Position numbers and translations under genes: made by a program. Source: an uncultured Acidobacteriota bacterium (GTDB lineage: Bacteria > Acidobacteriota > Thermoanaerobaculia > Multivoradales > UBA5704). Taken from it: a stretch of DNA of 64,000 nt. The DNA lies in assembly GCA_963700145.1 (NCBI GenBank), contig OY969474.1, positions 1,408,001-1,472,000 of the forward strand. The letters run 5' to 3'. The number at the start of each line of letters is the position of its first letter. Position 1 is the stretch's first letter. The notes beneath the pieces are model-generated. The model was not told the origin of the DNA. It worked only from the letters and a program-made list of their open reading frames with translations, and did not search any database. Below are positions 1 through 64,000 of the stretch, one piece after another.

Positions 1-1369
1 GACCCATACCCACTACATCGCCCGCGAGCTCGCGCAGCAGGTCGTCGTCCTCTTCGCTCGCGCCGAGGTCGACGGCGTCGGCGGTGGCTTCGGCGATGAG
101 GTCGGAGAGGACGTCTTCCGGCGGGTAGGGGGCGAGCGGCGGCACGGCGCGCACCGGCTGCGTGCCGGCGGCGAGGATGGACTCGACGGCGGCGGCGTAG
201 GCGGCGGCGGTTTGCTCGGCGCGGTGGTGGCGCTCGACGTGGCGGCGGCCGGCCTCTCCCATCGCGCGGCGCAGGACGGGGTCGGCGGCGAGGGCGTCGA
301 GGTAGGCGGCCAGGAGGTCCTCCTCGGTCTCGTCGGGCGGGACCTTGGCGACGGTGCCGTCGGGCAGCTCGGCGAACGAGCCGGCGTCGGTCACGACGAC
401 CGGCTTGCCCATCCCCAGGAGGCGGATCAGCGTCGCCGAGGTCTCGCCGGCGCTCGGCCAGCGGAGGTTGACCGCCAGGTCGGCCGCCGCCATGAAGCCG
501 AGGAAGTCGGCCAGCTCCGGCCGGCCGGCAAGGAGGACGCGCGGGCGGAGCGCCTCCGGCACCAGGGCGGGGACGTCGTAGTCCTTCGACACCTCGCCGA
601 CGACCAGGAAGTACGCCTGCGGGTGGCGCGCGGCGAGGCGCGCGAAGGCGCGGAGCGCCACGTCGAGGCGCTTGGCGCGGGTCATGTAGCCGAAGGCGGC
701 GATCAGCAGGGCGTCCGGGGGGACGCCGAGGCGGGCGCGGAGGGCGGCGGGGTCGCTCGCGGCGGGCGCGCCGGCGCTCTCACCATCGCCGCCGCTCCAG
801 GGGAACGGCACGGCGTGGACCTGCGCCCGCGGGCGGCTGGCGAGGACGCGCCGGCGGCTCGCCTCGCTGTGCACCAGGACGCCGAGGCTCGCGTCCACCG
901 CGCGCTCGAAGAGCGGGTAGCTCCAGACGTCGAAGCCGGTGCCGGTGTCGAGGCTGCGCTTGGCGAGGAGGTAGCCGCTGCGGCCGCTGCCGTAGCGGAC
1001 CTCGTCGAGGTAGGCGGCACGGTCGCCGGCCACCAGCGTCAGCTCGCGCACCATGTGGTGGAGCACCAGCTCGTGGAGGACGACGATCCCCGGCATCGCG
1101 GCGAGCGCGCGGTAGGCGCCGGCGTGGAAGTCGCCGTTGTTGCCGAGCTGGTAGAGGACGGCGTCGCAGACCGCGGCGCGTGCCGGCAGCTCGGCGAGCG
1201 GGTGGACGGGCGGCAGCGTGTCGAGGAGCGCGCGCGGCGGCCGCGGGCCGGGCTCGGCGAAGACCTCGATCTCGAAGTGCTGCGCCAGGTGCGGCAGCAG
1301 CTCGGCGCTGTAGTCGGCGATCCCCGAGGCGAGCGGCGGGAGCGGGGTGACGTAGGCGAGGCGGCGCAC
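1..1369 (-). CDS. Glycosyltransferase family 4 protein (3' end runs off the window)
   Basis: GTG at 1369 after AGGAG. Hand translation gives VRRLAYVTPLPPLASGIADYSAELLPHL at the start and ...DLLRELAGDVVGMG at the window edge, with GT-B features (VNLRWPSAGETSATLIRLLGMGKP). Not in the ORF track because there is no stop in the window. Confidence 0.85.
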   Translation of the reverse strand, partial: MRRLAYVTPLPPLASGIADYSAELLPHLAQHFEIEVFAEPGPRPPRALLDTLPPVHPLAELPARAAVCDAVLYQLGNNGDFHAGAYRALAAMPGIVVLHELVLHHMVRELTLVAGDRAAYLDEVRYGSGRSGYLLAKRSLDTGTGFDVWSYPLFERAVDASLGVLVHSEASRRRVLASRPRAQVHAVPFPWSGGDGESAGAPAASDPAALRARLGVPPDALLIAAFGYMTRAKRLDVALRAFARLAARHPQAYFLVVGEVSKDYDVPALVPEALRPRVLLAGRPELADFLGFMAAADLAVNLRWPSAGETSATLIRLLGMGKPVVVTDAGSFAELPDGTVAKVPPDETEEDLLAAYLDALAADPVLRRAMGEAGRRHVERHHRAEQTAAAYAAAVESILAAGTQPVRAVPPLAPYPPEDVLSDLIAEATADAVDLGASEEDDDLLRELAGDVVGMG

Positions 1370-1380
1370 GCGCGGCTCCT

Positions 1381-2421
1381 TCAGGCCGTCCCGAGCAGAC
1401 GCCCGATCACCGCGTCCCAGTGGATGTCGCCGACCGACCGCGCCCCCGCCTCCCCCAGCCGCCGCGCCTCCTCGCGGTGCTCGTAGAGCCGGTCGAGCCG
1501 GCGCGCCACCTCGGCCGGCGCGCCGGGCGGGCAGACAAAGCCGTTCTCGCCGTCGCGCACGAACTCCAGGATCCCGCCCGCGTCGGCCAGAGTGACGACC
1601 GGCTTGCCCGCCTGGAAGGCCTCGACGGTGACGTAGCCGTAGTCCTCGTCGTAGGGCGCGTAGTAGACGGCGAGGGCGCCGGCGTAGAGCTCCACCGCGC
1701 GGTCGTCGTCCACCCAGCCGAGCAGCTCGACGCGGTCCTCGACGCCGAGCTTCCCGATCAGCTCGGCGAGGTCGTCGCGCTCCGGCCCGTCGCCGGCGAT
1801 TTTGGCGCGGACGCCGCTCTTGACGTGCTGCATCGCCTTGATCAGCAGCTCGAAGCGCTTCATGCGGTTCAAGCGCCCGACGGTGAAGACGTAGTCGCCG
1901 AAGGGCCCGGGACGGAGGCGGCCGGTGAGCCGCGGCGGCGGGTAGAGGGCCTCGATCCGCATCCCGTTGTGCCGCTCGAGCCGGGCCGCGACGTTCTTCG
2001 AGATCGAGAAGACCCGCCGCGCCTCGGAGAGCGTGCGCGAATCCATGGCGCGCAGCATCGCCGTGACGTTGCGGTCGCGCGGCGTGTCGCGGAAGTCGCT
2101 GTAGCGGGTGCCCTGGAGGTCGTAGGCCTGGCGCAGCTGGTGAACCAGCCAGACGACCTTGTTCGGGTGCTTGACGAGGTAGGACGGGAAGCGGGTGGCG
2201 ATGACGAGGTCGATCTTCGCGCCGTCCACCTCGGTCAGGTCGAGGAGGCGCCAGGCGAGGCAGCTCTTGAAGAGCTGCGTGCGGTTCGGCCAGGTGAAGG
2301 GGAGCATCACCGTCTCGGCCTCGTGGCCGCGGGCGCGGAGCTGCTCGACGAGCGACTGGACCAGCAGCTCGGCGCCGCCGAAGGTGAACGGCACCTGCAC
2401 GCCGCAGACGCAGATCCTCAT
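1381..2421 (-). CDS. Glycosyltransferase family 4 protein
   Basis: GGAE N-terminal motif, VGRLNRMKR, and EDYGYVTVEA (EX7E motif). Confidence 0.93.
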   Translation of the reverse strand: MRICVCGVQVPFTFGGAELLVQSLVEQLRARGHEAETVMLPFTWPNRTQLFKSCLAWRLLDLTEVDGAKIDLVIATRFPSYLVKHPNKVVWLVHQLRQAYDLQGTRYSDFRDTPRDRNVTAMLRAMDSRTLSEARRVFSISKNVAARLERHNGMRIEALYPPPRLTGRLRPGPFGDYVFTVGRLNRMKRFELLIKAMQHVKSGVRAKIAGDGPERDDLAELIGKLGVEDRVELLGWVDDDRAVELYAGALAVYYAPYDEDYGYVTVEAFQAGKPVVTLADAGGILEFVRDGENGFVCPPGAPAEVARRLDRLYEHREEARRLGEAGARSVGDIHWDAVIGRLLGTA

Positions 2422-2861
2422 GCTGGAGGGGGCGGCGGTGGCACGCAGTCACCGCGGGCGCGGTCGTCGCGCTCGCGCTCGATCTCCTCGAGCTGCCGCA
2501 GCGCGCTCGCCAGCGCCTCGGCGAGCCGCGCCTGGTTGCCCGCCAGCTCGTGCAGGAGCTGGCTCGCCGCCTGGTTGAAGCGGTTCTGCCGCTGCAGGAC
2601 CGGCCGCGCGTACCACTTGAAGAGCAGGTGGAAGGCCGCCTTCTTGAGAAAGACGAGCGCCCCGCCGACGACCGGCCGCGGCGACACCGCGAGCGGCTCC
2701 TCGACGTACTCCAGGGTCTCGAGCTCCATGAGCCGCAGCTTCGTCTCCTCGCCGCCGGAGAGGGTGGCCAGCTCCGCCTGCCGCTGCCGAACACCGGCGC
2801 GGACGCGCTCCAGCATCTCGGCGACCTGGCGGTCGTCCGGAAGCGGCTCGCCGGCGGTCAA
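2418..2861 (-). CDS. Hypothetical coiled-coil protein of a glycan locus
   Basis: 147 aa. SPRPVVGGAL...KWYARPVLQRQNRFN resembles segments in polysaccharide-locus methyltransferases/chain terminators. 4-nt overlaps with both neighbours. Confidence 0.7.
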   Translation of the reverse strand: MTAGEPLPDDRQVAEMLERVRAGVRQRQAELATLSGGEETKLRLMELETLEYVEEPLAVSPRPVVGGALVFLKKAAFHLLFKWYARPVLQRQNRFNQAASQLLHELAGNQARLAEALASALRQLEEIERERDDRARGDCVPPPPPPA

Positions 2862-3235
2862 GTCGCGGGCTCCGTCTCCGGGGCCGGCCCGGGAGCCGCC
2901 TTCCGCCGGCGCGGCCGCGGGCCGCCGGTGCGCGGCCGGAAGCCGAACTGCAGCAGCTCCGGGCTCTTGGTGCCGAAGTGGCCGCGCAGCAGGTCGGCGA
3001 TGCGCTCCTTGACGTCCTGGCCTTGCGCCAAGACCTCGGCGCGGTCCGCGTTGACTTGGCGGAGCAGCGCCGTGACCCGGTTCTGCTCGACCTCCAGGGA
3101 CTTCGCCTGCCCAATGACTTCCGCAAGCTCCGCCCGCAAGGGCGCCAGGTGCGGCACCTCCCCGAGCAGCCCCTCGAGATTGCCGATCAGGGCCGACCAG
3201 TCTTTCAGCTGATCGCCGACCGTGCGGGTGACCAT
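2858..3235 (-). CDS. Small helical protein, repeat-array-associated family (copy A, 125 aa)
   Basis: ATG at 3235 with AGAGGAG RBS 7 nt upstream. MVTRTVGDQL...LRGHFGTKSPELLQFGFRPR. Aligns without gaps to 36924-37307. Confidence 0.85.
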   Translation of the reverse strand: MVTRTVGDQLKDWSALIGNLEGLLGEVPHLAPLRAELAEVIGQAKSLEVEQNRVTALLRQVNADRAEVLAQGQDVKERIADLLRGHFGTKSPELLQFGFRPRTGGPRPRRRKAAPGPAPETEPAT

Positions 3236-3261
3236 GGACTGACTCCTCTTGAGGCGTTCAG

Positions 3262-3500
3262 AACTCCGCCCGGAGCGGCCGGGTGGAGTTACCGGGCCCC
3301 CGGAACTCGACCCGAAGCGCTCGGGCGGAGTTACGAAGTGCCGAAAACTCAACCCGGAGCCTCCGGGCGGAGTTACGAGGCGCTGGTAACTCGACCCGAC
3401 GGCTCCGGGTGGAGTTAGGAGACGCTGATAACTCGACCCGAAGCGTCCGGGTGGAGTTAGGAAGCGCCGATAACTCGACCCGAAGCGTCCGGGCGGAGTT
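3262..3500. repeat. Tandem array: six 29-bp palindromic units with 13-bp spacers (42-bp period)
   Basis: Units AACTCnnCCCG-N7-CGGGYGGAGTT start at 3262, 3304, 3346, 3388, 3430 and 3472. Confidence 0.95.
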
Positions 3501-3788
3501 TTCAGCCTTTGGAAACTGCTCTCCGCCGCCGCGGGAACACCGCGGCGCCGCGCGCCCATTCCCTCGGGCGTCGAGGGAAAACCGCGCGCCATCTCCACCG
3601 GCTCGCCGAGTCTATCCCCACTGTCCCGCCCCTCCACGGAGACAGCTTGGATGCGTTGCTAGACTCGACTCACCGGCGGCACCTGAACCCTTGTTTGCGG
3701 CGCGCCGCACGAAGGCTGGCCACTCAATTGGCCGACCCGAACCGTCGCTACCTGCTGGCGGAGCTATGACAGGCTGTGACATCGAGCT

Positions 3789-4031
3789 ATGACAAAGCTA
3801 GCTCCGAAGCCGCGGCGCATCGTCATCGAGAAGGCGCCAAGGAACTTCTCGGCCTACTCACCGGACCTGCCTGGGTGTGTAGCCACCGGCGCCACGCGCG
3901 AAGAGACCGAGCGGCAAATGTATGAGGCCATCCGCCTCCACCTGGAAGGGATTGCCGAGGATGGAGAGCCGGTGCCCGAAGCCACGGCGGTGGCCGAATA
4001 CGTCGTCCTCCTGCCTGCTGAGCGTCAATGA
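3789..4031 (+). CDS. hicB: HicB-family antitoxin
   Basis: IVIEK...FSAYSPDLPGCVATGATREE...AIRLHLEG is the typical HicB N-terminal domain. Confidence 0.88.
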   Translation: MTKLAPKPRRIVIEKAPRNFSAYSPDLPGCVATGATREETERQMYEAIRLHLEGIAEDGEPVPEATAVAEYVVLLPAERQ

Positions 4032-4366
4032 AGCTTCCTACCGGCGGAGCAATCGTCGACGACGCCAAGATCCGCGACTATCTGCTTTCTCTCGAGCATC
4101 CGGTTGGCAGATTCAAGGCGGTGTTCTTCGGGATTCTCGGCTACCAACGAGAGGACTGGCAAAGGCTTCGACACGACTTGCTTGCGATCCTCGAAGTAGG
4201 GGACGCAGTCGCCAGGCCATCAAGAAGCTTCGGGCAGAAGTACGAGGTGCGTGGTACGCTTCGCGGGCCAACCGGACGACGTGCTGAAGTCGTCACCGTC
4301 TGGATCGTGCTGGCCGGCGAGAGATTCCCTCGCTTCGTCACCGCGGTTCCGGGTGAGACACCATGA
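4028..4366 (+). CDS. DUF6883-like protein (putative toxin/nuclease)
   Basis: AIVDDAKIRDYLL..EHPVGRFKAVFF...FGQKYEV...TVWI...PRFVTA. ATGA overlap with hicB. Confidence 0.75.
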   Translation: MKLPTGGAIVDDAKIRDYLLSLEHPVGRFKAVFFGILGYQREDWQRLRHDLLAILEVGDAVARPSRSFGQKYEVRGTLRGPTGRRAEVVTVWIVLAGERFPRFVTAVPGETP

Positions 4367-4599
4367 GATTCAAGGAGCTCGATACAGTCGTTCTGGACCG
4401 CGACCTCCCGGATCACGGTTTGCGGCAGGGCGATCTCGGGGCCATCGTCCAGGTCTATGAGCCGGATGGTGTGGAGGTCGAATTCGTGACCGCGTCGGGC
4501 CGGACGCAGGCGCTGGTCACTCTCACCCTAGGCGACATCCGCGGGGTGCGGGACGAGGACCTCATCGCAGTTCGCACGCTCGCGGCGGGCGCTGCCTAA
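4363..4599 (+). CDS. DUF4926 domain protein
   Basis: FKELDTVVLDRDLPDHGLRQGDLGAIVQVY...EVEF. ATGA overlap with the upstream gene. Confidence 0.85.
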   Translation: MRFKELDTVVLDRDLPDHGLRQGDLGAIVQVYEPDGVEVEFVTASGRTQALVTLTLGDIRGVRDEDLIAVRTLAAGAA

Positions 4600-4651
4600 G
4601 ACAACCCGGCTCAGGGGACTTACAACAGCATCCTCAGGCTGCCCTGAAGGG

Positions 4652-5257
4652 GTCGGCATCTTCCTGATCTTTCTCGCCGTCGTCGCGCTGGCCGCTTGCT
4701 CACACGACGAGCGCTCGGCGCCGACCGAACGGCAGCAGCTCGCGGCGTGGGCGGAGTACCGAAGCCTGAGCGAGCGCGCCCGTGCGGTCGGCGGCGATCC
4801 CGCGGTCCGCGGGGAGCTGGAGCGCTTCGTGGCGGAAACCGAGGAGCGCTACGGACTGACCGCCGCCGACCTGGCGCGGCTCGGCGCGACGCAGGGCGAG
4901 CGCTGGCTCGCGAGCGCCGCCTGCCGGCCGCCGGCGGGGCCGATCCGCATGCACGCGCTGGTCGTCGCGCCGCGGGCGGTGCGGCCGCTGCGGGCGGCCT
5001 ACACGCCGGCGGCGTGCGCCCGGGGCACCGAGGGGATCGCCATCCTGGAGCTGCGGCTGAGCCCGGCCGGCCGCGCCGACGCCGTCCGCGTCCTCCGCGG
5101 CCTCCCCGACGGGCTCACCGAGGCGGCGCGGGAGGCGGCCGCGGCCGCCCGCTGGCACCCGGCGCTTCTCTGCGGCAAGCCGGTGGCGGTCTACTACACC
5201 GTCACGGTGCCCTTCGACCTCTCGCAATCGGGCTGTCCTCGGCGCGCCGCCGCCTGA
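4652..5257 (+). CDS. TonB C-terminal-like lipoprotein (start codon uncertain)
   Basis: The C-terminus (AYTPAA...GTEGIAILELRLSPAGRADAVRVLRGLPDGLTEAAREAAAAARWHPALLCGKPVAVYYTVTVPF) is TonB_C-like. The same frame upstream of 4829 encodes VGIFLIFLAVVALAAC, a lipobox. Confidence 0.6.
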   Translation, partial: VGIFLIFLAVVALAACSHDERSAPTERQQLAAWAEYRSLSERARAVGGDPAVRGELERFVAETEERYGLTAADLARLGATQGERWLASAACRPPAGPIRMHALVVAPRAVRPLRAAYTPAACARGTEGIAILELRLSPAGRADAVRVLRGLPDGLTEAAREAAAAARWHPALLCGKPVAVYYTVTVPFDLSQSGCPRRAAA

Positions 5258-5258
5258 C

Positions 5259-5426
5259 ATGGGCGTTGGCGTCTGCGTCGCGGGCTTCTTCCTCCTCCTG
5301 GGGCTGCTCTGCCTGCTGCTGCCCGAGACCGTCGCCCTGTGGGGAACCTACGCGGACTCCCTGAACCGCGAGCGGTCGCGCAAGATCCTGGCGCTCTTTC
5401 CGCGCACGACCCGAGGAGTGAGATAA
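5259..5426 (+). CDS. Possible small membrane peptide (55 aa)
   Basis: ATG 5259 to TAA 5426; MGVGVCVAGFFLLLGLLCLLLPETVALWG; GC-biased third positions. Confidence 0.35.
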   Translation: MGVGVCVAGFFLLLGLLCLLLPETVALWGTYADSLNRERSRKILALFPRTTRGVR

Positions 5427-5460
5427 TTCAGGCCATCCGAACCAGACCGGAGGCCGAACA

Positions 5461-6324
5461 ATGAAGACGTCGCGAAGCGGTTGGGCGGCAGCCCTGGCGC
5501 TGCTGGCATTGCCCGGGTGCGCCTGGGCGTGGGGGCAGAACGGACACCGGATCGTCGGCGAGGTGGCGGACCGTCACCTGTCGGAGCAGGCGCGGCGGGA
5601 GATCGCGGTGATCCTCGAGGGCGACGGCATGGCGGAGGCCTCGACCTGGCCGGACGACATCCGGTCGGACCCGAGCCGCGACGCCGCCAAGCCCTGGCAC
5701 TTCATCTCGATCGACGACACCGAGACGCTGGCGACGACGGCGCGCGACCCCCTGGGCGACCTGCTCGAGGCGCTGCAGCGCTTCGAAGCGGTGCTGCGCG
5801 ACCCGCAGGCGACGCGGGAGACCAAGGCGGAGGCGCTGCGCTTCTACGTCCACTTCGTGGGCGACGCGCACCAGCCGCTGCACGTCGGGCGGCGCGCCGA
5901 CCGCGGAGGCAACTCCATCAGGGTCAAGTGGTTCCGGGAGCCGAGCAACCTACATTCGGTGTGGGACACGGGGCTGATCGAGTCGGAGAACCTGAGCTTC
6001 ACCGAGTTCACCCGCTTCATCGACGACCGCAGCCTGCGGCAGGTGGCCGCGTGGCAGGCCGCGTCGTACGAGGAGTGGGTGCGGGAGGCGTTCTGCCTGC
6101 GCGGCGCGGTGTACGACTTCGGCCGGGAGGCGCCGGCGACACCGGGGGCGGAGCCGGAGCTCGGCTTCGGCTACGCGTTCGCCAAGATGGGGATCGTCGA
6201 GGACCAGCTCGTCAAGGCCGGCGTGCGCCTGGCGGCCCGGCTCAACGCGGTCTTCGCCGGCGAGCCGGCGCCGCCCCCGCCGGCCGAGATCCCGCCGTCG
6301 CCGGACGCCTGGTGCGGGCGGTAG
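5461..6324 (+). CDS. S1/P1 nuclease
   Basis: Signal peptide, then WGQNGH, WPD, WHF, HFVGDAHQPLH, RGGN and NLHSVWD zinc motifs. Confidence 0.95.
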   Translation: MKTSRSGWAAALALLALPGCAWAWGQNGHRIVGEVADRHLSEQARREIAVILEGDGMAEASTWPDDIRSDPSRDAAKPWHFISIDDTETLATTARDPLGDLLEALQRFEAVLRDPQATRETKAEALRFYVHFVGDAHQPLHVGRRADRGGNSIRVKWFREPSNLHSVWDTGLIESENLSFTEFTRFIDDRSLRQVAAWQAASYEEWVREAFCLRGAVYDFGREAPATPGAEPELGFGYAFAKMGIVEDQLVKAGVRLAARLNAVFAGEPAPPPPAEIPPSPDAWCGR

Positions 6325-6331
6325 GGCCGGT

Positions 6332-8098
6332 TCACATCCCCTCGCCGGTGAAGTCGAGGAACGTCCCGAGGTACCGCAGATCCCCGCTCTTCGGGTCGCG
6401 GCGGGCGGGGACGATGCCGGCCGTGCTTTCCAGGGTGAAGCGGTAGTAGTACTCGGCCGGGGCGGTGGGGAGGAAGGCGCCGAGGTCGCGGGCGACGGGC
6501 TCGAGGCGCAGCTCGACGGGGGCGCCGAGGCGCTTGCCTTCGGTGTCGAAGCGGACGACAACGCGGTCGACGCCGCTGTCGAGGATCAGGGTGTTCTCGG
6601 GCGCGATCGAGCGGGCGGTGAAGCGCAGGGCGTCGAGCGGCTCGGTCGTCACCAGCACGACCTCCGAGCGCGAGGCGCCGCGCACCCAGACGCCGTGCGG
6701 GTGGCGCTCCTCGGCGAGGAAGTTGTGCTTCGGCGTGATCCAGATCGCGTCCCCCCAGCCGCGGATCCAGTAGCCCGGCACGCGGCCGTTGGCCAGGAGC
6801 GTCAGCTCGAGCGGCAGCGCCTGGAAGGTCGGCGAGCGGACGTGCGCCTGCAGCGTCGCCTCCGGCGCCACCTGGAGGAGCGGCACGGCGACGACCGAGG
6901 CGGTCCACAGGCCGGCGGCGGCGAAGGGGAGCGCCAGGCTTCGCCGCGCCCCCATCCGCGCCGGCAGGAAGAGCATCGCCGGGTAGACGCTGGCGAAGTA
7001 GCGGTTGCCGACGAAGCCGGCGCCGCCGTGGTAGTTGTAGGGCCTTAGCACGAGGATCAGCAGGCAGTAGGCGGCGGCCGCGGCGAGCAGCAGGTGGCGC
7101 GAGCGGTCGCGCGGCCCGCGCAGGTAGAGCGCCAGGGCGAAGAGGGCGAAGGGGAAGTAGGGCAGCAGGCCGGTGTGGCGGCCGGCGAAGAAGTAGCCCA
7201 GGTCGCGCGCGAAGACGCGCGGCGTTGTCTGCACGCCGAGCCCCGACCAGGAGCCGAAGCTGGTGCCGCGGTAGAGCTGCCAGAGGTCCTTGCGGCTCTC
7301 GACCGGGTACTCGCTCTCGAACGAGCGCCGCTGGACGTTGCGGTAGGGGCTCCAGGTGCCGGTCGCCCGCCACTGCACGCCGGCGAGGAGGAGGAGCGCG
7401 AGGAGGCTCGGTGCCGCCAGCCAGGCGAGCGCCTTCCACCGCCGCTGCCAGAGGAGGTCGAGGGCGATCGGCGCGCCGAGGAGCACCGTCGGCTCCTTCG
7501 ACACGAAGGCCGCGGCGAGGAGCGCGCCGGCGCCGGCCAGAAGCCAGTAGTCCCGCCGCCGCCACTCGACCCGCCGGCGCAGCGTCTGCCACAGCAGCAG
7601 CGGGAAGAAGAGGCAGGCCATGTTGAAGACCTCGGGCTGCATCCAGAAGACGTAGACGAAGGCCGCCGAGGCGAAGAAGAAGCCGCCCACCCACAAGCCC
7701 ACGTGGCCGGGCTCGCCGCGCAGGTACCAGACGGCGCCGGCCACCATCGCCAGCCAGAGCGCCATGTTGAAGACCAGGTGCCCCTGGACGCCGAAGAGGG
7801 CGTAGAAGGGCAGCGCCGCCGCCGAGTAGACGTAGGGCTTGCCGTAGTGCATCGAGCGGCCGCCGTCGGTGGTGAAGAGGATGACGCCGTAGGGGCCCTG
7901 GTCCCAGACCTGGTAGGCGCGCAGCAGGTCGCGGTGGTCGTAGGCGAGGTCGCGGTCGTGCCAGAGGCTCTGCGTCATCATGACGTAGGCCGCCTCGTCG
8001 GCGATCGGCCCGGGCGGGAAGTGGACCTTGTAGAGGGTGGCCGAGAGCCCGAGCAGCAGGAGGCCGAGCGAAAGGGCGTGGACGGAGCGCAGGCGCAT
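6332..8098 (-). CDS. Polytopic membrane protein, GT-C (ArnT/PMT-like) glycosyltransferase candidate
   Basis: Start MRLRSVHALS at 8098; PIADEAAY acidic motif after TM1; many TM segments; GNRYF motif. Confidence 0.7.
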   Translation of the reverse strand: MRLRSVHALSLGLLLLGLSATLYKVHFPPGPIADEAAYVMMTQSLWHDRDLAYDHRDLLRAYQVWDQGPYGVILFTTDGGRSMHYGKPYVYSAAALPFYALFGVQGHLVFNMALWLAMVAGAVWYLRGEPGHVGLWVGGFFFASAAFVYVFWMQPEVFNMACLFFPLLLWQTLRRRVEWRRRDYWLLAGAGALLAAAFVSKEPTVLLGAPIALDLLWQRRWKALAWLAAPSLLALLLLAGVQWRATGTWSPYRNVQRRSFESEYPVESRKDLWQLYRGTSFGSWSGLGVQTTPRVFARDLGYFFAGRHTGLLPYFPFALFALALYLRGPRDRSRHLLLAAAAAYCLLILVLRPYNYHGGAGFVGNRYFASVYPAMLFLPARMGARRSLALPFAAAGLWTASVVAVPLLQVAPEATLQAHVRSPTFQALPLELTLLANGRVPGYWIRGWGDAIWITPKHNFLAEERHPHGVWVRGASRSEVVLVTTEPLDALRFTARSIAPENTLILDSGVDRVVVRFDTEGKRLGAPVELRLEPVARDLGAFLPTAPAEYYYRFTLESTAGIVPARRDPKSGDLRYLGTFLDFTGEGM

Positions 8099-8137
8099 CG
8101 GGCGGAAGCTCGCGCGTAACGATACCCTGTGCCGAGC

Positions 8138-10180
8138 ATGCCGCGCCGCCTGCTCCCCGACCTGATCGCCGCCGGACTGCTCGCGCTCGGCGCGGTGTGG
8201 GCGGACGCGCCGCGCGGCGTGCAGGGCGCGGTCTTGGCGGCGATGCTCTTCGCACTCGGAAGGGCGGGGTGGGCCGCGGCGCGGGCGCTGCTGCCCGACG
8301 CGGGGCGGGCCTCGCGCGCGACGTGCGCCTTTTGCGTCGCGGTGGCGCTGGCGACGACGACAGCGACGCTCCTCGGGCACTTCGGGTGGCTGCGGCCGGG
8401 GGCGTATCTCCTCGCCGTCGCGCTCGCGACGCTCGCGGTGCGTTGGTGGGGGACGCGCGGCGAGCGTGAAGCGCCTCCGGCGCCGGAGGGGGCGAGCGAG
8501 GAGCGTCCTCCCCTGCCCCGCTCCGCCCTCGTCGAGCGCGCGCTCCTCGCCGCGGTCCTCTGCGCTCTCGCGCTCCTCACCCTGCGCGCCGTCCACGAGC
8601 ATCGCTACACGCTCCCCGGCAGCTTCGGCTTCGACGACCTCTCGTACCACCTCTCCGCCGTCGCCACCTGGCACCGCTACGGCGACCTGCGGATGCTCAA
8701 GTTCGCGGTCGGCGACACCAGCACGGCCTTCTACCCGATCGGCTCGGAGCTCGTCGCCTGGGTCCTCCTCGCACCCTTCCGCGACAGCGACGTCGCCGCC
8801 CGCTGGGCGCAGCTGCCCTTCCTGCCGGCGGCGCTCGTTGCCGTCGCCGCGCTCGGGCGCACGCTCGGCCTCTCGCGGCGCGGCGCCCTCCTCGCCGCGG
8901 CGCTCTTCGGCGCACTGCCGCGGATCGTGCCGCTCTTCTCGCTCTCGGCGGGCAACGACCTCTCGACCGCCTGCTTCGCGGTGGCGAGCGCCGACGCGCT
9001 CCTCCTCCTCGGCCGGCGGCCGGCGCCGGGGCGTGCGGTCTACGCCGGGCTGGCGCTCGGCCTCCTCGCCGGGACGAAGTACGTCGGCCTCCTTTTCTGC
9101 GCCCCGCTCCTCCTCGTGCTGGCGGCGAGCGCCGCCGCGCACCGGCGGGAGTGGAGCGCGCGGAAGGCGCTCCCGGTCCTGGCGCTCGCGGCCGGCGTGG
9201 CGCTCGCCGCCGGCGGCTACACCTACGTGCGCAACGCTTGGAGCACCGGCAACCCGGTGTTCCCGGCGCCAGTGACGGTCGCCGGCCGCACGCTCCTCCA
9301 CGGCTGGGACGTCATCACCCTCGCTCACCGCCGCCACCTGCCGGAGTTCGCGCTCGACGTGCCGCGGTTCCTGACGCGCCGCCCCGACCTCCTTGGCGGG
9401 CTCTTCCCGTGGACACTGCTGCCCGCCGCTCTCCTGGCGCCGGCGGCGGCCCTCGCCCTCCCGCGCCGGCGGCCGCTCGCGGCGCGGCTCGAGACCGCGG
9501 CGGTCCTGGCGCTGCCGCTCCTCTTCTTCCTCCAGTTCGTCTACCAGATGCACGACCACCGCGACGTGCGCTACGTGCTGGCGGGCTTGGCGGTCGCGGG
9601 GGTCGGCTGCGCCTGGCTGCTTGAGCGGCCCCGAGGGCTCGCCGGGCCGGTCCTGCGCGGCGCTCTCCTCGTCGCGCTCCTGGTGGTGCTCGGGGACCGC
9701 CTGGCGCCGGTGCGCGGCTGGCGCGACGTCGTGCCGTTCCCCCTCGCGCCGCGCGTCGAGCGCTACCAGGCCGGGAAGCTGGCGCGCGCCGGACCCGCGC
9801 ACGCCGCCGAGCTGCCGGCGGCGCGGGCGCTGGAGGCGCGGGCCGGGGCGGCGGGCGCGGAGGTCGCCTTCGTCGGCGGCAACCGCCCCTACCTTTTCTT
9901 CGGCAGCCGGCTGCAGAACGGGGTACACGTCGTGCCGACCGGGCCGGGGCTCGCGTCGCGCTTCTACACCTGGGGCGACCCGGCGCGCTGGCCTCCCCCC
10001 GGCCGCTACCGCCGCTGGCGGGCGAACCTGGAGCGGCTCGGGGTGCGCTACGTCGCCGTCGTTCTCACCGAGGAGGCGGCAAACCCCGAGCGGCGCTGGA
10101 TGCGCCGCCGCCCGGAGAGCTTCCGGCGGCTCCACGCCGACCCGTGGGCGGAGCTCTGGGAGGTCCGGGGCGCGCCGTGA
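8138..10180 (+). CDS. Polytopic membrane protein, GT-C-like glycosyltransferase candidate
   Basis: FDDLSYHL, FYPIGSEL, GTKYVG, YVRN..TGNPVFP and DVRY motifs; multiple TM segments. Confidence 0.75.
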   Translation: MPRRLLPDLIAAGLLALGAVWADAPRGVQGAVLAAMLFALGRAGWAAARALLPDAGRASRATCAFCVAVALATTTATLLGHFGWLRPGAYLLAVALATLAVRWWGTRGEREAPPAPEGASEERPPLPRSALVERALLAAVLCALALLTLRAVHEHRYTLPGSFGFDDLSYHLSAVATWHRYGDLRMLKFAVGDTSTAFYPIGSELVAWVLLAPFRDSDVAARWAQLPFLPAALVAVAALGRTLGLSRRGALLAAALFGALPRIVPLFSLSAGNDLSTACFAVASADALLLLGRRPAPGRAVYAGLALGLLAGTKYVGLLFCAPLLLVLAASAAAHRREWSARKALPVLALAAGVALAAGGYTYVRNAWSTGNPVFPAPVTVAGRTLLHGWDVITLAHRRHLPEFALDVPRFLTRRPDLLGGLFPWTLLPAALLAPAAALALPRRRPLAARLETAAVLALPLLFFLQFVYQMHDHRDVRYVLAGLAVAGVGCAWLLERPRGLAGPVLRGALLVALLVVLGDRLAPVRGWRDVVPFPLAPRVERYQAGKLARAGPAHAAELPAARALEARAGAAGAEVAFVGGNRPYLFFGSRLQNGVHVVPTGPGLASRFYTWGDPARWPPPGRYRRWRANLERLGVRYVAVVLTEEAANPERRWMRRRPESFRRLHADPWAELWEVRGAP

Positions 10181-12129
10181 TCCCGCCGCGCCCGGGCCCG
10201 CGCCCCGCCGCCGCGCAGCACGCGCTCGCCCTCGCGCTCTTCGCGGCGCTGGCGCTCGCCTACTTCCGACCCGTCTGGCGGACGTTCGCCAACCACATCG
10301 CGCCCGACCTCGGCGATCCGCTCTTCGTCCTCTGGGTGCTCAAGTGGGGCGCCCATCAGCTCCGCGACGGGCTCGCCGGCCTCTGGGACGCGCCGATCTT
10401 CTTTCCCGCGCGCTCGACGCTCACCTACTCCGAGCACCTGCTGGGGCCTGCGGCGATCGTCGCGGCGCTGAACGCCGCCGGCGCCGACGCGATCGTCGCC
10501 TACAACCTGCTGCTGGTGGGCTCGTTCGTCCTCTGCGGCTGGAGCGCCTGGTACGTCCTGGCGCGCAGCGGGCTGCCGCCGGCCGCGGCGCTCTTCGGCG
10601 GCGTCGCCTGGGCCTTCTCTCCCTTCCGCGGCGAGCAGCTCAGCCACCTCCAGATCCTGCTCGCCGCGCTGGTGCCGCCGCTGCTCTGGACCTGGGACCG
10701 ACTGCTCGCCGAGCGGAGCTGGCGGCGGGCGGGGCGCTTCCTGGCCCTCTACCTCCTCCACCTCACGGGCTCGGCGTACCTCGCCTACATGGTCCACGTG
10801 CCGCTCGCGGCGCTCCTCGCCAACCGGCTGCCGGCGCTGCGGCGGGAGGGGCTCGACCGCCGCTCGCGCCGGGTGCTCGCGGCCGTGGCGGCGATCGCGG
10901 CGGCGGGCGCCGCTGCGGCCTTCCTCCCCTACTGGCTCACCTGGCGCGAGATCGGCGTGGCGCGCGCGCCGGCCGGGCTGCGCGACCTCGGCGCCAGCGC
11001 CGTGAGCTACCTCATGCCGTGGGACCGGAACTGGTACGGACCGCTCTGGCCGGGTTCGCTCCGCCGCAGCGAGAACTCCCTCTTCGCGGGGGTGCTGCCG
11101 ACTGCGCTGGCGCTCTGGGCGCTCGTGGAGCTCTGGCGGCAGTGGCGCGCGCGCGCCCCGGCGGAGCGGCCGCCTGCGCGCCGCCGGATCGCGGTCCTCG
11201 CTTGCGCCGGGTTGGCCGCCGCCGGCTGGCTCCTCGGCGAGCTGACGACCTGGTGGCGGGCGCCGCTTCATCCGCGCCTCGACGGCTTCCTGCCCGGCGG
11301 CGACTACGACCTGCCGGCCGCGCTCTTCCTGCTTGGCGCCGGCGGCCTTCTCGCGCTCCGGATCCGCCGCCGGCGCCAGGCGCCGCCGGCCGCCGCGCGC
11401 TGGCCGCTCTGGTGGCGCGGGTTGCTGCTCTCCGGCGCGCTCTGCCTGGCGCTGGCGCAGCCGTTTGTCTACCAGCCGGCGGCGCTCCTCCTGCCCGGGC
11501 TCGCGACGATGCGCGTGCCGGCGCGCTTCCACGTCCTGGTCTCGCTGGCGGTGGCGGCGCTGGCCGCGCTCGGCCTCGCCGGGCTCCTGGCGCGGCTGCG
11601 GTCGCCGCGCGCCCGCCGCCTCGCCGGGGCGCTCGCCGTCACCCTTCTCGCGCTCGAGCTGCTGCCCCGGCAGCTCGCCTGGCCGCCGCTCCGCCGCGAG
11701 GCCGAGTTCCCGCCGGTCTACGCCTGGCTCGCCGGCCGCTCCGACGTGCGCGCCCTCCTCGAGCTGCCCTGGCGGGCGCCCGGCCCGACGCCCGAATTGC
11801 GCGACATCCCGATCATGTACCTGGGCACGCGCCACTGGCGGCCGCTGGTCAACGGCTACAGCGGCTACTTCCCCGAGCACTACCAGTGGCTGCGGCAGCG
11901 CTGCTGCTGGCCAGTGCCGCAGGGGGAGGCGCTGGCGGCGCTGCGCCGCTGGGGAGTGACGCACGTCCTGGTACACCGGCGGGAGTTGCTGCGCGGGCAG
12001 CGCCGCGCGCTGCGCCGCTGGGAGGAGACCCCGGGGGTGCGCCGCGTCTACGACCGCGGCGGCGACTTGGTATTCAGGCTAGGAGCCCGTCCCGCTGGGC
12101 GCGGGACGGACAGCGCTCCTAGCCATTGA
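10177..12129 (+). CDS. Polytopic membrane protein (YfhO/GT-C-like)
   Basis: GTGA overlap with the upstream gene; GDPLF, WDAPIFFP, YSEH, MRVPARF and LVNGYSGYFP motifs. Confidence 0.75.
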   Translation: MIPPRPGPRPAAAQHALALALFAALALAYFRPVWRTFANHIAPDLGDPLFVLWVLKWGAHQLRDGLAGLWDAPIFFPARSTLTYSEHLLGPAAIVAALNAAGADAIVAYNLLLVGSFVLCGWSAWYVLARSGLPPAAALFGGVAWAFSPFRGEQLSHLQILLAALVPPLLWTWDRLLAERSWRRAGRFLALYLLHLTGSAYLAYMVHVPLAALLANRLPALRREGLDRRSRRVLAAVAAIAAAGAAAAFLPYWLTWREIGVARAPAGLRDLGASAVSYLMPWDRNWYGPLWPGSLRRSENSLFAGVLPTALALWALVELWRQWRARAPAERPPARRRIAVLACAGLAAAGWLLGELTTWWRAPLHPRLDGFLPGGDYDLPAALFLLGAGGLLALRIRRRRQAPPAAARWPLWWRGLLLSGALCLALAQPFVYQPAALLLPGLATMRVPARFHVLVSLAVAALAALGLAGLLARLRSPRARRLAGALAVTLLALELLPRQLAWPPLRREAEFPPVYAWLAGRSDVRALLELPWRAPGPTPELRDIPIMYLGTRHWRPLVNGYSGYFPEHYQWLRQRCCWPVPQGEALAALRRWGVTHVLVHRRELLRGQRRALRRWEETPGVRRVYDRGGDLVFRLGARPAGRGTDSAPSH

Positions 12130-13559
12130 TCGCAGCCCGGCGCGAAAGCCTTCGCGCCTTGCGCCCGGCGCAGGCAGTGGCGGAGGGCCGCCGCCAGCAT
12201 CACCGCGGCCGGCACCAGCCCCTGGAGGAGCAGCCGCTCCCAGGTGACGCCGGCGACGTAGGCCGGGTCCCAGTGCACCGAGTAGGCGAGCCAGCCGATG
12301 GCGAGCGGCGCGGCGGCCGCCGCGGCGAGGACGGCGCCGCGGCGGCGGCGGACGCCCGCCCACCCCGCCGCGAGGACGACCGCGGCCATCCACCAGAAGG
12401 TGCCCCAGCTCGGCGACAGGAAGGTCTTCTCCAGCGCGATCGGCACGAGCACCGGCAGGCGCGTGACGAGCTGCCCCGGCAGGAGGACCGGGTCGAGGAG
12501 CGCGAAGTAGCCCTCGTCGTGCCGGTTGGGGATGCCGGCGCGCCAGGAGGCGAGGAGGAGCAGGGCGACGAGGACGGGGAGAGCGGCGGCGGCGACCGGC
12601 GCCAGGGCGCGGGCGAAACGGCGGCGGCGCGCGAGACGATGGATGTGCCGCCACGGCCGCGTGCGGTAGAGCGCCGCGAGGAGCAGGGCGGCAGGGGCGA
12701 GGAGAGCGCCTTCGTTCTTGGCCAGCGCGGCGCCGGCCAAGAGGAGCCCGGCGGCGAGGCCGTCGAGCGGGCGCAGGCGCGGACGCAGGAGGAGCAGCAG
12801 ACCGGCGCCGTAGAGGCAGGCGAGCGGCAGGTCGCTGTAGGCGCCAGCGGCCCGCCCTTCGCCGACGAAGGAGAGGAGCGGCACCGGCGCGACCGCCAGC
12901 ACCGCGAGCGCCGCCGCCGTCCTGCCGGCGCGGCGGCGGGCGCCGTCCCACACCAGCAGCAGGAGGACCGGGTAGAAGGCTGCGTAGAGGGCGCGGAACG
13001 GCTGCTCGTCCGGCCCGGCCCCGGCCACCTCCTGCGCCGCCGCCTGCGCCACCGGCAGGAGGAGCGGGTAGCGCGGGTGGGTGACGAACCACTTCTCGCG
13101 CACCAGGACGGTCGGCGAGACGGTGCCTTCGTGGCGCACGTAGGCCGCCTGCGCCGCCCAGGTCATGCGGCCGTCCCAGTCGTCGAGCGGCGCGGTGAGG
13201 GCCTCGGCGAAGACGGCGAGGGAGACGCAGGCGACGAGGGCGGCGGCGGCGATTGGGAGAATCGAAAGAGGCTGGGTAGAGAGTTTGGGCCGGCGGGGTT
13301 GCCGCCGCCACCGTGCGAGCACGCCGAGGAGGATCGAGACGGCGGCTAGGGCGAGGACCGACGGCGTGCGGAGCGGGAGAGCGACGAGGTGCGATCCCGC
13401 GTAGAGGCCGCCCGCTACCAAGCAGAGGCCGAGGAGGTAGGAGTAGGCGAGCCGGCGGACAATGGGCAGACGCCGCAGCGCGGGAACGAGCTCGGCGAGC
13501 CCGAGCCCGGCGGCGGCGAACAGCGCGACGGCGAGGAGGCCGCCGAGCGCCTCTCTCAC
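12048..13559 (-). CDS. Polytopic membrane protein, GT-C-like
   Basis: GTG 13559 (VREALGG); DWDG, HPRYPLLLP, YSDLPL and KNEG motifs. Convergent overlap of about 80 nt with 10177-12129. Confidence 0.72.
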   Translation of the reverse strand: MREALGGLLAVALFAAAGLGLAELVPALRRLPIVRRLAYSYLLGLCLVAGGLYAGSHLVALPLRTPSVLALAAVSILLGVLARWRRQPRRPKLSTQPLSILPIAAAALVACVSLAVFAEALTAPLDDWDGRMTWAAQAAYVRHEGTVSPTVLVREKWFVTHPRYPLLLPVAQAAAQEVAGAGPDEQPFRALYAAFYPVLLLLVWDGARRRAGRTAAALAVLAVAPVPLLSFVGEGRAAGAYSDLPLACLYGAGLLLLLRPRLRPLDGLAAGLLLAGAALAKNEGALLAPAALLLAALYRTRPWRHIHRLARRRRFARALAPVAAAALPVLVALLLLASWRAGIPNRHDEGYFALLDPVLLPGQLVTRLPVLVPIALEKTFLSPSWGTFWWMAAVVLAAGWAGVRRRRGAVLAAAAAAPLAIGWLAYSVHWDPAYVAGVTWERLLLQGLVPAAVMLAAALRHCLRRAQGAKAFAPGCDQWLGALSVPRPAGRAPSLNTKSPPRS

Positions 13560-14011
13560 CTGGCTTTCCTTTCCAGCGAGCGCAGGAAGGCGGCGCGATC
13601 GAGGACTTCCGGCGGCCGGCGGCCGCCCGTCGCCAGGACCACGACCCGCGCCCGCGCCGGCAGGCGCGGCCGCAGCTCGGCCGGCGGCGGCAGCTCCGAG
13701 AGCTTGCCGAGGAAGAGAACCCGCCGCGGCGCGAGGTCGAAGCGCACCCAAAACGGCGCGCCTTCTTCTTGCTCCTGCGCGTCGACGAGCAGGTAGACGC
13801 CGTCCTCGGGGATCGCGCGGCGTGCCTCCTCGATCACCGCAACGTAGGCGGCGCCGAAGACACGTTGCCGTGCTGCGTGTGGCGTCTCGTCCAGGTGCTG
13901 CGCGGCGGCGAGGAGCCGGCGGGCGGAGCGCGCGAGCGCGAACGGCACGGCGACGGCGAGGTGCAGGACGAGGACGAAGAGTGCGACGCGGGACAGAAGG
14001 CGGGAGCTCAC
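13556..14011 (-). CDS. Hypothetical membrane-anchored protein
   Basis: GTG 14011; N-terminal TM segment; GTGA coupling to the downstream gene. Confidence 0.6.
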   Translation of the reverse strand: MSSRLLSRVALFVLVLHLAVAVPFALARSARRLLAAAQHLDETPHAARQRVFGAAYVAVIEEARRAIPEDGVYLLVDAQEQEEGAPFWVRFDLAPRRVLFLGKLSELPPPAELRPRLPARARVVVLATGGRRPPEVLDRAAFLRSLERKAR

Positions 14012-14040
14012 CTGTAAGGTCGTATCACAGGCGAGCCTTC

Positions 14041-14142
14041 CCCCCACCCAGATCCCTCGGCTTCGCTCGGGATGACAGATGAGGGGCCATCCTCGCGCAC
14101 TACCCAACGCCGTCATCCTGAGCGTAGCGAAGGATCTGGGGG
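14041..14142. repeat. REP-like palindromic elements, inverted pair
   Basis: cccagatccctcggcttcgctcgggatgaca (ends 14077) and gtcatcctgagcgtagcgaaggatctggggg (14112-14142). Same family as the copies at 47241 and 51784. Confidence 0.85.
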
Positions 14143-14169
14143 AGGAGTTCGACCGTAAGATCAGCCGGC

Positions 14170-15285
14170 ATGCCCTCCCGCCCCACCGTCGCCGTGGACC
14201 TGCGCGCGCTGGTGCCGGCGGCGACGGGGATCGGGGTTTACACGCGGTCGCTCCTCCTCGCGCTCGCGGCGCGCGGGGGGTTCGGCTACCTCGGCATGGC
14301 GCATCGGCCGGTCGCCGTCGCCGACGAGCTGGCGGCGGGCGGCGTCCCGAGCGAGAGCCACGGCGGGCCGCTCGGGATCGTCTGGCAGCAGCTCCTGCTG
14401 CCGCGCCGGCTGGCGCGCGGCGACGTCGACCTCTACTGGTCGCCGCTCTTTACCCTGCCGCTCCGCTGCCCGGTGCCCGGGGTCGTCACCGTCCACGACC
14501 TCACCGCGATCCTCCTTCCCGAGACCCACCGCTTCAAGGTGCGCTGGAGCCTGCTGCCCTTCCTCCGCCAGTCGCTGGAGCAGGCGCGGCGGGTGATCGC
14601 CATCTCGGAGGCCACCGCCGCCGACCTGCGCACGCACTTCCCGCAGGTGACCGACAAGGTGCGCGTCGTCCTCTCCGGCATCGACCCCGACTTCCGCCCC
14701 GGCGACCCCGACACGATCGCCGCCACCCGCCGCGAGCTGGGCGCACCGGATGGTTACCTCCTCTACACCGGCACCCTCGAGCCGCGGAAGGGCCTCCACC
14801 TTCTCCTCGACGCCTGGGAGGCGCTGCGCGACCGCGGCGGCGAGGTGCCGCCGCTCCTCCTCGCCGGGCCGTACGGCTGGGGGAGCCGCGACCTGGTGCG
14901 GCGGATCGAGCGGCTGCGGCCGGAGGGCGTCACGGCGCTCGGGCGCCTGCCGCGGGCGCGGCTGGTCGAGGTCGTCCAGGCGGCGCGCGTCTTCCTCTAC
15001 CCGACGCTTTACGAGGGGTTCGGGTTCCCGCCGGCCGAGGCGCTGGCCTGCGGCGTGCCGGTGGTGGCGACGAACAGCTCCAGCCTGCCCGAGGTGCTGG
15101 GCGACGCCGGCCTGCTGGTCGAGCCCGGCGACGCCGGTGCCCTCGCCGGCGCCATTGAGCGGGTCCTCGCCGATCCCACGCTCGCCGCCGACCTCGCGGC
15201 GCGCGGCCCGGTGCAGGCGGCGCGTTTCCGCTGGGAGAGCTGCGCGGCGGCGACCGAGGAGGTCTTCCGCGAGGCCCTAGAATGA
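14170..15285 (+). CDS. Glycosyltransferase family 4 (mannosyltransferase-like)
   Basis: TGIGVY, TVHDL, GTLEPRKG and YEGFGFPPAEA motifs. Confidence 0.95.
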   Translation: MPSRPTVAVDLRALVPAATGIGVYTRSLLLALAARGGFGYLGMAHRPVAVADELAAGGVPSESHGGPLGIVWQQLLLPRRLARGDVDLYWSPLFTLPLRCPVPGVVTVHDLTAILLPETHRFKVRWSLLPFLRQSLEQARRVIAISEATAADLRTHFPQVTDKVRVVLSGIDPDFRPGDPDTIAATRRELGAPDGYLLYTGTLEPRKGLHLLLDAWEALRDRGGEVPPLLLAGPYGWGSRDLVRRIERLRPEGVTALGRLPRARLVEVVQAARVFLYPTLYEGFGFPPAEALACGVPVVATNSSSLPEVLGDAGLLVEPGDAGALAGAIERVLADPTLAADLAARGPVQAARFRWESCAAATEEVFREALE

Positions 15286-16475
15286 CGCCGGTGCCCTACA
15301 CGATCGGACTCGACGCCCGCAAGCTGCGCGACTTCGGCATCGGCACCTACGTCCGCAACCTGGTGCGCGGGCTGGCGGCGATCGACTCCGAGAACCGCTA
15401 CGTGCTGCTCGTCGGCCCGGCCGGGCGCGAGATCCTCTCCGACCTGCCCGACAACTTCCGCCTCGTCCTCGAGCCGTCGCCGGTCTACTCGCTGCGCGAG
15501 ATGGCGGTCCTCTCCTGGCGCCTGCTGCGCCTCCGCCTCGACCTCTACCACGCCACCCACTACGTGCTGCCGGTCTACGTCCGCCCGCGCGTCGTGGTGA
15601 CGATCCACGACATCATCCACCTCCTCTACCCCGAGTTCCTGCCCAACACTCTGGCCTTCCTCTACGCCCAGCGGATGATCCGCAGCAGTCTCCAGCGCGG
15701 CACGCGCATCATCGCCGTCTCGCAGAGCACCAAGGCCGACTTGCAGGAGCACTTCGACGTCGATCCGGGGAAGATCCAGGTCATCCACAACGGCGTCGAG
15801 GAGGAGTACCGGCAGCGCATCCCCGACGAGGAGCTGGAGCGGCGGCTGCGCGCCCTCGGGCTCAGCCGCCCCTATTTGCTCTTCGTCGGCAACCCCAAGC
15901 CGCACAAGAACCTCGACCGCGTGGTGCGGGCCTACGCCCGCGCCCGCGAGCTGGCGCCGTTCGACGCGCCTCTCGTCTGCGTCGGCGACCGCGGCAGCCA
16001 GGAGTTCAAGATCCGGCAGCGGGCGCTGAACCTCGGGCTCGGCGACAGCGTCCGCCTCCTCGGCCACGTGGCGCAGGAGGTGCTGCCGGCGATCTACCAG
16101 GGGGCGACGCTCTTCCTCTACCCGACGCTCTACGAGGGCTTCGGGCTGCCGGTGGTGGAGGCGATGGCCTCGGGGGTGGCGGTCATCACCTCGAACACCT
16201 CGGCGCTCAAGGAGGTGGCCGAGGGGTACGCGCACCTCGTCGACCCGCTCGACGTCGAGGGGATGGCGAAGGCGATCGCGCGCTGCATGTCCGACCCCGA
16301 GCACCGGGCGACGCTGGCCAAGCTCGGGCAGCGCCGGGCGGAGGACTTCCGCTGGGAGAAGGCGGCGCGCAAGACCCTCGCCGTCTACCGTGCGGCGCTC
16401 GAGGCGCCCGAGCCGGCGGCCCCGGTGCCGGCTGAAGCGCAGTCCGGCGAGTGGCGGACCGGGGCGGCGCCTTGA
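15282..16475 (+). CDS. Glycosyltransferase family 4 (mannosyltransferase-like)
   Basis: GIGTY, TIHD, GNPKPHKN and YEGFGLPVVEAM motifs. Confidence 0.95.
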   Translation: MTPVPYTIGLDARKLRDFGIGTYVRNLVRGLAAIDSENRYVLLVGPAGREILSDLPDNFRLVLEPSPVYSLREMAVLSWRLLRLRLDLYHATHYVLPVYVRPRVVVTIHDIIHLLYPEFLPNTLAFLYAQRMIRSSLQRGTRIIAVSQSTKADLQEHFDVDPGKIQVIHNGVEEEYRQRIPDEELERRLRALGLSRPYLLFVGNPKPHKNLDRVVRAYARARELAPFDAPLVCVGDRGSQEFKIRQRALNLGLGDSVRLLGHVAQEVLPAIYQGATLFLYPTLYEGFGLPVVEAMASGVAVITSNTSALKEVAEGYAHLVDPLDVEGMAKAIARCMSDPEHRATLAKLGQRRAEDFRWEKAARKTLAVYRAALEAPEPAAPVPAEAQSGEWRTGAAP

Positions 16476-17617
16476 GCGCGGCGACGCCGCGCGCCGCACT
16501 GGTCCACGACTGGCTCACCGGCATGCGCGGCGGCGAGAAGGTGCTGGAGGTCCTCGGCGACCTCTTCCCCGCCGCCCCGATCCACACCCTCTTCCACTTC
16601 CCCGGCAGCGTCAGCCCGGCGATCGAGGGCCACCCGATCCGCACGAGCTGGCTGCAGCGCGCTCCCGGCGTGCGCCGCCACTACCGGCGCTACCTGCCGC
16701 TCTTCCCGCGGGCGATCGAACGCTTCGACCTCGCCGGCTACGACCTCGTCGTCTCCACCAGCCACTGCGTCGCCAAGGGAGCGGTCCCGGCGCCCGGCGC
16801 GCGGCACGTCTGCTACTGCCACACGCCGATGCGCTACGTCTGGGACCAGGAGCACGCCTACTTCCCGCGCCGCACCGGCCTTACGGCGCGGCTGCGCGGG
16901 CCCGTCCTCGACCGCCTGCGCGCCTGGGACGTCGCCTCCGCCTCGCGCGTACACCAGTTCGTGGCCAACTCCTCCTTCGTGGCGCAGCGCATCCGCCGCT
17001 ACTACGGCCGCGAGGCCGAGGTGGTCCACCCGCCGGTAGACGTGGACTTCTTCACCCCCGCGGCGGGCGCGGAGGCGCGCCGCGCCCCCGGCGGCTACTG
17101 CCTGGTGGTCTCGGCGCTGGCGCCGTACAAGCGGGTCGAGTGGGCGATCGCAGCCTGCGCCAAGGCCGGGGTCGAGCTGCGCGTCGTCGGCGACGGCCCC
17201 GAGCGCGGGCGGTTGGCGCGCCTCGCCGGGCCGGGCGCCCGCCTCCTCGGACGGGTGGGCGGCGCGGCCCTCCGCGACCTCTATCGCGGCGCCCTCTGCC
17301 TCCTCCAGCCGGGGGTCGAGGACTTCGGCATCGCCTCGGTCGAGGCCCTGGCCTCGGGCACGCCGGTCGTGGCGCTGGGCCAGGGCGGGGTGCTCGACGT
17401 GGTCGAGGACGGCGTCCACGGCGTCCTCACCCGCACCGAGGGGGACCTCGACGAGCTCGCCGCCGCGATTGACACCGTGCGCCGGATGTGCTTTAGTCAG
17501 ACTAGTTTACGGGCTCGGTCGGAGGCGTTCTCGTCGCACCTCTTCGCCGAGCGCATGCGCTCTCTGTTGCTCCCGCAGTCGGCTTTTGCGTCCAGTGTGA
17601 GGGGTTCCGCCTCTTGA
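16472..17617 (+). CDS. Glycosyltransferase family 4
   Basis: TTGA overlap; ALVHDWLTGMRGGEKVL, CHTPMRY and EDFGIASVEA motifs. Confidence 0.93.
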   Translation: MSAATPRAALVHDWLTGMRGGEKVLEVLGDLFPAAPIHTLFHFPGSVSPAIEGHPIRTSWLQRAPGVRRHYRRYLPLFPRAIERFDLAGYDLVVSTSHCVAKGAVPAPGARHVCYCHTPMRYVWDQEHAYFPRRTGLTARLRGPVLDRLRAWDVASASRVHQFVANSSFVAQRIRRYYGREAEVVHPPVDVDFFTPAAGAEARRAPGGYCLVVSALAPYKRVEWAIAACAKAGVELRVVGDGPERGRLARLAGPGARLLGRVGGAALRDLYRGALCLLQPGVEDFGIASVEALASGTPVVALGQGGVLDVVEDGVHGVLTRTEGDLDELAAAIDTVRRMCFSQTSLRARSEAFSSHLFAERMRSLLLPQSAFASSVRGSAS

Positions 17618-19041
17618 TTCGTCAGCGCCACCGCGTCTCGAAAAGCGTCTATCTCGCCGGCGACGTCCTCGCCACCGCTCTCGCGTACGTCGCCGCCTGG
17701 CTCCTCCGCTTCGAGGTGGAGGTCATCCCGGTCACCAAGAACGTGCCGGCGGTCGAGCCCTACCTGACGCTGCTGCCGGTCGCCCTCGTCCTCTTCCCCG
17801 TCGTCTTCCACTTCCACGGCCTCTACCAGACCCGCCGCGGCAGGAGCCGCGTGGACGAGGTGCTGACGATCCTGGTGGCGGTGCTGCTGGCGACGGTCCT
17901 GCTCTCGGTGGTCATCGCCTGGTACCGCCCGCCGGCGGCGCCCGGGAGCAACGAGTACTTCACCTACAGCCGCGCCTTCCTCGCCCTCTTCGCGCTCACG
18001 GACCTCCTCTTCGTCGGCGCGGCGCGCATGGGCATCCGCGAGCTGCTGCGGCGCATCCGCCTCTCCGGCCACAACCTGCAGCGCATCCTGGTGATCGGCG
18101 CCGGTCAGCTCGGCCGTGAGATCACCCAGAAGCTGGTCGCCCACCGCGACCTGGGCTTCGAGGTGGTGGGCTTCCTCGACGACGACCCCGGCAAGCAGCT
18201 CAAGCACTTCGCCGGCGCGCCGGTGCTCGGGACGCTGAAGCAGGCCGAGGAGGTGGTGTCGCGCCACGACGTCGACCAGGTCTACATCGCCCTGCCGCTC
18301 GACGCGCACAAGAAGACGCTGCAGATCCTCCAGCGTATGGGCCGCGAGATGGTGGACATCAAGCTGGTGCCCGACATCCTCCAGTACGCCACCTTGAAGG
18401 CGACGCTGGAGGACGTGGACGGCACGCCGGTCATCAACCTCTCGCAGGTGCCGCTCCAGGGGTGGAGCAGCCTGGTCAAGCGCGGCATGGACGTGGCGAT
18501 GGCGGCGGCGGCGCTCGCGGTGCTGGCGCCCTTCCTGCCCTTCGCCGCCCTCCTCATCTGGCTCGAGGACCGCGGCCCGATCTTCTACCGCCAGGAGCGC
18601 ATGGGGCTGGACGGCAGGCCGTTCATGATCCTCAAGTTCCGCTCGATGCGGGTGGACGCCGAGGCCTCCAGCGGGCCGGTGTGGGCGATCCGCAACGATC
18701 CGCGGCGGACGCGGGTGGGGGGCCTCCTCCGCCGCTGGTCGGTCGACGAGCTGCCGCAGCTCTGGAACGTGCTGGTCGGCGACATGTCGATCGTCGGCCC
18801 GCGCCCCGAGCGGCCGAGCTTCGTGCGCGAGTTCAAGCACAAGATCCCGCAGTACATGCTGCGCCACCGGGTCAAGAGCGGCATCACCGGCTGGGCCCAG
18901 GTCCACGGCTGGCGCGGCAACACCTCGATCAAGAAGCGCATCCAGTACGACCTCTACTACATCGAGAACTGGTCGCTGTCGCTCGACCTCAAAATCCTCT
19001 GGATGACCCTCCGCCAGGGGCTGCGGCACAACGCGTACTAG
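17614..19041 (+). CDS. wcaJ: Undecaprenyl-phosphate glucose phosphotransferase (WcaJ/WbaP family)
   Basis: N-terminal TMs; IGAG; KFRSM, DPRRT, DELPQLWNVL.GDMSIVGPRPE, GITGWAQV and DLYYIENWS motifs. Confidence 0.93.
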   Translation: MIRQRHRVSKSVYLAGDVLATALAYVAAWLLRFEVEVIPVTKNVPAVEPYLTLLPVALVLFPVVFHFHGLYQTRRGRSRVDEVLTILVAVLLATVLLSVVIAWYRPPAAPGSNEYFTYSRAFLALFALTDLLFVGAARMGIRELLRRIRLSGHNLQRILVIGAGQLGREITQKLVAHRDLGFEVVGFLDDDPGKQLKHFAGAPVLGTLKQAEEVVSRHDVDQVYIALPLDAHKKTLQILQRMGREMVDIKLVPDILQYATLKATLEDVDGTPVINLSQVPLQGWSSLVKRGMDVAMAAAALAVLAPFLPFAALLIWLEDRGPIFYRQERMGLDGRPFMILKFRSMRVDAEASSGPVWAIRNDPRRTRVGGLLRRWSVDELPQLWNVLVGDMSIVGPRPERPSFVREFKHKIPQYMLRHRVKSGITGWAQVHGWRGNTSIKKRIQYDLYYIENWSLSLDLKILWMTLRQGLRHNAY

Positions 19042-19148
19042 TGCCGGCTGTCCCGTCTCCACGTTCCGGCAGCACTTCAACAGTTAGCACAGTGCCGATA
19101 AATCTGACCGCCCGAGGACCGCCTCGGATCGCTGAAAGGGAGATCTCT

Positions 19149-20663
19149 ATGTCCAGGAAGTCGAAGTGTGTCTTCTCGATCGTGGCCGGGCTACTGTTCG
19201 CGATTCCCGTCGCCGCACAGCAAAAGGATCTCACGTACAACACCGTCACCCCCTGCTTCATCCTCAACACCTTCGCGGCCGGCGGACAGTTCGCGGCCAA
19301 CGAGACCCGCATCTACAACGTGGTCGGAAGCGGCAGCCTCGCGGGTCAGGGTGGATCGGCGAGCGGCTGCGGCATACCCGGCTTCTCGAACGGCATCGCG
19401 CGGGTTCAAGCGGTGGCGATCAATGTAGTGGTGGTGAATCCAACGGGAGGAGGGCACGTCTGGGCTGTCGCGGCGGACGCAGCTATTACCGGCAGTACGG
19501 GGGCTTTTATGAACTTCCCTGCCGCCCCGCCCGGCAGCTGCTGTATAAGCCTCTCCAACACCGGCCCCGTGGCGGTGGCGCAGACCTCCAGTGTCGGCGA
19601 CATCAAGATCCAGGTCGCAGGAAGCGGCGCCCACTTGGTCGCCTCCGTCGTCGGCTACTACACGCGCTTCGGCGAGACCATCACGGTCGGCCCCGGCGCG
19701 ACGCCGGCGGCGAGCGGCACGGCGCTCCTCAACGCCCTCACCAGCATCGCCGACAACTCGGCCGCCAAGCCCTACCTGATCAAGCTGGAGCCGGGCGTCT
19801 ACGACGTCGGCGACAACCGGCTGCAAATGAAGTCGTTCGTCGACATCGAGGGCTCCGGCCGCAACGTCTCGACCATCCAGGGGGCAGGAAACCCGGGCGG
19901 CGAGTTCAGCACAGGTGTCGTGGTCGGTGCGAGCTCGGCCGAGTTGCGCAACCTGACGCTCAAGGGAGTGGGTTCGGGCTCCCGGCCCTTCGTCATTCCC
20001 CTCTCCAACACCGGTAGCTCACCAACAATCCGCAACGTCGCCATCATCTCGAGCGGTGGCACGAACCATTGGGGTATCCGCAATCTGAACGCCAGCCCGA
20101 CGGTCGAGGACGTCAGCATCACGGTGACCGCCACTGGCAACGCAACCTACGGGATATCCAACAACGGCCCCTCGAGCCCAAAGATCCGGCGCACCGAGAT
20201 CAACGTGACGAACTCCGCTGGCATCCTTCCCACCATCGGCATTTTCTGGGATGGGCTCGGCGTAGCCGTCGAGCTCCGCGAGGTGCGCATCGACGTTTCG
20301 GGGGCGAGCGATGCCTATGGCGTGCGGCAGTCGGGAACAAGCGGCGGGATCATGCTGACGATCGAGGACTCGACGATCAACGCACGCACAGCCTCCACCA
20401 CCTACGGCGTCTACATACAGGGCGGCAGTCTCTTCGTGTCACAGAGCAAGATCCGCGGGCTCGGGCCTGGTGGCACGGGCATTTTCAGCTCTTTTGGCTC
20501 GGCAACGATCGACCACTCGGAGGTTGCCGGCGACGTCGCAACGGTGTCGGCATTTGGACCCGCGCAAATCGGCGCGACACTGCTCGACGGTGGGTCAGCC
20601 TCCGGCACCTGCGCCGGCGTCTACGACGAGAACTACACGTTCTTCGCCTCGACCTGTCCGTAG
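19149..20663 (+). CDS. Secreted protein with parallel beta-helix/pectin-lyase-like region
   Basis: ATG 19149 after GGGAG; signal peptide; TVTPCFIL domain; KPYLIKLEPGVYD...MKSFVDIEGSG; repeated YGI/WGI strands. Confidence 0.75.
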   Translation: MSRKSKCVFSIVAGLLFAIPVAAQQKDLTYNTVTPCFILNTFAAGGQFAANETRIYNVVGSGSLAGQGGSASGCGIPGFSNGIARVQAVAINVVVVNPTGGGHVWAVAADAAITGSTGAFMNFPAAPPGSCCISLSNTGPVAVAQTSSVGDIKIQVAGSGAHLVASVVGYYTRFGETITVGPGATPAASGTALLNALTSIADNSAAKPYLIKLEPGVYDVGDNRLQMKSFVDIEGSGRNVSTIQGAGNPGGEFSTGVVVGASSAELRNLTLKGVGSGSRPFVIPLSNTGSSPTIRNVAIISSGGTNHWGIRNLNASPTVEDVSITVTATGNATYGISNNGPSSPKIRRTEINVTNSAGILPTIGIFWDGLGVAVELREVRIDVSGASDAYGVRQSGTSGGIMLTIEDSTINARTASTTYGVYIQGGSLFVSQSKIRGLGPGGTGIFSSFGSATIDHSEVAGDVATVSAFGPAQIGATLLDGGSASGTCAGVYDENYTFFASTCP

Positions 20664-20669
20664 GCGGAG

Positions 20670-20706
20670 TGGAGGTGGGGGTCTTGGCGCTCGACCCCCA
20701 CCTCCA
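20670..20706 (+). terminator. Stem-loop downstream of the secreted-protein gene
   Basis: 14-bp perfect inverted repeat tggaggtgggggtc / gacccccacctcca; weak U-tract. Confidence 0.55.
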
Positions 20707-20727
20707 TTGGATGCTAGATTTTCTGTC

Positions 20728-21048
20728 ATGTCGCCAGCTCCTCTGCCGCGGACGGAGTACATCCACATCGAGCTGGAGCCCGACGGCGTGCCCAGGATCG
20801 CCGGCACCACGATGAAGGTCGTCGAGATCGTGCTCGCCCAGCAGGCTCATGGCTGGAGCCCGGAAGAGATCCACTTCCAGCATCCCTACCTGTCGCTCGC
20901 CCAGATCCACTCGGCGCTGGCGTACTACTGGGACCACAAAGCCGAGCTGGACGCCGACCTCGCGAGGCGCGCTGAGCTGGTCGAGACGATTCGGCGAGAG
21001 GCCGGCCCCTCGACGGTGCGAGAGAAGCTCGCCTCGCGCTCGGCGTGA
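20728..21048 (+). CDS. DUF433 family antitoxin
   Basis: GVPRIAGTTMKV..IV...GWSPEEI...YLSLAQIHSALAYYWDH. Confidence 0.9.
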   Translation: MSPAPLPRTEYIHIELEPDGVPRIAGTTMKVVEIVLAQQAHGWSPEEIHFQHPYLSLAQIHSALAYYWDHKAELDADLARRAELVETIRREAGPSTVREKLASRSA

Positions 21049-21143
21049 GTCTCGGTCTCTACTTCGACGAGCACGTTCACCGCGCGATCGCCACGGGCCT
21101 GCGCCTGCGCGGTGTCGACGTCCTGACAGTCCAAGAGGACTGA
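21045..21143 (+). pseudogene. Truncated DUF5615-type PIN toxin
   Basis: GTGA overlap with DUF433; MSLGLYFDEHVHRAIATGLRLRGVDVLTVQED* stops after 32 aa. Confidence 0.75.
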
Positions 21144-21189
21144 CTTGGCGGGGAGAGTGGACTTTCTCCCTCTGTAGAGCGTCGGTGTG

Positions 21190-21352
21190 AGGGCGTGGGG
21201 ATGCTTGCGCCCGGGAACCGGCGCGAGCGTCTTGCGACTTCGGGATCTGAGGCTCGCGCCTGCGCTGCGCTGCGCGCCGGGTCGGCGTCGGACTGCATAG
21301 GAGTTGCCGGCGCTTGCGCAGAGCTTCCCGGGCGCAAGCATCCCCACGCCCT
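21190..21352. mobile_element. MITE/REP-like element with 28-bp perfect terminal inverted repeats
   Basis: agggcgtggggatgcttgcgcccgggaa (21190-21217) and its exact reverse complement (21325-21352). Confidence 0.6.
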
Positions 21353-21401
21353 GCCACCGGTGGTGCGTCGGGCGGCCTCTGACTTGCATCGAGGGCGCGG
21401 T

Positions 21402-22079
21402 ATGAGAATGCGGGCTCTTCCTTACCTGATCTTCTTTCTCTCGCAGGCGGCGGTGGCCGCGGACTTCGCCGTGGGTGGGAACGTGGGCACGCTGGGGCTT
21501 GGTGCGGAGCTGACGGCGGGGCTGGGGCCGCAGGTGAACTTGCGGGTGGGAGCGCACGGGGGGAGTTATGACGACCAGCGGGTGGCGGACGACATCGAGT
21601 ACGACGCGACGGCCGAGGTGCGGGCGGGGACGGCGCTGCTGGACTGGCATCCCGGCGGGGGCAGCTTCCGGCTGAGCGGCGGGGCGGTGTTCAACGGCAA
21701 CGAGGTCGAGGGGGAGAGCCTGCCGCCGGCTTCCGGGTTCTACGAGATCGGCGACGTGCAGGTGCCGGTGGCGCTGCTCGGGACGCTGCGGGGGCAGGTG
21801 GAGTGGGACTCGGTGGCGCCCTACGCCGGGCTCGGGTTCGGCAACCCGTTCGGCGGCGACGGCGGGTGGAGCTTCGCGCTCGATCTCGGCGTGATTTTCC
21901 AGGGCGAGCCGCAGGTGACGCTCACGCCGGTCTTCTCGCCCGGCAGCCCGCTCGACAACCCGGTCGGCCGCGCGCTCCTCCGCACGCAGCTCGACGAGGA
22001 GGAGCGGAACCTCGAGGAGGAGTTCTCGGACTTCGACCTCTACCCCGTCGTCTCATTCGGCGTATCGTACCGGTTCTGA
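21402..22079 (+). CDS. Outer-membrane beta-barrel protein
   Basis: Signal peptide; GTLGLGAEL, DWHP, APYAGLGF; C-terminal VSYRF. Confidence 0.85.
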   Translation: MRMRALPYLIFFLSQAAVAADFAVGGNVGTLGLGAELTAGLGPQVNLRVGAHGGSYDDQRVADDIEYDATAEVRAGTALLDWHPGGGSFRLSGGAVFNGNEVEGESLPPASGFYEIGDVQVPVALLGTLRGQVEWDSVAPYAGLGFGNPFGGDGGWSFALDLGVIFQGEPQVTLTPVFSPGSPLDNPVGRALLRTQLDEEERNLEEEFSDFDLYPVVSFGVSYRF

Positions 22080-23434
22080 TGCGCGCTCTTCGCGCCCTCT
22101 GTACGCTGCCGCTGGCCGCGCTCCTCGCCTGCGCCGCGCCGTCGCCCGCGCCGCCTTCGGCGCCCGCCGCCGCTCCGGAGCCCCGCACCATGGACGCCAT
22201 CGCCGAGGAGTACGTGAAGCTGGTCCTCGCCGCCGGGCGGCACGACGACGCGCTGGTGGACGCCTACTACGGCCCGCCGGAGTGGAAGGCCGAGGCGGAC
22301 GCGACGAAGGTGCCGCTTCCCGACCTCAAGGCCCGCGTCGTGGCGCTCGTCGCCGAGGCCGCGGCGCTGCAGCCGCACCCGGCGGCGGCGATCGAGCACC
22401 TCCACATCCTGCGCGCCGCCTATCTGCTGCGGCAGCTCCAGGCGCTCGGCGCGCGGCTCGACATGCTGGCGGGCAAGCGCCTCACGTTCGACCAGGAGTC
22501 GCAGGCGCTCTACGACGCGGTGGCGCCGCACCTCCCCGCCGAGCACTTCGCGGCCGTCCTCGCCGAGCTGGAGCCCCTGGTGCCGGGACCGCCAGGCTCC
22601 GATCGACTCCCGCTGCCGGCGCGCGTCGAGGCCTTCCGCCAGCGCTTCGTCATCCCGCGCGAGCGCCTCGACGCCGTCTACCGCGCCGCCATCGACGAGT
22701 GCCGCCGCCGCACCCTCGCCCACGTCGAGTTGCCGGCCGGCGAGAGCTTCGTCGTCGAGTACGTCACCGGCCGCCCGTGGAGCGCCTACAACTGGTACAA
22801 GGGCAACTTCCACAGCCTGATCCAGGTCAACACCGAGCTGCCGATCTTCATCGACCGCGCGATCGACCTCGCCTGCCACGAGGGCTACCCCGGCCACCAC
22901 GTCTACAACGCGCTGCTCGAAAAGCACCTGGTGCGCGACCGCGGCTGGGTGGAATACGCGGTCTACAACCTCTTCTCGCCGCAGTCGCTCATCGCCGAGG
23001 GCACCGCCAACTTCGGCGTCGATGTGGCCTTCCCCGGCGAGGAGCGCGTCGCCTTCGAGCGCGAGCGCCTCTTCCCGCTGGCCGGGCTCGATCCGGCGAG
23101 CGCCGCCGAGTACTACCAGGTGCAGCGTCTCGTCCAGCGCCTCTCCTACGCCGGCAACGAGGCGGCGCGCCGCTACCTCGACGGCGAGATCACGGCCGAG
23201 GCGGCCGCCGACTGGCTGGTGCGCTACGGCCTGACGTCGCCGGAGCGCGCCAAGCAGCGCGTCTCGTTCGTCGACACCTACCGGAGCTACGTCATCAACT
23301 ACAACCTCGGGCAGGACCTGGTGCGGGCGCACGTCGAGGCGCGGGGCGGCACCGCCGACCGTCCCGACGTGCGCTGGCGGGTCTTCACCGAGCTCCTCTC
23401 GTCGCCGCGCCTGCCGTCCGACCTCGAGCACTAG
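22079..23434 (+). CDS. DUF885-like lipoprotein (putative zinc metallopeptidase)
   Basis: LLAC lipobox; HEGYPGHH and EG motifs. Confidence 0.8.
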   Translation: MRALRALCTLPLAALLACAAPSPAPPSAPAAAPEPRTMDAIAEEYVKLVLAAGRHDDALVDAYYGPPEWKAEADATKVPLPDLKARVVALVAEAAALQPHPAAAIEHLHILRAAYLLRQLQALGARLDMLAGKRLTFDQESQALYDAVAPHLPAEHFAAVLAELEPLVPGPPGSDRLPLPARVEAFRQRFVIPRERLDAVYRAAIDECRRRTLAHVELPAGESFVVEYVTGRPWSAYNWYKGNFHSLIQVNTELPIFIDRAIDLACHEGYPGHHVYNALLEKHLVRDRGWVEYAVYNLFSPQSLIAEGTANFGVDVAFPGEERVAFERERLFPLAGLDPASAAEYYQVQRLVQRLSYAGNEAARRYLDGEITAEAAADWLVRYGLTSPERAKQRVSFVDTYRSYVINYNLGQDLVRAHVEARGGTADRPDVRWRVFTELLSSPRLPSDLEH

Positions 23435-23548
23435 GGGCCATTTCCCCGCAAGGCGGGAGAAGGCTCTCCACCCTCGACTGGAGTAAATTAGTTGTTGCGA
23501 TTGATATCCGACTCTATGCGCTTGACGCTCCAGTCGAGGAGGTGAGAG

Positions 23549-24289
23549 GTGGACGAGACTTTCCGCAGCGAACGCTTCCAGCAGGTGGTGACCGGCGCTC
23601 TCGGGCACTTCCCCGTCGGGGCCGAGATCGAGTTCGAGGGATCGACGATCACCATCCCCATCGTCGCCTCGCTCCCCAACGGCTGGATCAGCACCGAGGA
23701 GGTGGACTTCAAAGCCTTCATGCGCCTGGAGCTGGAGCGCCGCACCCGTAACCTGCTCGGCCGCACGCAGTTCGAGTTCACCATCGCGGTCTGGGAGCTG
23801 TACGGCCGAAGCGAGCTTCTGTCGGAAAAGTTCGGCGGCGACGTGTCGATCACCTTCAGCCTCACGCCGCCCCCCCAGCGCCAGCCCAAGAGCATCTGCT
23901 TCGCGAACCAAGACGGTCCCGACTTCCCCGCCACCATCATCTACAGCGCCTGCTACGACGTGTTCATGAACCGCGAGAAGATCATCGACGCACAGATGGG
24001 GGTGGCGCTCTGCACGCCGATCGTTGGCATCCCACCGCGCAACGTGCTGGTGGCGTTCGAGAAGCCTTTCGAGGACCGCAAGCGCGGCATCGCCTTCGCG
24101 CGCGGCTGCTGCTGGGGGATGCGGACGCTGCGCCCCGAGGAATTCCTGGAGGGAGCCAACCGGGCGCGGGAGGTTCGCGGCTGGGGACCGCAGGATGACG
24201 CCTTCGGCAGCTTCTTCGGGCCCGCCGCCGAGGCACCGCGCCCCCAGGGCCCGCCGACCAAACGGCGACGGGCGCGCGCGGCCAGGTAG
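23549..24289 (+). CDS. Hypothetical protein
   Basis: 246 aa; GAGGAGG upstream; coding-like composition; no family recognised. Confidence 0.65.
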   Translation: MDETFRSERFQQVVTGALGHFPVGAEIEFEGSTITIPIVASLPNGWISTEEVDFKAFMRLELERRTRNLLGRTQFEFTIAVWELYGRSELLSEKFGGDVSITFSLTPPPQRQPKSICFANQDGPDFPATIIYSACYDVFMNREKIIDAQMGVALCTPIVGIPPRNVLVAFEKPFEDRKRGIAFARGCCWGMRTLRPEEFLEGANRAREVRGWGPQDDAFGSFFGPAAEAPRPQGPPTKRRRARAAR

Positions 24290-24333
24290 TCGAGCACGGC
24301 GCCGCTCCCTGGTATCGGGAGCGGTCCTCCCCG

Positions 24334-25770
24334 CTACGGCGGCAGCCCCCCTTCGCCGCGGACGGTGCGGCCGGGGCCGCGGACTTGGCCGCCGGGCTCG
24401 GGGAGGACGTCGGGCCACCAGCCGTCCGGCCTGATCGGCAGCGGGCAGCTCCGGTGGACACCGAGGGCGTGGAGCATCGGGTGGTCGTGGCGGAGGGCGA
24501 GGCGGACGGTGGCGTCGCCGCCGCAGCGGTAGTGGGGGCTGCCGAGCGCGAGGACCGCTGAGCAGAGGACCGCGGCCGCAGCCCACACCCAGGTCCCGCG
24601 CACCGCGACCCTCCCCCACCGCCGGGTGCGCGCCAGCGCCTCGCCCCAGAGGAGCGGCGGCAGGACCGCCGCATGCAGCACCAGAAAGCCCTGCCACATC
24701 ATGATCGTCGTCGGCGACAGCGCGAAGGTGACGGCGGCGGCGGCGAAGCAGGCGGCGGCGTAGCCGCGCACCCAGCCGCGCGCCGAGGCCGCCGGCCGGC
24801 GGCGCAGCCACCGCCGCGGCCGCCGCCAGAGCCGCGCGTTGGCCAGGAGCGGCACGAGGAGCGTCACGCCGAGCGCCGCGAGGAACCCCTCCGCGAGCGG
24901 CTCCAGCACCCGGTCCGCGCCCGCCCCCAGGCTCTCCGCGAAGTCGAGGTCCATCACCCGCTTGCCGACCGCGAGTGAGGCGTAGCGGAACCAGTAGAGG
25001 AGGCCCTTGAGGAGCGGCAGGACGAGCACCAGGCCGCGGCCGAGGAACCCCTTCTGCACCGGCAGGCTGCCGGCGTCGGCCTGCGCGGCGAGCGCCCAGG
25101 GGATCAACGCGGCGGCGCTCACCGCGGCGGCCGCCGCCGCGCCGGCCCAGTGCAACCGCATCGTCCTGCGCACGAGGAGGATCACCGAGGCGATCCCCAG
25201 CAGCACGACCGAGGCGTGGACCTGGAACGCCAAGCCGAGCGCCAGGACGTGCAGGAACGAGGGCCAGAAGCGCGCCCGCTCGCGCTGCTCCCAGGCGCTC
25301 CAGAGATGGACCGCGGCCGGTAGGAAGAGCCAGTTCGGGTTCCAGAGGAAGGCCGAGAAGTAGAGCCGCCAGGGGTTGAGCCAGTAGAGGACGGCGAAGA
25401 GCAGCCGTCCCCACGGCGTGAGGGCGCGGCGCAGCGTGCGGTCAAGGAGGAGGTAGGCGGCGAGGTGGGTGAGGAGGACGAGCGCGGAGGCGGCGCGGTG
25501 GTCGCGCCAGAGCGCGAGCGGCAGGGCGACGAGAAGCGCGCTCAAGCCACCGGGCTGCGCGCCGCCCATCGAGGTCGGGTTGCCGTACGGCACCCACACC
25601 CCGTCCTCGATCAGCAGCCAGCCGCGCGCCAGGAGGTTGAGCTGGTCGCCGCCGACCTGGCTCCGCGCCACCATCCAAGCGGACAGCGCGAGGCCGACGG
25701 CGAAGACCGCCCAGCGCAGGCGCCGGACCGCCGCGGCGCCCGGCGCGGCGCGCCGATCGAGGAGGGGCAT
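24334..25770 (-). CDS. Polytopic membrane protein, GT-C-like
   Basis: GGDQ, PYGNPTS and LWNPN motifs; many TM segments. Confidence 0.7.
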   Translation of the reverse strand: MPLLDRRAAPGAAAVRRLRWAVFAVGLALSAWMVARSQVGGDQLNLLARGWLLIEDGVWVPYGNPTSMGGAQPGGLSALLVALPLALWRDHRAASALVLLTHLAAYLLLDRTLRRALTPWGRLLFAVLYWLNPWRLYFSAFLWNPNWLFLPAAVHLWSAWEQRERARFWPSFLHVLALGLAFQVHASVVLLGIASVILLVRRTMRLHWAGAAAAAAVSAAALIPWALAAQADAGSLPVQKGFLGRGLVLVLPLLKGLLYWFRYASLAVGKRVMDLDFAESLGAGADRVLEPLAEGFLAALGVTLLVPLLANARLWRRPRRWLRRRPAASARGWVRGYAAACFAAAAVTFALSPTTIMMWQGFLVLHAAVLPPLLWGEALARTRRWGRVAVRGTWVWAAAAVLCSAVLALGSPHYRCGGDATVRLALRHDHPMLHALGVHRSCPLPIRPDGWWPDVLPEPGGQVRGPGRTVRGEGGLPP

Positions 25771-25828
25771 GGCGCCAGAGCTTACGTCGCTCCGGCGCCA
25801 CGGCCGCATGCCGCGTGATGGATCGGGA

Positions 25829-26455
25829 CTAGTAGAGGTCGTTGATCGCCGCCCGGTCGTCCGCCTCGAGGGTGGCCGGGTTGTTGTTGCAGCTCGAGAC
25901 CGAGGGGAACATCGTGGCGCCGCTGACGTTGGTGTGGCCGATGCCGAGGACGTGCCCGACCTCGTGCACCATGACGCCCTCGATGTAGTACTCGCTGGAG
26001 CAGCCGTCCGGCTCGCCGACCGAGGTCCACTTGATCTTGGTGGACCGGTTGGTCACGACGTCGGCGTCGAAGATGCGGTAGGTGCCGTCGCCGCGCGGCT
26101 CGTAGAAGCCGGTGAAGGTGGCGGCCAGGCAGTTGCCGTTGCAGGCGTGCTCGGGGTCGCGGAAGTTGAGCATCGGGGTGCCGTCGCCGAGCTGCCAGCC
26201 CGCGACCGACCCCTTGACCGAGGTGACCACCGTGCCGGCGCCGGCGCCGTTCCAGGTGGTGATGGCGTTGGCAACGCGGGTGGCGCCGCCGTCGCCGTCG
26301 GTGACCGAGGACTGGCCGCGGTTGTCGACGATGACGCGCGGCGGGTCGTCCCAGGTGCGCCGCGGGCTGAGCAGGACGTAGGCGGAGAGCGCCGTCACGG
26401 CCAGGACGCCCACCAGGCAGCAGAGGAGGATGCGAGAAAGGTTCGCGGTCTTCAT
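25829..26455 (-). CDS. Matrixin-family (M10) metalloprotease
   Basis: Signal peptide; HEVGHVLGIGH zinc motif; ATMFP Met-turn. Confidence 0.92.
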   Translation of the reverse strand: MKTANLSRILLCCLVGVLAVTALSAYVLLSPRRTWDDPPRVIVDNRGQSSVTDGDGGATRVANAITTWNGAGAGTVVTSVKGSVAGWQLGDGTPMLNFRDPEHACNGNCLAATFTGFYEPRGDGTYRIFDADVVTNRSTKIKWTSVGEPDGCSSEYYIEGVMVHEVGHVLGIGHTNVSGATMFPSVSSCNNNPATLEADDRAAINDLY

Positions 26456-26994
26456 GGCTTGCGAGCCTCATGAGCGCGGACTTCGTCCTTGAGGGTTTCG
26501 AGGCGCAGCGCCCGGGGGCGCGGCGCGGGCCTGCCGTCGGCGGTCAGGAGCTGAACGCCGCGCTCGAGCGTCGGCACGGCGACCTCGTTGCCGCGGCCGT
26601 CCGCTGCGATCCGGTAGTGCCCCAGCCGGTAGCCGGTGACCTGCGCCGGGTCGCCGGCCTGCAGGAAGAGGACGACCCGCTGCCCCACCTCGAACTGCGG
26701 GAAGCCGTGGGCCTCGACGGTGAAGCCCTGGACCTTGCCGCCGAAGGTGCGGACGACCGCCACCGAAGGCGCGTCGCCGGCGATGACCTCCTCGACCTGG
26801 ACCATCGCCTCGGTGACGATCAGCCGTCCCGAAGGGGTCCAGAACGAGTCGATCTTGATGACCCGCCCCTGCACGACCGCCGCGGAGGCCGCGACGAGCT
26901 CCCCGTGGTCCATGGCCAGGAAGGTCGAGGCCCCGGCCGGCGCCGCCGCGGCGATCGCCAGCAGCAGCAAGGCCGCCCATGTGCTTCGCTTCAT
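26452..26994 (-). CDS. Secreted protein coupled to the matrixin (possible stand-alone pro-domain/chaperone)
   Basis: MKRSTWAALLLL signal peptide; ELVAASAAVVQGRV...GGKV...PQFEVGQRVVLFL; ATGA overlap with the matrixin gene. Confidence 0.75.
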   Translation of the reverse strand: MKRSTWAALLLLAIAAAAPAGASTFLAMDHGELVAASAAVVQGRVIKIDSFWTPSGRLIVTEAMVQVEEVIAGDAPSVAVVRTFGGKVQGFTVEAHGFPQFEVGQRVVLFLQAGDPAQVTGYRLGHYRIAADGRGNEVAVPTLERGVQLLTADGRPAPRPRALRLETLKDEVRAHEARKP

Positions 26995-27138
26995 TCCATC
27001 CTCCTTCTCCCGCGAGGGGAGGTCGGTCGCCCGCGACGCGCGGGCTCCACAAACTAAAGAGGTGCTCCTGGCGGGGACAAAGGGGGCACCCCGGCGGCGA
27101 TTGGCTCCGCTAGACTTCGCCTCTCCGGAGGGCTTCCC

Positions 27139-29105
27139 ATGCTCAGGTCTTCGGCCCCTTGCCTCGCGGCCGCGACGCTCCTCGCCGTCGTCTCGACGCT
27201 CGCCGCCTGCGCCGGCGGCGGCGCGAGCCCCGCGCCGGCGCCTCCCCGCGCGGAGCCGCTGACCACCGCCGATGCCGTCGCCGCCGGCGGCGAGTGGGGG
27301 CCTACGGCAACGACCCGGGCGGCTCGCGCTACTCGCCGCTGGCGCAGATCGACCGCGGCAACGTCGGCCGGCTGCGCCCGGCCTGGACCTTCCACACCGG
27401 GGCACTCAAGCCGGCCACCGAGCTCAACGAGAAGGCCACCTTCGAGTCGACGCCGGTCGTCGCCGGCGGCACGCTCTACGTCACCTCCCCGTTCAACCAG
27501 GTCTTCGCGCTCGACCCGACGACCGGCGCCGAGCGCTGGCGCTTCGACCCCGGCATCGACCGCGGCGGCTCCTACTCCGAGGTCACCTCGCGCGGCGTCG
27601 CCCTCTGGCGGAGCGCGGAGCCGGCGGGCGCCTGCGCGGCCCGCGTCCTCTTCGGCACCCTCGACGCCCGCCTCATCGCGCTCGACGCGGCGGACGGCCG
27701 CCCTTGCGCGGACTTCGGCCGCGGCGGGGAGGTCGATCTGACGGCGGGGGTCGAGGTCGTCGACCGCGGCGACTACCAGGTGACCTCGGCGCCGACGGTG
27801 ATCGGCGATCTCGTCGTCGTCGGCTCGTCGATCGGCGACAACGGCCGCTACGACAAGGAGCGCGGCGTGGTGCGCGCCTACGACGTCTGCACCGGCGCGC
27901 TGCGCTGGAGCTGGGACCCGCTGCTCCCCGGCGCCGGCAAGACGGGGGCGGCGAACGCCTGGTCGACGATCTCGGCCGACCCCGAGCGCGGCCTGGTTTT
28001 CGTGCCGACCGGCAGCGCCAGCCCCGACTACTACGGCGGCCTCCGCCCAGGCGAAAACCGCCACGCCAACTCGGTCGTCGCCCTGCGCGCCGCGACCGGC
28101 GAGGTGGTGTGGAGCTTCCAGGTCGTCCACCACGACCTCTGGGACTACGACGTCGCGGCGCAGCCGCTGCTCGTCACCGTGCCGCACGGCGGCGCCGAGG
28201 TGCCGGCGGTGGCGGTGAACACCAAGATGGGCAACCTCTTCCTGCTCCACCGCGAGACCGGCGCGCCGCTCTACGGCGTCGAGGAGCGGGCGGTACCGGC
28301 GAGCGACGTCGCCGGCGAGCAGGCCGCCGCGACGCAGCCGTTCCCGGCCAACCCGCCCCTCGTGCCGCAGCGCTTCGCCGCCGGCGAGCTCTTCGCGCTG
28401 ACGCCCGGCGACCGCGAGAGCTGCGAGGCGCTGCTGCGCGGGGCGCGCAACGAGGGGATGTTCACGCCGCCGAGCCTCGGCGGCACGCTGGTCTACCCCG
28501 GCAACGCCGGCGGCGTCGCCTGGGGGGGCGCGGCCTGGGACCCCGAGCGCGACCTGATGCTGGTCAACACCATCCGCCTCGCCTTCCTGGTGCGGCTCAT
28601 TCCGCGCGAGGAGATGGCGGCGCGGCGCGGCGAGGCCGCCAACAACCGCCTGCGCGGGGAGTTCGGCAGCCAGCGAGGCACCCCGTACGGTATGTACCGC
28701 GAGCCCTTCCTCGCCCCGAGCGGCCTCCCCTGCACGCCGCCGCCGTGGGGAACGCTCGTGGCGGTCGACCTCGCGACCGGCGAGAAGCGGTGGGAGGTGC
28801 CGAACGGCGCCATCGAGCTGCCGGGCGGCAAGCGCCTAGACGGCCTGCCCGGCTTCGGCGGGCCGCTGGTCACCGGCGGCGGGCTCGTCTTCCTCTCCGC
28901 CGCCTTCCGCGACGACCGCCTGCGCGCCTACGACGTGGAGACCGGCAAGGTGCTCTGGGAGGCGCCGCTCCCGGCCGGCGGCCAGGCGACGCCGATGACC
29001 TACCTCGGCCGCGACGGCAAGCAGTACGTGGTGATCGCCGCCGGCGGGCACGGCAAGGCCGGCACCCGCCAGGGGGACTCCCTGGTCGCCTTCGCCCTGC
29101 CGTAG
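27139..29105 (+). pseudogene. PQQ-dependent (glucose/quinate-type) dehydrogenase with a single frameshift
   Basis: Lipoprotein signal in the 27139 frame; catalytic body (YGND..GSRYSPLAQI, HHDLWDYD, ATPMTY...GKQYVVIAAGGH) in another frame. The switch is at the G5 run 27296-27300. Confidence 0.8.
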
Positions 29106-29109
29106 AAAC

Positions 29110-31227
29110 TCAGGCCGCGCGACGTAGGCGCCGGCCCCGCCGCCCTTCGCGGACGCCGCGGCGGACCGCCTGCAAGGCTTCCCGCAGCTCCTCCCGCTGT
29201 GGCGCGGACAGCTCCATGCCGCCGAAGCTCTCGCGCAGGTAGAGGTCGACGATGCGCGCGGCAGGCGCGGCGACCTCGGGGTGGCGGCGGGCGGCTTCGC
29301 CGCGCAGGGCGAGGGGGGCGAGCGACGGCGGCAGGCGCGCCCCCTCGCGCTCCAGCCGGCGGCGGAGGGCGCGGTAGGCGGCGGTGGCGGTGAGCGGCGG
29401 GCGGCGGCGGAGCCAGACGAGCGCGAGCGCCGCCGCCAGCACGGCCGCGGCGATCAGCCAGGGCCAGAGCTCGCCGGCGCCGGGGGCCTCGACCCCGGGC
29501 GCCTCCGGAGCCGGCGCCTCGGCGGGCGCTGGCGGAGCTTCCGGCGCGGCCGGCGCCCCGGCGTCCGGCCGGTCGAAGAGCCCTTTGATCTCCAGCCAGA
29601 GCGAGCGCAGGGTGCGGAAGATGGTGAGCTGGTCGTAGAGCCCGAAGGTCAGGACGTAGCGATCCCAGCGGAAGAGCAGGAAGTCGTAGGCCTGCCGCAC
29701 GACGGCGAAGGCCCCCTCGGCGCTCGCCACCGGCCGCCCGGCCGGCGGCGTCGGGTCGAAGGCGCGCCAGCCCGCCCCCGGCAGATACGCCTCCACCCAG
29801 GCGTGCGCGTTGGCGTCGCGCACGATGTAGTAGCCCTCGAAGACGTTGTACTCGCCGCCGAGGAAGCCGGTCACCAGGCGCGCCGGCACCCCTTCCGCCC
29901 GCAGCATCAGCACCATCGCCGAGGCGAAGTACTCGCACTGGCCGCTGCGGTAGGTGAAGAGGAAGTCCTCGATCGGGTTGTCGGTCCCGCGGCCGGTGAA
30001 GTCGGCGGTGTAGGCGTACTGCCCGCTGAGGTGCGCCTCGAGGCGGCGGATGCGCTCCGCGGGCGGCCCCTCCCCCATCACCCGCGACGCCAGCTCGGCG
30101 ATGCGCGGCGTCACCCCGCCGCGGTCGAGCGTCGCGTCCTCCGCCGCCGGCGCCGGGCCGCGCGCCGCGTCCACCGGCCGCGCCGCCATCCCCACCTTGT
30201 AGTAGAGGGTCTCGACCGGCACGTACGGCAGCGAGACCGCGCCGCCGCGGTCGACGTCGAGCGCCGACGACACCGTCGGCTCGACGACCAGCGTCTCGAC
30301 CGGCAGCGGCAGGCTGGAGCTGCGCATCGGCTGGCGCCAGATCTCGACCTCGGCGATCGGCTCCCCCGGCACCAGCCAGAAGCGCACGCCGCGCCGCCGC
30401 TGCAGCTCCCCGGCCTTCGGCGAGCGGCCCCAACGGCCGCCGTCGTAGATCTCGTGGGTCGCCGCCTTGAAGCGCATTTCCTCGACCGGCTGCACGCCGC
30501 GCTCGAACTGCAGCCGCAGCGCCACCTCGCGGCTCTCGCGGATCTGGCCGATCGAGTCGAGCGTCACCTCCTCGGTGAAGCCGGCGGCCTCGATCGTGCT
30601 CCCCATGGGCGGCGCGCCGCGGCCGACGATGTAGGGGGCGCGCAGGCGCGGCAGGGTGGCGAAGAGCGGGATGGCGAGGACGGCGCTCGCCACGGTGGCG
30701 AGCGCCAGGAAGCCGCGCAGCGGCAGGCGCGGCCCGGCCGGCTCGTGCCGCCCGAAGCCGGCCAGCACGTGGAGGTAGGCGAAGCGGGCGAGGAGGAAGA
30801 GCGCCAGGCCGGCGAAGGCGAGCAGGTAGAGGACGATCGATGGATGGACGCTGGTGCCCATCGCGGCGAGGAAGAGGAAGAAGACGCCGAGCGCCGCCTG
30901 CCACTTGTCGCGCTCGCGGCGCAGGGCGAAGAGCTTGACCGCGAGGGCGAAGAGCGCGAGGTCGAGCACCGGCCCGACCAGGCGGCCGCGGCCGAGGGCG
31001 AAGACGTCGAAGACGAAGAAGGGCAGGTAGGCCAGCCCGAGGACGTTCATCCCCCAGGTGGGCAGCCAGCGCGGCTCCTCGTTCCAGGCGCGGTGGAGGC
31101 ACCAGCCGACCGCCGCGAGGTAGGCGAGGAGGAACGGCCAGCGCACCATCTCGTTGAACGGCAGCGGCAGCGGCGCGAGGAACGCCAGCGCCCCGAGCAG
31201 CAGCCGCTTCTCGCGCGCGAAGCTCAC
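29110..31227 (-). CDS. TgpA-type transglutaminase (DUF3488 + transglutaminase + DUF4129)
   Basis: GTG 31227; N-terminal TMs; [18 protein letters not shown] and FDPTP catalytic motifs. Confidence 0.9.
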
Positions 31228-32249
31228 GCGGCCCCTCCGGTGGCCGCGGGGGTGGCGAGCTTGCGCGGCTCCATCGCCACCCGCAGCTCCGGCACGCGCG
31301 GGTCGCCGCCGGCGAGCGGCTCGGGGCGGCGGGCGACCGGGCCGATCAGCGCCAGCGCCTCCAACACCGCGACCCGCTGCCGCGCCCCGGCGGCGAAGGG
31401 CAGCGTCCGGTCGCGGGTGACGAGCTGCACCTCGTAGCCGCGGGCGAGGGCGTCGACGGCGGCCGTCGCGGCCTCCGAGACCAGGCGCTCGAAGCGCTGC
31501 CGCGCCGCCTCGTCGGGGAGGTCGCCGACGCCGTTGTCGAAGACCACCGCCAGCCGCCGGCTGCGCTCGGCCTCGCGCTCCATGAAGACCAGGTCGCCGG
31601 TGCGCGCCGTCTGCTTCCAGTGGATGCTGCGCGGGTCGTCGCCGCGGCGGAAGGCGCGCAGGGCGTGGAGGTCGTGCCCCCAGCCGGCGCGGCGGGTCGT
31701 CTGGTGGCCGATCGGCGAGGCGCCGTCGCGGCGCGGCGGCGCGGCCCCGAAGAGCTCGGGGTAGACGACGAGCTCGCTCGCGCTGCGGAAGCGGACGCCC
31801 TTCTGGAAGAGGCCGAAGGGGAAGAGGCTGGTGACGTGCGCCGCGGGGAACGGGTGGCGGCCGCGCGCGCCGAGCAGCAGCTCGAGCTGGCCGCGGCTGC
31901 GCCCGCGCCGCGGCAGGTAGGGCACGAGGAGCGGCTGCCCCTGCCGCCCGAGCGAGACGAGGAGGAGCCACCGCCCGGCGAGGCGCCCGGTGTTGTGCAG
32001 GCGCAGCGCGACGCTGAAGGGCGTGTTGGCGAAGACCTCGTGCGGCGGGTCGAGCTCGACCGCCAGCCCGCGCACGTTGGCGCGCGAGGTCACCCCCGAC
32101 ACCAGCAGCGCCCCGAGCATCACCGCCAGCACCATGTAGAGGGCGTTGTTCCCCGTATTCGTCGCCGCCACCGCCGTCACCAGCGCCAGCAGCACGTACC
32201 ACAGCCCGACCTGGGTGATGCGGATGCCTTCGGGAACGGTGCGCGGCAT
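31224..32249 (-). CDS. DUF58 protein
   Basis: [16 protein letters not shown] and [20 protein letters not shown] motifs. Confidence 0.9.
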
Positions 32250-32292
32250 GAGGGCAAACCCTGAGCTCAGAAAAAGATACCAGAGACGCGAT

Positions 32293-32319
32293 GGAGCGCC
32301 GCCACGGTGGCGGCGCTCC
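32293..32319. terminator. Perfect 13-bp inverted repeat between the S8 and DUF58 genes
   Basis: ggagcgccgccac-g-gtggcggcgctcc, with A-runs nearby on both sides. Confidence 0.5.
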
Positions 32320-32348
32320 GATCAAAAAAACAGGCTCTCGCGGGGTGT

Positions 32349-33851
32349 TTACGACCAGAACCGCACAACCGTCTGGTAACTGCTCGTCTGCCCGCCCGTG
32401 TCGGTGACGGTCAGGGTCACCGGGTACTCGCCGGGGCCTTTCGGGTAGCTCTTGCGCGCCGTCGCCTTGGCGCCGGAGGTGCCGTCGCCGTCGCCGAAGG
32501 ACCACTCGTAGGTGCCGATCCCCATGTCGTCGCTCGAGCGGGTGGCGTCGAAGCTGCACGAGTAGCGGTTGCCGTTGCAGCTCATCGTGAAGTAGGCGAC
32601 CGGCGGGTCGTCGCTCGCGTCGGCGCCGGCGGCGGCGTAGAGCAGGAGGTCCGGCGAGCCGTCGCCGGCGGCGGTGACGGCGCCGCCGGTGGCCGCGTCG
32701 ACGAGCGCCATCTGCACGACGTCCGGCGTCGCCTCGCGGTGGTCGGCCAGGTAGAGGGCGGCGGCGGCCGCGGCGTGCGGGGCGGCCATCGAGGTGCCGG
32801 TGATCGGCAGGCTGTCCACGTTGCTGCGGATGAAGGCCGAGACGATCTGGTGGCCCGGCGCGAAGAGGTCCACGCAGGGCCCGAAGTTCGAGTAGCCCCA
32901 GCGCTGGTCGAGGGCGTTGCTGGCGCCGACCGTGATCGCTTCGGGCAGGCGCGCCGGCGAGGAGGTGCAGGCGTCGGCCATGCGGTTGCCGGCCGCCACG
33001 GTGTAGGTGATGCCGGCGCGGATCGAGCTGCGCACCGCGTCGTCGAGCGGGATCGAGCTCAGGGTCTCGAGGCTGATGTTGGCCACCGCCTTCCAGCGCT
33101 TCGACGCCGGACCGGACTGGTGGGCCTGGTAGTTCGCGGTCACCCACTCGATGCCGCTGATCAGCCAGGAGACGGCGCTGAAGCCGGTGCAGTCGGCGAT
33201 CCGCACGGGGTGGAGGGTGACGCCCTTGGCGCCGCCGTAGGTGACGCCGCCGATGATGCCGGCGACGTGGGTGCCGTGGCCGTGACAGTCCTCGGTGCCG
33301 CGCCCGTCGGCGATCGTCGTGAAGCCGTTCGCCGTGTCGACGCGGCCGGCGAAGTCGGCGTGCGTGCTGAGGATGCCGGTGTCGAGGACGTAGACGTGGA
33401 TGCCGGCGCCGTTGCCGCCGTAGCTGTAAGCGCCGTCGAGGCCGGCGGCGCGCTGGTCGATGCGGTCGAGGCCCCAGGAGGGCGGGGCCTGCTGCGTCGC
33501 CGCCAGCTCGACGCGGCCGTCCTCGGCGACGTAGGCGACGCGGCTGTCGGCGGCCAGGGCCCGCGCCTGCTCGGCGGTGGCCTGGATGACGAAGCCCTTG
33601 AAAACGCGCTCGAAGCGGCGCGTCGGCCGGCCGCCGTAGCGCAGGCCGAGGGCGCTCGCCACCTCGGGCACGCTGGGGCCGTCGAGGAGCGAGCCGCCCG
33701 CCTCCCGCGCGGCGCCCTCCTCGAGCTTCACGATGTACTGCCCGCGGATCGGCTCGGGGCTCGCGACCACGCCGTCGGCCGCGGCGGCGGCGGTGGCGGA
33801 AGTCGTCAGGAGGATCGCCGCCAGGATCGTCGGGGTGGTGGTGGCTCGCAT
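32349..33851 (-). CDS. S8 (proteinase K-like) serine protease with I9 pro-domain and PKD domain
   Basis: [32 protein letters not shown]; C-terminal WSFGDG (PKD). Confidence 0.95.
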
Positions 33852-33991
33852 CGCTCGGCCCTCGTCTGGTTCGCTTCGCGGATTGACTTCCGCTGACGAG
33901 AAGCAGCCTAGGGAGCGATCGAGAAGCGCTGGATCGGCCGGACGCTGGACTCAGCGTCGGCGTGCGAGGACGGGCGGTGTCGGTGCGAGTC

Positions 33992-34747
33992 CTACGGCGC
34001 GGTGCGCGACGCGGCCGGAAGGGAGACGCGCCAGCTCCCCTCCCGCGGGCTCTCCGTGGAGCCGCCCAGGGACCGGACCAGTTCCTCGGCCTCGGCGGGC
34101 GGCCGCCACGCCCCCGGGCTGGCCGTCACCTCGACCTCGAGGCAGGGCGCCGTCCCCTCGGCCCCCTCGGCGGCCGGCGGGACGCGGGCGGCGAGCGTGA
34201 GCCGCCCCTCCTCCCCCACGGCCTCCCGCGCGGCGAGCCCGAGCCGCAGGAGGAGCTGATGGACCACGGCGGGCTCGCCGAAGAGGAGAGGGAGGTCCGG
34301 CGGATAGTCGGTCACCAGCTCGACCCCGGGCGGCAGGGCCGTCCGCAGCATCCGCTGCGCGTCGGTCAGCAGGCTCCGGAGCTGGAACGGCGCCGGCTCG
34401 CCCGCCGCGCTGCTCGCCAGCGCAAGCATCTGGCGCAGCAGCGCCACCGCCTGCCGCAGGCTGTCCTCCAGGCCCGCCCGGACGTCCGTCTCCTCGGGTC
34501 CGCCGGGGGCCAGCAGCTCGAGCGACATGAGCGCCGTCGCCAGGAGATTGTTGAGGTGATGCGCAAGACCCCCGGCCAGGGCGGCGATGGCCTCCGCCTT
34601 GCCCGCGGCGAGCAGGGCCTCGCGGCGCGCCAGCGCGGCGGCCTCCTCCGGGCTCGCCGCCACGCTCGCTTCGAGCCCCGCCGCCTCCAGGCGGCGGGCG
34701 GCCTCGGCAGGGTCCCCCGCGGCGATCAGGATGATGGGTTGTCGCAC
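33992..34747 (-). CDS. Degenerate histidine-kinase-like protein
   Basis: H-box [13 protein letters not shown] is present; the N-box reads [14 protein letters not shown] with no Asn; no recognisable G-boxes. Confidence 0.65.
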
Positions 34748-34798
34748 TCGACCTCGGGTTTCAATTATGGTGCAAGCACGATCTGAAAGGCTGAGGGG

Positions 34799-35881
34799 GT
34801 GTCGGTGCGGCGGATCCTGGTAGTGGACGACCTCGAGCAGAACCGTCTGGTTCTGACGAAGATGCTGCAGCTGCTCGGCTACGAGGTCGAGACCGCCGCC
34901 GACGGCCTCGAGGCGCTGGCCAAGCTGCCGCTCGACATCGACCTCGTCCTCCTCGACGTCATGATGCCCGGCATCGACGGCTACGAGGTCGCCCGCCGCA
35001 TCCGCGCCGATCCGGCGGTGCGCGACCTCCCCGTCATCATGGTCACCGCGCTCGACCAGCGCGAGGACCGGGTGCGGGCGGTGGAGGCCGGGGCGAGCGA
35101 CTTCATCGCCAAGCCGGTGGACCGCACGGAGCTGCGGGTGCGGCTCGACTCGCAGATGCAGCTCAAGGAGGCGAAGGACGCGCTCAAGCGCCACAGCCAG
35201 GAGCTCGAGGGGAAGGTCGAGCAGCGCACCGCCGCCCTGCGCCGGGCGCTCGAGGAGATGGCCGAGGCCCAGCGCCTGACCTACGCCGCGCAGCTCGACA
35301 CCATCCACCGGCTCGTCATCGCCGCCGGCTACAAGGACTTCGACACCGCCGAGCACATCCAGCGGCTGAGCCGGCTCGGGACCGTGCTCGCCGAGGCCCT
35401 GCACCTCCCTCCCGGCGAGATCGAGGTGCTGCGCCACGCCATCCCGATGCACGACGTGGGGAAGATCGGCATCCCGGACGCCATCCTGCTCAAGCCCGGC
35501 CGCCTGACGCCGGAAGAGCGCGGCGTCATGGAGACGCACACGACGATCGGCTCGCGCATCCTCGCCGGCTCGAGCTCCCCGCTGCTCCAGGCCGGCGAGA
35601 CGATCGCGCTCACCCATCACGAGCGCTGGGACGGCACGGGCTATCCGCAAAAGCTCGCCGGCGAGGACATCCCGCTCAGCGGCCGCCTCTGCGCCCTCGT
35701 CGACGTCTACGACGCCCTCTCCTCGAACCGCCCCTACCGGCCGGCGCTCCCCGAGAGCGAGACGCTGACCCTGATGCGCGAAGGCCGGGGCACGCAGTTC
35801 GACCCCGATCTCTTCGACCTCTTCCTCGAGCAGCTCACCCGCATCCGCGAGGTCCGCGCCCAGGCGCCGGCCGGCGCGTAG
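34799..35881 (+). CDS. Response regulator with HD-GYP phosphodiesterase domain (RpfG-like)
   Basis: REC domain (ILVVDD, LLDVMMP, KP); HDVGKIG and HHERWDGTGYP motifs. Confidence 0.95.
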   Translation: MSVRRILVVDDLEQNRLVLTKMLQLLGYEVETAADGLEALAKLPLDIDLVLLDVMMPGIDGYEVARRIRADPAVRDLPVIMVTALDQREDRVRAVEAGASDFIAKPVDRTELRVRLDSQMQLKEAKDALKRHSQELEGKVEQRTAALRRALEEMAEAQRLTYAAQLDTIHRLVIAAGYKDFDTAEHIQRLSRLGTVLAEALHLPPGEIEVLRHAIPMHDVGKIGIPDAILLKPGRLTPEERGVMETHTTIGSRILAGSSSPLLQAGETIALTHHERWDGTGYPQKLAGEDIPLSGRLCALVDVYDALSSNRPYRPALPESETLTLMREGRGTQFDPDLFDLFLEQLTRIREVRAQAPAGA

Positions 35882-35930
35882 GCGCCGGCGACGCTTCTCC
35901 GCTGGCTAGGCTCGAGTTCTCCGCTCGCCA

Positions 35931-36863
35931 TCACTTTTCCACGGGGACCGCCAACCGTTCGAGGACGCGGGCCGCCCTCGGCAACTCGCGGGGCGGCGTT
36001 TTCCACTCTCGACCCACCTGTGCCTGATGTTTCCCGGGACTGCTCCAGTGGACGAAGACCCAGTCCACCGGGTCGAGCCAGCCCTTGTGGGGCGGCCGGG
36101 CGGACTGCCTCAGGCTGGCGACGAGGCCGCCCTCGAAGCGGACCACATGCAGCGGCAGGAGCAGCTTCTCCGGGAACGGCCCGGCCGTCGCGCGCGCCTT
36201 GAGCTCCCGGCGCAGCAAGGGTCGTTCGGCGAGTAACCGGCGCAGCCAGCGGAGAGAGGCGAAGTAGTAGGGGCTGCGGCTGGTGCCGGGGAGCTCCAGC
36301 TTCTCGGCCGCGACGATCTGTCCTTTCTCCCGCCGGTGCGGCAGGCCGAGGACTTCGCGGACGAGCGCGGCGGCGGCTTGGTTGCGTGGGAGCGCGGTCT
36401 TCGTGCGCAGGCCGGGGGCCCAGGGCTCGCCGTCGGGCGAGGCGAGCGCGTTGTAGAGGCGGAGGGCGCGGCCGAGCCAGTCGAGGGCGAGGTTCCTGAG
36501 CTTGGGGCGGGGGTGCTCGAGGGTGGCGCAGAGGATGGCGGTGTGGGCTTCGAGGTGCATGCCGGCGTGGGGGTCCGGGCAGAGGCACTCGGTGCGGTAC
36601 ATGCCCTGCTCGCGCTCCAGCTCGTAGAGCTTGACGACCTGGGCGAAGGCCAGGCGGCGCTCGGCGGGCTCGACCTCGGCCAAGAGCACCCGCCAGAGCC
36701 AGCTGGCGGCGAGCATGGCCTGGTAGTTGGCGGTCTCGGCCCAGGTGCCGTCGTCGAGGCCGAGGATCTTGCGGAGGTAGGGATCCTGGCGGGGGTCGGA
36801 GACGACGCGGCCTGCGAAGCAGGCGGCGAGGCGGGCTTGGAGGCCGACGTGGGCGGGTTTCAT
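35931..36863 (-). CDS. Hypothetical protein
   Basis: 310 aa; ATG start; coding-like codon usage; no family recognised. Confidence 0.7.
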   Translation of the reverse strand: MKPAHVGLQARLAACFAGRVVSDPRQDPYLRKILGLDDGTWAETANYQAMLAASWLWRVLLAEVEPAERRLAFAQVVKLYELEREQGMYRTECLCPDPHAGMHLEAHTAILCATLEHPRPKLRNLALDWLGRALRLYNALASPDGEPWAPGLRTKTALPRNQAAAALVREVLGLPHRREKGQIVAAEKLELPGTSRSPYYFASLRWLRRLLAERPLLRRELKARATAGPFPEKLLLPLHVVRFEGGLVASLRQSARPPHKGWLDPVDWVFVHWSSPGKHQAQVGREWKTPPRELPRAARVLERLAVPVEK

Positions 36864-36888
36864 GGGTGGCTTCGGGGTCAGGAAACGA

Positions 36889-36910
36889 CGGGGGGCGTCA
36901 CCGCCCCCCG
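36889..36910 (-). terminator. Probable intrinsic terminator after small protein copy B
   Basis: 9-bp GC stem cggggggcg / cgccccccg, followed on the minus strand by tcgtttcct; about 13 nt past the stop codon. Confidence 0.55.
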
Positions 36911-36923
36911 CGGTGCGCTCAGC

Positions 36924-37307
36924 CTACTTCGTCGCCGCCGGAGTGGGCTCCGACGCCGGTGCCGGCGGCGGGGTCTCGGGCTTCTTCGTGCGCCGCCCGC
37001 CGCGCGGCCGGAGGCCGAACTCGTGGAGCACCTTGTTCTTGGTGCCAAACTGACCGCGCAGGGCGGCGTCGGCCTGGCTGCGCAGCTCGACGCCGCGGGC
37101 CTCGGCTCGCCGGCGCTTCTCGTTGGTCTCCCGCAGGCGCGCGGTGTAGATCTCCTGCTGGGTCTCGAGGCCCCGGGTCTCCGCGAGCCAGGCTTCGAGG
37201 TCGGTCTGCAGCGGCTCGAGAAGCGGGATCTCGGGCAGGCGCGCCTTGAGGTTGGTGCTCAGGATGTCCATCGCCGCGATGAGGTTGATCAGGTTCCGGT
37301 CAGGCAT
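36924..37307 (-). CDS. Small helical protein, repeat-array-associated family (copy B, 127 aa)
   Basis: AAGGAG RBS; MPDRNLINL...LRGQFGTKNKVLHEFGLRPR; paralog of 2858-3235. Confidence 0.85.
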   Translation of the reverse strand: MPDRNLINLIAAMDILSTNLKARLPEIPLLEPLQTDLEAWLAETRGLETQQEIYTARLRETNEKRRRAEARGVELRSQADAALRGQFGTKNKVLHEFGLRPRGGRRTKKPETPPPAPASEPTPAATK

Positions 37308-37392
37308 GGGGGCTCTCCTTCAATCCAGACAGTGGACGAAAGCGCCAAGCGGAGGATTCCGCCGGCGCGGGTGAGAGGGAGGGGCGGCGGGG

Positions 37393-37655
37393 GAAGCCTC
37401 GCCACGCGTTGGCGAAGCTTCCCTTTTCAAGAGCGAAGCTTCCCCACCGGAAAGCGAAGCTTGGCTGTTCAAAGGGGAAGCTTTCCCGTCCGAGAGCGAA
37501 GCTTCGCTTTTCAAAAGACAAGCTTCGCCATCGGAAAGCGAAGCTTCGCCTTTCAAGAGGGAAGCTTCGCCAACGGAAAGGGAAGCTTCGCTTTTCGAAG
37601 GTGAAGCTTCGCCATCGGAAGGGGAAGCTTCGCTTTTCAGAGGGCAAGCTTCCCC
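37393..37655. repeat. Tandem array: 13 units of 21 bp with palindromic GAAGCTTC core and alternating spacers (42-bp higher-order period)
   Basis: Cores at 37393, 37414, 37435, 37456, 37477, 37498, 37519, 37540, 37561, 37582, 37603, 37624 and 37645. Confidence 0.95.
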
Positions 37656-37708
37656 AGTCGGGAGGGGTCGAGCCGCTTCCGGGTTGTTTTGTTCCCTCAT
37701 GAGCGGGT

Positions 37709-37737
37709 ATTTAACCCGTTCAGTGTGGCGAAGTCAA
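37709..37737 (-). promoter_or_regulatory. Candidate sigma70 promoter facing array 2
   Basis: TTGACT-N17-TTAAAT on the minus strand in an AT-enriched patch; the -10 box is imperfect. Confidence 0.4.
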
Positions 37738-37859
37738 CCCTTCACCATGCGCGAGGGGCGGAAGGACAAGGCGGCGGAGGCCTTCGCCCGCGGCGGCGGA
37801 CTTCCGGCGGGCAGCGAGGCTCGCGCTCGAGATCGGGGGACGAGGGGAAGGCGGGCGAG

Positions 37860-38075
37860 CACTCCCTGCGAGCTGCCCTCGGCGAGGTCCCCGACGGCTA
37901 CGCCGGCGCGCTCCGCCCCGGCCTGCCGGCCGCGTGGCCGGCCTTCCTCGACAAGCTCCTGGCGAAGCAGCCGGCGCAGCGCTACGGCTCGGCCGAAGAG
38001 GTGCTGGCAGCGCTCGCGGCGCTGCCGGAGGCGGAGGACGAGACGGTCGTGCTCAAGAGGCAAGCGTCAGGGACG
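37860..38075 (+). pseudogene. Remnant of a Ser/Thr protein kinase C-lobe
   Basis: ALRPGLPAAWPAFLDKLLAKQPAQRYGSAEEVLAAL resembles kinase subdomains X-XI; no N-terminal kinase motifs. Bounds are approximate. Confidence 0.55.
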
Positions 38076-38648
38076 CTTGATCAGGCTTCCCGTGAGCCGG
38101 TTGACCGAGGCGTCCGGGAAGACGCCGCCGTCGGGAGCGAGCTGCCCCTTCGCCACGATCGCCGCGCGCAGCGTGAACTTGGAGACGGGACGCGCGCCTA
38201 TGCCGACGAGCCAGCCCTCGATGTGGTCCTTTTCGTCGCACCGTTCGCCGAGCGCCTGGTGGGAGCCGCTGCGGCTGATGAGCTCGAGGATGCCCCGGAA
38301 GTAGAGAACGTCAGGCTGCGGCGGGTTCTTCTTGACGATGCGGAACTGGCCCATGAAATGGGCGAAGCCGTCGGCGCGGGCGATGGTGACGCCTTTCGCG
38401 GTGAGCTGGGTGGACGGCCAGATCGCGAGGCTCTCGTCGCACTGGAGAGCCGCCGTGATCCGCCAGGTGAAGGTGGTGACGAAGCGGACCGTCCTTCCGG
38501 CCCCGCCTCCGCCTTCGCACGTGTACGACGACGGCTTCGCGCCGTCGAAGACGCCGTCGAAGGTGCGGTCGACCCTGAAGAGACAGTAGCTCACGTTCGC
38601 CGCAAGGCCGGGGATCGTCACGTCCGGGAACGAGCTCAGAGGGGGCAT
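38067..38648 (-). CDS. Hypothetical beta-rich protein
   Basis: 193 aa; GGAGGTG RBS upstream of the ATG. Confidence 0.7.
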   Translation of the reverse strand: MPPLSSFPDVTIPGLAANVSYCLFRVDRTFDGVFDGAKPSSYTCEGGGGAGRTVRFVTTFTWRITAALQCDESLAIWPSTQLTAKGVTIARADGFAHFMGQFRIVKKNPPQPDVLYFRGILELISRSGSHQALGERCDEKDHIEGWLVGIGARPVSKFTLRAAIVAKGQLAPDGGVFPDASVNRLTGSLIKRP

Positions 38649-38690
38649 GGATCACCTCCATTCCCGAGTGTAGAACGATCTCCAGCCGCG

Positions 38691-39656
38691 TCATACCGTG
38701 ACCACGACCTTCCCCCGCGCGTGCCCCTCTTCCAGGTACCGGATCGCTTCCGGCGCCTCGCGCAACCCGTAGCTCTTGTCGAGAACCGGCGTCACCTTGC
38801 CGGCGGCGATCAGGTCGCGCAGGAAGGTCAGGTCCTCCTTGTTCCGCCGCGCCATGGACACGACGAGCTTCTGGCTCACGAACGGCGACACCAGGAGCGT
38901 CTTGAGCAGACGGAGGAGCGGGCCGACCCACGGGCCGCCCGAGCCGCCGATCACGACGTAGATGCCCTTGGGCTCGAGGGCGCGCCGGCAGGCCGACAAG
39001 GAGTGGTTGCCGATGCAGTCGAGGATCACGTCGTAGCGGCGCCCGGTCTTGGTGAAGTCCTCCCGCCGGTAGTCGACGACGCGGTCCGCGCCGATCGAGC
39101 GCACCAGGTCCACGTTCCGCGTGCTGCAGACGCCGGTCACCTCGGCGCCGAGCGCCTTGGCGATCTGCACGGCGAAGGTGCCCACGCCTCCCGCCGCGCC
39201 GTTGACCAGGACCGTCTGGCCCGGCCGCACCCGCCCCCGGTCGCGCAGGCTCTGCAGCGCGGTGAGCGCCGCCATCGGCACCGCGGCGGCCTGCTCGAAG
39301 GTCATGCTCGGCGGCTTGACGACCAGCGCCGACTCGGCAGCGCACACGTACTCGGCGAGGGCCCCGCGGCAGGCGCCGAAGACCTCGTCGCCTACTTTGA
39401 GCTGCGTCACGTTCCTGCCCACCGCCTCGACCCGGCCGGCCACGTCGGCGCCTAGCCGCGTCTCCTTCGGCTTGCGCAGCCCGGTGCCCAGGCGGAAGAG
39501 GTACGGCGTGCCGCGCATGCTGTACCAGTCGAGCGGATTGACCGACGCCGCGCGCACCCGCACCAGGACGTCGTCGTCCCCGACGGCCGGCTGCGCGACC
39601 TCCTCGCAGCGCAGGACGTCGGGCGAGCCGTAGCGGTGGTAGACGATCGCCTTCAT
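38691..39656 (-). CDS. NAD(P)-dependent alcohol dehydrogenase / quinone-oxidoreductase-like MDR protein
   Basis: YGSPDVL, ASVNPLD, NGAAGGVG and GHARGKVVV motifs. Confidence 0.93.
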   Translation of the reverse strand: MKAIVYHRYGSPDVLRCEEVAQPAVGDDDVLVRVRAASVNPLDWYSMRGTPYLFRLGTGLRKPKETRLGADVAGRVEAVGRNVTQLKVGDEVFGACRGALAEYVCAAESALVVKPPSMTFEQAAAVPMAALTALQSLRDRGRVRPGQTVLVNGAAGGVGTFAVQIAKALGAEVTGVCSTRNVDLVRSIGADRVVDYRREDFTKTGRRYDVILDCIGNHSLSACRRALEPKGIYVVIGGSGGPWVGPLLRLLKTLLVSPFVSQKLVVSMARRNKEDLTFLRDLIAAGKVTPVLDKSYGLREAPEAIRYLEEGHARGKVVVTV

Positions 39657-39709
39657 CGCAGGCTCCTTCGCGGTTATTTCTCCTCCCTACGGCCGGCGGG
39701 CGCGGGTTG

Positions 39710-41155
39710 TTACAGCTCGTCGGCGCGCAGCGCGAACGACAGCTCCGGCGTCTGTGCGAGGCAACTCGCGTCCAGGCCCTCCAGGCCGCCGGCGGCGACG
39801 AAGGCCTGCACCATCCCCGCGACGCACGGGTCCGTGTCGTTGTGCCCCCGGCGGGGCAGGACGAGGTGGCGCGCGTTGGTGAGGGACCGCGCCGCCCTCT
39901 CGCCGTAGCGCGGCGCGGTGACGTGGTCCAGGGCGCCGGTGAGGATCAAGGCGGGAACGTCGGAGCGGACCGGCGCCCGGTAGCCCTCGGGCAGCCAGCC
40001 GCGCGCCCACTCGCCGCAGGCGAGGACCTCGCGGCCGAGACGGAACCCGCCCAGGAACGTGCCGGCCGTCGCGGCCGGCACGGCGGCGGCGTCGAACTGC
40101 GGGATCTCGTCGCTGCAGATGATCGAGAGGTAGACGCCTTTCGGGATCCCGCTCTCTCCCCGGGCCGCCAGCCGGCGGGCGAGCGGCTGGTAGTCGCCGG
40201 CATGGGCGAGGTGGATCAGGAGAGGCAGGTCGTGGATCCGCTCGGCCGAGAACAGCACGCTGAGAACGAAGCCGCCGAGGACCTCGGCGTCGATCGGGAC
40301 CTCCACCTCCTGGCCGGTCTCCGGCTTCCTCACCTTGACCTTGACGGGCTTGCCGGCGAGGCGCTCGCGCAGCGCGCCGAACTCCCGGGCGAGGTGCGGG
40401 AAGGCGGCGTGGCAACCCTGGTGCCGGGCGCAGGCGGCGAAGACCTCCTCCAGCGCCGACTGGGAGGAGCGCGGAACCTCGAGCCAGATCGGCGCGTCGA
40501 TGGGGACCACGCCGTGCAGGACGACGGACCGGACGCGCTCCGGATGCCGGCGCAGGTAGACCATCGCCGCCTTGGTGCCGTACGACACGCCGTAGAGGTT
40601 GAGCCGCGGATAGCCGAGCCAGGCGCGGACCTCGTCGAGGTCGTCCATCGCGACGGGAGTCGTGTAGTAGCGCAGGTCGGCCTTGCGTTCCAGCTCCCGG
40701 CGGCAGCGGCGCACCGCCTCCCGGAAGCGCGCCTCGTCCCGGTACTCCGCGTTGGCGGGGTCCGTGGACAGCGCGCATTCCAGCGCGTTGGACGCCCCGC
40801 TCCCCCGCTGGTCGATCAGGACGATGTCGTGGCGCCGCCGCAGGTCGGGAAAGGCCCGGCTGAAGTAGCTCGCGTAGCTGGTGGCCGGCACGACGCCGCC
40901 GCCGGCGAGAAAGACCAGCGGGTCGGGCGCTACGTCCGGGGTCGTCGCCGGCAGGACCACGACGTTGAGACCGATCTTCCGTTCCGTGCCGGCGGCGCGG
41001 TCCTCGTCGACCTCGTACCGGCCGCAGAGGACCTCCTCCTTCACGCCCGGGACGCGGCAAGGCGCCAGCTTGTCCGTCGGGCCGCGGCCCGGAGCCGCGC
41101 CGAGCGACAGCAGGAGGACGACGGCCGGAAGGGCCGGATTCACCGTGCGAGTCAT
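39710..41155 (-). CDS. Secreted alpha/beta hydrolase (TAP-like peptidase)
   Basis: Signal peptide; DQRGSG; GVSYG nucleophile elbow; GALDHVT; terminal GH. Confidence 0.9.
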   Translation of the reverse strand: MTRTVNPALPAVVLLLSLGAAPGRGPTDKLAPCRVPGVKEEVLCGRYEVDEDRAAGTERKIGLNVVVLPATTPDVAPDPLVFLAGGGVVPATSYASYFSRAFPDLRRRHDIVLIDQRGSGASNALECALSTDPANAEYRDEARFREAVRRCRRELERKADLRYYTTPVAMDDLDEVRAWLGYPRLNLYGVSYGTKAAMVYLRRHPERVRSVVLHGVVPIDAPIWLEVPRSSQSALEEVFAACARHQGCHAAFPHLAREFGALRERLAGKPVKVKVRKPETGQEVEVPIDAEVLGGFVLSVLFSAERIHDLPLLIHLAHAGDYQPLARRLAARGESGIPKGVYLSIICSDEIPQFDAAAVPAATAGTFLGGFRLGREVLACGEWARGWLPEGYRAPVRSDVPALILTGALDHVTAPRYGERAARSLTNARHLVLPRRGHNDTDPCVAGMVQAFVAAGGLEGLDASCLAQTPELSFALRADEL

Positions 41156-41225
41156 CTGTCCTCCTCCCGGGGGCGGGTCTCCGCCAATCTACGCGGAGGA
41201 GGCGGGCGCGGTTTCGCGGCGCGGG

Positions 41226-42200
41226 CTACAGCGGGACGGGCACGCCGCCCACCACCCGTTCGATCGCGGCGCGGGCGGCGTCGAGGTCGGGGGTGCCGCG
41301 GCGGAGGGCGACGCGGTGGGCGAGGACGGTCGGCGCCAAGCGCTGGACGTCGTCGGGGATGGCGTAGCTGCGGCCCTCGCAGAGGGCGAGAGCTTGCGTC
41401 GCGCGGTAGAGGCTCTGGGTGCCGCGGGTCGAGACGCCGAGCATGAACTCGCCGCCGCTGCGGGTGGCCTCGGCGAGCGCCAGGATGTAGTCGGCGAGCT
41501 TCTCCGGCACGCGCACGGCCGCGACCCGCCGCTGCAGCTCCAGGAGCTCCTCCTTCGTCACCACCGGCCGCAGCTCCTCGAGCACCGCCTCGACGCCGCC
41601 GGAGAGGAGCAGCTCCCGCTCGTCGGTGCGCGGCGGGTAGCCGAGGCGCAGGCACATGAGGAAGCGGTCGAGCTGCGACTCCGGCAGCGGGAAGGTTCCC
41701 TGGTACTCCAGCGGGTTCTGGGTCGCCAGCACCAGGAAGGGGTCCGGCAGGGTGTAGCGCTTGCGCTCGACCGAGACCCGCCCCTCGCTCATCGCCTCCA
41801 GGAGGGCCGACTGCGTCTTCGGGGTGGCGCGGTTGATTTCGTCGGCCACCAGCACGTGGGCGAAGAGCGGCCCGGGGATGAACTCGAAGGCCTGGGTCTT
41901 CTGGTTGAAGATCGAGACGCCGATGATGTCGGAGGGCAGGAGGTCGCTGGTGAACTGGATACGCTGGAAGGCGAGCCCGAGCGAGCGGGCGAAGGCCTGG
42001 GCGAGCGTGGTCTTCCCCACTCCCGGCACGTCCTCGACCAGCACGTGGCCGCGGGCCAGCAGGCAGACCGTAGTCAGGCGGATCGCCTCGCGCTTGCCGC
42101 GCAGGACGCGCGCCACGTTGTCCTCCAGGCGCTGGATGGGGAGGGCGGCCTCCGGGGCGTCCACGGCGACGGCGGCGAGCGGGCGTTCCATGGTGGCCAT
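41226..42200 (-). CDS. moxR: MoxR-family AAA+ ATPase
   Basis: EDVPGVGKT, RIQFTSDLLPSD, DEINRA, ATQNP and LPESQLDRF motifs. Start is 42200 or 42191. Confidence 0.93.
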   Translation of the reverse strand: MATMERPLAAVAVDAPEAALPIQRLEDNVARVLRGKREAIRLTTVCLLARGHVLVEDVPGVGKTTLAQAFARSLGLAFQRIQFTSDLLPSDIIGVSIFNQKTQAFEFIPGPLFAHVLVADEINRATPKTQSALLEAMSEGRVSVERKRYTLPDPFLVLATQNPLEYQGTFPLPESQLDRFLMCLRLGYPPRTDERELLLSGGVEAVLEELRPVVTKEELLELQRRVAAVRVPEKLADYILALAEATRSGGEFMLGVSTRGTQSLYRATQALALCEGRSYAIPDDVQRLAPTVLAHRVALRRGTPDLDAARAAIERVVGGVPVPL

Positions 42201-42288
42201 CGCGGGATTGTACGGTGCAGCCCGGGGGGAGCGTTGGCGCCGACTTTGTGGTAGCGTAAACAAGGCATAAATGACCGGGGCGCAAAGT

Positions 42289-42317
42289 TTGACCCCCCGT
42301 TTTCCGTCTTCTACGAT
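42289..42317 (+). promoter_or_regulatory. Sigma70-type promoter of recA
   Basis: TTGACC (42289-42294), 17-nt spacer, TACGAT (42312-42317). Confidence 0.7.
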
Positions 42318-42347
42318 GCGAGGGCGGTCCGCCGCCGAGAGGAGCCC

Positions 42348-43385
42348 ATGTCCGAGCCCAGAATCGACCGTCTGAAGTCCATCGAAAACGCCGTGCAGCA
42401 GATCGAGAGGCAGTTCGGCAAGGGCTCGATCATGCGCCTCGGGGCGCGCGAGCACCTGGCCGTCGAGGCCATCCCCACGGGGTCGCTGGCCGTCGACTAC
42501 GCGATCGGCATCGGCGGCTTCCCGCGCGGCCGGGTGGTCGAGATCTACGGCCCGGAGTCTTCCGGTAAGACGACCCTGGCGCTCTCGGTCGTCGGCCAGG
42601 CGCAGCGCAAGGGGGGGATCGCCGCCTTCATCGACGCCGAGCACGCCCTCGACGCCGAGTACGCCAAGAAGCTCGGCGTCGACATCGACAACATGCTGGT
42701 CTCGCAGCCGGACAGCGGCGAGCAGGCCCTGGAGATCGCCGAGATGCTGGTGCGCAGCAACTCGGTGGACGTGGTGGTCATCGACTCGGTGGCGGCGCTG
42801 GTGCCCAAGGCCGAGCTCGAGGGGGAGATGGGGGACTCGCACGTCGGGCTGCAGGCGCGGCTCATGTCGCAGGCCCTGCGCAAGCTGACGGCGATCGTCG
42901 CCAAGTCCCAGACCTGCCTCGTCTTCATCAACCAGATCCGCGAGAAGATCGGGGTCATGTTCGGCAACCCCGAGACCACGACCGGCGGCCGCGCGCTCAA
43001 GTTCTACTCCTCGCTGCGCATCGACATCCGGCGCATCGCCGCGCTCAAGGACGGCGAGGAGGTCACCGGCGCGCGCGCCAAGGTCAAGGTGGTCAAGAAC
43101 AAGCTCGCCGCGCCCTTCCGCCAGGCGGAGTTCGACATCGACTACGGCGAGGGGATCTCGCGCCCGGGCGAGCTGGTCGACCTGGGCGTCGAGCACAAGC
43201 TGGTGGTCAAGAGCGGCGCCTGGTACAGCTACGGCGACGTTCGCATCGGCCAGGGGCGCGAGAACGCCAAGCAGTTTCTACGCGACAACCCGGACCTGGC
43301 CGACGAGCTGGAGGCGCGCCTGCGCGAAAAGATGGGCATGCCCGCCGCCACCCAGCGCGCGGCGGTCGCGGCGGCGGCCGAGTAA
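42348..43385 (+). CDS. recA: Recombinase RecA
   Basis: [37 protein letters not shown] and GGRALKFY motifs. Confidence 0.99.
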
Positions 43386-43493
43386 GAGTTGTACGAACGC
43401 TACTGCGACCCCGACCGCATCGGCTGCCGGCGCGAAGAGATCCGGCGCGAGCACTGCGGAACGTTCCTCGACGGCCTCGCCTGACGCGGGCCG

Positions 43494-45476
43494 ATGCGCG
43501 CCTTCATCGTCCGCCCGTTCGGGACCAAAAGCGACATCGACTTCGACCGGGTGGAACGGGAGCTGATCGCCCCGGCGCTCGACGCCCTCGGGGTCGCCGG
43601 GCGGACCACGGCCGAGATCCTCAAGCAGGGCAACATCCGGGTGGACATGTTCCAGCGCCTGCTGACGGCGGACCTCGTCGTCGCCGACGCGTCGATTCAC
43701 AACGCCAACGTCTTCTACGAGTTGGGCATCCGGCACGCCCTGCGCGGTAAGCGCACCTTCCTCCTGCGCTGCGACGGCGACAAGTACCCCTTCGACCTGC
43801 AGACCGACCGCTATTTCGTCTACGGCAAGGACGACCCCGCGGCGAGCCTCGGCGAGCTGACGGAGGCGCTGCGCCGCACCCTCGCCTCCGAGGACCAGGA
43901 CAGCCCGGTCTTCCGCTCGCTCCCCAACCTGCGCCCGCAGGACCGCTCCACCTTCCTCGTCGTGCCGCGCGACTTCCGCGAGGAGGTCGAACGGGCGAAG
44001 AGCGAGAAGCACCCCGGCGACCTGGAGCTGCTGGCGTACGAGGCGCGCGGGCTCGAGTGGGAGTGCGAGGGGCTGCGGCTGGTGGGCCGGGCCCAATTCG
44101 ACCTCGAGGCGATGCGCGGCGCCCGCGCCACATGGGAGGCGCTGCGCCAGCTCGGCGGCGACGACGTTGAGGCGAACCTCCGGCTGGCGACGATCCACGA
44201 GCGCCTCGAAGACCTGGTGCGTGCGGACCTGGCGGTGCAGCGCGTCCTCGATCAGGCAGAGGCGGGCCCCAAGGACCGCGCGGAGGCGCTCTCCCTCGCG
44301 GCACGGAACGCCAAGCGGCGCTGGCAGCGCGATTGGGAGGAGCTGCCCGAAGGGCGGCGGTGCGAGGAGGCCCTTCGCTCCCCCCACCTGGAGACGAGCC
44401 TAGAGGCCTACGCCAAGGCCTTCCAGGAAGACCTCAACGCCTTCTATCCCGGGCTTAACGCGGTGGCGATGCTGCGGGTGCTCACCGAGCTGGCGGCAGC
44501 GCTCCCCGAGGTCTGGTCCGACCGCTTCGACGAGCTGCAGCAGGCGGTGCCGCAGCTCGCGGCGCGGCAGCGGCAGGCGGCGGAGCTGGCGGCCGCCGTC
44601 AGGACCTCGCTCGCGGCCGAGCGGGCGCGGCTCGAGCGGAAGGGCGGGCGCGACATCTGGCTCGACCTCAGCGCGGCGGACCTGACTCTGCTGACGTCGG
44701 AACGCCCGCAGCGCGTCGCCGACGCCTACCGCAAGGCGCTCGCCGGCGCTCCCGCGTTGGCCGAGGAGGTGGCGCGCGACCAGATCGCGCTGTACGAGCG
44801 GCTCGGTGTCATGGCCGACAACGCTGCGGCGGCCCTGGCCGTCTTCCCGCCGACGGGGCCGCTCGCAGTCCACCGCCAGGAGGGGCGGATCCTCCTCTTC
44901 ACGGGACACATGATCGACAGGCCGGATCGCCAGAAGCCGCGCTTCCCGGCTACCCAGGAGGCGGAAGATGCGGCGCGAGAGGCGCTCCGGGAAGCCGTCG
45001 CACGCGAGCGCGACCTCGCGCCCATCGCCTGCGGCATCGCCGGCGGGGCGAGCGGGGGCGACATCCTCTTCCACGAGGTCTGCGCCGAGCTCGGGCTCAC
45101 CACCCACCTTTTCCTCACCCTGCCGAAGACGCAATACCTCGTCGAGTCGGTCCAGGCTGCGGGACCGGAGTGGGTCGAGCGCTTCCAGCGTCTCCACAAG
45201 GGGCAGCCGGAGGTGCGCGTGCTGGCCGACACGGCGGACCTCCCGAACTGGCTGGTGGAACGGCAGTCCGAGTACTCGATCTGGCAGCGCAACAACCTCT
45301 GGCTGCTCTACAACGCCCTCGCTGAACGGGATGAGGAGGTGGTCCTGATCGCGCTCTGGAACGGCGAGGCCGGCGACGGGCCCGGTGGGATCGCCGACCT
45401 GATGCAGCGGGCGAAGGAGCGCGGGGCCAAGGCGGTCGTGCTCGACAGCAACGCGCTGTTCGGCCTGCCCTCCTGA
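43494..45476 (+). CDS. DUF4071 (ASK/MAP3K-related deoxyribohydrolase-like) + TPR + SLOG-like protein
   Basis: AFIVRPFG...[23 protein letters not shown]; FYPGLNA in the TPR region; C-terminal LLFTGHMID...[10 protein letters not shown]...RN..L...ALWNG...GPGG. Confidence 0.8.
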
Positions 45477-45477
45477 C

Positions 45478-46245
45478 TCAGCGCAGCGCCGGCAGCCGCG
45501 CCTCGTCGGAGAAGAGGATCGCGGTCAGGTCGCGCACCAGGTTCTCGCCGGAGAGGTGGGGGTCGTCGATGCCGAGCTTGGCGCGGTAGGCGGCGCCGAC
45601 CTCCTCCATCAGGTCGTAGCGCGCGCTCTCCTCGAGGGCGTCGGCGCGCAGGCAGAGGGCGAGGAGGAACTCCCGCTCCGCGAGGCCGATGCGGTGGCGG
45701 ATCAGGCGCAGCACCCGCCGCGTGCGCAGGCTGTTGAACTGGCGCGGGCGGCCGAGCGCCGCGGGGCTCAGCGGCCGGGCGCGCGCCTCCTGCACGACCA
45801 CGGTGTCGGCCAGCAGGTCGCCGAGCCGCCGGCGCTCGCGGTCGAGCAGGCAGGCGGCGCCGCCGACGCCGTAGAAGACGGGCAGGAAGTCGAGGGCGCG
45901 CACGGCGTTGCGCGCCAGCGACTGCTGCCAGGTGAGCGGCAGGCCGTGGCCGTCCACCACCCGCAGGCCGAGCAGGCGCTTGCCCCAGGTCCGGCCCTGC
46001 CGCCGCACCTCGAACCAGAGGTGGTAGGCCCAGGTCAGCACGAAGCTCAAGGTGATCGCCAGTGCCTGCCCGATCCCCCACGGCAGCCGCGCCAGGGCCG
46101 CCGCGAGCATGACGGTGAACGCCAGGATCACCCCGGCGTCCACCAGCAGGGCGAGGAAGCGGCTGGCGAGCCCCGCCGGCACCAGACGCAGCTCGACGTG
46201 CTCGGGGGTAAGCACCACCCGCTCGCGGCGGCGCGCGGCGCTCAC
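45478..46245 (-). CDS. RDD family membrane protein
   Basis: GTG 46245; TPEHVEL..AGLASRFLALLVD, GRTWGKRLLGLRVV and RRLGDLLADTVVV motifs. Confidence 0.88.
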   Translation of the reverse strand: MSAARRRERVVLTPEHVELRLVPAGLASRFLALLVDAGVILAFTVMLAAALARLPWGIGQALAITLSFVLTWAYHLWFEVRRQGRTWGKRLLGLRVVDGHGLPLTWQQSLARNAVRALDFLPVFYGVGGAACLLDRERRRLGDLLADTVVVQEARARPLSPAALGRPRQFNSLRTRRVLRLIRHRIGLAEREFLLALCLRADALEESARYDLMEEVGAAYRAKLGIDDPHLSGENLVRDLTAILFSDEARLPALR

Positions 46246-47234
46246 GGCTCCCCCCGCCGCGCCGCAAAGAGGTAGACGACCAGGGCCGCGAAGAGGGCGG
46301 CCGCGGCGCCGACCTTGAGCGCGTAGGGCACCGCCTTCGCCGTCATCTGCGAGAAGGACCCTTCGATCAGCCCGGCCACGACCAGGATCAGCGCCGCGCC
46401 GAGCAGCATCGCCCAGAGGCTCGGCAGCGCCCGCCGCAGCGCCGCGCCGCGGCTGAGCCGGCCCGGCAGCCAAAGCGCGTGGCCGGCCACCAGCCCGGCG
46501 GCGCCGGCGAAGACGATCGCCGGCAGCTCCAGCGCCCCGTGCGGTCCGACCCAGGCGAGGAAGAAGAGCTGCACGCCGTCGAGGAGGTAGAGGCCGGCCA
46601 CCGCGCCGAGCACGACGCCGTTGTAGAAGAGGATCCAGTAGCCGCCGAGGATCGTCAGCGCGCCGAGGCTGAAGGCGAGGAGAGAGACCTTGATGTTGTG
46701 GGTGTAGAGCGAGGCGCCGAAGTAGAGCGCCTTCTCCACCGTGTCGATGCGCTCCTCCTCGCTCTCGATCCGCGCCACCCGCTCGCGCGGGCTCTCGGTG
46801 AAGAACTGGGCCGGGACGAGGTCGCGGCCGTTGCGCGGGTCCTCGAGGACGGCGGCGAAGCCGACCGCGGCGCCCAGGAGGAACGTCGCCGCCGCCGCCA
46901 GCACCAGCCGCCGCTCGCGCCGGAAGGCGGCCGGCAGCTCGAAGGCGAAGAAGCGGCGCACCGCCTCGCCCGCCGGCTGCCGCCGCCCGCCGCCGCGGTA
47001 GACGAAGCGGTAGCCGCGCGCCGCCAGCTCGTTGAGATAGCCCAGGAGCGCCGGGTTGGCGGTCGCCGAGCGCGCCTGGTTCAAGTCCGAGCAGGCCAGC
47101 CGGTAGAGCCGCACCAGCTCCTGGATGCGCTCGGCGCCGAGCTCCCACTCGGGCACCTTGTCGGCGGTCGCCAGCAGCTCCTCGAGCTGCTGCCACTGGG
47201 GCCGGCGGGCGGCGATAAAGCGCTCTACATCCAT
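46242..47234 (-). CDS. SpoIIM-family membrane protein
   Basis: RFIAARRPQW, THNIKV, PHGALEL and AGLIEG motifs. Confidence 0.9.
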   Translation of the reverse strand: MDVERFIAARRPQWQQLEELLATADKVPEWELGAERIQELVRLYRLACSDLNQARSATANPALLGYLNELAARGYRFVYRGGGRRQPAGEAVRRFFAFELPAAFRRERRLVLAAAATFLLGAAVGFAAVLEDPRNGRDLVPAQFFTESPRERVARIESEEERIDTVEKALYFGASLYTHNIKVSLLAFSLGALTILGGYWILFYNGVVLGAVAGLYLLDGVQLFFLAWVGPHGALELPAIVFAGAAGLVAGHALWLPGRLSRGAALRRALPSLWAMLLGAALILVVAGLIEGSFSQMTAKAVPYALKVGAAAALFAALVVYLFAARRGEP

Positions 47235-47240
47235 TAACTG

Positions 47241-47276
47241 CCCCCACCCAGATCCTTCGCTGCGCTCAGGATGACA
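47241..47276. repeat. REP-like palindromic element
   Basis: cccccacccagatccttcgctgcgctcaggatgaca, near-identical to 14041-14077. Confidence 0.85.
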
Positions 47277-47286
47277 GCGGAAGCTG

Positions 47287-48591
47287 TCACAGCCGCTGCG
47301 CCCGCTTGACGTCGAGGTAGGCGTTCACCGCTTCGATCCCCGCTTCGCCGGGGGGCGTCTCGACGACCAGGGCGCCGCGCCGGCGCAGGCGGCGCACCAT
47401 CTGCTGGCGGCCGTGCCAGAGGTCGCGCGCCACGAGAGTGCGGGAGAGCTCCTCCTTGTCCGCCGGCCGCAGGCGCGCCACCGCCTCCAGCTCCGGGTCG
47501 GCGAAGAGGACGACGAGCGGCAGGTGCTGCGGCGTCAGCAGCTCGGCGGCGGCGAGGAGGTCGGCCTGCTCCTCCAGCTCCGGCAGCGCGGTCAGGATCA
47601 TCACCAGCGTGCGGTGCCGCAGCCGCCGCCGCAGGTGGGCGGCGAGCGCCAGGTAGTCGGTGTGCACCACCTCCGGCGCCAGGTCGGTGGCGTAGGCGGT
47701 CAGACGCCGGAGCTGCGTCCGCCCGCGACCCTGTGCGATCCCCTGCTCGGCCTCGGCGGCGAAGGAGAGGAGGCCGATCCGGTCCTCCATCCGGTTCGAG
47801 ATATAGGCGAGGAGGAGCGCGGCGTGGATCGCGTGGTCGAGACGGGTCAGCCGCGCCACCCGCGCCGCCATGCGGTGGCCGCGGTCGAGGCAGACGACGA
47901 TGTCCTGCGAGCGGTCGAGCCGGAACTCCTGGACGATCAGCTTGCGGTGCCGCGCCGAGGCCTTCCAGGCCACGTCGCGCAGGTCGTCGCCCTGCACGTA
48001 GTCGCGCAGGCGGTCGAACTCCCGCCCCTTGCCGAGCCGCGCCGAGGCGCGGCTGCCGAGGCCGCGCAGGGCGAAGCGGTTGAGCCGCCGATGCAGTCGC
48101 CCAACGGCCTTGAGGTTCGGCAGCACCTGCACCTCACCGGGTACCGGCAGGGCGAGCCGGCGCTCGACCAGCCCCCAGCGGGTGATCGCGGCGTAGGGCG
48201 GCGGCAGCGCCGCCCGCCCGCGCTCGACGCCGCGCACCGTGAAGCGGAAGCGCGCCAGCTCCCCGGGCCGCAGCCGCCGCGCCTCCTCGCTCGCCGCCGG
48301 CTCGAGGAGCGGCGGCCAGACCTGCCGCACGACTAGGCGGAGCGCCCGCGGCGCGTGGCTGGCGACCGCGAGCTCCACCTCCTCCGGCTCGTCGAGCGAC
48401 AGCGCCAGGCGCGCCGGCCGCTCGGCGGCGAGCCGCGCGCGGCCGAGCGACCCGGCCTCGACCGCCGCCGCCGCGCCGAGCGCCAGGACGGCGGCGGCGA
48501 GCGGCGCCGCGAGCCCCGGCAGCCAGTGCGCCGCGACGGCGGCGACTGCCAGGAGCGCCAGCAGGCGGATCGCGCGCTCGCCCGGCCGCAT
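47287..48591 (-). CDS. DUF58 protein (vWA-like)
   Basis: GREFDRLRDYVQGDDLRDVAWKASAR and LDRGHRM motifs. Confidence 0.9.
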   Translation of the reverse strand: MRPGERAIRLLALLAVAAVAAHWLPGLAAPLAAAVLALGAAAAVEAGSLGRARLAAERPARLALSLDEPEEVELAVASHAPRALRLVVRQVWPPLLEPAASEEARRLRPGELARFRFTVRGVERGRAALPPPYAAITRWGLVERRLALPVPGEVQVLPNLKAVGRLHRRLNRFALRGLGSRASARLGKGREFDRLRDYVQGDDLRDVAWKASARHRKLIVQEFRLDRSQDIVVCLDRGHRMAARVARLTRLDHAIHAALLLAYISNRMEDRIGLLSFAAEAEQGIAQGRGRTQLRRLTAYATDLAPEVVHTDYLALAAHLRRRLRHRTLVMILTALPELEEQADLLAAAELLTPQHLPLVVLFADPELEAVARLRPADKEELSRTLVARDLWHGRQQMVRRLRRRGALVVETPPGEAGIEAVNAYLDVKRAQRL

Positions 48592-48600
48592 CGCGTGCGC

Positions 48601-49593
48601 CTAGCGCGGCACCGGCACCTGCTCGAAGATCTGCCGCAGCAGGTCGGGCAGGTCGGCCCCCTCCATCTCGGCTTCCGGGTTGAGGGTCACGCGGTGGGCG
48701 AGCACCGGCCCCGCCATCTCCTTGACGTCGTCGGGGCTGACGAAGTCGCGCTCGCGCAGCAAGGCCAAGGCACGGCTGCTCTCGAGGAGAGCGAGCGAGC
48801 CGCGCGGGCCGGCGCCGATCTCCACCCAGTCGTGGGTGCGCGTCGCGGCGACGACTTGGAGCATGTAGGCGCGCAGGCTCTCGTCCACTCGCACCCAGCC
48901 GGGCAGCCCGCGCCGGCAGGCCAGCAGCTCCGCCGGCCCGAGCACCGGCGCCAGCTCGCGCACGCCCTCTTCCAGCAGGCGCACGCCGCCGGCGTAGGCG
49001 GCGAGCATCGCGGCCTCGGCCTCGGCGGCCGGGTAGTCGAGCGCGATCTTGAGCAGGAAGCGGTCGCGCTGCGCCTCGGGGAGCGGGTAGGTGCCCTCGA
49101 ACTCGACCGGGTTCTGGGTGGCGAAGACGGTGAAGATCGGCGACACCTCGCGGCGCACGCCGTCGAGGGTGACGGCGCTCTCCTGCATCGCCTCGAGCAG
49201 CGCCGCCTGGGTGCGCGGCGGCGTGCGGTTGATCTCGTCGGCGAGCAGCACGTCGGTGAAGATCGGCCCGGCGCGGAACTCGAACTCCTGCGTCTTCTGG
49301 TTGTAGATGTTGGTGCCCAGCAAGTCCGCCGGCATCAGGTCGGGCGTGAACTGGATGCGGCGGAAGCGGCAGTCGAGGAGGCGCGCCATCGCCAGGGCGA
49401 GGAGCGTCTTGCCGGTCCCCGGCACGCCTTCGAGCAACGCGTGGCCACCGGCCAGCAGGCAGACCAGCATCTGCTCCTTGACCCGCTCCTGGCCGAGGAC
49501 CACGCGGTCCAGCGCCTCGCGCAGCGTCCGCCACCTCGCCGCCACGTCCGCGGCGCTCAGCGCGGCCCGCGGCCCGGTGCTCGTCTCAACCAT
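48601..49593 (-). CDS. moxR: MoxR-family AAA+ ATPase
   Basis: EGVPGTGKT, RIQFTPDLMPAD, DEINRT and ATQNPVE motifs. Confidence 0.95.
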   Translation of the reverse strand: MVETSTGPRAALSAADVAARWRTLREALDRVVLGQERVKEQMLVCLLAGGHALLEGVPGTGKTLLALAMARLLDCRFRRIQFTPDLMPADLLGTNIYNQKTQEFEFRAGPIFTDVLLADEINRTPPRTQAALLEAMQESAVTLDGVRREVSPIFTVFATQNPVEFEGTYPLPEAQRDRFLLKIALDYPAAEAEAAMLAAYAGGVRLLEEGVRELAPVLGPAELLACRRGLPGWVRVDESLRAYMLQVVAATRTHDWVEIGAGPRGSLALLESSRALALLRERDFVSPDDVKEMAGPVLAHRVTLNPEAEMEGADLPDLLRQIFEQVPVPR

Positions 49594-50758
49594 GCTCCAC
49601 CCCCTCGAAGGCCCGGTTCAGGCGCTCCAGCCCGTCCTTGAACTCCCACGGCTTCAGGTCCGCCGCATGCTTCCCTTCCCCGCCCGGCGCCGCGGGCTGC
49701 CCGGCGTCGCCGGCGAGTGCGGCCACCCGCGCCTCCAGCGCCGCGCCGCGCAGGCCGGTGCGCAGGGCCACCGCGCCGGCGAGCGCCCGCCGGTAGAGCG
49801 CCAGCGACTCGCGCCGCGACAGCGCCCGCGCGTAGAGCTGCGCCAGCGAGTCGACGAGGTCCACCGCCTCGCGCCGGCGGTCGGGAGGCTCCGGCTCCGG
49901 CGGCCCCAGCCGCGCCCGGCCGCGCCAGAAGGCGGCGAGCGCCGCGAGGGCGGCGAGGCCGAGCGCCGGCCCCAGCCCCCAGCCGAGGAGGAGCGCGCGC
50001 ACGCCCCGCTCCTGCCCGAGGGCGTGCGCCCGCTCGTCGAAGTAGACCGGCCGGCCGCTCTCGGCCAGCGCTTCGAGGAGCCGAAGGTGGTCGGCGCGGC
50101 CGAGGTGCGCGTTCTCGAAGACCTCCGGCGCGGCGAGGGCGATCAGCTCGCCGCGGCCGACGCTCCGCCGGCTCGCCACCGCCTCCCCGCCGAGCGCGAA
50201 GAGCGCGTGCCCGAGGGGCAGCCCGGGCGCCGCCAGCACCCGCGCCGCCGGCGGCCGCAGGCGCTCGACCGCGGGCCAGAGCGGGAAGACCTTGCGCACC
50301 GCGCGCCCCGGCGGCGGCTCGGCCTCCGCCTTCGGCTTCGTCCTCGCCGTCGAGCGCACGCCGAGGGCGCCGTAGGGCGCAGCCACCGCCAGCACCAGGC
50401 GGCCGCCGCTCGCCAGCCACTCCTCCTCCTCGGCGCCGAGCAGGCCGGCAAGGGCCGCGCCGCGCGCCGGCCGCTCCTCGGCGAAGGGCGCGGCGACGTC
50501 GGGCGGCAGCAGCGGCCGGACGCGGAAGACGACGGCATCCGGCTCGACGCTGCGCAGGTCGAGCGGGCGGTGGAGCGTCGAGGCGGCGCGCCGCCGCACG
50601 AGATAGCCGTAGGCCAGCGACAGCCCGTCGTCGGCGGCGCTGTAGACCGAGCCCGGCGGGAAGGCCTGCCGCGCCGTCCGCTCCGGCGCCACCAGGAGCC
50701 AGGCGCCGCCGAAAAAGAGCACCGCGGCGAGCGCGACCGGCAGCCACCGCCCCCTCAC
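49586..50758 (-). CDS. DUF4350-like membrane protein
   Basis: GTG 50758; SVYSA..DG, WLASGGRLVLA, FENAHL, YFDE, RARLGP; position in the MoxR cluster. Confidence 0.75.
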   Translation of the reverse strand: MRGRWLPVALAAVLFFGGAWLLVAPERTARQAFPPGSVYSAADDGLSLAYGYLVRRRAASTLHRPLDLRSVEPDAVVFRVRPLLPPDVAAPFAEERPARGAALAGLLGAEEEEWLASGGRLVLAVAAPYGALGVRSTARTKPKAEAEPPPGRAVRKVFPLWPAVERLRPPAARVLAAPGLPLGHALFALGGEAVASRRSVGRGELIALAAPEVFENAHLGRADHLRLLEALAESGRPVYFDERAHALGQERGVRALLLGWGLGPALGLAALAALAAFWRGRARLGPPEPEPPDRRREAVDLVDSLAQLYARALSRRESLALYRRALAGAVALRTGLRGAALEARVAALAGDAGQPAAPGGEGKHAADLKPWEFKDGLERLNRAFEGVEHG

Positions 50759-51789
50759 GCCGCCTCCCGCCGCCGCAGGCCTTCGAGCACCCGGTCCGCC
50801 TCCTCGCTCGCCCGCCGGTAGTCCGCCTCGGCGCTCTCGTTGCGGCCGTACCACTCCTCCTCGAAGCTGCGGGTGAGGCGGATGAAGTCGCCGCGCCAGG
50901 GCAGGGCCGGGGAGAGGGCGGCGACGTACTCCCAGTTGGTGCGCCCCTTCCGGTAGTGCAGCCAGCCGCCGGCGAAGAGCGCCACCAGCACGCCGTGGAA
51001 GCGGGCGCGGACCGCCTCGCGGAAGCGGCCGGCCGCCGCCAGCTCGGCGGCGCGCTCCTCCCACTCGCCGCCGCGGCGCGACAGCGGATCGGCGTCGGCG
51101 GCCAGCTCGAACGACGTGGGCGCGGCGGCGAACTCGGTCCGCGCGCGCCGGCCGCGGCGGAGGAAGAGGACGAGGGCGAGGAGCGCCGCGATGACGGCGA
51201 GCGCGCCGACCAGGTAACTGACCAGACGCGCGTCAAGGGCGCCGCCGCCGGCGGCGGCCGAGCGCGGGGCGCGGCGGGAGAGCCAGTCGAGAAGGGCGCG
51301 CAGCAGGCGGCCGAGCCAGCGGCCGAAGCGCTCCCCCGCCGCGTCCAGCCGCTCGCGCACGGAGCGGAAGAAGCCCGGCTCCTCGACGGCGAGCTCCGGC
51401 ACCTCGCCCCCCGCGGCCGGCATCGCCGCGGCGCGGTCACGCTGCAGGCGGGCGAGGAGCGCGGCGTCGGGAGCGGAGAGGGGCGCCGTGGCGCCCGCCG
51501 CGCCGTCCAGCGCCGCGAGCAGCCGCTCGACCGCCGCCGCGGCGCGCCGCGCCTCGTCCGGCGTCCGCGCCGCGCGCACGCGCTCGAGGAGGGAGGTGTC
51601 GGGGTAGAAGGTGCCCGCGGGGGAGGAGAAGACCGCGCCGCGCAGACCGTCCGCGGCCTGCTGCGCGGCGGCGGCGTCGCCAGAGCGCAAGGAGGCGGCG
51701 ATTCGAGTGAGGGCTTGGCCGTAGTCGTCGACTCCTTGCGCCTGGCCGGCGCTCACGGCCGGAATCAGAAAGAACAAGAGCCATGTCAT
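50755..51789 (-). CDS. DUF4129 domain protein
   Basis: AAAGRFREAVR, GRTNWEY and FEEEWYG motifs. Likely start MTWLLFFL at 51789; alternative start 51948. Confidence 0.78.
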   Translation of the reverse strand: MTWLLFFLIPAVSAGQAQGVDDYGQALTRIAASLRSGDAAAAQQAADGLRGAVFSSPAGTFYPDTSLLERVRAARTPDEARRAAAAVERLLAALDGAAGATAPLSAPDAALLARLQRDRAAAMPAAGGEVPELAVEEPGFFRSVRERLDAAGERFGRWLGRLLRALLDWLSRRAPRSAAAGGGALDARLVSYLVGALAVIAALLALVLFLRRGRRARTEFAAAPTSFELAADADPLSRRGGEWEERAAELAAAGRFREAVRARFHGVLVALFAGGWLHYRKGRTNWEYVAALSPALPWRGDFIRLTRSFEEEWYGRNESAEADYRRASEEADRVLEGLRRREAA

Positions 51790-51941
51790 CCTGAGCGCAG
51801 CGAAGGATCTGGGGGCAGGGGCGTTCCAGCCAACCCCCCGCCCAGATCCTTGCGGCGCCCTGTGATGGGCGCCGCTACCCGAGAGGTCGCCTGCCGGAGC
51901 AGGCGCTGATCGGAGTACGGGTTCGCTCCGCTCAGGATGAC
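51784..51941. repeat. Compound REP-like element
   Basis: tgtcatcctgagcgcagcgaaggatctggggg (51784-51815), then an inverted copy split into cccagatcctt and tcgctccgctcaggatgac around a hairpin-rich insert. Confidence 0.8.
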
Positions 51942-52765
51942 GTCGCATAGTCGCTCGCCTGCAGCTCCGCCCACTGCCGGCGCAGGTCCTCGCCGCGGGT
52001 CCGCCCGCGCAGACGGCGGACGTAGACCACCAGGAACGCCAGCCAGTACGGCTCGACCAGGAGCCAGGCGCCGGCGGCGAGGAGGAGCAGGAAGGCGCGG
52101 CCTTCCAGGCCGAGCGCCGCCTTCCAGGGTGCCAGGCTCGTTCCGAAGGCGCCGTCAGCCAGGAGCAGGGCGAGCTGGACGAGGAAGAGGAGGTTCAACG
52201 CCGCCACCAGGAAGGCGGTCGAGAACAGGAACACCGACGCGATCAGCGTGCGCCCGGCGCGGCCGGCGGCGAGCACCGTGCCGAGCGGCGCGAAGAGCCC
52301 CGGCCGGCCGTAGAACGGCAGGCTCGCCGCCGCCAGGCCGCCGAGGGTCACCAGCACCGGCACCGCCACCCCCGTCACCGCCAGCGCGATGAAGAGAGCC
52401 TCCAGCACCAGCGCCACGTAGACGTAGACCAGCGTCGCCCCGAGCGGCACCGCCAGCGCCCGCCATCCCGGCGTGCGGCCGGAGGCGTAGCGCTCGCCGC
52501 AGGCCTGCGCGTAGACGGCGCGGCCGTAGAGCGCCAGGAGGAACGCCAGCCCGATCGCCCACGACAGCTCGCCGAACCAGTCGCCGTACTGGCGGGCGTC
52601 GGCTCCCAGCTCGATCAGGCGATCGGCGAAGGCGACCTGGAGGAGGCGGAGCGGCACGGCGGTGAGCCAGAGCACGCCCACCCAGGGGGCGGCGACGGCC
52701 GCGACGACCTCCTCCCCCTCGTCGCACAGCTCGGCGAGGCCGAGGCCGGCGGCCCGCGCCTTCAG
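51932..52765 (-). CDS. Integral membrane protein of the MoxR cluster
   Basis: Multiple TM segments; C-terminal RGRTRGEDL; probable CTG start overlapping the upstream stop (CTGA). Confidence 0.65.
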   Translation of the reverse strand: MKARAAGLGLAELCDEGEEVVAAVAAPWVGVLWLTAVPLRLLQVAFADRLIELGADARQYGDWFGELSWAIGLAFLLALYGRAVYAQACGERYASGRTPGWRALAVPLGATLVYVYVALVLEALFIALAVTGVAVPVLVTLGGLAAASLPFYGRPGLFAPLGTVLAAGRAGRTLIASVFLFSTAFLVAALNLLFLVQLALLLADGAFGTSLAPWKAALGLEGRAFLLLLAAGAWLLVEPYWLAFLVVYVRRLRGRTRGEDLRRQWAELQASDYATSS

Positions 52766-53031
52766 AAGAGCTCTCCGAAGTTGGCGGCCACCAGGACGCG
52801 CAGCTCGTTGGCGAGGACGAAGAGGAGGGCGGCCGCCAGCAGCATCGGCAGCCAGCCGAGGACGCGCCGCCGCTCCCGCCCGCCGGCGCGCCGCTTGCCG
52901 AGGCAGGGCGCGCAGTAGTGGATCCCCTCCCAGGGGGTCACGCACTCCTGGCAGAAGCGCTGCCCGCAGGCCATGCAGAGCGCCAGGGCAGGCCGCTGCG
53001 GATGGTTCGCGCAGACCTGGGGCTGCGGCAC
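52762..53031 (-). CDS. Small B-box-like zinc-finger membrane protein
   Basis: CANHP...CMAC...CQEC...CAPC followed by a TM segment. Confidence 0.7.
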   Translation of the reverse strand: MPQPQVCANHPQRPALALCMACGQRFCQECVTPWEGIHYCAPCLGKRRAGGRERRRVLGWLPMLLAAALLFVLANELRVLVAANFGELF

Positions 53032-53098
53032 GGATCGAGCGTACCACGCGCCCTTGATACGATCTGCGCCGACAACCGCGCGAGAGGAGGGCGATCGA

Positions 53099-53722
53099 AT
53101 GGAGCTCGTGGTGCGCTGCAAGAACCACCCCGAGGTGACCGAGGGCTGCGTGCGCTGCGCCCGCTGCGGCGACTGGGTGTGCCCCGACTGCCGGGTGGAG
53201 CTGGACGGCCGTCCCTACTGCGCCCAGTGCAAGACCGAGTACGTGCGCGACCTGCAGGCCGGCGTGGCGCCGCCCGGGAAGCTCGTCTACGCCTCGGTCT
53301 GGCGGCGCTTCTGCGCCCTCTTCCTCGACGGCCTGCTCTTCGGCATCCCGTACGGCATCTGGATGGTCTACATGATCGCCTCGGGGCAGATGGAGGACAG
53401 CGCCGAGCCCGACGTCATCGGGATCGTCGGCCTCATCCTCGTCATCCTCTGGGTCACCGTCGGGCAGGTGGTCTACGAGGGGGTGATGCTGTCGCGCGGC
53501 GGCCAGACGCTCGGCAAGCGCGCGATGAGCGTCAAGGTCGTCACCCCCGAGGGGCACGACCTCCGGCCCGGTCAGGCCTGGGGGCGCGCCGCGCTGCGCT
53601 TCCTGATCGCCGGATGCCTGTCGATCATCGACTACGTGCCGGCGCTCTTCACCGACGAGAAGACCACCCTGCACGACCTGGCGGCTAGGACGCGGGTGAT
53701 CGACGCGCCGGGCGTTCGCTAG
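53099..53722 (+). CDS. B-box-like zinc finger + RDD protein
   Basis: GAGGAGG RBS; CKNHP..CARC..CPDC..CAQC; YASVWRRF, GQTLGK and LHDLAARTRV motifs. Confidence 0.85.
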   Translation: MELVVRCKNHPEVTEGCVRCARCGDWVCPDCRVELDGRPYCAQCKTEYVRDLQAGVAPPGKLVYASVWRRFCALFLDGLLFGIPYGIWMVYMIASGQMEDSAEPDVIGIVGLILVILWVTVGQVVYEGVMLSRGGQTLGKRAMSVKVVTPEGHDLRPGQAWGRAALRFLIAGCLSIIDYVPALFTDEKTTLHDLAARTRVIDAPGVR

Positions 53723-53743
53723 GCGCGCCGCCGGAGGGCTCCC

Positions 53744-54373
53744 CTGCTCGACCTCTTCTCCGAGCGCCGCGGCACCGGGAGCCCGCCGTCGCGCCTGGAG
53801 CGGGCGGGGATCGGCTGTCCGCGCTGCCGGGTGGCGCTCGACCTCTCGCTCCTCGCCAGCGGTCCCCAGACTTGCGCCGCCTGCGGCACCCGCTTCGAGG
53901 CGGTCCTCTTCGACCCCCCCTTCGCCCGGACGACGGTCACTCGCCTGGGCGAGGCCGGGCCCGCCGCCGGCACCGCCTGCGCCAACCACGCCGGCAACCT
54001 GGCCACCGCCCACTGCGGCCGCTGCGGCCTCTTGATCTGCGACCTCTGCCGCATCGAGACCGAGGGCGTCGTCCTCTGCCCCGCCTGCTTCGCCCGCCTC
54101 ACCGCCGGCGACGCGCTGACCAGCACACGCAGCCGCTACACCGACCTGACCGGGGTCTCGTTCCTGATGAGTTTCATGGGGCTCCTGATCTGCTTCCTCG
54201 GCCCGCTGCTCGGGCCGGCGGCGGCCTGGTGCGCCGTTCGCTCCGCGCGCCAGCGGCGCCAGATGGGGGCGAGCCGCGCGGCGCCGGTGGCGGCGCTGAT
54301 CGTGGCGCTGCTGGTCACCGGCGTCGGGCTCTTCGTGGTCGGCGCCATGATCTACGGGATGGTCACCGCGTGA
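53744..54373 (+). CDS. Zinc-ribbon + B-box-like membrane protein
   Basis: CPRC..CAAC ribbon, then CANH..CGRC..CDLC..CPAC and C-terminal TMs. Probable CTG start at 53744 after GGAGG. Confidence 0.7.
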   Translation: MLDLFSERRGTGSPPSRLERAGIGCPRCRVALDLSLLASGPQTCAACGTRFEAVLFDPPFARTTVTRLGEAGPAAGTACANHAGNLATAHCGRCGLLICDLCRIETEGVVLCPACFARLTAGDALTSTRSRYTDLTGVSFLMSFMGLLICFLGPLLGPAAAWCAVRSARQRRQMGASRAAPVAALIVALLVTGVGLFVVGAMIYGMVTA

Positions 54374-54864
54374 CCGCTCCGCCGCGCCGCAAGCGGCTGA
54401 GCCGCGACGCCGACCTCGCCACGCGCTACCGCGTCTACGAGGTGCCCGGCGGCCTGGAGGTCGAGGAGCTCTCCTTCGTCGAGGCCAGCCGCCGGCGGGT
54501 CTTCTTCGACGAGGTGGTGCTGGTGACCTACCACCGCTACCGGCCGGTCGCCGCGATCGTCGTGGCCGCCGTCTTCGCGCTGCTCTTCGCCTTCTGCGCC
54601 GCCGTCCTGCTCGACCCGGCCGGGCTGCGGGTGGCGGCGGCCTTCGCGGCGCTCGGCGGGTTCTTCGCCCTCGTGCTCCTGGTGCTGCTGGTCAACCCGT
54701 ATCACGCGATCACCGTCTTCGGCCTGCGCAGCCGCGCCCGCATCGTGCGCCGCCTGAGCGGCCGGCGGGCGCGCGAGATCTACGCCCGCCTCTGCCGCGA
54801 GGTGGAGGCGGCGCAGCGCGCGGCGCGCGGCGGCGCGACGGCGGCCGCGGTGGAGGTGAGCTAG
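54370..54864 (+). CDS. Hypothetical membrane protein
   Basis: GTGA overlap; two TM segments. Confidence 0.7.
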   Translation: MTAPPRRKRLSRDADLATRYRVYEVPGGLEVEELSFVEASRRRVFFDEVVLVTYHRYRPVAAIVVAAVFALLFAFCAAVLLDPAGLRVAAAFAALGGFFALVLLVLLVNPYHAITVFGLRSRARIVRRLSGRRAREIYARLCREVEAAQRAARGGATAAAVEVS

Positions 54865-55251
54865 ATGGAACGCGCCGTGATGATCTACGCCACCGTCAAC
54901 CTGCTGGTCATCGGCCTCTCGCATCTGCTGCAGCCGCGAGCCTGGGCCGAGTTCTTCATCCTGCTGCGCGAGAAGGGAGCGCCGGGCGTCTTCGCGGTCG
55001 CGTTCCCGACCCTCATCTTCGGCTCGATCATCGTGGGGTTCCACCGCGTCTGGCACGGCATCCCCCTGGTGCTGACGCTCCTCGGCATCGCCCAGGTGGT
55101 GAAGGCCACCCTCTACTTCTGCTTCCCCCGCTACGGGATGAAAGGCCTGCAGCGCGTCTCGGTCGAGCGCGCCTGGGAGTTCCAGGTCGCCGCCGTCGCC
55201 CTCTTCGTCCTCTGCGGCCTCTTCCTCTACGAGCTGCTGCGCACGGGCTAG
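54865..55251 (+). CDS. Hypothetical membrane protein
   Basis: 128 aa; about four TM segments; GGAGG upstream. Confidence 0.75.
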   Translation: MERAVMIYATVNLLVIGLSHLLQPRAWAEFFILLREKGAPGVFAVAFPTLIFGSIIVGFHRVWHGIPLVLTLLGIAQVVKATLYFCFPRYGMKGLQRVSVERAWEFQVAAVALFVLCGLFLYELLRTG

Positions 55252-55254
55252 CCG

Positions 55255-57771
55255 CTACTCGTAGCGCAGCGCCTGCATCGGATCGACCTGCGAGGCACGG
55301 TGGGCCGGAAGGAGGCCGGCGCCCAAGGCGACGGCGGCGAGGAGGCCCGCCGCGGTGCCGAAGACGACCGGGTCGGTGCCTTCGAGCTGGTAGAGCAGCG
55401 ACTGCGCGAGCCGTCCCAGGCCGACCGCCGCCGCTAGTCCGATCACGCCGCCGATCGCCGTCATCTTGGCGACCTGCCGCAGCACCATGCCGCGCACGCG
55501 GCCGCCGTCGGCGCCGAGCGCCATGCGCACGCCGATCTCGCGCGTCCGCTGCGCCACGGTGTAGGCGAGGACGCCGTAGAGGCCCACCGCGGCGAGCAGT
55601 GTCGCCAGGACCGCGAAGGCCGCCGACAGCACGCTGATCATGCGGTCCTCGGCGACGTTCTCGCGTACCTGCTGCGGCAGGGTCTTGAGCTCCTCGACCG
55701 GGAGGTTGGGGTCCAGCCGGGCGACGACGCCGTTGACCGCCGGCAGGACGCGCTCGGGGTCGCCGCTCGTGCGCAGGTAGAAGTTGAGGAAGCCGAGGCT
55801 CTCGCTCTGCTGGTAGGGGTAGAAGAACTGCGGCGGCACCTCCTGCTTGACCTCGCTGTACTTGGCGTCGGCGACCAGGCCGACGATCTGGACGTCGAGC
55901 TCGGTCTCCTCCTCGTTCTCCTCGCTCATGAGCTTGCCGACCGCCTCGCGCCCGAGGTTGAACTTCTTGGCGAAGGCCTGGTTGACGACCGCCACCCGCG
56001 GTCTGCCGAGCGTGTCGGCGCGGGTGAACTCGCGGCCGGCGAGGAGCGGCACGCCCAACGTGCGGAAGTACCCCGGGCCGATGCGGTTGAAGTTGGCGTT
56101 GTCGTCGGTGTCCGGGCCGGACTCGAAGCCCTGCACCCTGACGTCGGTACCCCAGTTGCTGCCGGCGAGGAGGGGGATCATGCCGGCGGTGACGCCGGTG
56201 ACGCCGGGCACCGCCGCCAGCTCGTCCTCGAGGCGCTGGAAGAGCGCCCGCGACCGCTCGGGGGTGTAGCCGTTGAGCTCGGGCGAGACGGCGAAGGTGA
56301 CGACGCTCTCGGTCTGGATGCCGAGGTCCACGCGGGTGACGTTGAAGAGGCTGCGGGTGAAGAGGCCGGCGGCGACGAGCAGCGCCATCGACAGCGCGAT
56401 CTGCGCCGTCGCCAGGGTCATGCGGAAGCGCGACGCCCCGCGCGAGGTGCCCTTGCGGCCCGCCTCGTCTTTCAATGCCGAGACGAGGTTGGGGCGCGTG
56501 CTGTGGAGCGCCGGGAAGAGGCCGAAGAGGAGCCCGGTGCCGAGCGCCAGGGCGCCGGCGAAGAAGAAGACGCCGCGGTCGACGCCGAACCCGACGCCTT
56601 CCATCGCCTCGGCGGGCAGGAGCGAGCCGATGAGGGCGAGCGTCCAGCGCGCGACGAGGACGCCGAGCGCGCCGCCGAGCAGGGCGAGCACCACCGCCTC
56701 GAGCAGCAGCTGGGTCACCAGCTGCCGGCGGCTGGCGCCGATCGAGAGGCGCACCGCCATCTCGCCGGCGCGCGCGGCGCCGCGCACCAGGAGGAGGTTG
56801 GCGACGTTGGCGCAGGCGATGAGCAGGACGAAGCCGGTGACGCTGAGCAGCAGCAGGAGCGGCGTGCGCGCCTCGCCGTGCAGCGAGCTCTGCCCGCGGT
56901 AGCCCGGCTCGAAGGTCAGCTCGCGAGTGCGGAAGCGGGCCATCGTCTGGTCGCTCATGTCCTCCTGGAGCGGCGCCTCGACCTCGTTGAGGATGGCGCG
57001 GTACGGCACGTCGAGCGCCGCCTTCGCCTGCTCGGCCGAGACGCCCGGCCGCAGGCGTGCGAAGACGTAGGCCCAGTACGCGCGCCGGCTCTCGAAGCCG
57101 TTCTCCTCGGGGGTCACGAACCCCGGCTCCATCAGGCCGCGCATGGTCAGCGGCACGAAGACCTGCGGCCGCGAGCCGAGCGTCGTCCCCGCAAAGCCGC
57201 GCGGCGCGACGCCGACGATCGTCATCGACTGCCCGTTGACGGTCAGGGCCTGGCCCAGCACGTCGGGGTCGGCGCCGAACCGGCTCCGCCAGTAGGGCTC
57301 GGAGAGGACGACGACGAAGTGGCCGCCGATCGTGCGGTCTTCGCCGGGGTCGAGGAGGCGCCCCAGCGCCGGTTCGACGCCGAGCACCGGGAAGTAGCTG
57401 CCCGAGACCAGCACGCCGTCGCCGTTGGCGGTCTGGCCGCGGTAGGCCAGGTTGGCGGAGAAGATGCGGTGCGCCGCGATGCCGGTGAAGACCTTCTGCA
57501 CGCGCTCGAGGTCTTTGAGCATCGGGAAGCTGAAGACCAGGTCGCAGTCGCCGGCCTGGTTGCAGGACGTCCAGCCCGGCTTGGGGCCGGGTGCCGCGAG
57601 GTTGACCAGCTCCTCCGGATGCGGCACGGGCAGCGGCCGCAGCAGCAGCCGGTCGAAGAGCGAGAAGATCGCGGCGTTGGCGCCGATGCCGAGCGCCAGC
57701 GAGACGATCGCGACGGCGGTGATGAAGGGGCTGCGGAAGAGCGTACGGAGGGCCAGGCGGACGTCGACCAT
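55255..57771 (-). CDS. ABC transporter permease, duplicated MacB/FtsX (ADOP-type)
   Basis: ALGIGANAAIFS, LLIACANVANLLL and QRTREIGVRMALGA motifs; ends DPMQALRYE. Confidence 0.95.
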   Translation of the reverse strand: MVDVRLALRTLFRSPFITAVAIVSLALGIGANAAIFSLFDRLLLRPLPVPHPEELVNLAAPGPKPGWTSCNQAGDCDLVFSFPMLKDLERVQKVFTGIAAHRIFSANLAYRGQTANGDGVLVSGSYFPVLGVEPALGRLLDPGEDRTIGGHFVVVLSEPYWRSRFGADPDVLGQALTVNGQSMTIVGVAPRGFAGTTLGSRPQVFVPLTMRGLMEPGFVTPEENGFESRRAYWAYVFARLRPGVSAEQAKAALDVPYRAILNEVEAPLQEDMSDQTMARFRTRELTFEPGYRGQSSLHGEARTPLLLLLSVTGFVLLIACANVANLLLVRGAARAGEMAVRLSIGASRRQLVTQLLLEAVVLALLGGALGVLVARWTLALIGSLLPAEAMEGVGFGVDRGVFFFAGALALGTGLLFGLFPALHSTRPNLVSALKDEAGRKGTSRGASRFRMTLATAQIALSMALLVAAGLFTRSLFNVTRVDLGIQTESVVTFAVSPELNGYTPERSRALFQRLEDELAAVPGVTGVTAGMIPLLAGSNWGTDVRVQGFESGPDTDDNANFNRIGPGYFRTLGVPLLAGREFTRADTLGRPRVAVVNQAFAKKFNLGREAVGKLMSEENEEETELDVQIVGLVADAKYSEVKQEVPPQFFYPYQQSESLGFLNFYLRTSGDPERVLPAVNGVVARLDPNLPVEELKTLPQQVRENVAEDRMISVLSAAFAVLATLLAAVGLYGVLAYTVAQRTREIGVRMALGADGGRVRGMVLRQVAKMTAIGGVIGLAAAVGLGRLAQSLLYQLEGTDPVVFGTAAGLLAAVALGAGLLPAHRASQVDPMQALRYE

Positions 57772-57801
57772 GATGGCGAAGACTATGGCAACCGCGGCGC
57801 C

Positions 57802-59340
57802 TCAGGCAGGGCGCGCGGCGGCGAAGATCGCCCGCACGGTGTCCACGGTGTCGGCCTCGGCCGCCGGCTTGTCCTCGCGGTAGCGCTTGACGCGGGCGAA
57901 GCGCAGCGCCATGCCGGCCGGGTAGTGCGGGCTCTCCTGGACGTCGTTGAAGGCCACCTCGACGACCAGCTCCGGGCGCAGCGTCACCGTCCAGCCGTCG
58001 GTTTCGACCGCCAGCTCCTGGAAGCGGCGGGTCTGCCAGGCGAGCGTCTCGTCGGTCAGCCCCTTGAAGGTCTTGCCGAGCATCACGAACTGGCCGCTCT
58101 CGGCGTCGCGGGCGCCGAGGTGGAGGTTCGAGAGCCAGCCGTGCCGCCGGCCGTGCCCCCACTCGGCGGCGAGCACCACGAGGTCGAGGGTGTGCGCGGG
58201 CTTCACCTTGAGCCAGGAGAAGCCGCGCCGCCCCGCCTCGTAGGGCGCGTTCGTCGCCTTCGCCATCAGCCCCTCGTGGCCGCGGCGCAGGGCGTCGGCG
58301 AAGAAGGCGTCCGCCGCCTCGGGGTCGGCGGTGACCAGGCGCGGCACCGCCAGCGCCGGCGCCGCCTCGGCCAGCGCCGCGAAGCGCTCGCCGGCCGGGC
58401 GGTCGACGAGGTCCTCGCCGTCGACGTGCAGGAGGTCGAAGAAGAACGGGGTGAGCGGCAGCTCGCCGCGCAGGCGCTCGACGTCGAGCTTGCGCCCGAA
58501 GCGGCGCATCGTGACCTGGAAGGGGTGCGGCGTGCCGTCGGGCCGCAGCGCCAGCACCTCGCCGTCGAGGAGGAGCTGCTGCGCCGGCAGCGCCGCGACC
58601 GCCGCGACCAGCTCCGGCACGGCCTGGGTGACGTCGTTGCCGCGGCGCGAGTAGACCCGCACCTCCTCCCCCACCCGGTGCACTTGGACCCGCGCGCCGT
58701 CGAGCTTGAACTCCAGCGCCGCCTCGCCGAGCCGCCCGAGCGCCGCCTCCAGATCCTCGGCGGGCTGCGCCAGCATCGGCTGCAGCGGCCGGAAGAGCTG
58801 GAGGCGGAAGCGGCCGAGGCCGACGCGCCCCTCGGTCAGCGCGGCGCGCGCCACCGGCGCCAGCTCGCCGGCCAGCATCAGCGCCCGCCGCACCTCGTCG
58901 GCCGGCACCCCGGCGGCGGCGGCCAGCGCCTCGCCCATCAGCCCGGCGAGCGCCCCCTGGCGCAGCTCGCCGAAGATCAGGCGGACGAGGAAGTCCTGCT
59001 CCTCGGCCGTGGCGCGGGCGAGGAGGGCCCCGAGCCGCCGCGCCCGCTCGGCCGTCGAGCCGGCGCCCGAGACGGCGGCGATCGAGGCGAAGGCGGCGTC
59101 CACCTCGGAGAGGGTGAGCGACGGCTCGGCCGCCGCCTCCCCCGGCATCGCCGCCCGCACCGCCGCCCCGCCGAGGCCGATCCGCCCCTGCCGCAGATGC
59201 CCCGAGAGGAAGGCGACCGCGACGTCGATCTCCTCCGGCCGCAGGTGGCGTAAGAGGCCGGCGAGTGCCGCGGTCTTGACCGACCGGGCACGGCTCCCGG
59301 CGACGTGGCGCGAGGTGGCGACGAGCTCGGCGAGGCGCAT
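57802..59340 (-). CDS. ATP-dependent DNA ligase (LigB-like)
   Basis: PMLA, EFKLDG, DGE, FDLL, EGLMAK, WLKVK and LRFAR motifs. Confidence 0.95.
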   Translation of the reverse strand: MRLAELVATSRHVAGSRARSVKTAALAGLLRHLRPEEIDVAVAFLSGHLRQGRIGLGGAAVRAAMPGEAAAEPSLTLSEVDAAFASIAAVSGAGSTAERARRLGALLARATAEEQDFLVRLIFGELRQGALAGLMGEALAAAAGVPADEVRRALMLAGELAPVARAALTEGRVGLGRFRLQLFRPLQPMLAQPAEDLEAALGRLGEAALEFKLDGARVQVHRVGEEVRVYSRRGNDVTQAVPELVAAVAALPAQQLLLDGEVLALRPDGTPHPFQVTMRRFGRKLDVERLRGELPLTPFFFDLLHVDGEDLVDRPAGERFAALAEAAPALAVPRLVTADPEAADAFFADALRRGHEGLMAKATNAPYEAGRRGFSWLKVKPAHTLDLVVLAAEWGHGRRHGWLSNLHLGARDAESGQFVMLGKTFKGLTDETLAWQTRRFQELAVETDGWTVTLRPELVVEVAFNDVQESPHYPAGMALRFARVKRYREDKPAAEADTVDTVRAIFAAARPA

Positions 59341-59376
59341 CGGAGAGCATCCTATGGTCGTCCGTCTTCTCCCTCC

Positions 59377-59394
59377 GTATATACGCGGATATAC
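59377..59394. promoter_or_regulatory. Probable VapBC operator
   Basis: GTATAT-N6-ATATAC inverted repeat about 22 nt upstream of vapB, like enteric vapO sites. Confidence 0.65.
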
Positions 59395-59416
59395 TCGACC
59401 GCCAAGGGGGAGATCC

Positions 59417-59656
59417 ATGGCGAGCGCGAAAGTCTTCCGCAGCGGCAACAGCCAGGCGGTCCGCCTGCCGAAGGAGTTCCGCTTCCCCTCCGGGGTGGAC
59501 GAGGTCGCGGTCCGCCGCCAGGGCGACCGGATCATCCTCGAGCCGCTCGCCCGCGAGGAGTGGCCGGAAGAGTTCTGGCAGGCGTTCGGAACGCTGAGCG
59601 AGGACTTCGAGCGCCCGCGTCAGGTGGCGCAGCGGCGGAAAGACCTCGCCGGGTGA
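59417..59656 (+). CDS. vapB: VapB antitoxin (AbrB/MazE fold)
   Basis: AKVFRSGNSQAVRLPKEFRF. Confidence 0.93.
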   Translation: MASAKVFRSGNSQAVRLPKEFRFPSGVDEVAVRRQGDRIILEPLAREEWPEEFWQAFGTLSEDFERPRQVAQRRKDLAG

Positions 59657-60054
59657 GGTACCTCCTCGACACCAACATCTGCGTCTACGCCCTGAAGCAC
59701 CGCCCGCCCGAGGTGCTGGAACGGTTGCAGGCCGTCGGCAAGGCCGCCGTCGCGGTGAGCGTCATCACGGTGCTGGAGCTGCGGCAAGGGGCTGAGAAGA
59801 GCCAGCAGGCGACCGCCAACCACGCCCGGCTCGACCTCTTTCTCGGACCCCTGCGCGTGCTCCCCTTCGACGAGGAAGCCGCGCTGGCCGGCGCCCGCCT
59901 GCGCGCTCATCTGGAGCGCCTGGGCCGTCCGATCGGCGACCTCGACAGCCTCATCGCCGCGCAGGCGCTGGCCCGGGAGATGGTCCTGGTCACCAACAAC
60001 CTCCGCGAGTTCGAGCGCGTCCCCGCCCTGCAGGTCGAGAACTGGGTCTCCTGA
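59653..60054 (+). CDS. vapC: VapC PIN-domain toxin
   Basis: YLLDTNIC, DSLIAAQA and VTNNLREFERV motifs; GTGA overlap. Confidence 0.95.
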   Translation: MRYLLDTNICVYALKHRPPEVLERLQAVGKAAVAVSVITVLELRQGAEKSQQATANHARLDLFLGPLRVLPFDEEAALAGARLRAHLERLGRPIGDLDSLIAAQALAREMVLVTNNLREFERVPALQVENWVS

Positions 60055-60100
60055 GCGCGGTGCGGCGCCGCGGCCGTGACAGACCCATGCGCCGGTCCGT

Positions 60101-63100
60101 ATGCTCCGCCGCATGTTTTCGATCCGCCGTACCCTGACGTCCTGCTGTCTGCTCGCCTTCTTCGCCGCCCTTCCTCTGGCGGCGCAGCCCCTTCCCTGCC
60201 GGCCGTGCGCCGGCCTGCGCGTCGAGACGGCGTTCGCCGGCGAGGCGCTGGAGGCGTTGGCCGGGGCGCTCCCGGCCGGCGCCGACGCGACCGTCGTCCT
60301 CGCCTGGGAGGCGCCGCTCGACGGCTCCGCCGACTTGGCGCCCCTCGAGCGCGCGGCGGCCCTGGCGCCCCCTCCGGCTCCCGTCCCGGCGGCCGCCCCG
60401 CCAGCGCCCGCCGCCCCGGCGCCGCGGCTCATCCCCTGGCTCACACTCCCCTTCCGCACCCCGTCGCCCCTGGCGCAGCAGGCGGTGCGGCTGCAAGGCG
60501 AGCTGGACGCGGTGTCGCGCCTGGCCGCCGCGGCGCCGCCCGGCACCTTCTTCCAGATCGCCTGGCGGCCGGAAGGGCTCGAGGCGGCGCCGCTCGACTT
60601 CGCCGAGTACGCCTTCCTGCTCAAGCGGGCGGCGGTGGCGGTGACCGGTGCGCGACCGGACGGCCGGGTGGTCACCCAGCCTCTGCGCGCCGGCGCCGAG
60701 GCGGTCGAAGCGCTGTACGCGCAAGAGGTTGCGGCCTACCTCGAGGCGGTCGCGGTGCTTCCGGGCAGGCCCGAAGCGGTCGCGGCCACCGCCGAAGCGG
60801 TCGAGCGGCTGGACCCCGGGCGGCTGGTGGTTCTGGACGCGCCGCCGCTGCCGGACGATCCGCAGACTCTCCCGGCCGAAGCGGCCCGCTGGGCCGTCCG
60901 CGGGGTGTCGCTGGTCCTGTTTCGGGTAGAAAGGGAACAATCGGAGCCCGCGGAAGGCTCCGAAGGGGCTGCGGAAGCTTCCCCGGCGCCTCCGGAAGCT
61001 TCCGCTCCTGCTCCGGAAGCTTCCGTACCTCCTGCGGAAGCTTCCGCTTCGCCTCCGGAAGCTTCCGTACCGCCTCGGGAAGCTTCCGCTTCACCTCCGG
61101 AAGCTTCCGTACCTCCCCGGGAAGCTTCCGCTCCGCCTCCGGAAGCTTCCGCTCCCCCCCGGGAAGCTTCCCTACCCGCTCCGGAAGCTTCCGCACCGTC
61201 TCCGAAAGCCTCCGCGGCGCCCGGGGAGCCTCTCTCCCTACCTGAATCCTTCTTCCAGGCCCTCACCCCCCTCTCCGTCCTGGCCCGGGAGTTCGCCGGA
61301 GATCTTTCTTACGATCCCACTTCGTCTCCGCAAGGCTCCGGCGAGGCCTGGGCCTTCGTGCGCGGGGAGGACCTCGCCCTCCGGGTCATCGCCGTCACCC
61401 CCGCCGCGCCGCAGGTCGACCTCCGCTTCCCCGACCCGCTGCTCGGCAGCCCGGTGATCGTGGACGCCCCGACCGGCCGCACCGTCGAGGCGGCGGGCAA
61501 CCGGGTGGGGGGCGCCTACGTCGTCCGCCTCTACCAGCCCCGCCCGGTGACCCTCCTCCGGCTCGAGCGGGTGGAGCAGGTCGAGCTCGAGGCGGTCAAG
61601 GAGAGGGTCACCGTCGCCGGCGAGCGGGAGGTCCCCGTCGAGGAGATCCTCCGCCGCCTCCAGGCCTTCGAGGACGCCCAGGCGCGCCGCCTCCTCAACT
61701 ACCGCGCCGTCAACACCACCCACCTCCGCTTCCAGGTCGGGGCCAGCTCGCAGAGCTTCGAGGCGACGCTCCAGGGGCCGTTCTTCTGGACCCCGGCGAG
61801 CGGCGCCGACTGGGTCTGGCAGGACCTCTTCGTCAACGGCGTCCGCTGGCGCGCCAAGACGATCCCCGAGATCCCGCTGGTGCAGCCGGAGAAGGCGGCG
61901 GCCATGCCGCTCGAGATCCACTTCACCCGCCAGTACCGCTACCGCCTGCGCGGCAGCGAAAAGATCGACGGCCGCGACGGCTGGGTGGTGGACTTCGCCC
62001 CGACCGCCCTCGAGACCGGGGAGGGGGGCAAGCTCTACCAGGGCACTGTCTGGGTGGACAAGCAGCTCTCCTCGCGCCTGCGCACCCGCGCCGTGCAGGT
62101 GGGGCTCGAAGGGGAGGTCATCTCGAACGAGGAGACCCTCCACTACACGCCGATCGACGCCGAGGGGCGGGCCGCGCCCTGGGGGGCAGCGGGGAGCTTC
62201 GTCCTGCCGCTGCGCATCCTGGCGCAGCAGATCCTCTCGGTCGTCAACGCGGCGACGGTCGTCGAGCGCGAGACCAACCTGACCGAGGTCAAGGTCAACG
62301 ACCCCGGGTTCGAGCAGGCGCGGCAGGCGGCCGCGGAGTCGGACCTGACGATGGTGCGCGACACGCCGCAGGGGCTGCGCTACCTGGTCAAGGACGAGGC
62401 GACCGGCGAGCGGGTGGTCAAGGAGGGCTTCGACAGCAACAAGCTGTTCCTCCTGGGCGGCCTCTTCTACGACGACGCCCTCGACTTCCCGCTGCCTCTG
62501 GCCGGCATCAACTACTTCTCCTTCGACTTCCGCGGCACGGGCCAGCAGGTCAACGCCTTCTTCGGCGGCGCTCTCCTGACCGTGGACGTCGCCGAGCCGC
62601 GCCTTTTCGGCAGCCGCTTCGACGCCGGCGCCGACTTCTTCGCCCTGGCGGTGCCGCTCGCCGACACCGTCTGGCGCGACGACGACGAGGTGCACGAGGA
62701 GGAGGTCGAGACCCGCTCGGGCAACGTCGGCTTCAAGCTCGGCCGGCCGCTCGGGAACTTCGTCAAGGTCTCGTCGGAGTACACGCTCGCCCACCACGAC
62801 TACGGCACGACCGACAACACCATCGCCGGCTTCGTCCCCCCCGGCAACCACCTGACGCACTCGCTGCAGCTCAACGGCCGCTTCGCCCGCGCGGGCTGGC
62901 GCGTCGGGTTGGAGGGGAGCCTGCACCGCCGCTCGGAGTGGGAGCCCTGGGGGCTGCCGGGGAACCCCGACTACTTCGCCGAGGCGCAGGACTACTCGCT
63001 CTGGGGGGCGACGCTGTCGAAGAACTGGTACCTGCCCTACTTCCAGAAGATCGGCGCCGAGGTGAACTACCTGGGCGGCTCCGACCTCGACCGCTTCTCG

Positions 63101-63421
63101 AAGTACGAGTTCGGCTTCTTCGGCGCCAGCCGCGTCCACGGCTACCAGAGCGACCGCGTGCGGGCGACCGAGGTCACCGCCGGGCACCTCTCCTACGGCT
63201 TCGAGATCGGCGAGGCCTTCCGCCTGGAAGCGGTGGCCGACGCGGCGCTCGCCACCGACGAGGACGCCGGCCTCGACCAGGAGCTGCTCGCCGGCATCGG
63301 CGTCAACGGCACCTTCCTCGGCCCCTGGCAGACGGTCGTCAACCTCGACCTGGGCGTCCCGGTGCAGGGGCCGGACGACGGCTTCGTCCTCTACGTCGTG
63401 TTCCTCAAGCTCTTCCGATGA
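60101..63421 (+). CDS. Large exported protein with a probable C-terminal outer-membrane barrel and an internal heptapeptide repeat
   Basis: Signal peptide; alternating beta-strand C-terminus ending FLKLFR; (PEASxPP)n insert. Confidence 0.8.
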   Translation: MLRRMFSIRRTLTSCCLLAFFAALPLAAQPLPCRPCAGLRVETAFAGEALEALAGALPAGADATVVLAWEAPLDGSADLAPLERAAALAPPPAPVPAAAPPAPAAPAPRLIPWLTLPFRTPSPLAQQAVRLQGELDAVSRLAAAAPPGTFFQIAWRPEGLEAAPLDFAEYAFLLKRAAVAVTGARPDGRVVTQPLRAGAEAVEALYAQEVAAYLEAVAVLPGRPEAVAATAEAVERLDPGRLVVLDAPPLPDDPQTLPAEAARWAVRGVSLVLFRVEREQSEPAEGSEGAAEASPAPPEASAPAPEASVPPAEASASPPEASVPPREASASPPEASVPPREASAPPPEASAPPREASLPAPEASAPSPKASAAPGEPLSLPESFFQALTPLSVLAREFAGDLSYDPTSSPQGSGEAWAFVRGEDLALRVIAVTPAAPQVDLRFPDPLLGSPVIVDAPTGRTVEAAGNRVGGAYVVRLYQPRPVTLLRLERVEQVELEAVKERVTVAGEREVPVEEILRRLQAFEDAQARRLLNYRAVNTTHLRFQVGASSQSFEATLQGPFFWTPASGADWVWQDLFVNGVRWRAKTIPEIPLVQPEKAAAMPLEIHFTRQYRYRLRGSEKIDGRDGWVVDFAPTALETGEGGKLYQGTVWVDKQLSSRLRTRAVQVGLEGEVISNEETLHYTPIDAEGRAAPWGAAGSFVLPLRILAQQILSVVNAATVVERETNLTEVKVNDPGFEQARQAAAESDLTMVRDTPQGLRYLVKDEATGERVVKEGFDSNKLFLLGGLFYDDALDFPLPLAGINYFSFDFRGTGQQVNAFFGGALLTVDVAEPRLFGSRFDAGADFFALAVPLADTVWRDDDEVHEEEVETRSGNVGFKLGRPLGNFVKVSSEYTLAHHDYGTTDNTIAGFVPPGNHLTHSLQLNGRFARAGWRVGLEGSLHRRSEWEPWGLPGNPDYFAEAQDYSLWGATLSKNWYLPYFQKIGAEVNYLGGSDLDRFSKYEFGFFGASRVHGYQSDRVRATEVTAGHLSYGFEIGEAFRLEAVADAALATDEDAGLDQELLAGIGVNGTFLGPWQTVVNLDLGVPVQGPDDGFVLYVVFLKLFR
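60952..61213. repeat. Intragenic tandem array of 21-bp units with GGAAGCTTCC palindrome
   Basis: 11 perfect cores every 21 bp from 60973 to 61183, plus degenerate cores at 60952 and 61204. Confidence 0.95.
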
Positions 63422-63738
63422 GCGGCCGGCGCGAGGACGACGAGGAGGACGCCGGCTGGGGCTGGAAGGACGAGCCGGTCGAGCTCGAGATCCGCGACGT
63501 CCTCGACCTCCACAGCTTCCGCCCCGACGAGGTCCCCGACCTGGTGCGCGACTACCTCGACAACGCCTGGCAGCACGGCCTCAAGCAGGTCCGCATCATC
63601 CACGGCCGCGGCACCGGCGTGCAGCGGCAGACGGTGCGCACCTTGGCCGGCCGCGACCCCCACGTCGAAGCCTACGGCGACGCCCCCCCCGAAGCCGGCG
63701 GCTGGGGGGCGACGTGGGTGCGGTTCCTGCGGCGGTAG
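63418..63738 (+). CDS. Smr/MutS2 C-terminal domain protein
   Basis: LDLHSF, VRIIHGRGTG and GGWGATWV motifs. Confidence 0.92.
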   Translation: MSGRREDDEEDAGWGWKDEPVELEIRDVLDLHSFRPDEVPDLVRDYLDNAWQHGLKQVRIIHGRGTGVQRQTVRTLAGRDPHVEAYGDAPPEAGGWGATWVRFLRR

Positions 63739-63747
63739 GCTCGCCGC

Positions 63748-64000
63748 ATGAGGCGCTCGTTGCGGCGGCTGGCACACGCGGTGCGGCCGCGGCGGGTGGA
63801 GCTGGTTTACGACGAGCGGTACGCCGTCGAGCTGCCGGGGACGCTTCACGATCCGCTGCGCGGCGAGCGGATCCTCGCGTTCCTCGGCGACGAGGGGCTG
63901 GTCGACGCGAAGAAGGTGCTGCGGCCGGAGCCGGCTTCTTACCGCGACCTGCTGCGCGTCCACGGCGCCGAGTACCTGGAGTCGCTCCACCGGCCGGGCG
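63748..64000 (+). CDS. Histone deacetylase family protein (5' part)
   Basis: LVYDERY...HDPLRGERILAFL...PEPASYRDLLRVHGAEYLESL; runs off the window end. Confidence 0.75.
   Translation, partial: MRRSLRRLAHAVRPRRVELVYDERYAVELPGTLHDPLRGERILAFLGDEGLVDAKKVLRPEPASYRDLLRVHGAEYLESLHRPG

Follow-up and report, generated by a model that had tools for sequence, protein, structure and literature searches.

Tandem palindromic arrays beside paralogous small helical proteins: a candidate DNA-protein system in Thermoanaerobaculia

What does a tandem array of palindromes do when it lies directly upstream of a gene for a small helical protein, in two diverged copies on one stretch of bacterial chromosome? We addressed this question for a window of 64,000 nucleotides (the whole stretch of DNA analysed) from a 5.46-Mb genome of the Thermoanaerobaculia, here called G000. 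A preliminary description of this DNA had put forward three options: a nucleic-acid-binding protein with a cognate phased binding array, an RNA-repeat/protein pair organised like type III toxin-antitoxin loci, or a small selfish module. As set out below, we find the best reading to be one of cognate protein/array pairs that act on DNA, and we hold it tentatively, with a confidence that falls a little short of even.

The features of both loci are collected in Table 1. At locus A, Tandem Repeats Finder (TRF) recovered a period of 42 bp (5.7 copies, 78% matches), and the unit, read on the gene strand, carries the imperfect palindrome AACTCC.CCCGG......CGGGTCGAGTT in exact 42-bp register, in line with the six palindromes of 29 bp that had been described ahead of gene A. 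The 125-aa gene itself, with its own RBS, was likewise found just after the array, at a distance from array end to ATG that we count as 26 nt rather than 27; because this gap is so short, transcription of copy A must start in or before the array. If we call an array "gene-linked" when a family gene follows it directly and "orphan" when none does, array A is the gene-linked one among the four arrays of its class in the genome, and orthologous arrays are present in same-genus genomes. The encoded protein comprises an N-terminal helix, a 58-residue long helix, a conserved C-terminal motif (L.G..G..S..L..FG..PR) and a basic, proline-rich tail. Neither the 147-aa ORF nor the glycosyltransferase gene beside gene A is a recurrent partner of this protein family; the ORF has no Pfam family and no similarity to the 137-aa gene of a recurrent cassette, to which it is unrelated.

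Gene B is indeed a paralogue of gene A, as had been proposed: BLASTP finds 44 of 123 residues identical (36%, E 4e-22), near enough to the earlier hand count of 37 of 104, although the alignment is not free of gaps, with one of 2 residues in the tail. The palindromic 21/42-bp array reported upstream of gene B was confirmed by TRF, which returned a period of either 21 bp (11.6 copies) or 42 bp (5.9 copies, 81% matches); it has the same orientation as the gene, lies 104 nt upstream of the ATG, and consists of the core palindrome G(C/G)GAAGCTTC(C/G)C with two alternating spacers that produce the 42-bp super-period. The class to which array B belongs has six arrays, of which B is the gene-linked one; its core is conserved at 90% or above and the spacers at 50-80%. 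The 310-aa gene P0004 is 63% identical to a 315-aa gene that comes after the family gene in a multi-gene cassette found repeatedly at other places in the genome, and gave no match in Pfam, NCBIfam or PADLOC and no usable match in the Atlas.

Table 1. Positions of genes and arrays at loci A and B, and of the third array, within the window.
Feature	Position	Strand	Description	Basis
GT4 glycosyltransferase gene	1381-2421		after the 147-aa ORF	Glycos_transf_1, E 1e-34
147-aa ORF (P0003)	2418-2861	minus	overlaps gene A stop	ORF list; context only
Gene A (P0002)	2858-3235	minus	125 aa, ATG at 3235, stop 2858-2860	ORF and translation
RBS of gene A, GAGGAG	3243-3248	minus	7 nt ahead of ATG	read from sequence
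Array A	3262-3500	.	six 42-bp units, one imperfect 29-bp palindrome each	TRF, units in register
P0004, 310-aa gene	35931-36863	minus	directly downstream of gene B	
Gene B (P0001)	36924-37307	minus	127 aa, RBS AAGGAG	ORF and paralogy to gene A
Array B	37412-37661	.	~12 units of 21 bp	TRF and unit alignment
Third array	60972-61215	.	21 bp x 11.6, CCGGAAGCTTCCGG core	TRF

The protein had been said to belong to no recognisable family, and this was borne out by all searches: Pfam, NCBIfam and PADLOC (cut-offs E up to 1 or 0.01) and PHROGs returned no family, a profile search of the PDB with the family gave coiled-coil noise only (such as GCN4 and prefoldin, E 7e-4 or worse), and Foldseek of the model against the PDB found no match at E 0.001 or better. 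The family comprises 1312 clusters at 50% identity (E up to 0.001), with no fused domains in ten longer homologues; near clusters in the ESM Atlas are all named 'hypothetical protein' and are commonest in Acidobacteriota. The AlphaFold2 model of the gene A product (pLDDT 88) is a helical hairpin with no strand (helices 6-23, 30-87 and 92-97) and a disordered tail. As a homodimer the prediction scored 0.69 compared with 0.02 for the best of three controls, a mark reached by 20 of 30 proteins solved as one-chain pairs and by 1 of 23 solved as single chains, counts that hold only roughly because our own alignment was used. The dimer runs showed contact agreement of at least 96% and a partner pLDDT of at least 88, with predicted contacts between residues 75 and 37, 79 and 33, and 54 and 54. 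The prediction for the small protein is thus a rod-like dimer, antiparallel and symmetric, whose dyad lies near residues 54-58, and the family-conserved arginines R59, R65, R76 and R78 would line this rod symmetrically.

Throughout the genome, gene and array go together. G000 encodes exactly 16 paralogues, A and B included, and an array lies directly upstream of all 16, at 26-135 nt and in the same orientation; 13 of these arrays were found by TRF at standard score and three are degenerate 20/21-bp arrays. The preliminary description had suggested comparing upstream tandem repeats between family members and random genes, and they are enriched: a TRF array lies within 200 bp upstream of 13 of the 16 paralogues, as against 54 of 3585 other genes (Fisher p 5e-21) in a crude, GC3-based set of gene calls (3599 genes, 77% coverage). 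Of the 59 near-full-length family genes in five genomes of the genus, 52 have an upstream array. The earlier argument for a selected pairing therefore holds up well beyond the two copies for which it was made, and because the architecture is kept while the sequences diverge, the pairing of gene and array is best seen as selected or co-inherited.

Gene and arrays also co-occur across genomes. Within one taxonomic family 22 of 24 genomes carry the gene, against none of 16 genomes from 11 sister families, and the gene-linked loci are syntenic and vertically inherited. When array density was compared, with G000 scanned whole and the other genomes sampled at 336-400 kb each, the number of 20/21-bp arrays per ~400-kb sample (gene matches in brackets) was 13 in G010 (50), about 10 in G000 (16) and 5 in G006 (7); there were none in 336 kb of G022, a member of the same family that lacks the gene, and no clear ones in the sample of G031, from another family and likewise without the gene. 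In other genera, 11 of 20 family loci have no array by TRF, and several of the array-less loci have a PCD/DCoH-like gene 60-170 bp upstream. This gene (PF01329, E 1e-17 to 1e-20) is there directly upstream of the family genes, and since it replaces the array at several loci, the family protein can exist without one; in G000, 5 of the 16 loci have a PCD-like gene directly upstream of the array. The larger cassette repeatedly includes an XRE-type HTH gene. A TTGACA-N17-TAnnnT promoter sits between array and gene in other genera; upstream of the 16 genes, the regular expression TTGnnn-N16-18-TAnnnT matched once, and promoter and terminator scans of loci A and B gave nothing useful, with terminator-like matches only inside the arrays.

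Compared by gene pair, the arrays co-diverge with their genes, and there is no sign of exchange. Gene pairs with at least 80% protein identity have similar upstream arrays in 20 of 21 cases; this holds for 3 of the 24 pairs at 70-80% and for none of the 1506 pairs below 50%. The proteins of loci L007, L008 and L010 are 71-78% identical with conservative differences only, and yet their arrays fall into different classes.

The extent of the array population was beyond the view of the preliminary description: G000 contains about 100 palindrome arrays, which have a period of 20/21 bp and a median length of 218 bp, and in most cases no family gene lies next to them. Clustering by BLAST of 120 arrays yielded 14 classes with at least three members, of which 13 include a gene-linked array and 12 include exactly one (label permutation p 1.4e-4 to 5.4e-4). 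One gene per array class is nevertheless not a rule; L006 and L009 have a common array class in G000, and in G004 the same GAAGCTTC-type array accompanies three gene-linked copies that are at least 90% identical. When all units of a class were pooled (12 classes, 19-121 units each), half-site positions held the consensus base in about 90% of units or more, compared with 40-70% for the two or three central bases and the spacers, a pattern that is the usual footprint of a symmetric DNA-binding dimer and not that of an RNA hairpin. Arrays of one class share whole units, spacers included, which indicates common descent. Along the chromosome, arrays lie about every 53 kb and are spaced more evenly than random (CV 0.77 vs 0.99 +/- 0.09, a value reached by 0.2% of random sets), with some classes restricted to one chromosomal sector; the GC skew of the genome showed no usable origin or terminus.

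Orphans outnumber gene-linked arrays by about five to one; they derive from gene-linked copies and vary between species. Those of the L010 class share a left arm of ~75 bp and a right arm of ~100 bp with the gene-linked copy, and the similarity in the right arm extends to the RBS or the first 17 codons of the gene, while weak N-terminal gene remnants lie beside two L009-class orphans (E 0.04 and 0.1). Two of four orphans tested are absent from the orthologous site in every relative; another occurs in G004 and G001 but not in G002, and G003 has an array of another class in its place. At the single polymorphic site with both flanks, neither a target-site duplication nor a clean empty site was found. 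Array copy number differs between species. The genes flanking orphans are arranged in tandem in 43 cases, divergently in 22, convergently in 19 and with a gene spanning the array in 4, which resembles the background in crude gene calls that misclassify even some gene-linked arrays.

Do these arrays act as RNA? The second option, in which arrays would be transcribed and cut to units that bind and neutralise the protein, draws on a real likeness to the type III toxin-antitoxin systems ToxIN, CptIN and TenpIN, namely a small gene with a tandem array right ahead of it, both in the same orientation. The array strand also folds very strongly as RNA (-171.7 kcal/mol, z -12.3), as is expected of any palindromic array. 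Against this, many array cores are perfect or near-perfect palindromes of 10-14 bp with a centre of 0-2 nt, and they cannot make stable hairpins. Compensatory changes within units showed no excess (144 observed vs 125 in a neighbouring-unit control); complementary doubles exceeded non-complementary ones (144 to 89) in real data and control alike, an excess that we leave uninterpreted because transition bias and array-wide variants would yield it. No part of the window reached the gathering score of any Rfam family. Unlike type III loci, those described here have no toxin family or fold and no terminator was found between array and gene, their units are palindromic sites of DNA type, and about 100 orphans lie genome-wide in every orientation to genes, including between convergent genes and inside a coding frame; in other genera, moreover, a promoter separates array and gene. 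The best reading is thus that the arrays act as DNA and not as RNA, as their sequences suggest, and the toxin-antitoxin option, which did not survive these comparisons, is in our judgement very improbable. Type III toxin-antitoxin is rejected on the same grounds: Pfam, NCBIfam, PADLOC and a PDB fold search revealed no ToxN/AbiEii-type endoribonuclease, and in place of an antitoxin of ~34-45-nt direct RNA repeats with a terminator before the toxin there are palindromic units of 20/21 bp (42 in A).

It seems reasonable, then, to consider the first option as a mechanism. The module would consist of a ~200-bp array of about ten palindromes, one every 20/21 bp, and the gene for the small helical protein directly behind it, and copies A and B would be two of 16 instances of a lineage-specific DNA-protein module. 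A spacing of 20/21 bp amounts to two helical turns, and the array could accordingly be a phased row of dyad-symmetric sites whose half-sites are under purifying selection. Each paralogue would, as a dimer, bind the units of one array class, its own, with a single dimer on every palindrome, dyad on dyad, side by side on one face of the helix; such occupancy would regulate the promoter from which the paralogue is expressed, and the same dimer would also occupy orphan arrays of that class elsewhere on the chromosome, such orphans having perhaps arisen when the module was duplicated and the redundant gene copy then lost. The conserved half-sites, the 20/21-bp period and the predicted symmetric dimer speak for this option, and the linkage and the phyletic co-occurrence lend indirect support. 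Binding itself is inferred: the family protein, rather than another factor, would be the array binder and would be class-specific. The effect of occupancy could be autoregulation, roadblock or bridging. Several points, besides the exceptions to one gene per class and the array-less loci of other genera, weigh against the pairing. Neither a family nor a fold marks the protein as DNA-binding; the modelled rod, a helix of 58 residues and about 87 A, would be somewhat longer than 21 bp (71 A); and a switch in specificity between paralogues that are 71-78% identical, by so few changes, appears possible but awkward. The coding-frame array and the species-variable orphans fit selfish spread as well as function.

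Selfish spread is the core of the third option, which can be framed more closely as a vertically inherited replicator in the manner of REPIN-RAYT systems, with arrays and arms as non-autonomous selfish DNA, the master copy of each class beside a single-copy gene whose product spreads or maintains the class, and orphans as progeny with no host function. REPIN-RAYT systems have one RAYT per REP class, and they resemble the present case in their short palindromic repeats with many intergenic copies, in classes that are tied to a single-copy gene flanked by a copy. In G000, exactly one gene-linked array was found in 12 of 14 classes, gene-less copies are many and inheritance is vertical, in a system that is restricted to one lineage. 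One study describes REPINs as replicated by single-copy RAYTs, with a mostly vertical and persistent inheritance within the lineage (bioRxiv 10.1101/2022.05.22.493013). The arms that L010-class orphans share with their gene-linked copy, the weak gene remnants beside two L009-class orphans, the differences in orphan sites among species of the genus and the insertion of one array in frame in a coding gene all agree with such spread. The derivation of orphans from gene-linked copies stands in favour of a selfish module, whereas the syntenic, vertically inherited gene-linked loci do not. Other features depart from the comparison. A Y1 (HUH) transposase (PF01797) had no match at E up to 0.001 in the genome itself, which is 95% complete, whereas control genomes matched; the linked gene here encodes a 125-aa helical protein whose model offers no plausible catalytic fold; the arrays are strictly phased in tandem (~10 units of 20/21 bp) where REPs are single or paired, and the array lies only upstream of the gene. 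Nor do the lack of a target-site duplication or clean empty site and the even spacing of arrays round the chromosome speak for a replicator. Because the half-sites of orphans are far better conserved than their spacers, selection on binding, and not recent copying alone, appears to be at work. We consider the replicator, although the main rival, unlikely as an account of its own, and note that it overlaps with cognate pairing, because the protein would still need to recognise the arrays.

Might the arrays instead be cis-regulatory platforms for another factor, encoded elsewhere, with the small protein as regulated cargo or as a cofactor that does not read sequence? The mapping of classes to genes would then reflect common descent of gene and promoter region. 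Near-identical paralogues with different arrays, the protein's want of a known DNA-binding domain and the position of arrays upstream of a canonical promoter in other genera would all be understandable on this account, and the PCD/DCoH-like gene upstream of the array in G000 or adjoining family genes in other genera, together with the XRE-type HTH gene of the larger cassette, would suit it as well. However, the XRE genes beside L006 and L007 are nearly identical despite the different arrays there, the PCD-like gene occurs at only 5 of 16 loci, and no group of about 14 matching regulators turned up as candidates; array presence tracks that of the family among the sampled genomes, and the five-to-one excess of orphans is left unexplained. 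This account, too, we regard as improbable. To the notion that the arrays are neutral slippage minisatellites, placed beside this gene family by historical accident with no functional tie, we give almost no credence: variable copy number between species and the whole units common within a class, which indicate common descent, would suit it, but it is at odds with the linkage at 16 of 16 loci (p 5e-21 for the 13 TRF arrays), with a period and median length that are constant across unrelated sequences, with conserved half-sites next to variable spacers, and with the phyletic co-occurrence of arrays and gene.

Cognate pairing on DNA has precedents in part. In parC/ParR (R1, pSK41) and sopC/SopB (F), phased tandem repeats lie upstream of the gene for a small dimeric coating protein, and the placement of the array at or over the promoter allows autoregulation. 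The likeness to these systems is a phased array directly upstream of a small-protein gene, here at 16 of 16 loci; the adaptor, in contrast, is all-helical in its model, not RHH or HTH, and Pfam gave no HTH family for it, no ParM/ParA/TubZ-like motor or ATPase gene was recognised among the neighbours of A and B or the eight genes scanned at cassette locus L051, and what we describe here lies on the chromosome and comprises 16 paralogues, with about 100 arrays in about 14 classes. Iterons bound by Rep proteins (P1 incA type) are repeats of ~20 bp (17-22 bp), or about two helical turns, beside the gene of their binder and an AT-rich/DnaA-box region, with titrating, gene-less arrays elsewhere. They share the period and the extra gene-less arrays with our system, whereas iteron units are directional and those described here are palindromic; for the small protein, Pfam and NCBIfam gave no Rep family, and its model is a helical hairpin and not a winged helix. 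In the DCoH/HNF1 pair, PCD/DCoH binds the helical dimerisation domain of a transcription factor, to which the PF01329 gene directly upstream of a predicted helical-dimer gene offers an analogy, although the partner here is no homeodomain protein and the PCD-like gene is present at only some loci in G000. At the level of abstracts, the literature yielded no report of 21-bp palindromic arrays from Acidobacteria or Thermoanaerobaculia, and no description of a family with 16/16 array linkage, near one gene per class and phyletic co-occurrence.

The arrays and the small protein look like a new kind of DNA-protein system, and if the pairing is functional it would represent a new class of such systems in bacteria. 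It would supply natural orthogonal protein/DNA-array pairs, as tools comparable to lacO/tetO arrays, a test case for the co-evolution of DNA-binding specificity with repeat arrays, like that of satellites and centromere proteins, and possibly, for a phylum that has received little study, a new principle by which chromosomes are organised or selfish DNA is inherited vertically. A bolder picture, which we offer as doubtful speculation, is a chromosomal address system of ~14 co-evolving dimer/array pairs, in which each dimer would form a filament of ~ten dimers on its own arrays, and the arrays would give the nucleoid its structure by working as anchors, insulators or bridges specific to their class, helped by a DCoH-like cofactor in the manner of eukaryotic HNF1; the alternative is a persistent, REPIN-like replicator, which would be the first to be driven by a DNA-binding protein that is not an enzyme.

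We note finally that the window holds a third array, which the preliminary description had overlooked. It lies in frame within an ORF of 1106 aa (60101-63421, plus strand), where it reads as PEASAPP-type heptads; its class has a gene-linked copy outside the window (genome positions 215261-215573), and the array is kept, with varying length, in the orthologous gene of all four same-genus genomes.

Both copies of the small helical protein in the window were recovered as the preliminary description had them, with genes, arrays, order and paralogy all present (see table). Array A ends 26 nt from the gene A start codon and, read on the gene strand, holds six units in exact 42-bp register, each with one imperfect 29-bp palindrome. 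Array B is built on a 12-bp palindromic core, G(C/G)GAAGCTTC(C/G)C, with two alternating spacers, and the two proteins share 36% identity (44/123 residues, E 4e-22). A third array is read as PEASAPP-type heptads within a 1106-aa ORF that matches no Pfam family; a 21-bp period never disrupts a reading frame, and this coding array is kept, at differing length, in the orthologous gene of all four same-genus genomes (G001-G004), the gap being about twice as long in G002. Beyond array A, three small genes encoding a HicB-like antitoxin (PF15919, E 4e-11), DUF6883 (E 2e-27) and DUF4926 (E 1e-19) look like a toxin-antitoxin-type cluster unrelated to the array-linked family.

The linkage of array and gene is real and extends across the genome (G000, a single contig of 5.46 Mb and 71.5% G+C). 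A profile of proteins A and B detected 16 paralogues at E <= 8e-9, the next match lying at E 0.37, and five profile iterations on the complete set of six-frame ORFs of 60 aa or longer did not change the count. All 16 are intact and preceded by a GGAG-type ribosome-binding site. Tandem Repeats Finder (TRF) placed an array on the same strand 39-135 nt upstream of the aligned start in 13 of them, and the remaining three have degenerate upstream arrays of period 20 or 21. The pairing first noted for two copies thus holds for 16/16 paralogues. By TRF within 200 bp upstream, it is enriched in the family (13/16) over the other genes of a crude GC3-based call (54/3585; Fisher p 5e-21).

Genome-wide, TRF yielded 156 merged arrays of at least 120 bp, of which 78 have a shortest period of 21 bp, 14 one of 20 bp and 7 one of 42 bp; these 99 have a median length of 218 bp (quartiles 181, 249). 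BLAST clustering of 120 arrays (117 from TRF plus the three degenerate gene-linked ones, added by coordinates) gave 14 classes of at least three arrays. Sequence classes are near one-to-one with paralogues: 13 of the 14 include an array that is gene-linked (a family gene follows it directly), and in 12 there is just one such array (shuffled labels, p 1.4e-4 to 1.9e-4 for all arrays and 5.4e-4 for clustered arrays only). In the sole class with two, at loci L006 and L009, the central dinucleotide differs between the cores. The 13 classes account for 85 arrays, of which 14 are gene-linked and 71 are orphans, lacking such a downstream gene; a further two gene-linked arrays are singletons, and 33 further arrays fall in classes without a gene, some of them probably not of this kind. 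The classes of array A, array B and the third window array have 4, 6 and 6 members. The gene-less class among the 14 consists of different 42-bp units in short arrays of about 105 bp, with common flanks of about 250 bp at 78-84% identity; it has no family gene and is probably a mobile or structured element of another kind. Along the chromosome, the 103 arrays with a period <= 22 bp are more regularly spaced than random points (CV 0.77 vs 0.99 +/- 0.09); such evenness was reached in 0.2% of 2000 random sets. Two classes each occupy a single sector: one has its 6 arrays within 1.36 Mb (p 0.006), the other its 11 within 2.23 Mb (p 0.0014), values uncorrected for 11 tests.

Table. Coordinates of the features discussed (w, window; C1, contig C1 of G000; L, locus handles of extracted stretches).
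Feature	Position	Strand	Details
Gene A	w 2858-3235; ATG at 3235, stop 2858-2860	minus	ORF, 125 aa
Gene A ribosome-binding site	7 nt before ATG	minus	GAGGAG; sequence
Array A	w 3262-3500		TRF; period 42, 5.7 copies, 78% matches
Toxin-antitoxin-type cluster	w 3789-4596	plus	three small genes
P0004	w 35931-36863		310 aa, directly downstream of gene B
Gene B	w 36924-37307	minus	127 aa
Array B	w 37412-37661		period 21 (11.6 copies) or 42 (5.9 copies); 104 nt upstream of gene B
1106-aa ORF	w 60101-63421	plus	contains third array
Third array	w 60972-61215		21 bp x 11.6, core CCGGAAGCTTCCGG; in frame
Gene-linked copy of third array's class	G000 position 215261
Linked PF01329 paralogues	C1:2032319-2032588, 3203498-3203758, 3395785-3396048, 332764-333030, 4271223-4271360
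Other-genus PF01329 genes	L031:1908-2210; L049:2004-2300		upstream of family gene
Cassette	L051:759-6491 (C1:3103458-3109190)		recurs around several paralogues
Convergent-site orphan, G000	L075:1450-1960		GAACC....GGATC class
Same site, G003	L091:1200-1610		other-class array
Different 42-bp element	C1:409618-409876, 1365071-1365177, 1929398-1929502
CRISPR-like region	C1:1078565-1093367		outside window
Insertion-sequence-like ORFs	C1 near 1826066, 2032990, 5154483; 2945985 and 5033286

The family protein has no match in Pfam, NCBIfam, PHROGs or PADLOC. An exhaustive profile search returned 1312 clusters (50% identity) at E <= 0.001 and 578 at E <= 1e-10, mostly of 110-160 aa; in the Atlas, every near cluster bears the name 'hypothetical protein', and Acidobacteriota is the commonest source. 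In the AlphaFold2 model (pLDDT 88), residues 6-23, 30-87 and 92-97 are helical and the tail is disordered; its fold search found no PDB neighbour at E <= 0.001 and the sequence profile only coiled-coil noise in the PDB. In a 119-sequence alignment G88, L94, G98 and P101 of the C-terminal motif are nearly invariant, and the long helix carries consensus arginines R59, R65, R76 and R78. The protein is predicted to form a symmetric dimer, with a homodimer score of 0.69 vs 0.02 for the best of three controls; the score mark was reached by 20/30 one-chain-pair and 1/23 single-chain structures, a rough guide only, since our own alignment was used. The runs agree in at least 96% of contacts (partner pLDDT at least 88), and the predicted contacts (75 with 37, 79 with 33, 54 with 54) suggest an antiparallel arrangement with its dyad near residues 54-58. 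By plain arithmetic, the 58-residue helix would measure about 87 A vs 71 A for 21 bp of B-DNA, the same order.

Gene and arrays co-occur and co-diverge. In the taxonomic family to which G000 belongs, 22/24 other genomes have the gene (4-50 matches in each), the two negatives forming one genus (G013, G022); 16/16 genomes of 11 other families of the order lack it. About 400 kb was sampled per genome in twenty pieces of 20 kb (for G022, 16 could be used, with one short contig), and we counted arrays of at least 100 bp with period 20/21/40-42/60-63. These make up 13/15 tandem arrays in G010 (50 gene matches), about 10/15 in G000 (16 genes) and 5/8 in G006 (7 matches), 0/8 in 336 kb of G022, which lacks the gene, and none clearly of 6 in G031, a gene-less genome of another family, where one proline-type low-complexity array has period 21 among others. 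In other genera, TRF detected an array at 9/20 loci (18 genomes) and none at 11/20, some of which have repeats further upstream.

Among 59 genes from five genomes, binned by protein identity, upstream arrays were alike in 20/21 gene pairs at 80% identity or above, 3/24 at 70-80%, 8/34 at 60-70%, 3/126 at 50-60% and 0/1506 below 50%. Arrays therefore co-diverge with their genes, faster than the proteins, and the last figure indicates no exchange between distant paralogues. Locus A is syntenic in G002, G003 and G004; orthologous copy-A arrays (L182 in G004, L191 in G002) keep the inner CCCGG...CCGGG, and the outer arms differ per species (AACTC / AACAAT / CAACTCTT), altered, by eye, on both sides, so that the long palindrome persists.

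Orphans carry traces of gene-linked modules to differing extents. Six orphans of the L010 class share about 75 bp to the left and 100 bp to the right of the array with the gene-linked copy, the right-side likeness reaching the ribosome-binding site in two and running through the first 17 codons in one before it stops; two in the L009 class retain the leader, with weak remains of the opening ~20 codons (E 0.04, 0.1), and in the A and B classes likeness is limited to the array. Three dispersed gene-linked copies in G004, at least 90% identical and with a B-type array, indicate that whole modules duplicate, the redundant gene probably being lost later. When four orphans were compared with the four same-genus genomes, two were absent from the orthologous site in all four and one was kept in G004 at 92% identity. 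An orphan between convergent genes is also found in G004 and G001, its G001 units differing from those of G000 in a concerted manner; the same site holds 76 unrelated bp in G002 and an array of GAATGGGACAGGT type in G003. The earlier suggestion of a selfish module is partly supported: orphans derive from modules and vary between species, but the gene-linked locus A is syntenic and arrays co-diverge with genes.

We pooled all units of a class and scored each position (12 classes, 19-121 units each). At palindrome half-sites about 90% of units or more have the consensus base, against 40-70% at the two to three central bases and in the spacers (example cores GGAT-gt-ATCCGG, GGAGAT-ct-ATCTCC and CCGGAAGCTTCC). 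Judged by this conservation the half-sites are under selection, and conserved half-sites with variable centres and spacers are the usual footprint of a symmetric dimer on DNA; that the arrays are neutral minisatellites is, beside such conservation, hardly credible. The architecture is DNA-type, not RNA-type. Many cores would make poor hairpins because their centres are 0-2 nt and their arms 4-6 bp; within-unit compensatory double changes are not in excess (144 vs 125 in a neighbouring-unit control), and Rfam has no match in the window. As RNA the arrays fold strongly (z -12.3), but any palindromic array does so and the value is not distinctive. Array sites include convergent intergenic gaps and a coding frame. 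The RNA-repeat pair organised like type III toxin-antitoxin loci, one of the options first offered, is not supported by these results, nor is there a ToxN; we consider an RNA-level system very improbable. In other genera a canonical TTGACA-N17-TAnnnT promoter lies, by eye, between array and gene, 100-170 nt before the ATG; the array-gene gap of the own genus (26-135 nt) holds no such promoter, and that of copy A must therefore overlap the array.

From linkage, classes, half-site selection, DNA-type architecture, the predicted dimer, and co-occurrence and co-divergence, we tentatively infer that each paralogue's dimer would occupy the palindromes of its own class, one per 20/21-bp unit, that the dimers would sit on one helix face, and that occupancy would control the own promoter and coat orphans. 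Of the protein with a cognate phased array proposed beforehand, the half-site footprint, the linkage and the predicted symmetric dimer are in place, and binding by the family protein is plausible, if somewhat short of probable. The main difficulty for class-specific binding is that L007, L008 and L010 are 71-78% identical, with conservative differences only, yet have arrays of different classes; by eye, their cores share GGA...TCC or GATAC elements. It is unlikely that another factor binds the arrays, with the small protein as cargo or cofactor. We give a similarly small chance to a persistent replicator like REPIN-RAYT, a reading that still requires recognition of the arrays by the family protein. 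Among known systems the logic is closest to that of REPIN-RAYT, where each repeat class has a single-copy gene, has many copies without a gene and persists vertically; however, the genome lacks a Y1 transposase. Plasmid centromere and iteron arrays with small binding proteins are also alike, but the family protein has no RHH, HTH or winged-helix fold, and the loci scanned hold no motor or Rep gene. Because the defining features of REPIN-RAYT, centromere/iteron and type III toxin-antitoxin systems each fail here, we file the arrays under none of them, and titles and abstracts searched contained no description of such arrays or of the protein family. The system is real, strongly non-random, lineage-specific and of a kind that we could match to nothing known, its mechanism being a matter of inference.

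Several neighbours recur. At 5/16 loci in G000 the array is immediately preceded by a PCD/DCoH-family gene (PF01329), the sixth match being an ordinary unlinked copy. In other genera PF01329 is found directly upstream of family genes (two examples, E 1e-17 and 1e-20), with many further adjacent pairs by coordinates, and at array-less loci no more than about 60-170 bp separates the two. By eye, the linked paralogues read YFP or HYP in place of the catalytic HHP motif, and they may partner the small dimer without acting as enzymes. A longer cassette consists of an XRE-type HTH gene (PF01381, E 5e-6), a 274-aa gene, a PCD-like remnant, the array, the family gene and genes of 137, 315, 247 and 204 aa, these last four matching no family; the 315-aa member has a 63% identical counterpart in P0004. 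Over about 250 bp, L006, L008 and L009 have flanks at 89-91% identity; the L006 and L009 arrays share one class and that of L008 belongs to another. Elsewhere in the genome, a CRISPR-like region has several blocks of a ~37-nt repeat with periods of 76-83 bp. Near several arrays, within a few hundred bp, are identical insertion-sequence-like ORFs (430 aa and 281 aa, crude calls), and two arrays of different classes have flanks that are 100% identical over 300 bp.

Follow-up and report, generated by a model that had tools for sequence, protein, structure and literature searches.

The copy B locus raises the question of what a lattice of palindromes standing between a promoter and a small gene is for, and whether it would be read as DNA or as RNA. 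The locus lies in a 64,000-nt stretch of DNA (the window) from the genome of a Thermoanaerobaculia-type soil acidobacterium (G000; a single 5.46-Mb contig, 95% complete). We propose that copy B may represent, in complete form, a two-part system specific to this lineage. One part would be F0, a small protein of the coiled-coil type whose tail is rich in arginine, and the other a 260-bp lattice of 13 dyad sites, two helical turns apart, placed between the F0 promoter and the ribosome-binding site. Such a repeat-plus-protein system is apparently confined to one family of soil bacteria and apparently undescribed; a literature search, thin on subscription journals, found no description of arrays of this kind.

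Anatomy of the copy B locus

The array spans about 260 bp between promoter-like hexamers and the small gene, at a distance of 105 nt from the ATG (Table 1). The first-pass annotation had reported 13 palindromic cores at 21-bp intervals, and a minus-strand reading confirms them as eight exact copies of GAAGCTTC and five copies with one mismatch. The window contains 21 exact copies of GAAGCTTC, where 1.02 would be expected, and none of 100 shuffles reached 21; eight of the copies lie inside the copy B array. The two alternating spacer classes that had also been described are real, because Tandem Repeats Finder (TRF) fits a period of 42 (5.9 copies, 81% matches, score 298) better than one of 21 (61%). 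As in copy A, each 42-nt unit consists of a 29-nt hairpin, almost perfect, joined to a linker of 13 nt. An information profile compiled from 75 units of six related arrays shows symmetry around the dyad. The unique spacers of similar length that characterize CRISPR are not found, the copy B spacers being 13 nt long and falling into two recurring classes. All reading frames are open across the array; coding sequence was rejected as a general reading because there are array types with a 20-bp period.

The promoter-like hexamers were located as described (TTGACT at 37737–37732, 17 nt, TTAAAT at 37714–37709), with the CGGGT/ACCCG inverted repeat flanking the −10 box. A consensus promoter scan called no promoter at copy B because position 2 of its −10 box is T and not A. 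The putative promoter is kept as GGGTTGAC-N17/18-TA(A/G)A.T followed by ACCCG in three of six module copies as well as in two paralog clades, p215 and p2172, and in distant paralog clades a TTGAC/TA...T promoter is placed at −430 to −467 from the ATG.

Between array and ribosome-binding site, the short GCGGA..TCCGC hairpin noted earlier is present as part of a GC-rich hairpin (stem and loop at 37368–37342) that is kept in all eight aligned copies, each followed by three to five T. All nine one-sided changes in it are G-U compatible on the sense strand, two outermost cells are broken, and there is no double compensatory change. The hairpin looks like an attenuator or terminator, although a terminator scan did not call it at copy B. 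Since a conserved promoter lies upstream and the changes in the leader hairpin are G-U compatible on the sense strand, the copy B array region is probably transcribed. As a family-wide feature the leader hairpin was rejected: the segment from −100 to −18 of 64 modules has a mean fold z of only −1.6 (z < −2 in 24 of 64), and part of the low z comes from arrays that overlap the segment.

The AAGGAG ribosome-binding site is where it had been annotated, and an AGGAG/GGAGG-type site precedes all 16 paralogs in the genome. Downstream of the gene, the GC hairpin with a short T-tail was recovered as a G6CG/CGC6 hairpin at 36909–36890 followed by GTCGTTTCC. From its sequence it is likely to be the terminator of the copy B gene and the end of the conserved unit; module homology stops just past it in four of six copies, and the remaining copies, G004:C10b and G003:C160, have another hairpin downstream of their stop codon. 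The terminator scan missed this hairpin because its T-run is short, and placed two terminator-like matches inside the array.

Table 1 Features of the copy B locus and related arrays, in window coordinates
Feature	Position	Strand	Basis or remark
310-aa gene directly downstream of F0, no known family	35931..36863	-	ORF call
Likely terminator: GC hairpin GGGGGGCG-GTGA-CGCCCCCC and short T-containing tail	36881..36909	-	Sequence reading
Gene of the 127-aa protein F0	36924..37307	-	ORF and codon bias, GC3 0.94
AAGGAG ribosome-binding site	37315..37320	-	7 nt ahead of ATG
GC-rich leader hairpin, then TTT, between array and ribosome-binding site	37339..37368	-	Sequence reading and alignment
Copy B array, 13 dyad cores (G.GAAGCTTC.C)	37393..37652		Exact 21-bp spacing, sequence reading
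Copy B array spacers, TTTTGAAAAG-like class alternating with TTTCCGATGG-like class			42-bp super-period
Promoter-like TTGACT-N17-TTAAAT with CGGGT/ACCCG inverted repeat around the -10 box	37709..37737	-	Sequence reading
Copy A: 125-aa paralog (2858-3235) and array of 42-bp units (3262-3500)	2858..3500	-	AACTC..GAGTT hairpin-like dyads
Another array of the family, third in the window: 11.6 units of 21 bp with CGGAAGCTTCCG cores	60972..61215	+	In frame inside 1106-aa ORF

The F0 protein and its neighbours

The 127-aa protein is, as proposed, a paralog of the copy A protein (35% identity over 124 aa, E 6e-18). Its AlphaFold2 model (mean pLDDT 86.6) predicts helices at residues 6–22, 28–87 (60 residues) and, in a short stretch, 92–97, followed by a disordered C-terminal tail rich in Arg/Lys and Pro. 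The predicted protein is a long coiled coil that ends in an arginine-rich tail; F0 matched no known family, and the combination of a 60-residue helix with a basic tail makes a dimeric nucleic-acid binder plausible. Pfam contains no family for copy B F0 and gave only sub-threshold coiled-coil matches among the 16 paralogs; searches of NCBIfam (sub-threshold matches), PHROG and PADLOC (sub-threshold coiled-coil noise) and PDB profiles (coiled-coil matches) were no more specific. At the level of structure, the best Foldseek E-value was 4.2, the best VIA-align Z was 6.9 with generic helices, and the ESM Atlas returned unnamed Acidobacteriota clusters only. Searches with tblastn found no match to F0 in 72,556 plasmid records or in a phage collection, and none of six longer relatives checked for fused domains contains a Pfam family.

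No Pfam family was assigned to the flanking ORFs (35931–36863, 37737–38063 and 38070–38648), and a relative of the 310-aa gene also follows one other F0 paralog in the genome and one in the related genome G004. A gene of the HTH_3 type lies divergently upstream of six of the 16 F0 paralogs. Dimeric HTH proteins typically read palindromes, and the arrays might thus be operators of another dimeric regulator such as the divergent HTH_3 protein, with F0 as regulated cargo only. This is very improbable, however: copy B and nine other paralogs have no such neighbour, and at two loci the HTH proteins are nearly identical but the array types differ.

Arrays and paralogs across the genome

Each of the 16 F0 paralogs in the genome has its own array of 20/21-bp period, 27–117 nt upstream of the ATG (14 strong and two short arrays). 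In five of them the gap between array and ATG is only 27–41 nt, and therefore the array is either transcribed or has the promoter inside it. Among gene families adjoining arrays, F0 alone is sizeable, forming a cluster of 14, and the next largest has three members.

The genome contains about 124 arrays, corresponding to one phased array of 200–300 bp per 44 kb or so, which are scattered along it and for the most part intergenic; apart from those linked to F0, about 108 of them, built in the same way, stand without the gene. TRF rows for the genome number 117 at period 21, 82 at period 42 and 45 at period 63, with unrelated periods at no more than 17 each. The 20/21-bp period common to all types fits helical phasing. 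By a crude measure, which overlooks gapped dyads, 35 of 98 unit consensuses contain a perfect palindrome of at least 8 bp. Gene-linked sequence types, one to each linked array, account for 72 of the 124 arrays and cover 15 of the 16 types (the short p3433 array, outside the TRF list, drew no arrays of its type); six arrays in the genome are of the copy B type. The other 52 lie outside every gene-linked type, and some of these are spurious TRF rows. One orphan array matches that of copy B at 92% identity across 245 bp, and the homology stops at the borders of the array.

Comparison with other genomes

Homology to copy B, extending from window position 37656 to about 36883, was found at three places in G004 and two in G003 with 82–84% identity, and the conserved span, from array start to terminator end, sits in unrelated flanks in both genomes. 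On this sequence comparison, array and gene recur as one unit of about 0.8 kb at non-syntenic sites in sister species. The first-pass annotation had described a self-contained transcription unit with the array as its structured leader; the first part stands insofar as everything from array to terminator recurs together, whereas the role given to the array found no support (see below). The linkage extends further, since among 28 loci from 28 other genomes an array accompanies the gene in 22 by autocorrelation and in 17 by TRF.

Array type follows protein identity closely. Of 64 modules in five genomes, 20 had too few repeated 9-mers and were set aside; in the other 44, array type is shared by 21 of 22 protein pairs at least 85% identical, by two of 20 pairs at 75–85% and by none of 881 pairs below 75%. 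A clade of proteins 76–78% identical to copy B F0 has CAAGCTTG cores, in which each half of the dyad is changed. Phased pairs of this core are present only in G004, which has that clade and also carries them at a third site, with none in four other genomes. Likewise, G002 has neither a close relative of copy B nor arrays of its type. Proteins 75–85% identical mostly have different arrays and hardly differ in their most conserved C-terminal motif; no specificity determinant is therefore visible.

Protein and arrays are also present or absent together. The family comprises 16 members in this genome and up to 48 matches in relatives; 400-kb samples from F0-bearing genomes of three genera contain 13, 9 and 6 arrays, and samples from F0-less genomes contain none, either in genus g10 of the same family (one genome) or in a genome from another family, a comparison of three genomes with two at one sample each. 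Where G000 and G004 have orphan arrays that are orthologous, cores are better conserved than spacers, with 83 of 96 positions (86%) identical in the former and 95 of 143 (66%) in the latter. A check on unit-number variation showed that unit numbers differ between orthologous arrays.

These data bear on the view that the arrays are selfish or neutral minisatellite-like repeats, spread and homogenised by recombination, with F0 unrelated and no sequence-specific partner. The orphan whose likeness to copy B is limited to the array, the occurrence of arrays in intergenic settings of all kinds and even within an ORF, the variable unit number and the 52 arrays without a gene-linked type are what such repeats would produce. 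Plain homogenisation, however, would not yield cores better kept than spacers, and neither the single period common to all types, nor the linkage to one gene family in 16 of 16 cases, nor the lack of arrays in the two sampled F0-less genomes agrees with it. Furthermore, the genome has no RAYT-type transposase (no match to Y1 transposase, PF01797, in the 95% complete G000; the control search was positive in six of 14 known genomes). We consider this view doubtful. Even if it were right, it would leave unexplained why unrelated sequences have a 20/21-bp period in common, why cores are conserved over spacers and why arrays and protein are jointly absent from the sister genus.

Reading at the level of RNA or DNA

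At the RNA level, the array would be transcribed from the upstream promoter as a leader of about 400 nt in which neighbouring palindromes pair to form successive hairpins that the F0 tail binds; F0 would then control read-through of the terminator-like hairpin before the ribosome-binding site, or translation or stability, and other arrays would act wherever they are transcribed. Arginine-rich tails are classic RNA-hairpin binders. Repeat-binding attenuation is known from TRAP on the trp leader and lambda N on boxB, and the analogy would lie in a protein that binds repeated leader elements upstream of a terminator-like hairpin; in contrast to these systems, there is no homology here, and about 108 sites without the promoter carry the repeats too, in both orientations. 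The conserved promoter ahead of the array in three paralog clades, the short gap to the ATG in five paralogs, the leader hairpin with its G-U-compatible changes and T-runs, and the hairpin-plus-linker build of the 42-nt unit all speak for this reading. So does the predicted fold (−205.9 kcal/mol, z −10.3), although its strength is expected by construction, because repeated palindromes give it.

The first-pass proposal of a structured leader serving its own gene does not, however, accommodate the gene-less arrays, which occur in either orientation. No promoter of this kind points into any of the approximately 108, orphans in co-directional gaps show no orientation preference (six co-oriented and 11 anti-oriented to neighbouring genes), and at least one array lies in frame inside a large ORF. 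The missing orientation bias as such is compatible with RNA, because a palindromic stem is identical in either transcript. On the sense strand, variants in 83 cores show no G-U bias, with 10 G-U-tolerated changes against 16 disruptive transitions, in addition to 18 transversions. Moreover, many types consist of 10–16-bp palindromes at a 21-nt period, which cannot fold alone, and RNA hairpins have no reason for a 20/21 period in all types. No Rfam family was recognised, the search giving three sub-threshold miRNA-model matches only, and with respect to a CsrB/RsmZ-type sponge, no CsrA (PF02599) was found in G000. Taken together, we regard the RNA-level reading as rather unlikely, though it deserves to be weighed. 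The array as a stand-alone small-RNA gene was rejected, as a strict promoter motif, which does not catch the TTAAAT variant of copy B, points into two arrays only, both gene-linked. Datasets matching window positions 36700–38000 (20, with a word share of at most 0.14) are all soil or plant metagenome DNA, with no RNA among them.

We infer F0 as the binder, DNA rather than RNA as its target, and the effect of binding as follows. Tentatively, and at somewhat short of an even chance, F0 dimers read dyads of their own type on DNA, and so autoregulate and mark dispersed sites. According to this model, F0 dimers would recognise the dyads in duplex DNA and bind co-operatively along the array so as to cover one helical face, and the coated array would block transcription from the upstream promoter, resulting in autoregulation. 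The attenuator-like hairpin may serve as a second check on F0 expression, and F0 would also occupy the five other copy-B-type arrays elsewhere in the chromosome.

Some observations count against F0 as a reader of DNA. No DNA-binding fold or family is recognised in it; the genuine ones among the 52 arrays without a gene-linked type need another binder or none; and physical linkage alone can explain the joint divergence of protein and array.

An extension of the DNA-level model, which we regard as distinctly improbable, is that paralogous array readers, each with a private dyad code, jointly label more than 100 chromosomal sites as a lineage-specific, diversifying addressing system. Long coiled coils could then bridge arrays of one type, thereby co-regulating, insulating or spatially grouping dispersed loci, and new specificities might arise from symmetric core switches such as GAAGCTTC to CAAGCTTG.

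Should F0 proteins read their own arrays, they would make up a class of bacterial DNA-binding (or RNA-binding) proteins not described before and provide a natural series of protein–site pairs, useful for deriving a recognition code and orthogonal parts. This would also explain the density of phased arrays given above, a conspicuous genome feature of widespread and barely studied soil Acidobacteriota.

Relation to known repeat systems

In sopC-SopB of the F plasmid and parC-ParR of R1, centromere-like or operator repeat arrays lie beside the gene of their binding protein. The likeness extends to tandem units of about 11–43 bp with dyad cores in helical phase, beside a small gene and between or over a promoter, and the layout of phased repeats next to a small-protein gene recurs at copy B and at all 16 paralogs; co-operative coating with autoregulation is, by analogy, a possible working model here. 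Unlike these systems, copy B has no partition NTPase (ParA/ParM/TubZ) or Rep gene nearby, the setting is chromosomal, with a single replicon carrying about 124 arrays that fall into at least 16 types, and no ribbon-helix-helix, ParB or other known fold is recognised in F0, for which the plasmid and phage collections contain no relatives.

Plasmid iterons and titration arrays are known from R6K, P1 incA and oriCII of Vibrio. They share 19–22-bp direct repeats in phase, and the present arrays may similarly titrate a binder; however, iterons are mostly not palindromic, are bound by a Rep initiator and are few per replicon, and there is no origin context here.

REP/BIME elements, as portrayed in two sources (PMC3733652, PMC12306157), are short palindromes dispersed intergenically in many copies and tied to RAYT transposases; they are sometimes clustered with alternating linkers and have one dedicated protein family. 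The present arrays may resemble them in these respects. They differ in the lack of a RAYT transposase in the genome, in their strict 20/21-bp period and in their many types, each of which goes with its own paralog of a coiled-coil protein that is not an enzyme.

The arrays finally resemble bacterial minisatellites of the MIRU-VNTR kind in being intergenic tandem repeats with unit numbers that vary between relatives, but are set apart from them by a uniform unit length across unrelated sequences, by dyad cores conserved beyond the spacers and by a linked gene family.

Architecture of copy B

Copy B is a real feature of the window, and the elements that the first-pass annotation had described on its minus strand are all found: the promoter with an inverted repeat over the −10 box, the palindromic cores 21 bp apart, the short hairpin, the ribosome-binding site, the 127-aa paralog and the GC hairpin with a short T-tail. 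Of the 13 cores, eight match GAAGCTTC exactly and the other five have one mismatch. This octamer is found without mismatch 21 times across the window, where 1.02 occurrences are expected, a count that none of 100 shuffles attained. The proposed alternation of two spacer classes holds as well, since for the array TRF clearly prefers a 42-bp period (score 298, 81% matches over 5.9 copies) to a 21-bp period (61% matches). Across 75 units drawn from six related arrays, conservation marks out a 12-bp dyad, G.GAAGCTTC.C, whose information profile is centre-symmetric. Consensus scans at copy B called neither the promoter nor either hairpin, the promoter being missed because of the T at position 2 of the −10 box.

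Features of copy B (window coordinates) and CAAGCTTG-core arrays of the sister genome G004 (genome:contig coordinates)
Feature	Position	Strand	Basis
Promoter-like TTGACT, N17, TTAAAT	37737-37732, 37714-37709	minus	read from sequence
CGGGT/ACCCG	either side of −10 box	minus	read from sequence
Unique sequence, about 55 nt	between promoter and array	minus	read from sequence
Array, 13 cores at exact 21-bp spacing	37652-37393	minus	read from sequence
C-rich stretch	between array and GC hairpin	minus	read from sequence
GC hairpin then TTT	37368-37339	minus	read from sequence
AAGGAG	37320-37315	minus	read from sequence
F0 ORF, 127 aa, GC3 0.94	37307-36924	minus	ORF and codon usage
G6CG/CGC6 hairpin with short T-containing tail	36909-36881	minus	read from sequence
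CAAGCTTG-core array	G004:C6:137362-137727
CAAGCTTG-core array	G004:C40:74933-75214
CAAGCTTG-core array	G004:C68:7317-7492

Borders of the unit and the leader hairpin

Comparison of the locus in relatives found the array-to-terminator unit at non-shared flanks, in three places in sister genome G004 and two in G003. Homology to copy B (82–84% identity) extends from window 37656 to about 36883, i.e., it covers everything between the first array unit and the terminator, both included, and the flanks of these copies are unrelated to those of copy B and to one another; orthologs of the genes flanking copy B sit elsewhere in G004. The promoter upstream of the array is retained in three of six copies of the module (array plus gene of F0, the small coiled-coil protein family), and the same promoter recurs in the distant F0 clades p215 and p2172 at a matching distance from the ATG (−430 to −467). 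A promoter-like motif was present within 480 nt in 11 of 64 modules, two of which have it closer to the ATG (−335 and −407). The array-to-terminator span shared as a block, the unrelated flanks and the retained promoter support the earlier suggestion that copy B may be a self-contained transcription unit. The gap between array and ATG is only 27–41 nt in 5 of 16 paralogs; gene-linked arrays are therefore part of what is transcribed, unless they themselves contain the promoter.

All eight aligned copies, which come from two clades, retain the hairpin that separates the array from the ribosome-binding site. Each of the nine one-sided changes in it remains G-U compatible on the sense strand; two broken cells are at the outermost pair, and 3–5 T follow. 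These features lend modest support to an RNA element that may be an attenuator, and speak for the reading that we place second and consider somewhat unlikely, namely that F0 and array are partners at the RNA level: the array would form a leader of many hairpins, and F0 would control the terminator-like hairpin through its arginine-rich tail.

Association of F0 with arrays

The source genome G000, a single contig of 5.46 Mb and 71.5% G+C, encodes 16 F0 paralogs (tblastn and iterated profile), among them the protein of the paralogous locus copy A (window 2858–3235), which is 35% identical to that of copy B. Repeats of period 20 or 21 (or 40, 42, 63) lie 27–117 nt 5' of the start of all 16, 14 of these arrays being strong and two short (genome 3433444 and 3106709); the core differs for each paralog and is mostly dyad-symmetric. 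Genome-wide, TRF returned 442 rows, with 117 at period 21, 82 at 42, 45 at 63, 19 at 20, 16 at 84 and 13 at 40, and no unrelated period with more than 17 rows. Merging gave 124 arrays of 90–540 bp, a few of which are clearly coding repeats rich in GC. When grouped by the 10-mers they share, 72 belong to 15 of the 16 gene-linked types (six to that of copy B) and 52 to none; the short array of paralog p3433 is outside the TRF list and no arrays were assigned to its type. F0 is the sole sizeable gene family beside the arrays (a cluster of 14; the next largest has three).

Three indirect lines of evidence join F0 and arrays: linkage in other genomes, co-occurrence across genomes, and array types that change with the protein. 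Taking one F0 gene from each of 28 other genomes, a 20–22-bp (or doubled) periodicity was detected upstream in 22 (z at least 2.9) and a family-period array by TRF at 17, and six of the 28 loci show none. Sampled at 20 evenly spaced 20-kb positions with identical TRF settings, three F0-bearing genomes gave 13 (G000), 9 (G010, another genus with 48 F0 hits) and 6 arrays (G006, a third genus with 7 hits), versus none in two F0-less genomes, one of genus g10 of the same family (G041) and one of another family (G025), the comparison being of only three genomes with two.

Array type was compared among 64 modules from five genomes of the genus, of which 44 were usable, the other 20 having fewer than three repeated 9-mers. 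A type is shared by 21 of 22 pairs with F0 identity of at least 85%, by 2 of 20 at 75–85% and by 0 of 881 below 75%, a co-divergence that is expected anyway because gene and array are physically linked. In a third reading, which we regard as unlikely, the arrays would be phased minisatellites, either selfish or neutral and kept uniform by recombination, and F0 would merely carry one. In a clade 76–78% identical to copy B, the cores are CAAGCTTG, with both outer positions changed symmetrically, and phased CAAGCTTG pairs are confined to G004, the one genome with the matching F0 clade (0 in the four others), at the clade's two genes and a third site. Genome G002 lacks both arrays of the copy B type and a close copy-B relative; the nearest relative that it does have comes with another 21-bp array. 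F0 proteins about 80% identical with different arrays display no obvious change in the conserved motif, a point against the pairing of protein and array type.

Arrays without an adjacent F0 gene

One orphan array of G000, i.e., a phased array without an adjacent F0 gene (genome 1196014–1196238; L035:315–540), matches the copy B array unit by unit at 92% identity (245 bp); the similarity goes no further than the array borders, and the gene that follows is unrelated. Its ortholog in G004 (L068, G004:C43) precedes the same gene with an unequal number of units, and identical positions are 83/96 in cores, 95/143 in spacers and 81/85 at the start of the coding sequence. Orientation was scored from spacers for 37 orphan arrays, with crude gene calls: six are co-oriented with both neighbours and 11 anti-oriented in co-directional gaps, and 12 lie in convergent and eight in divergent gaps. 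No strict promoter motif points into any orphan array of G000. A third array of the window (60972–61215, 21 bp × 11.6, CGGAAGCTTCCG cores) is in frame inside a 1106-aa ORF (60101–63421, plus strand) without a Pfam family, encoding (PEASxPP)n between two coding parts that share a coding signature in the same frame; its GC3 is 0.44 versus 0.80–0.99 in the flanks, and the array appears to have been taken into the protein as a linker. Within the 83 cores of six copy-B-type modules, 10 transitions are G-U tolerated on the sense strand, 16 are disruptive and 18 changes are transversions, the events not being independent.

Orphan conservation, mixed orientation, promoterless orphans, the array within an ORF and the core substitutions together argue that the conserved object is probably the dyad itself and not sense-strand RNA structure serving the adjacent gene. 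The first-pass proposal of the array as a structured leader RNA is not supported for this sense-strand role, against which stand the mixed orientations, the lack of promoters into orphans and the missing G-U-tolerant bias of the core substitutions; an RNA reading as such keeps some likelihood, as a perfectly palindromic stem is the same in either transcript.

The F0 protein and its proposed role

F0 matches no Pfam or PHROG family, gives nothing better than sub-threshold chance matches in NCBIfam and PADLOC, and retrieves only coiled coils in a PDB profile search. The AlphaFold2 model (16 paralogs, mean pLDDT 86.6) comprises a helix (6–22), a 60-residue helix (28–87), a short helix (92–97) and a disordered C-terminal tail rich in Arg, Lys and Pro; fold matches are generic helical only (Foldseek best E 4.2, VIA-align best Z 6.9). 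The most conserved stretch, L.G.(Y/F)G.(K/R)...L.E(F/Y)G..P, immediately precedes the basic tail. In metagenomes F0 forms a large family: 1312 cluster representatives have E of at most 0.001 and 578 of at most 1e-10. Almost all are stand-alone proteins of 105–165 aa, and six longer relatives lack any Pfam domain; relatives that carry a name are hypothetical proteins from MAGs of Thermoanaerobaculia. Among 61 relatives' genomes checked, F0 is present in 32 of 36 of the same taxonomic family (4–48 hits each), the four without it all being of genus g10, and in 0 of 24 from eleven other families of the order.

The reading that we tentatively place first is that F0 dimers would bind duplex DNA at the dyads of the array type that accompanies them and would coat its two-turn lattice, which would repress F0 transcription from the upstream promoter, and that F0 would also occupy dispersed arrays of its own type. 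The 52 arrays that match no gene-linked type count against F0 as the reader. Another dimeric regulator might read the arrays instead, e.g., the divergent HTH_3 protein near 6 of the 16 paralogs, which is very unlikely; nearly identical copies of it stand beside arrays of different types, making it a poor candidate.

Comparison with known systems

Centromere or operator arrays beside the gene of their binding protein, and iterons, have a similar layout, and that of copy B would work alike. However, no partition NTPase or initiator lies near copy B, and the arrays of G000 sit on the chromosome and number more than a hundred; no F0 relatives were found on plasmids or phages in the collections searched. 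REP/BIME elements likewise combine dispersed palindromes with a dedicated protein family, but differ from the fixed period and many types observed here, and G000 has no Y1/RAYT transposase. CRISPR was rejected since the spacers are short and recurrent, and a CsrB-type sponge since G000 has no CsrA; no Rfam family matched the arrays. We found no description of such arrays in the literature searched on Thermoanaerobaculia or Acidobacteriota repeats, REP or two-turn palindromic arrays, and in the searched text of a REP survey (PMC12306157) Acidobacteriota are named only in a table. Copy B is a full member of an apparently undescribed, lineage-restricted protein-plus-array system.

Neighbourhoods of the paralogs and arrays

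Strict sigma-70-like motifs directed away from arrays occur in 5 of 248 windows flanking the 124 arrays, compared with about 0.65 expected from genome-wide density, so some arrays adjoin promoters of neighbouring genes. A neighbourhood recurring at L067 (G000 genome 3103000–3112000) and at genome 3387763, 3889926, 2032990 and 3204348 has the order 430-aa TPR protein, divergent HTH_3, 274 aa, 71 aa, array, F0, then 137, 315, 247 and 204 aa; HTH_3 alone exceeds the Pfam curated cut-off, the TPR_12 match being below it, and copy B has just the 310/315-aa gene. Copy A (window 2858–3500, gene and array together) has an array of 42-bp units quite unlike copy B in sequence, each made up of a hairpin-like dyad of 29 nt and a linker of 13 nt, and this array ends only 27 nt from the ATG. 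Next come a coiled-coil ORF of 147 aa and one resembling a glycosyltransferase, the stops and starts overlapping, and a lower-G+C patch beside copy A (window 3789–4366) holds two small overlapping ORFs of 80 and 112 aa, possibly a toxin–antitoxin pair by their look.
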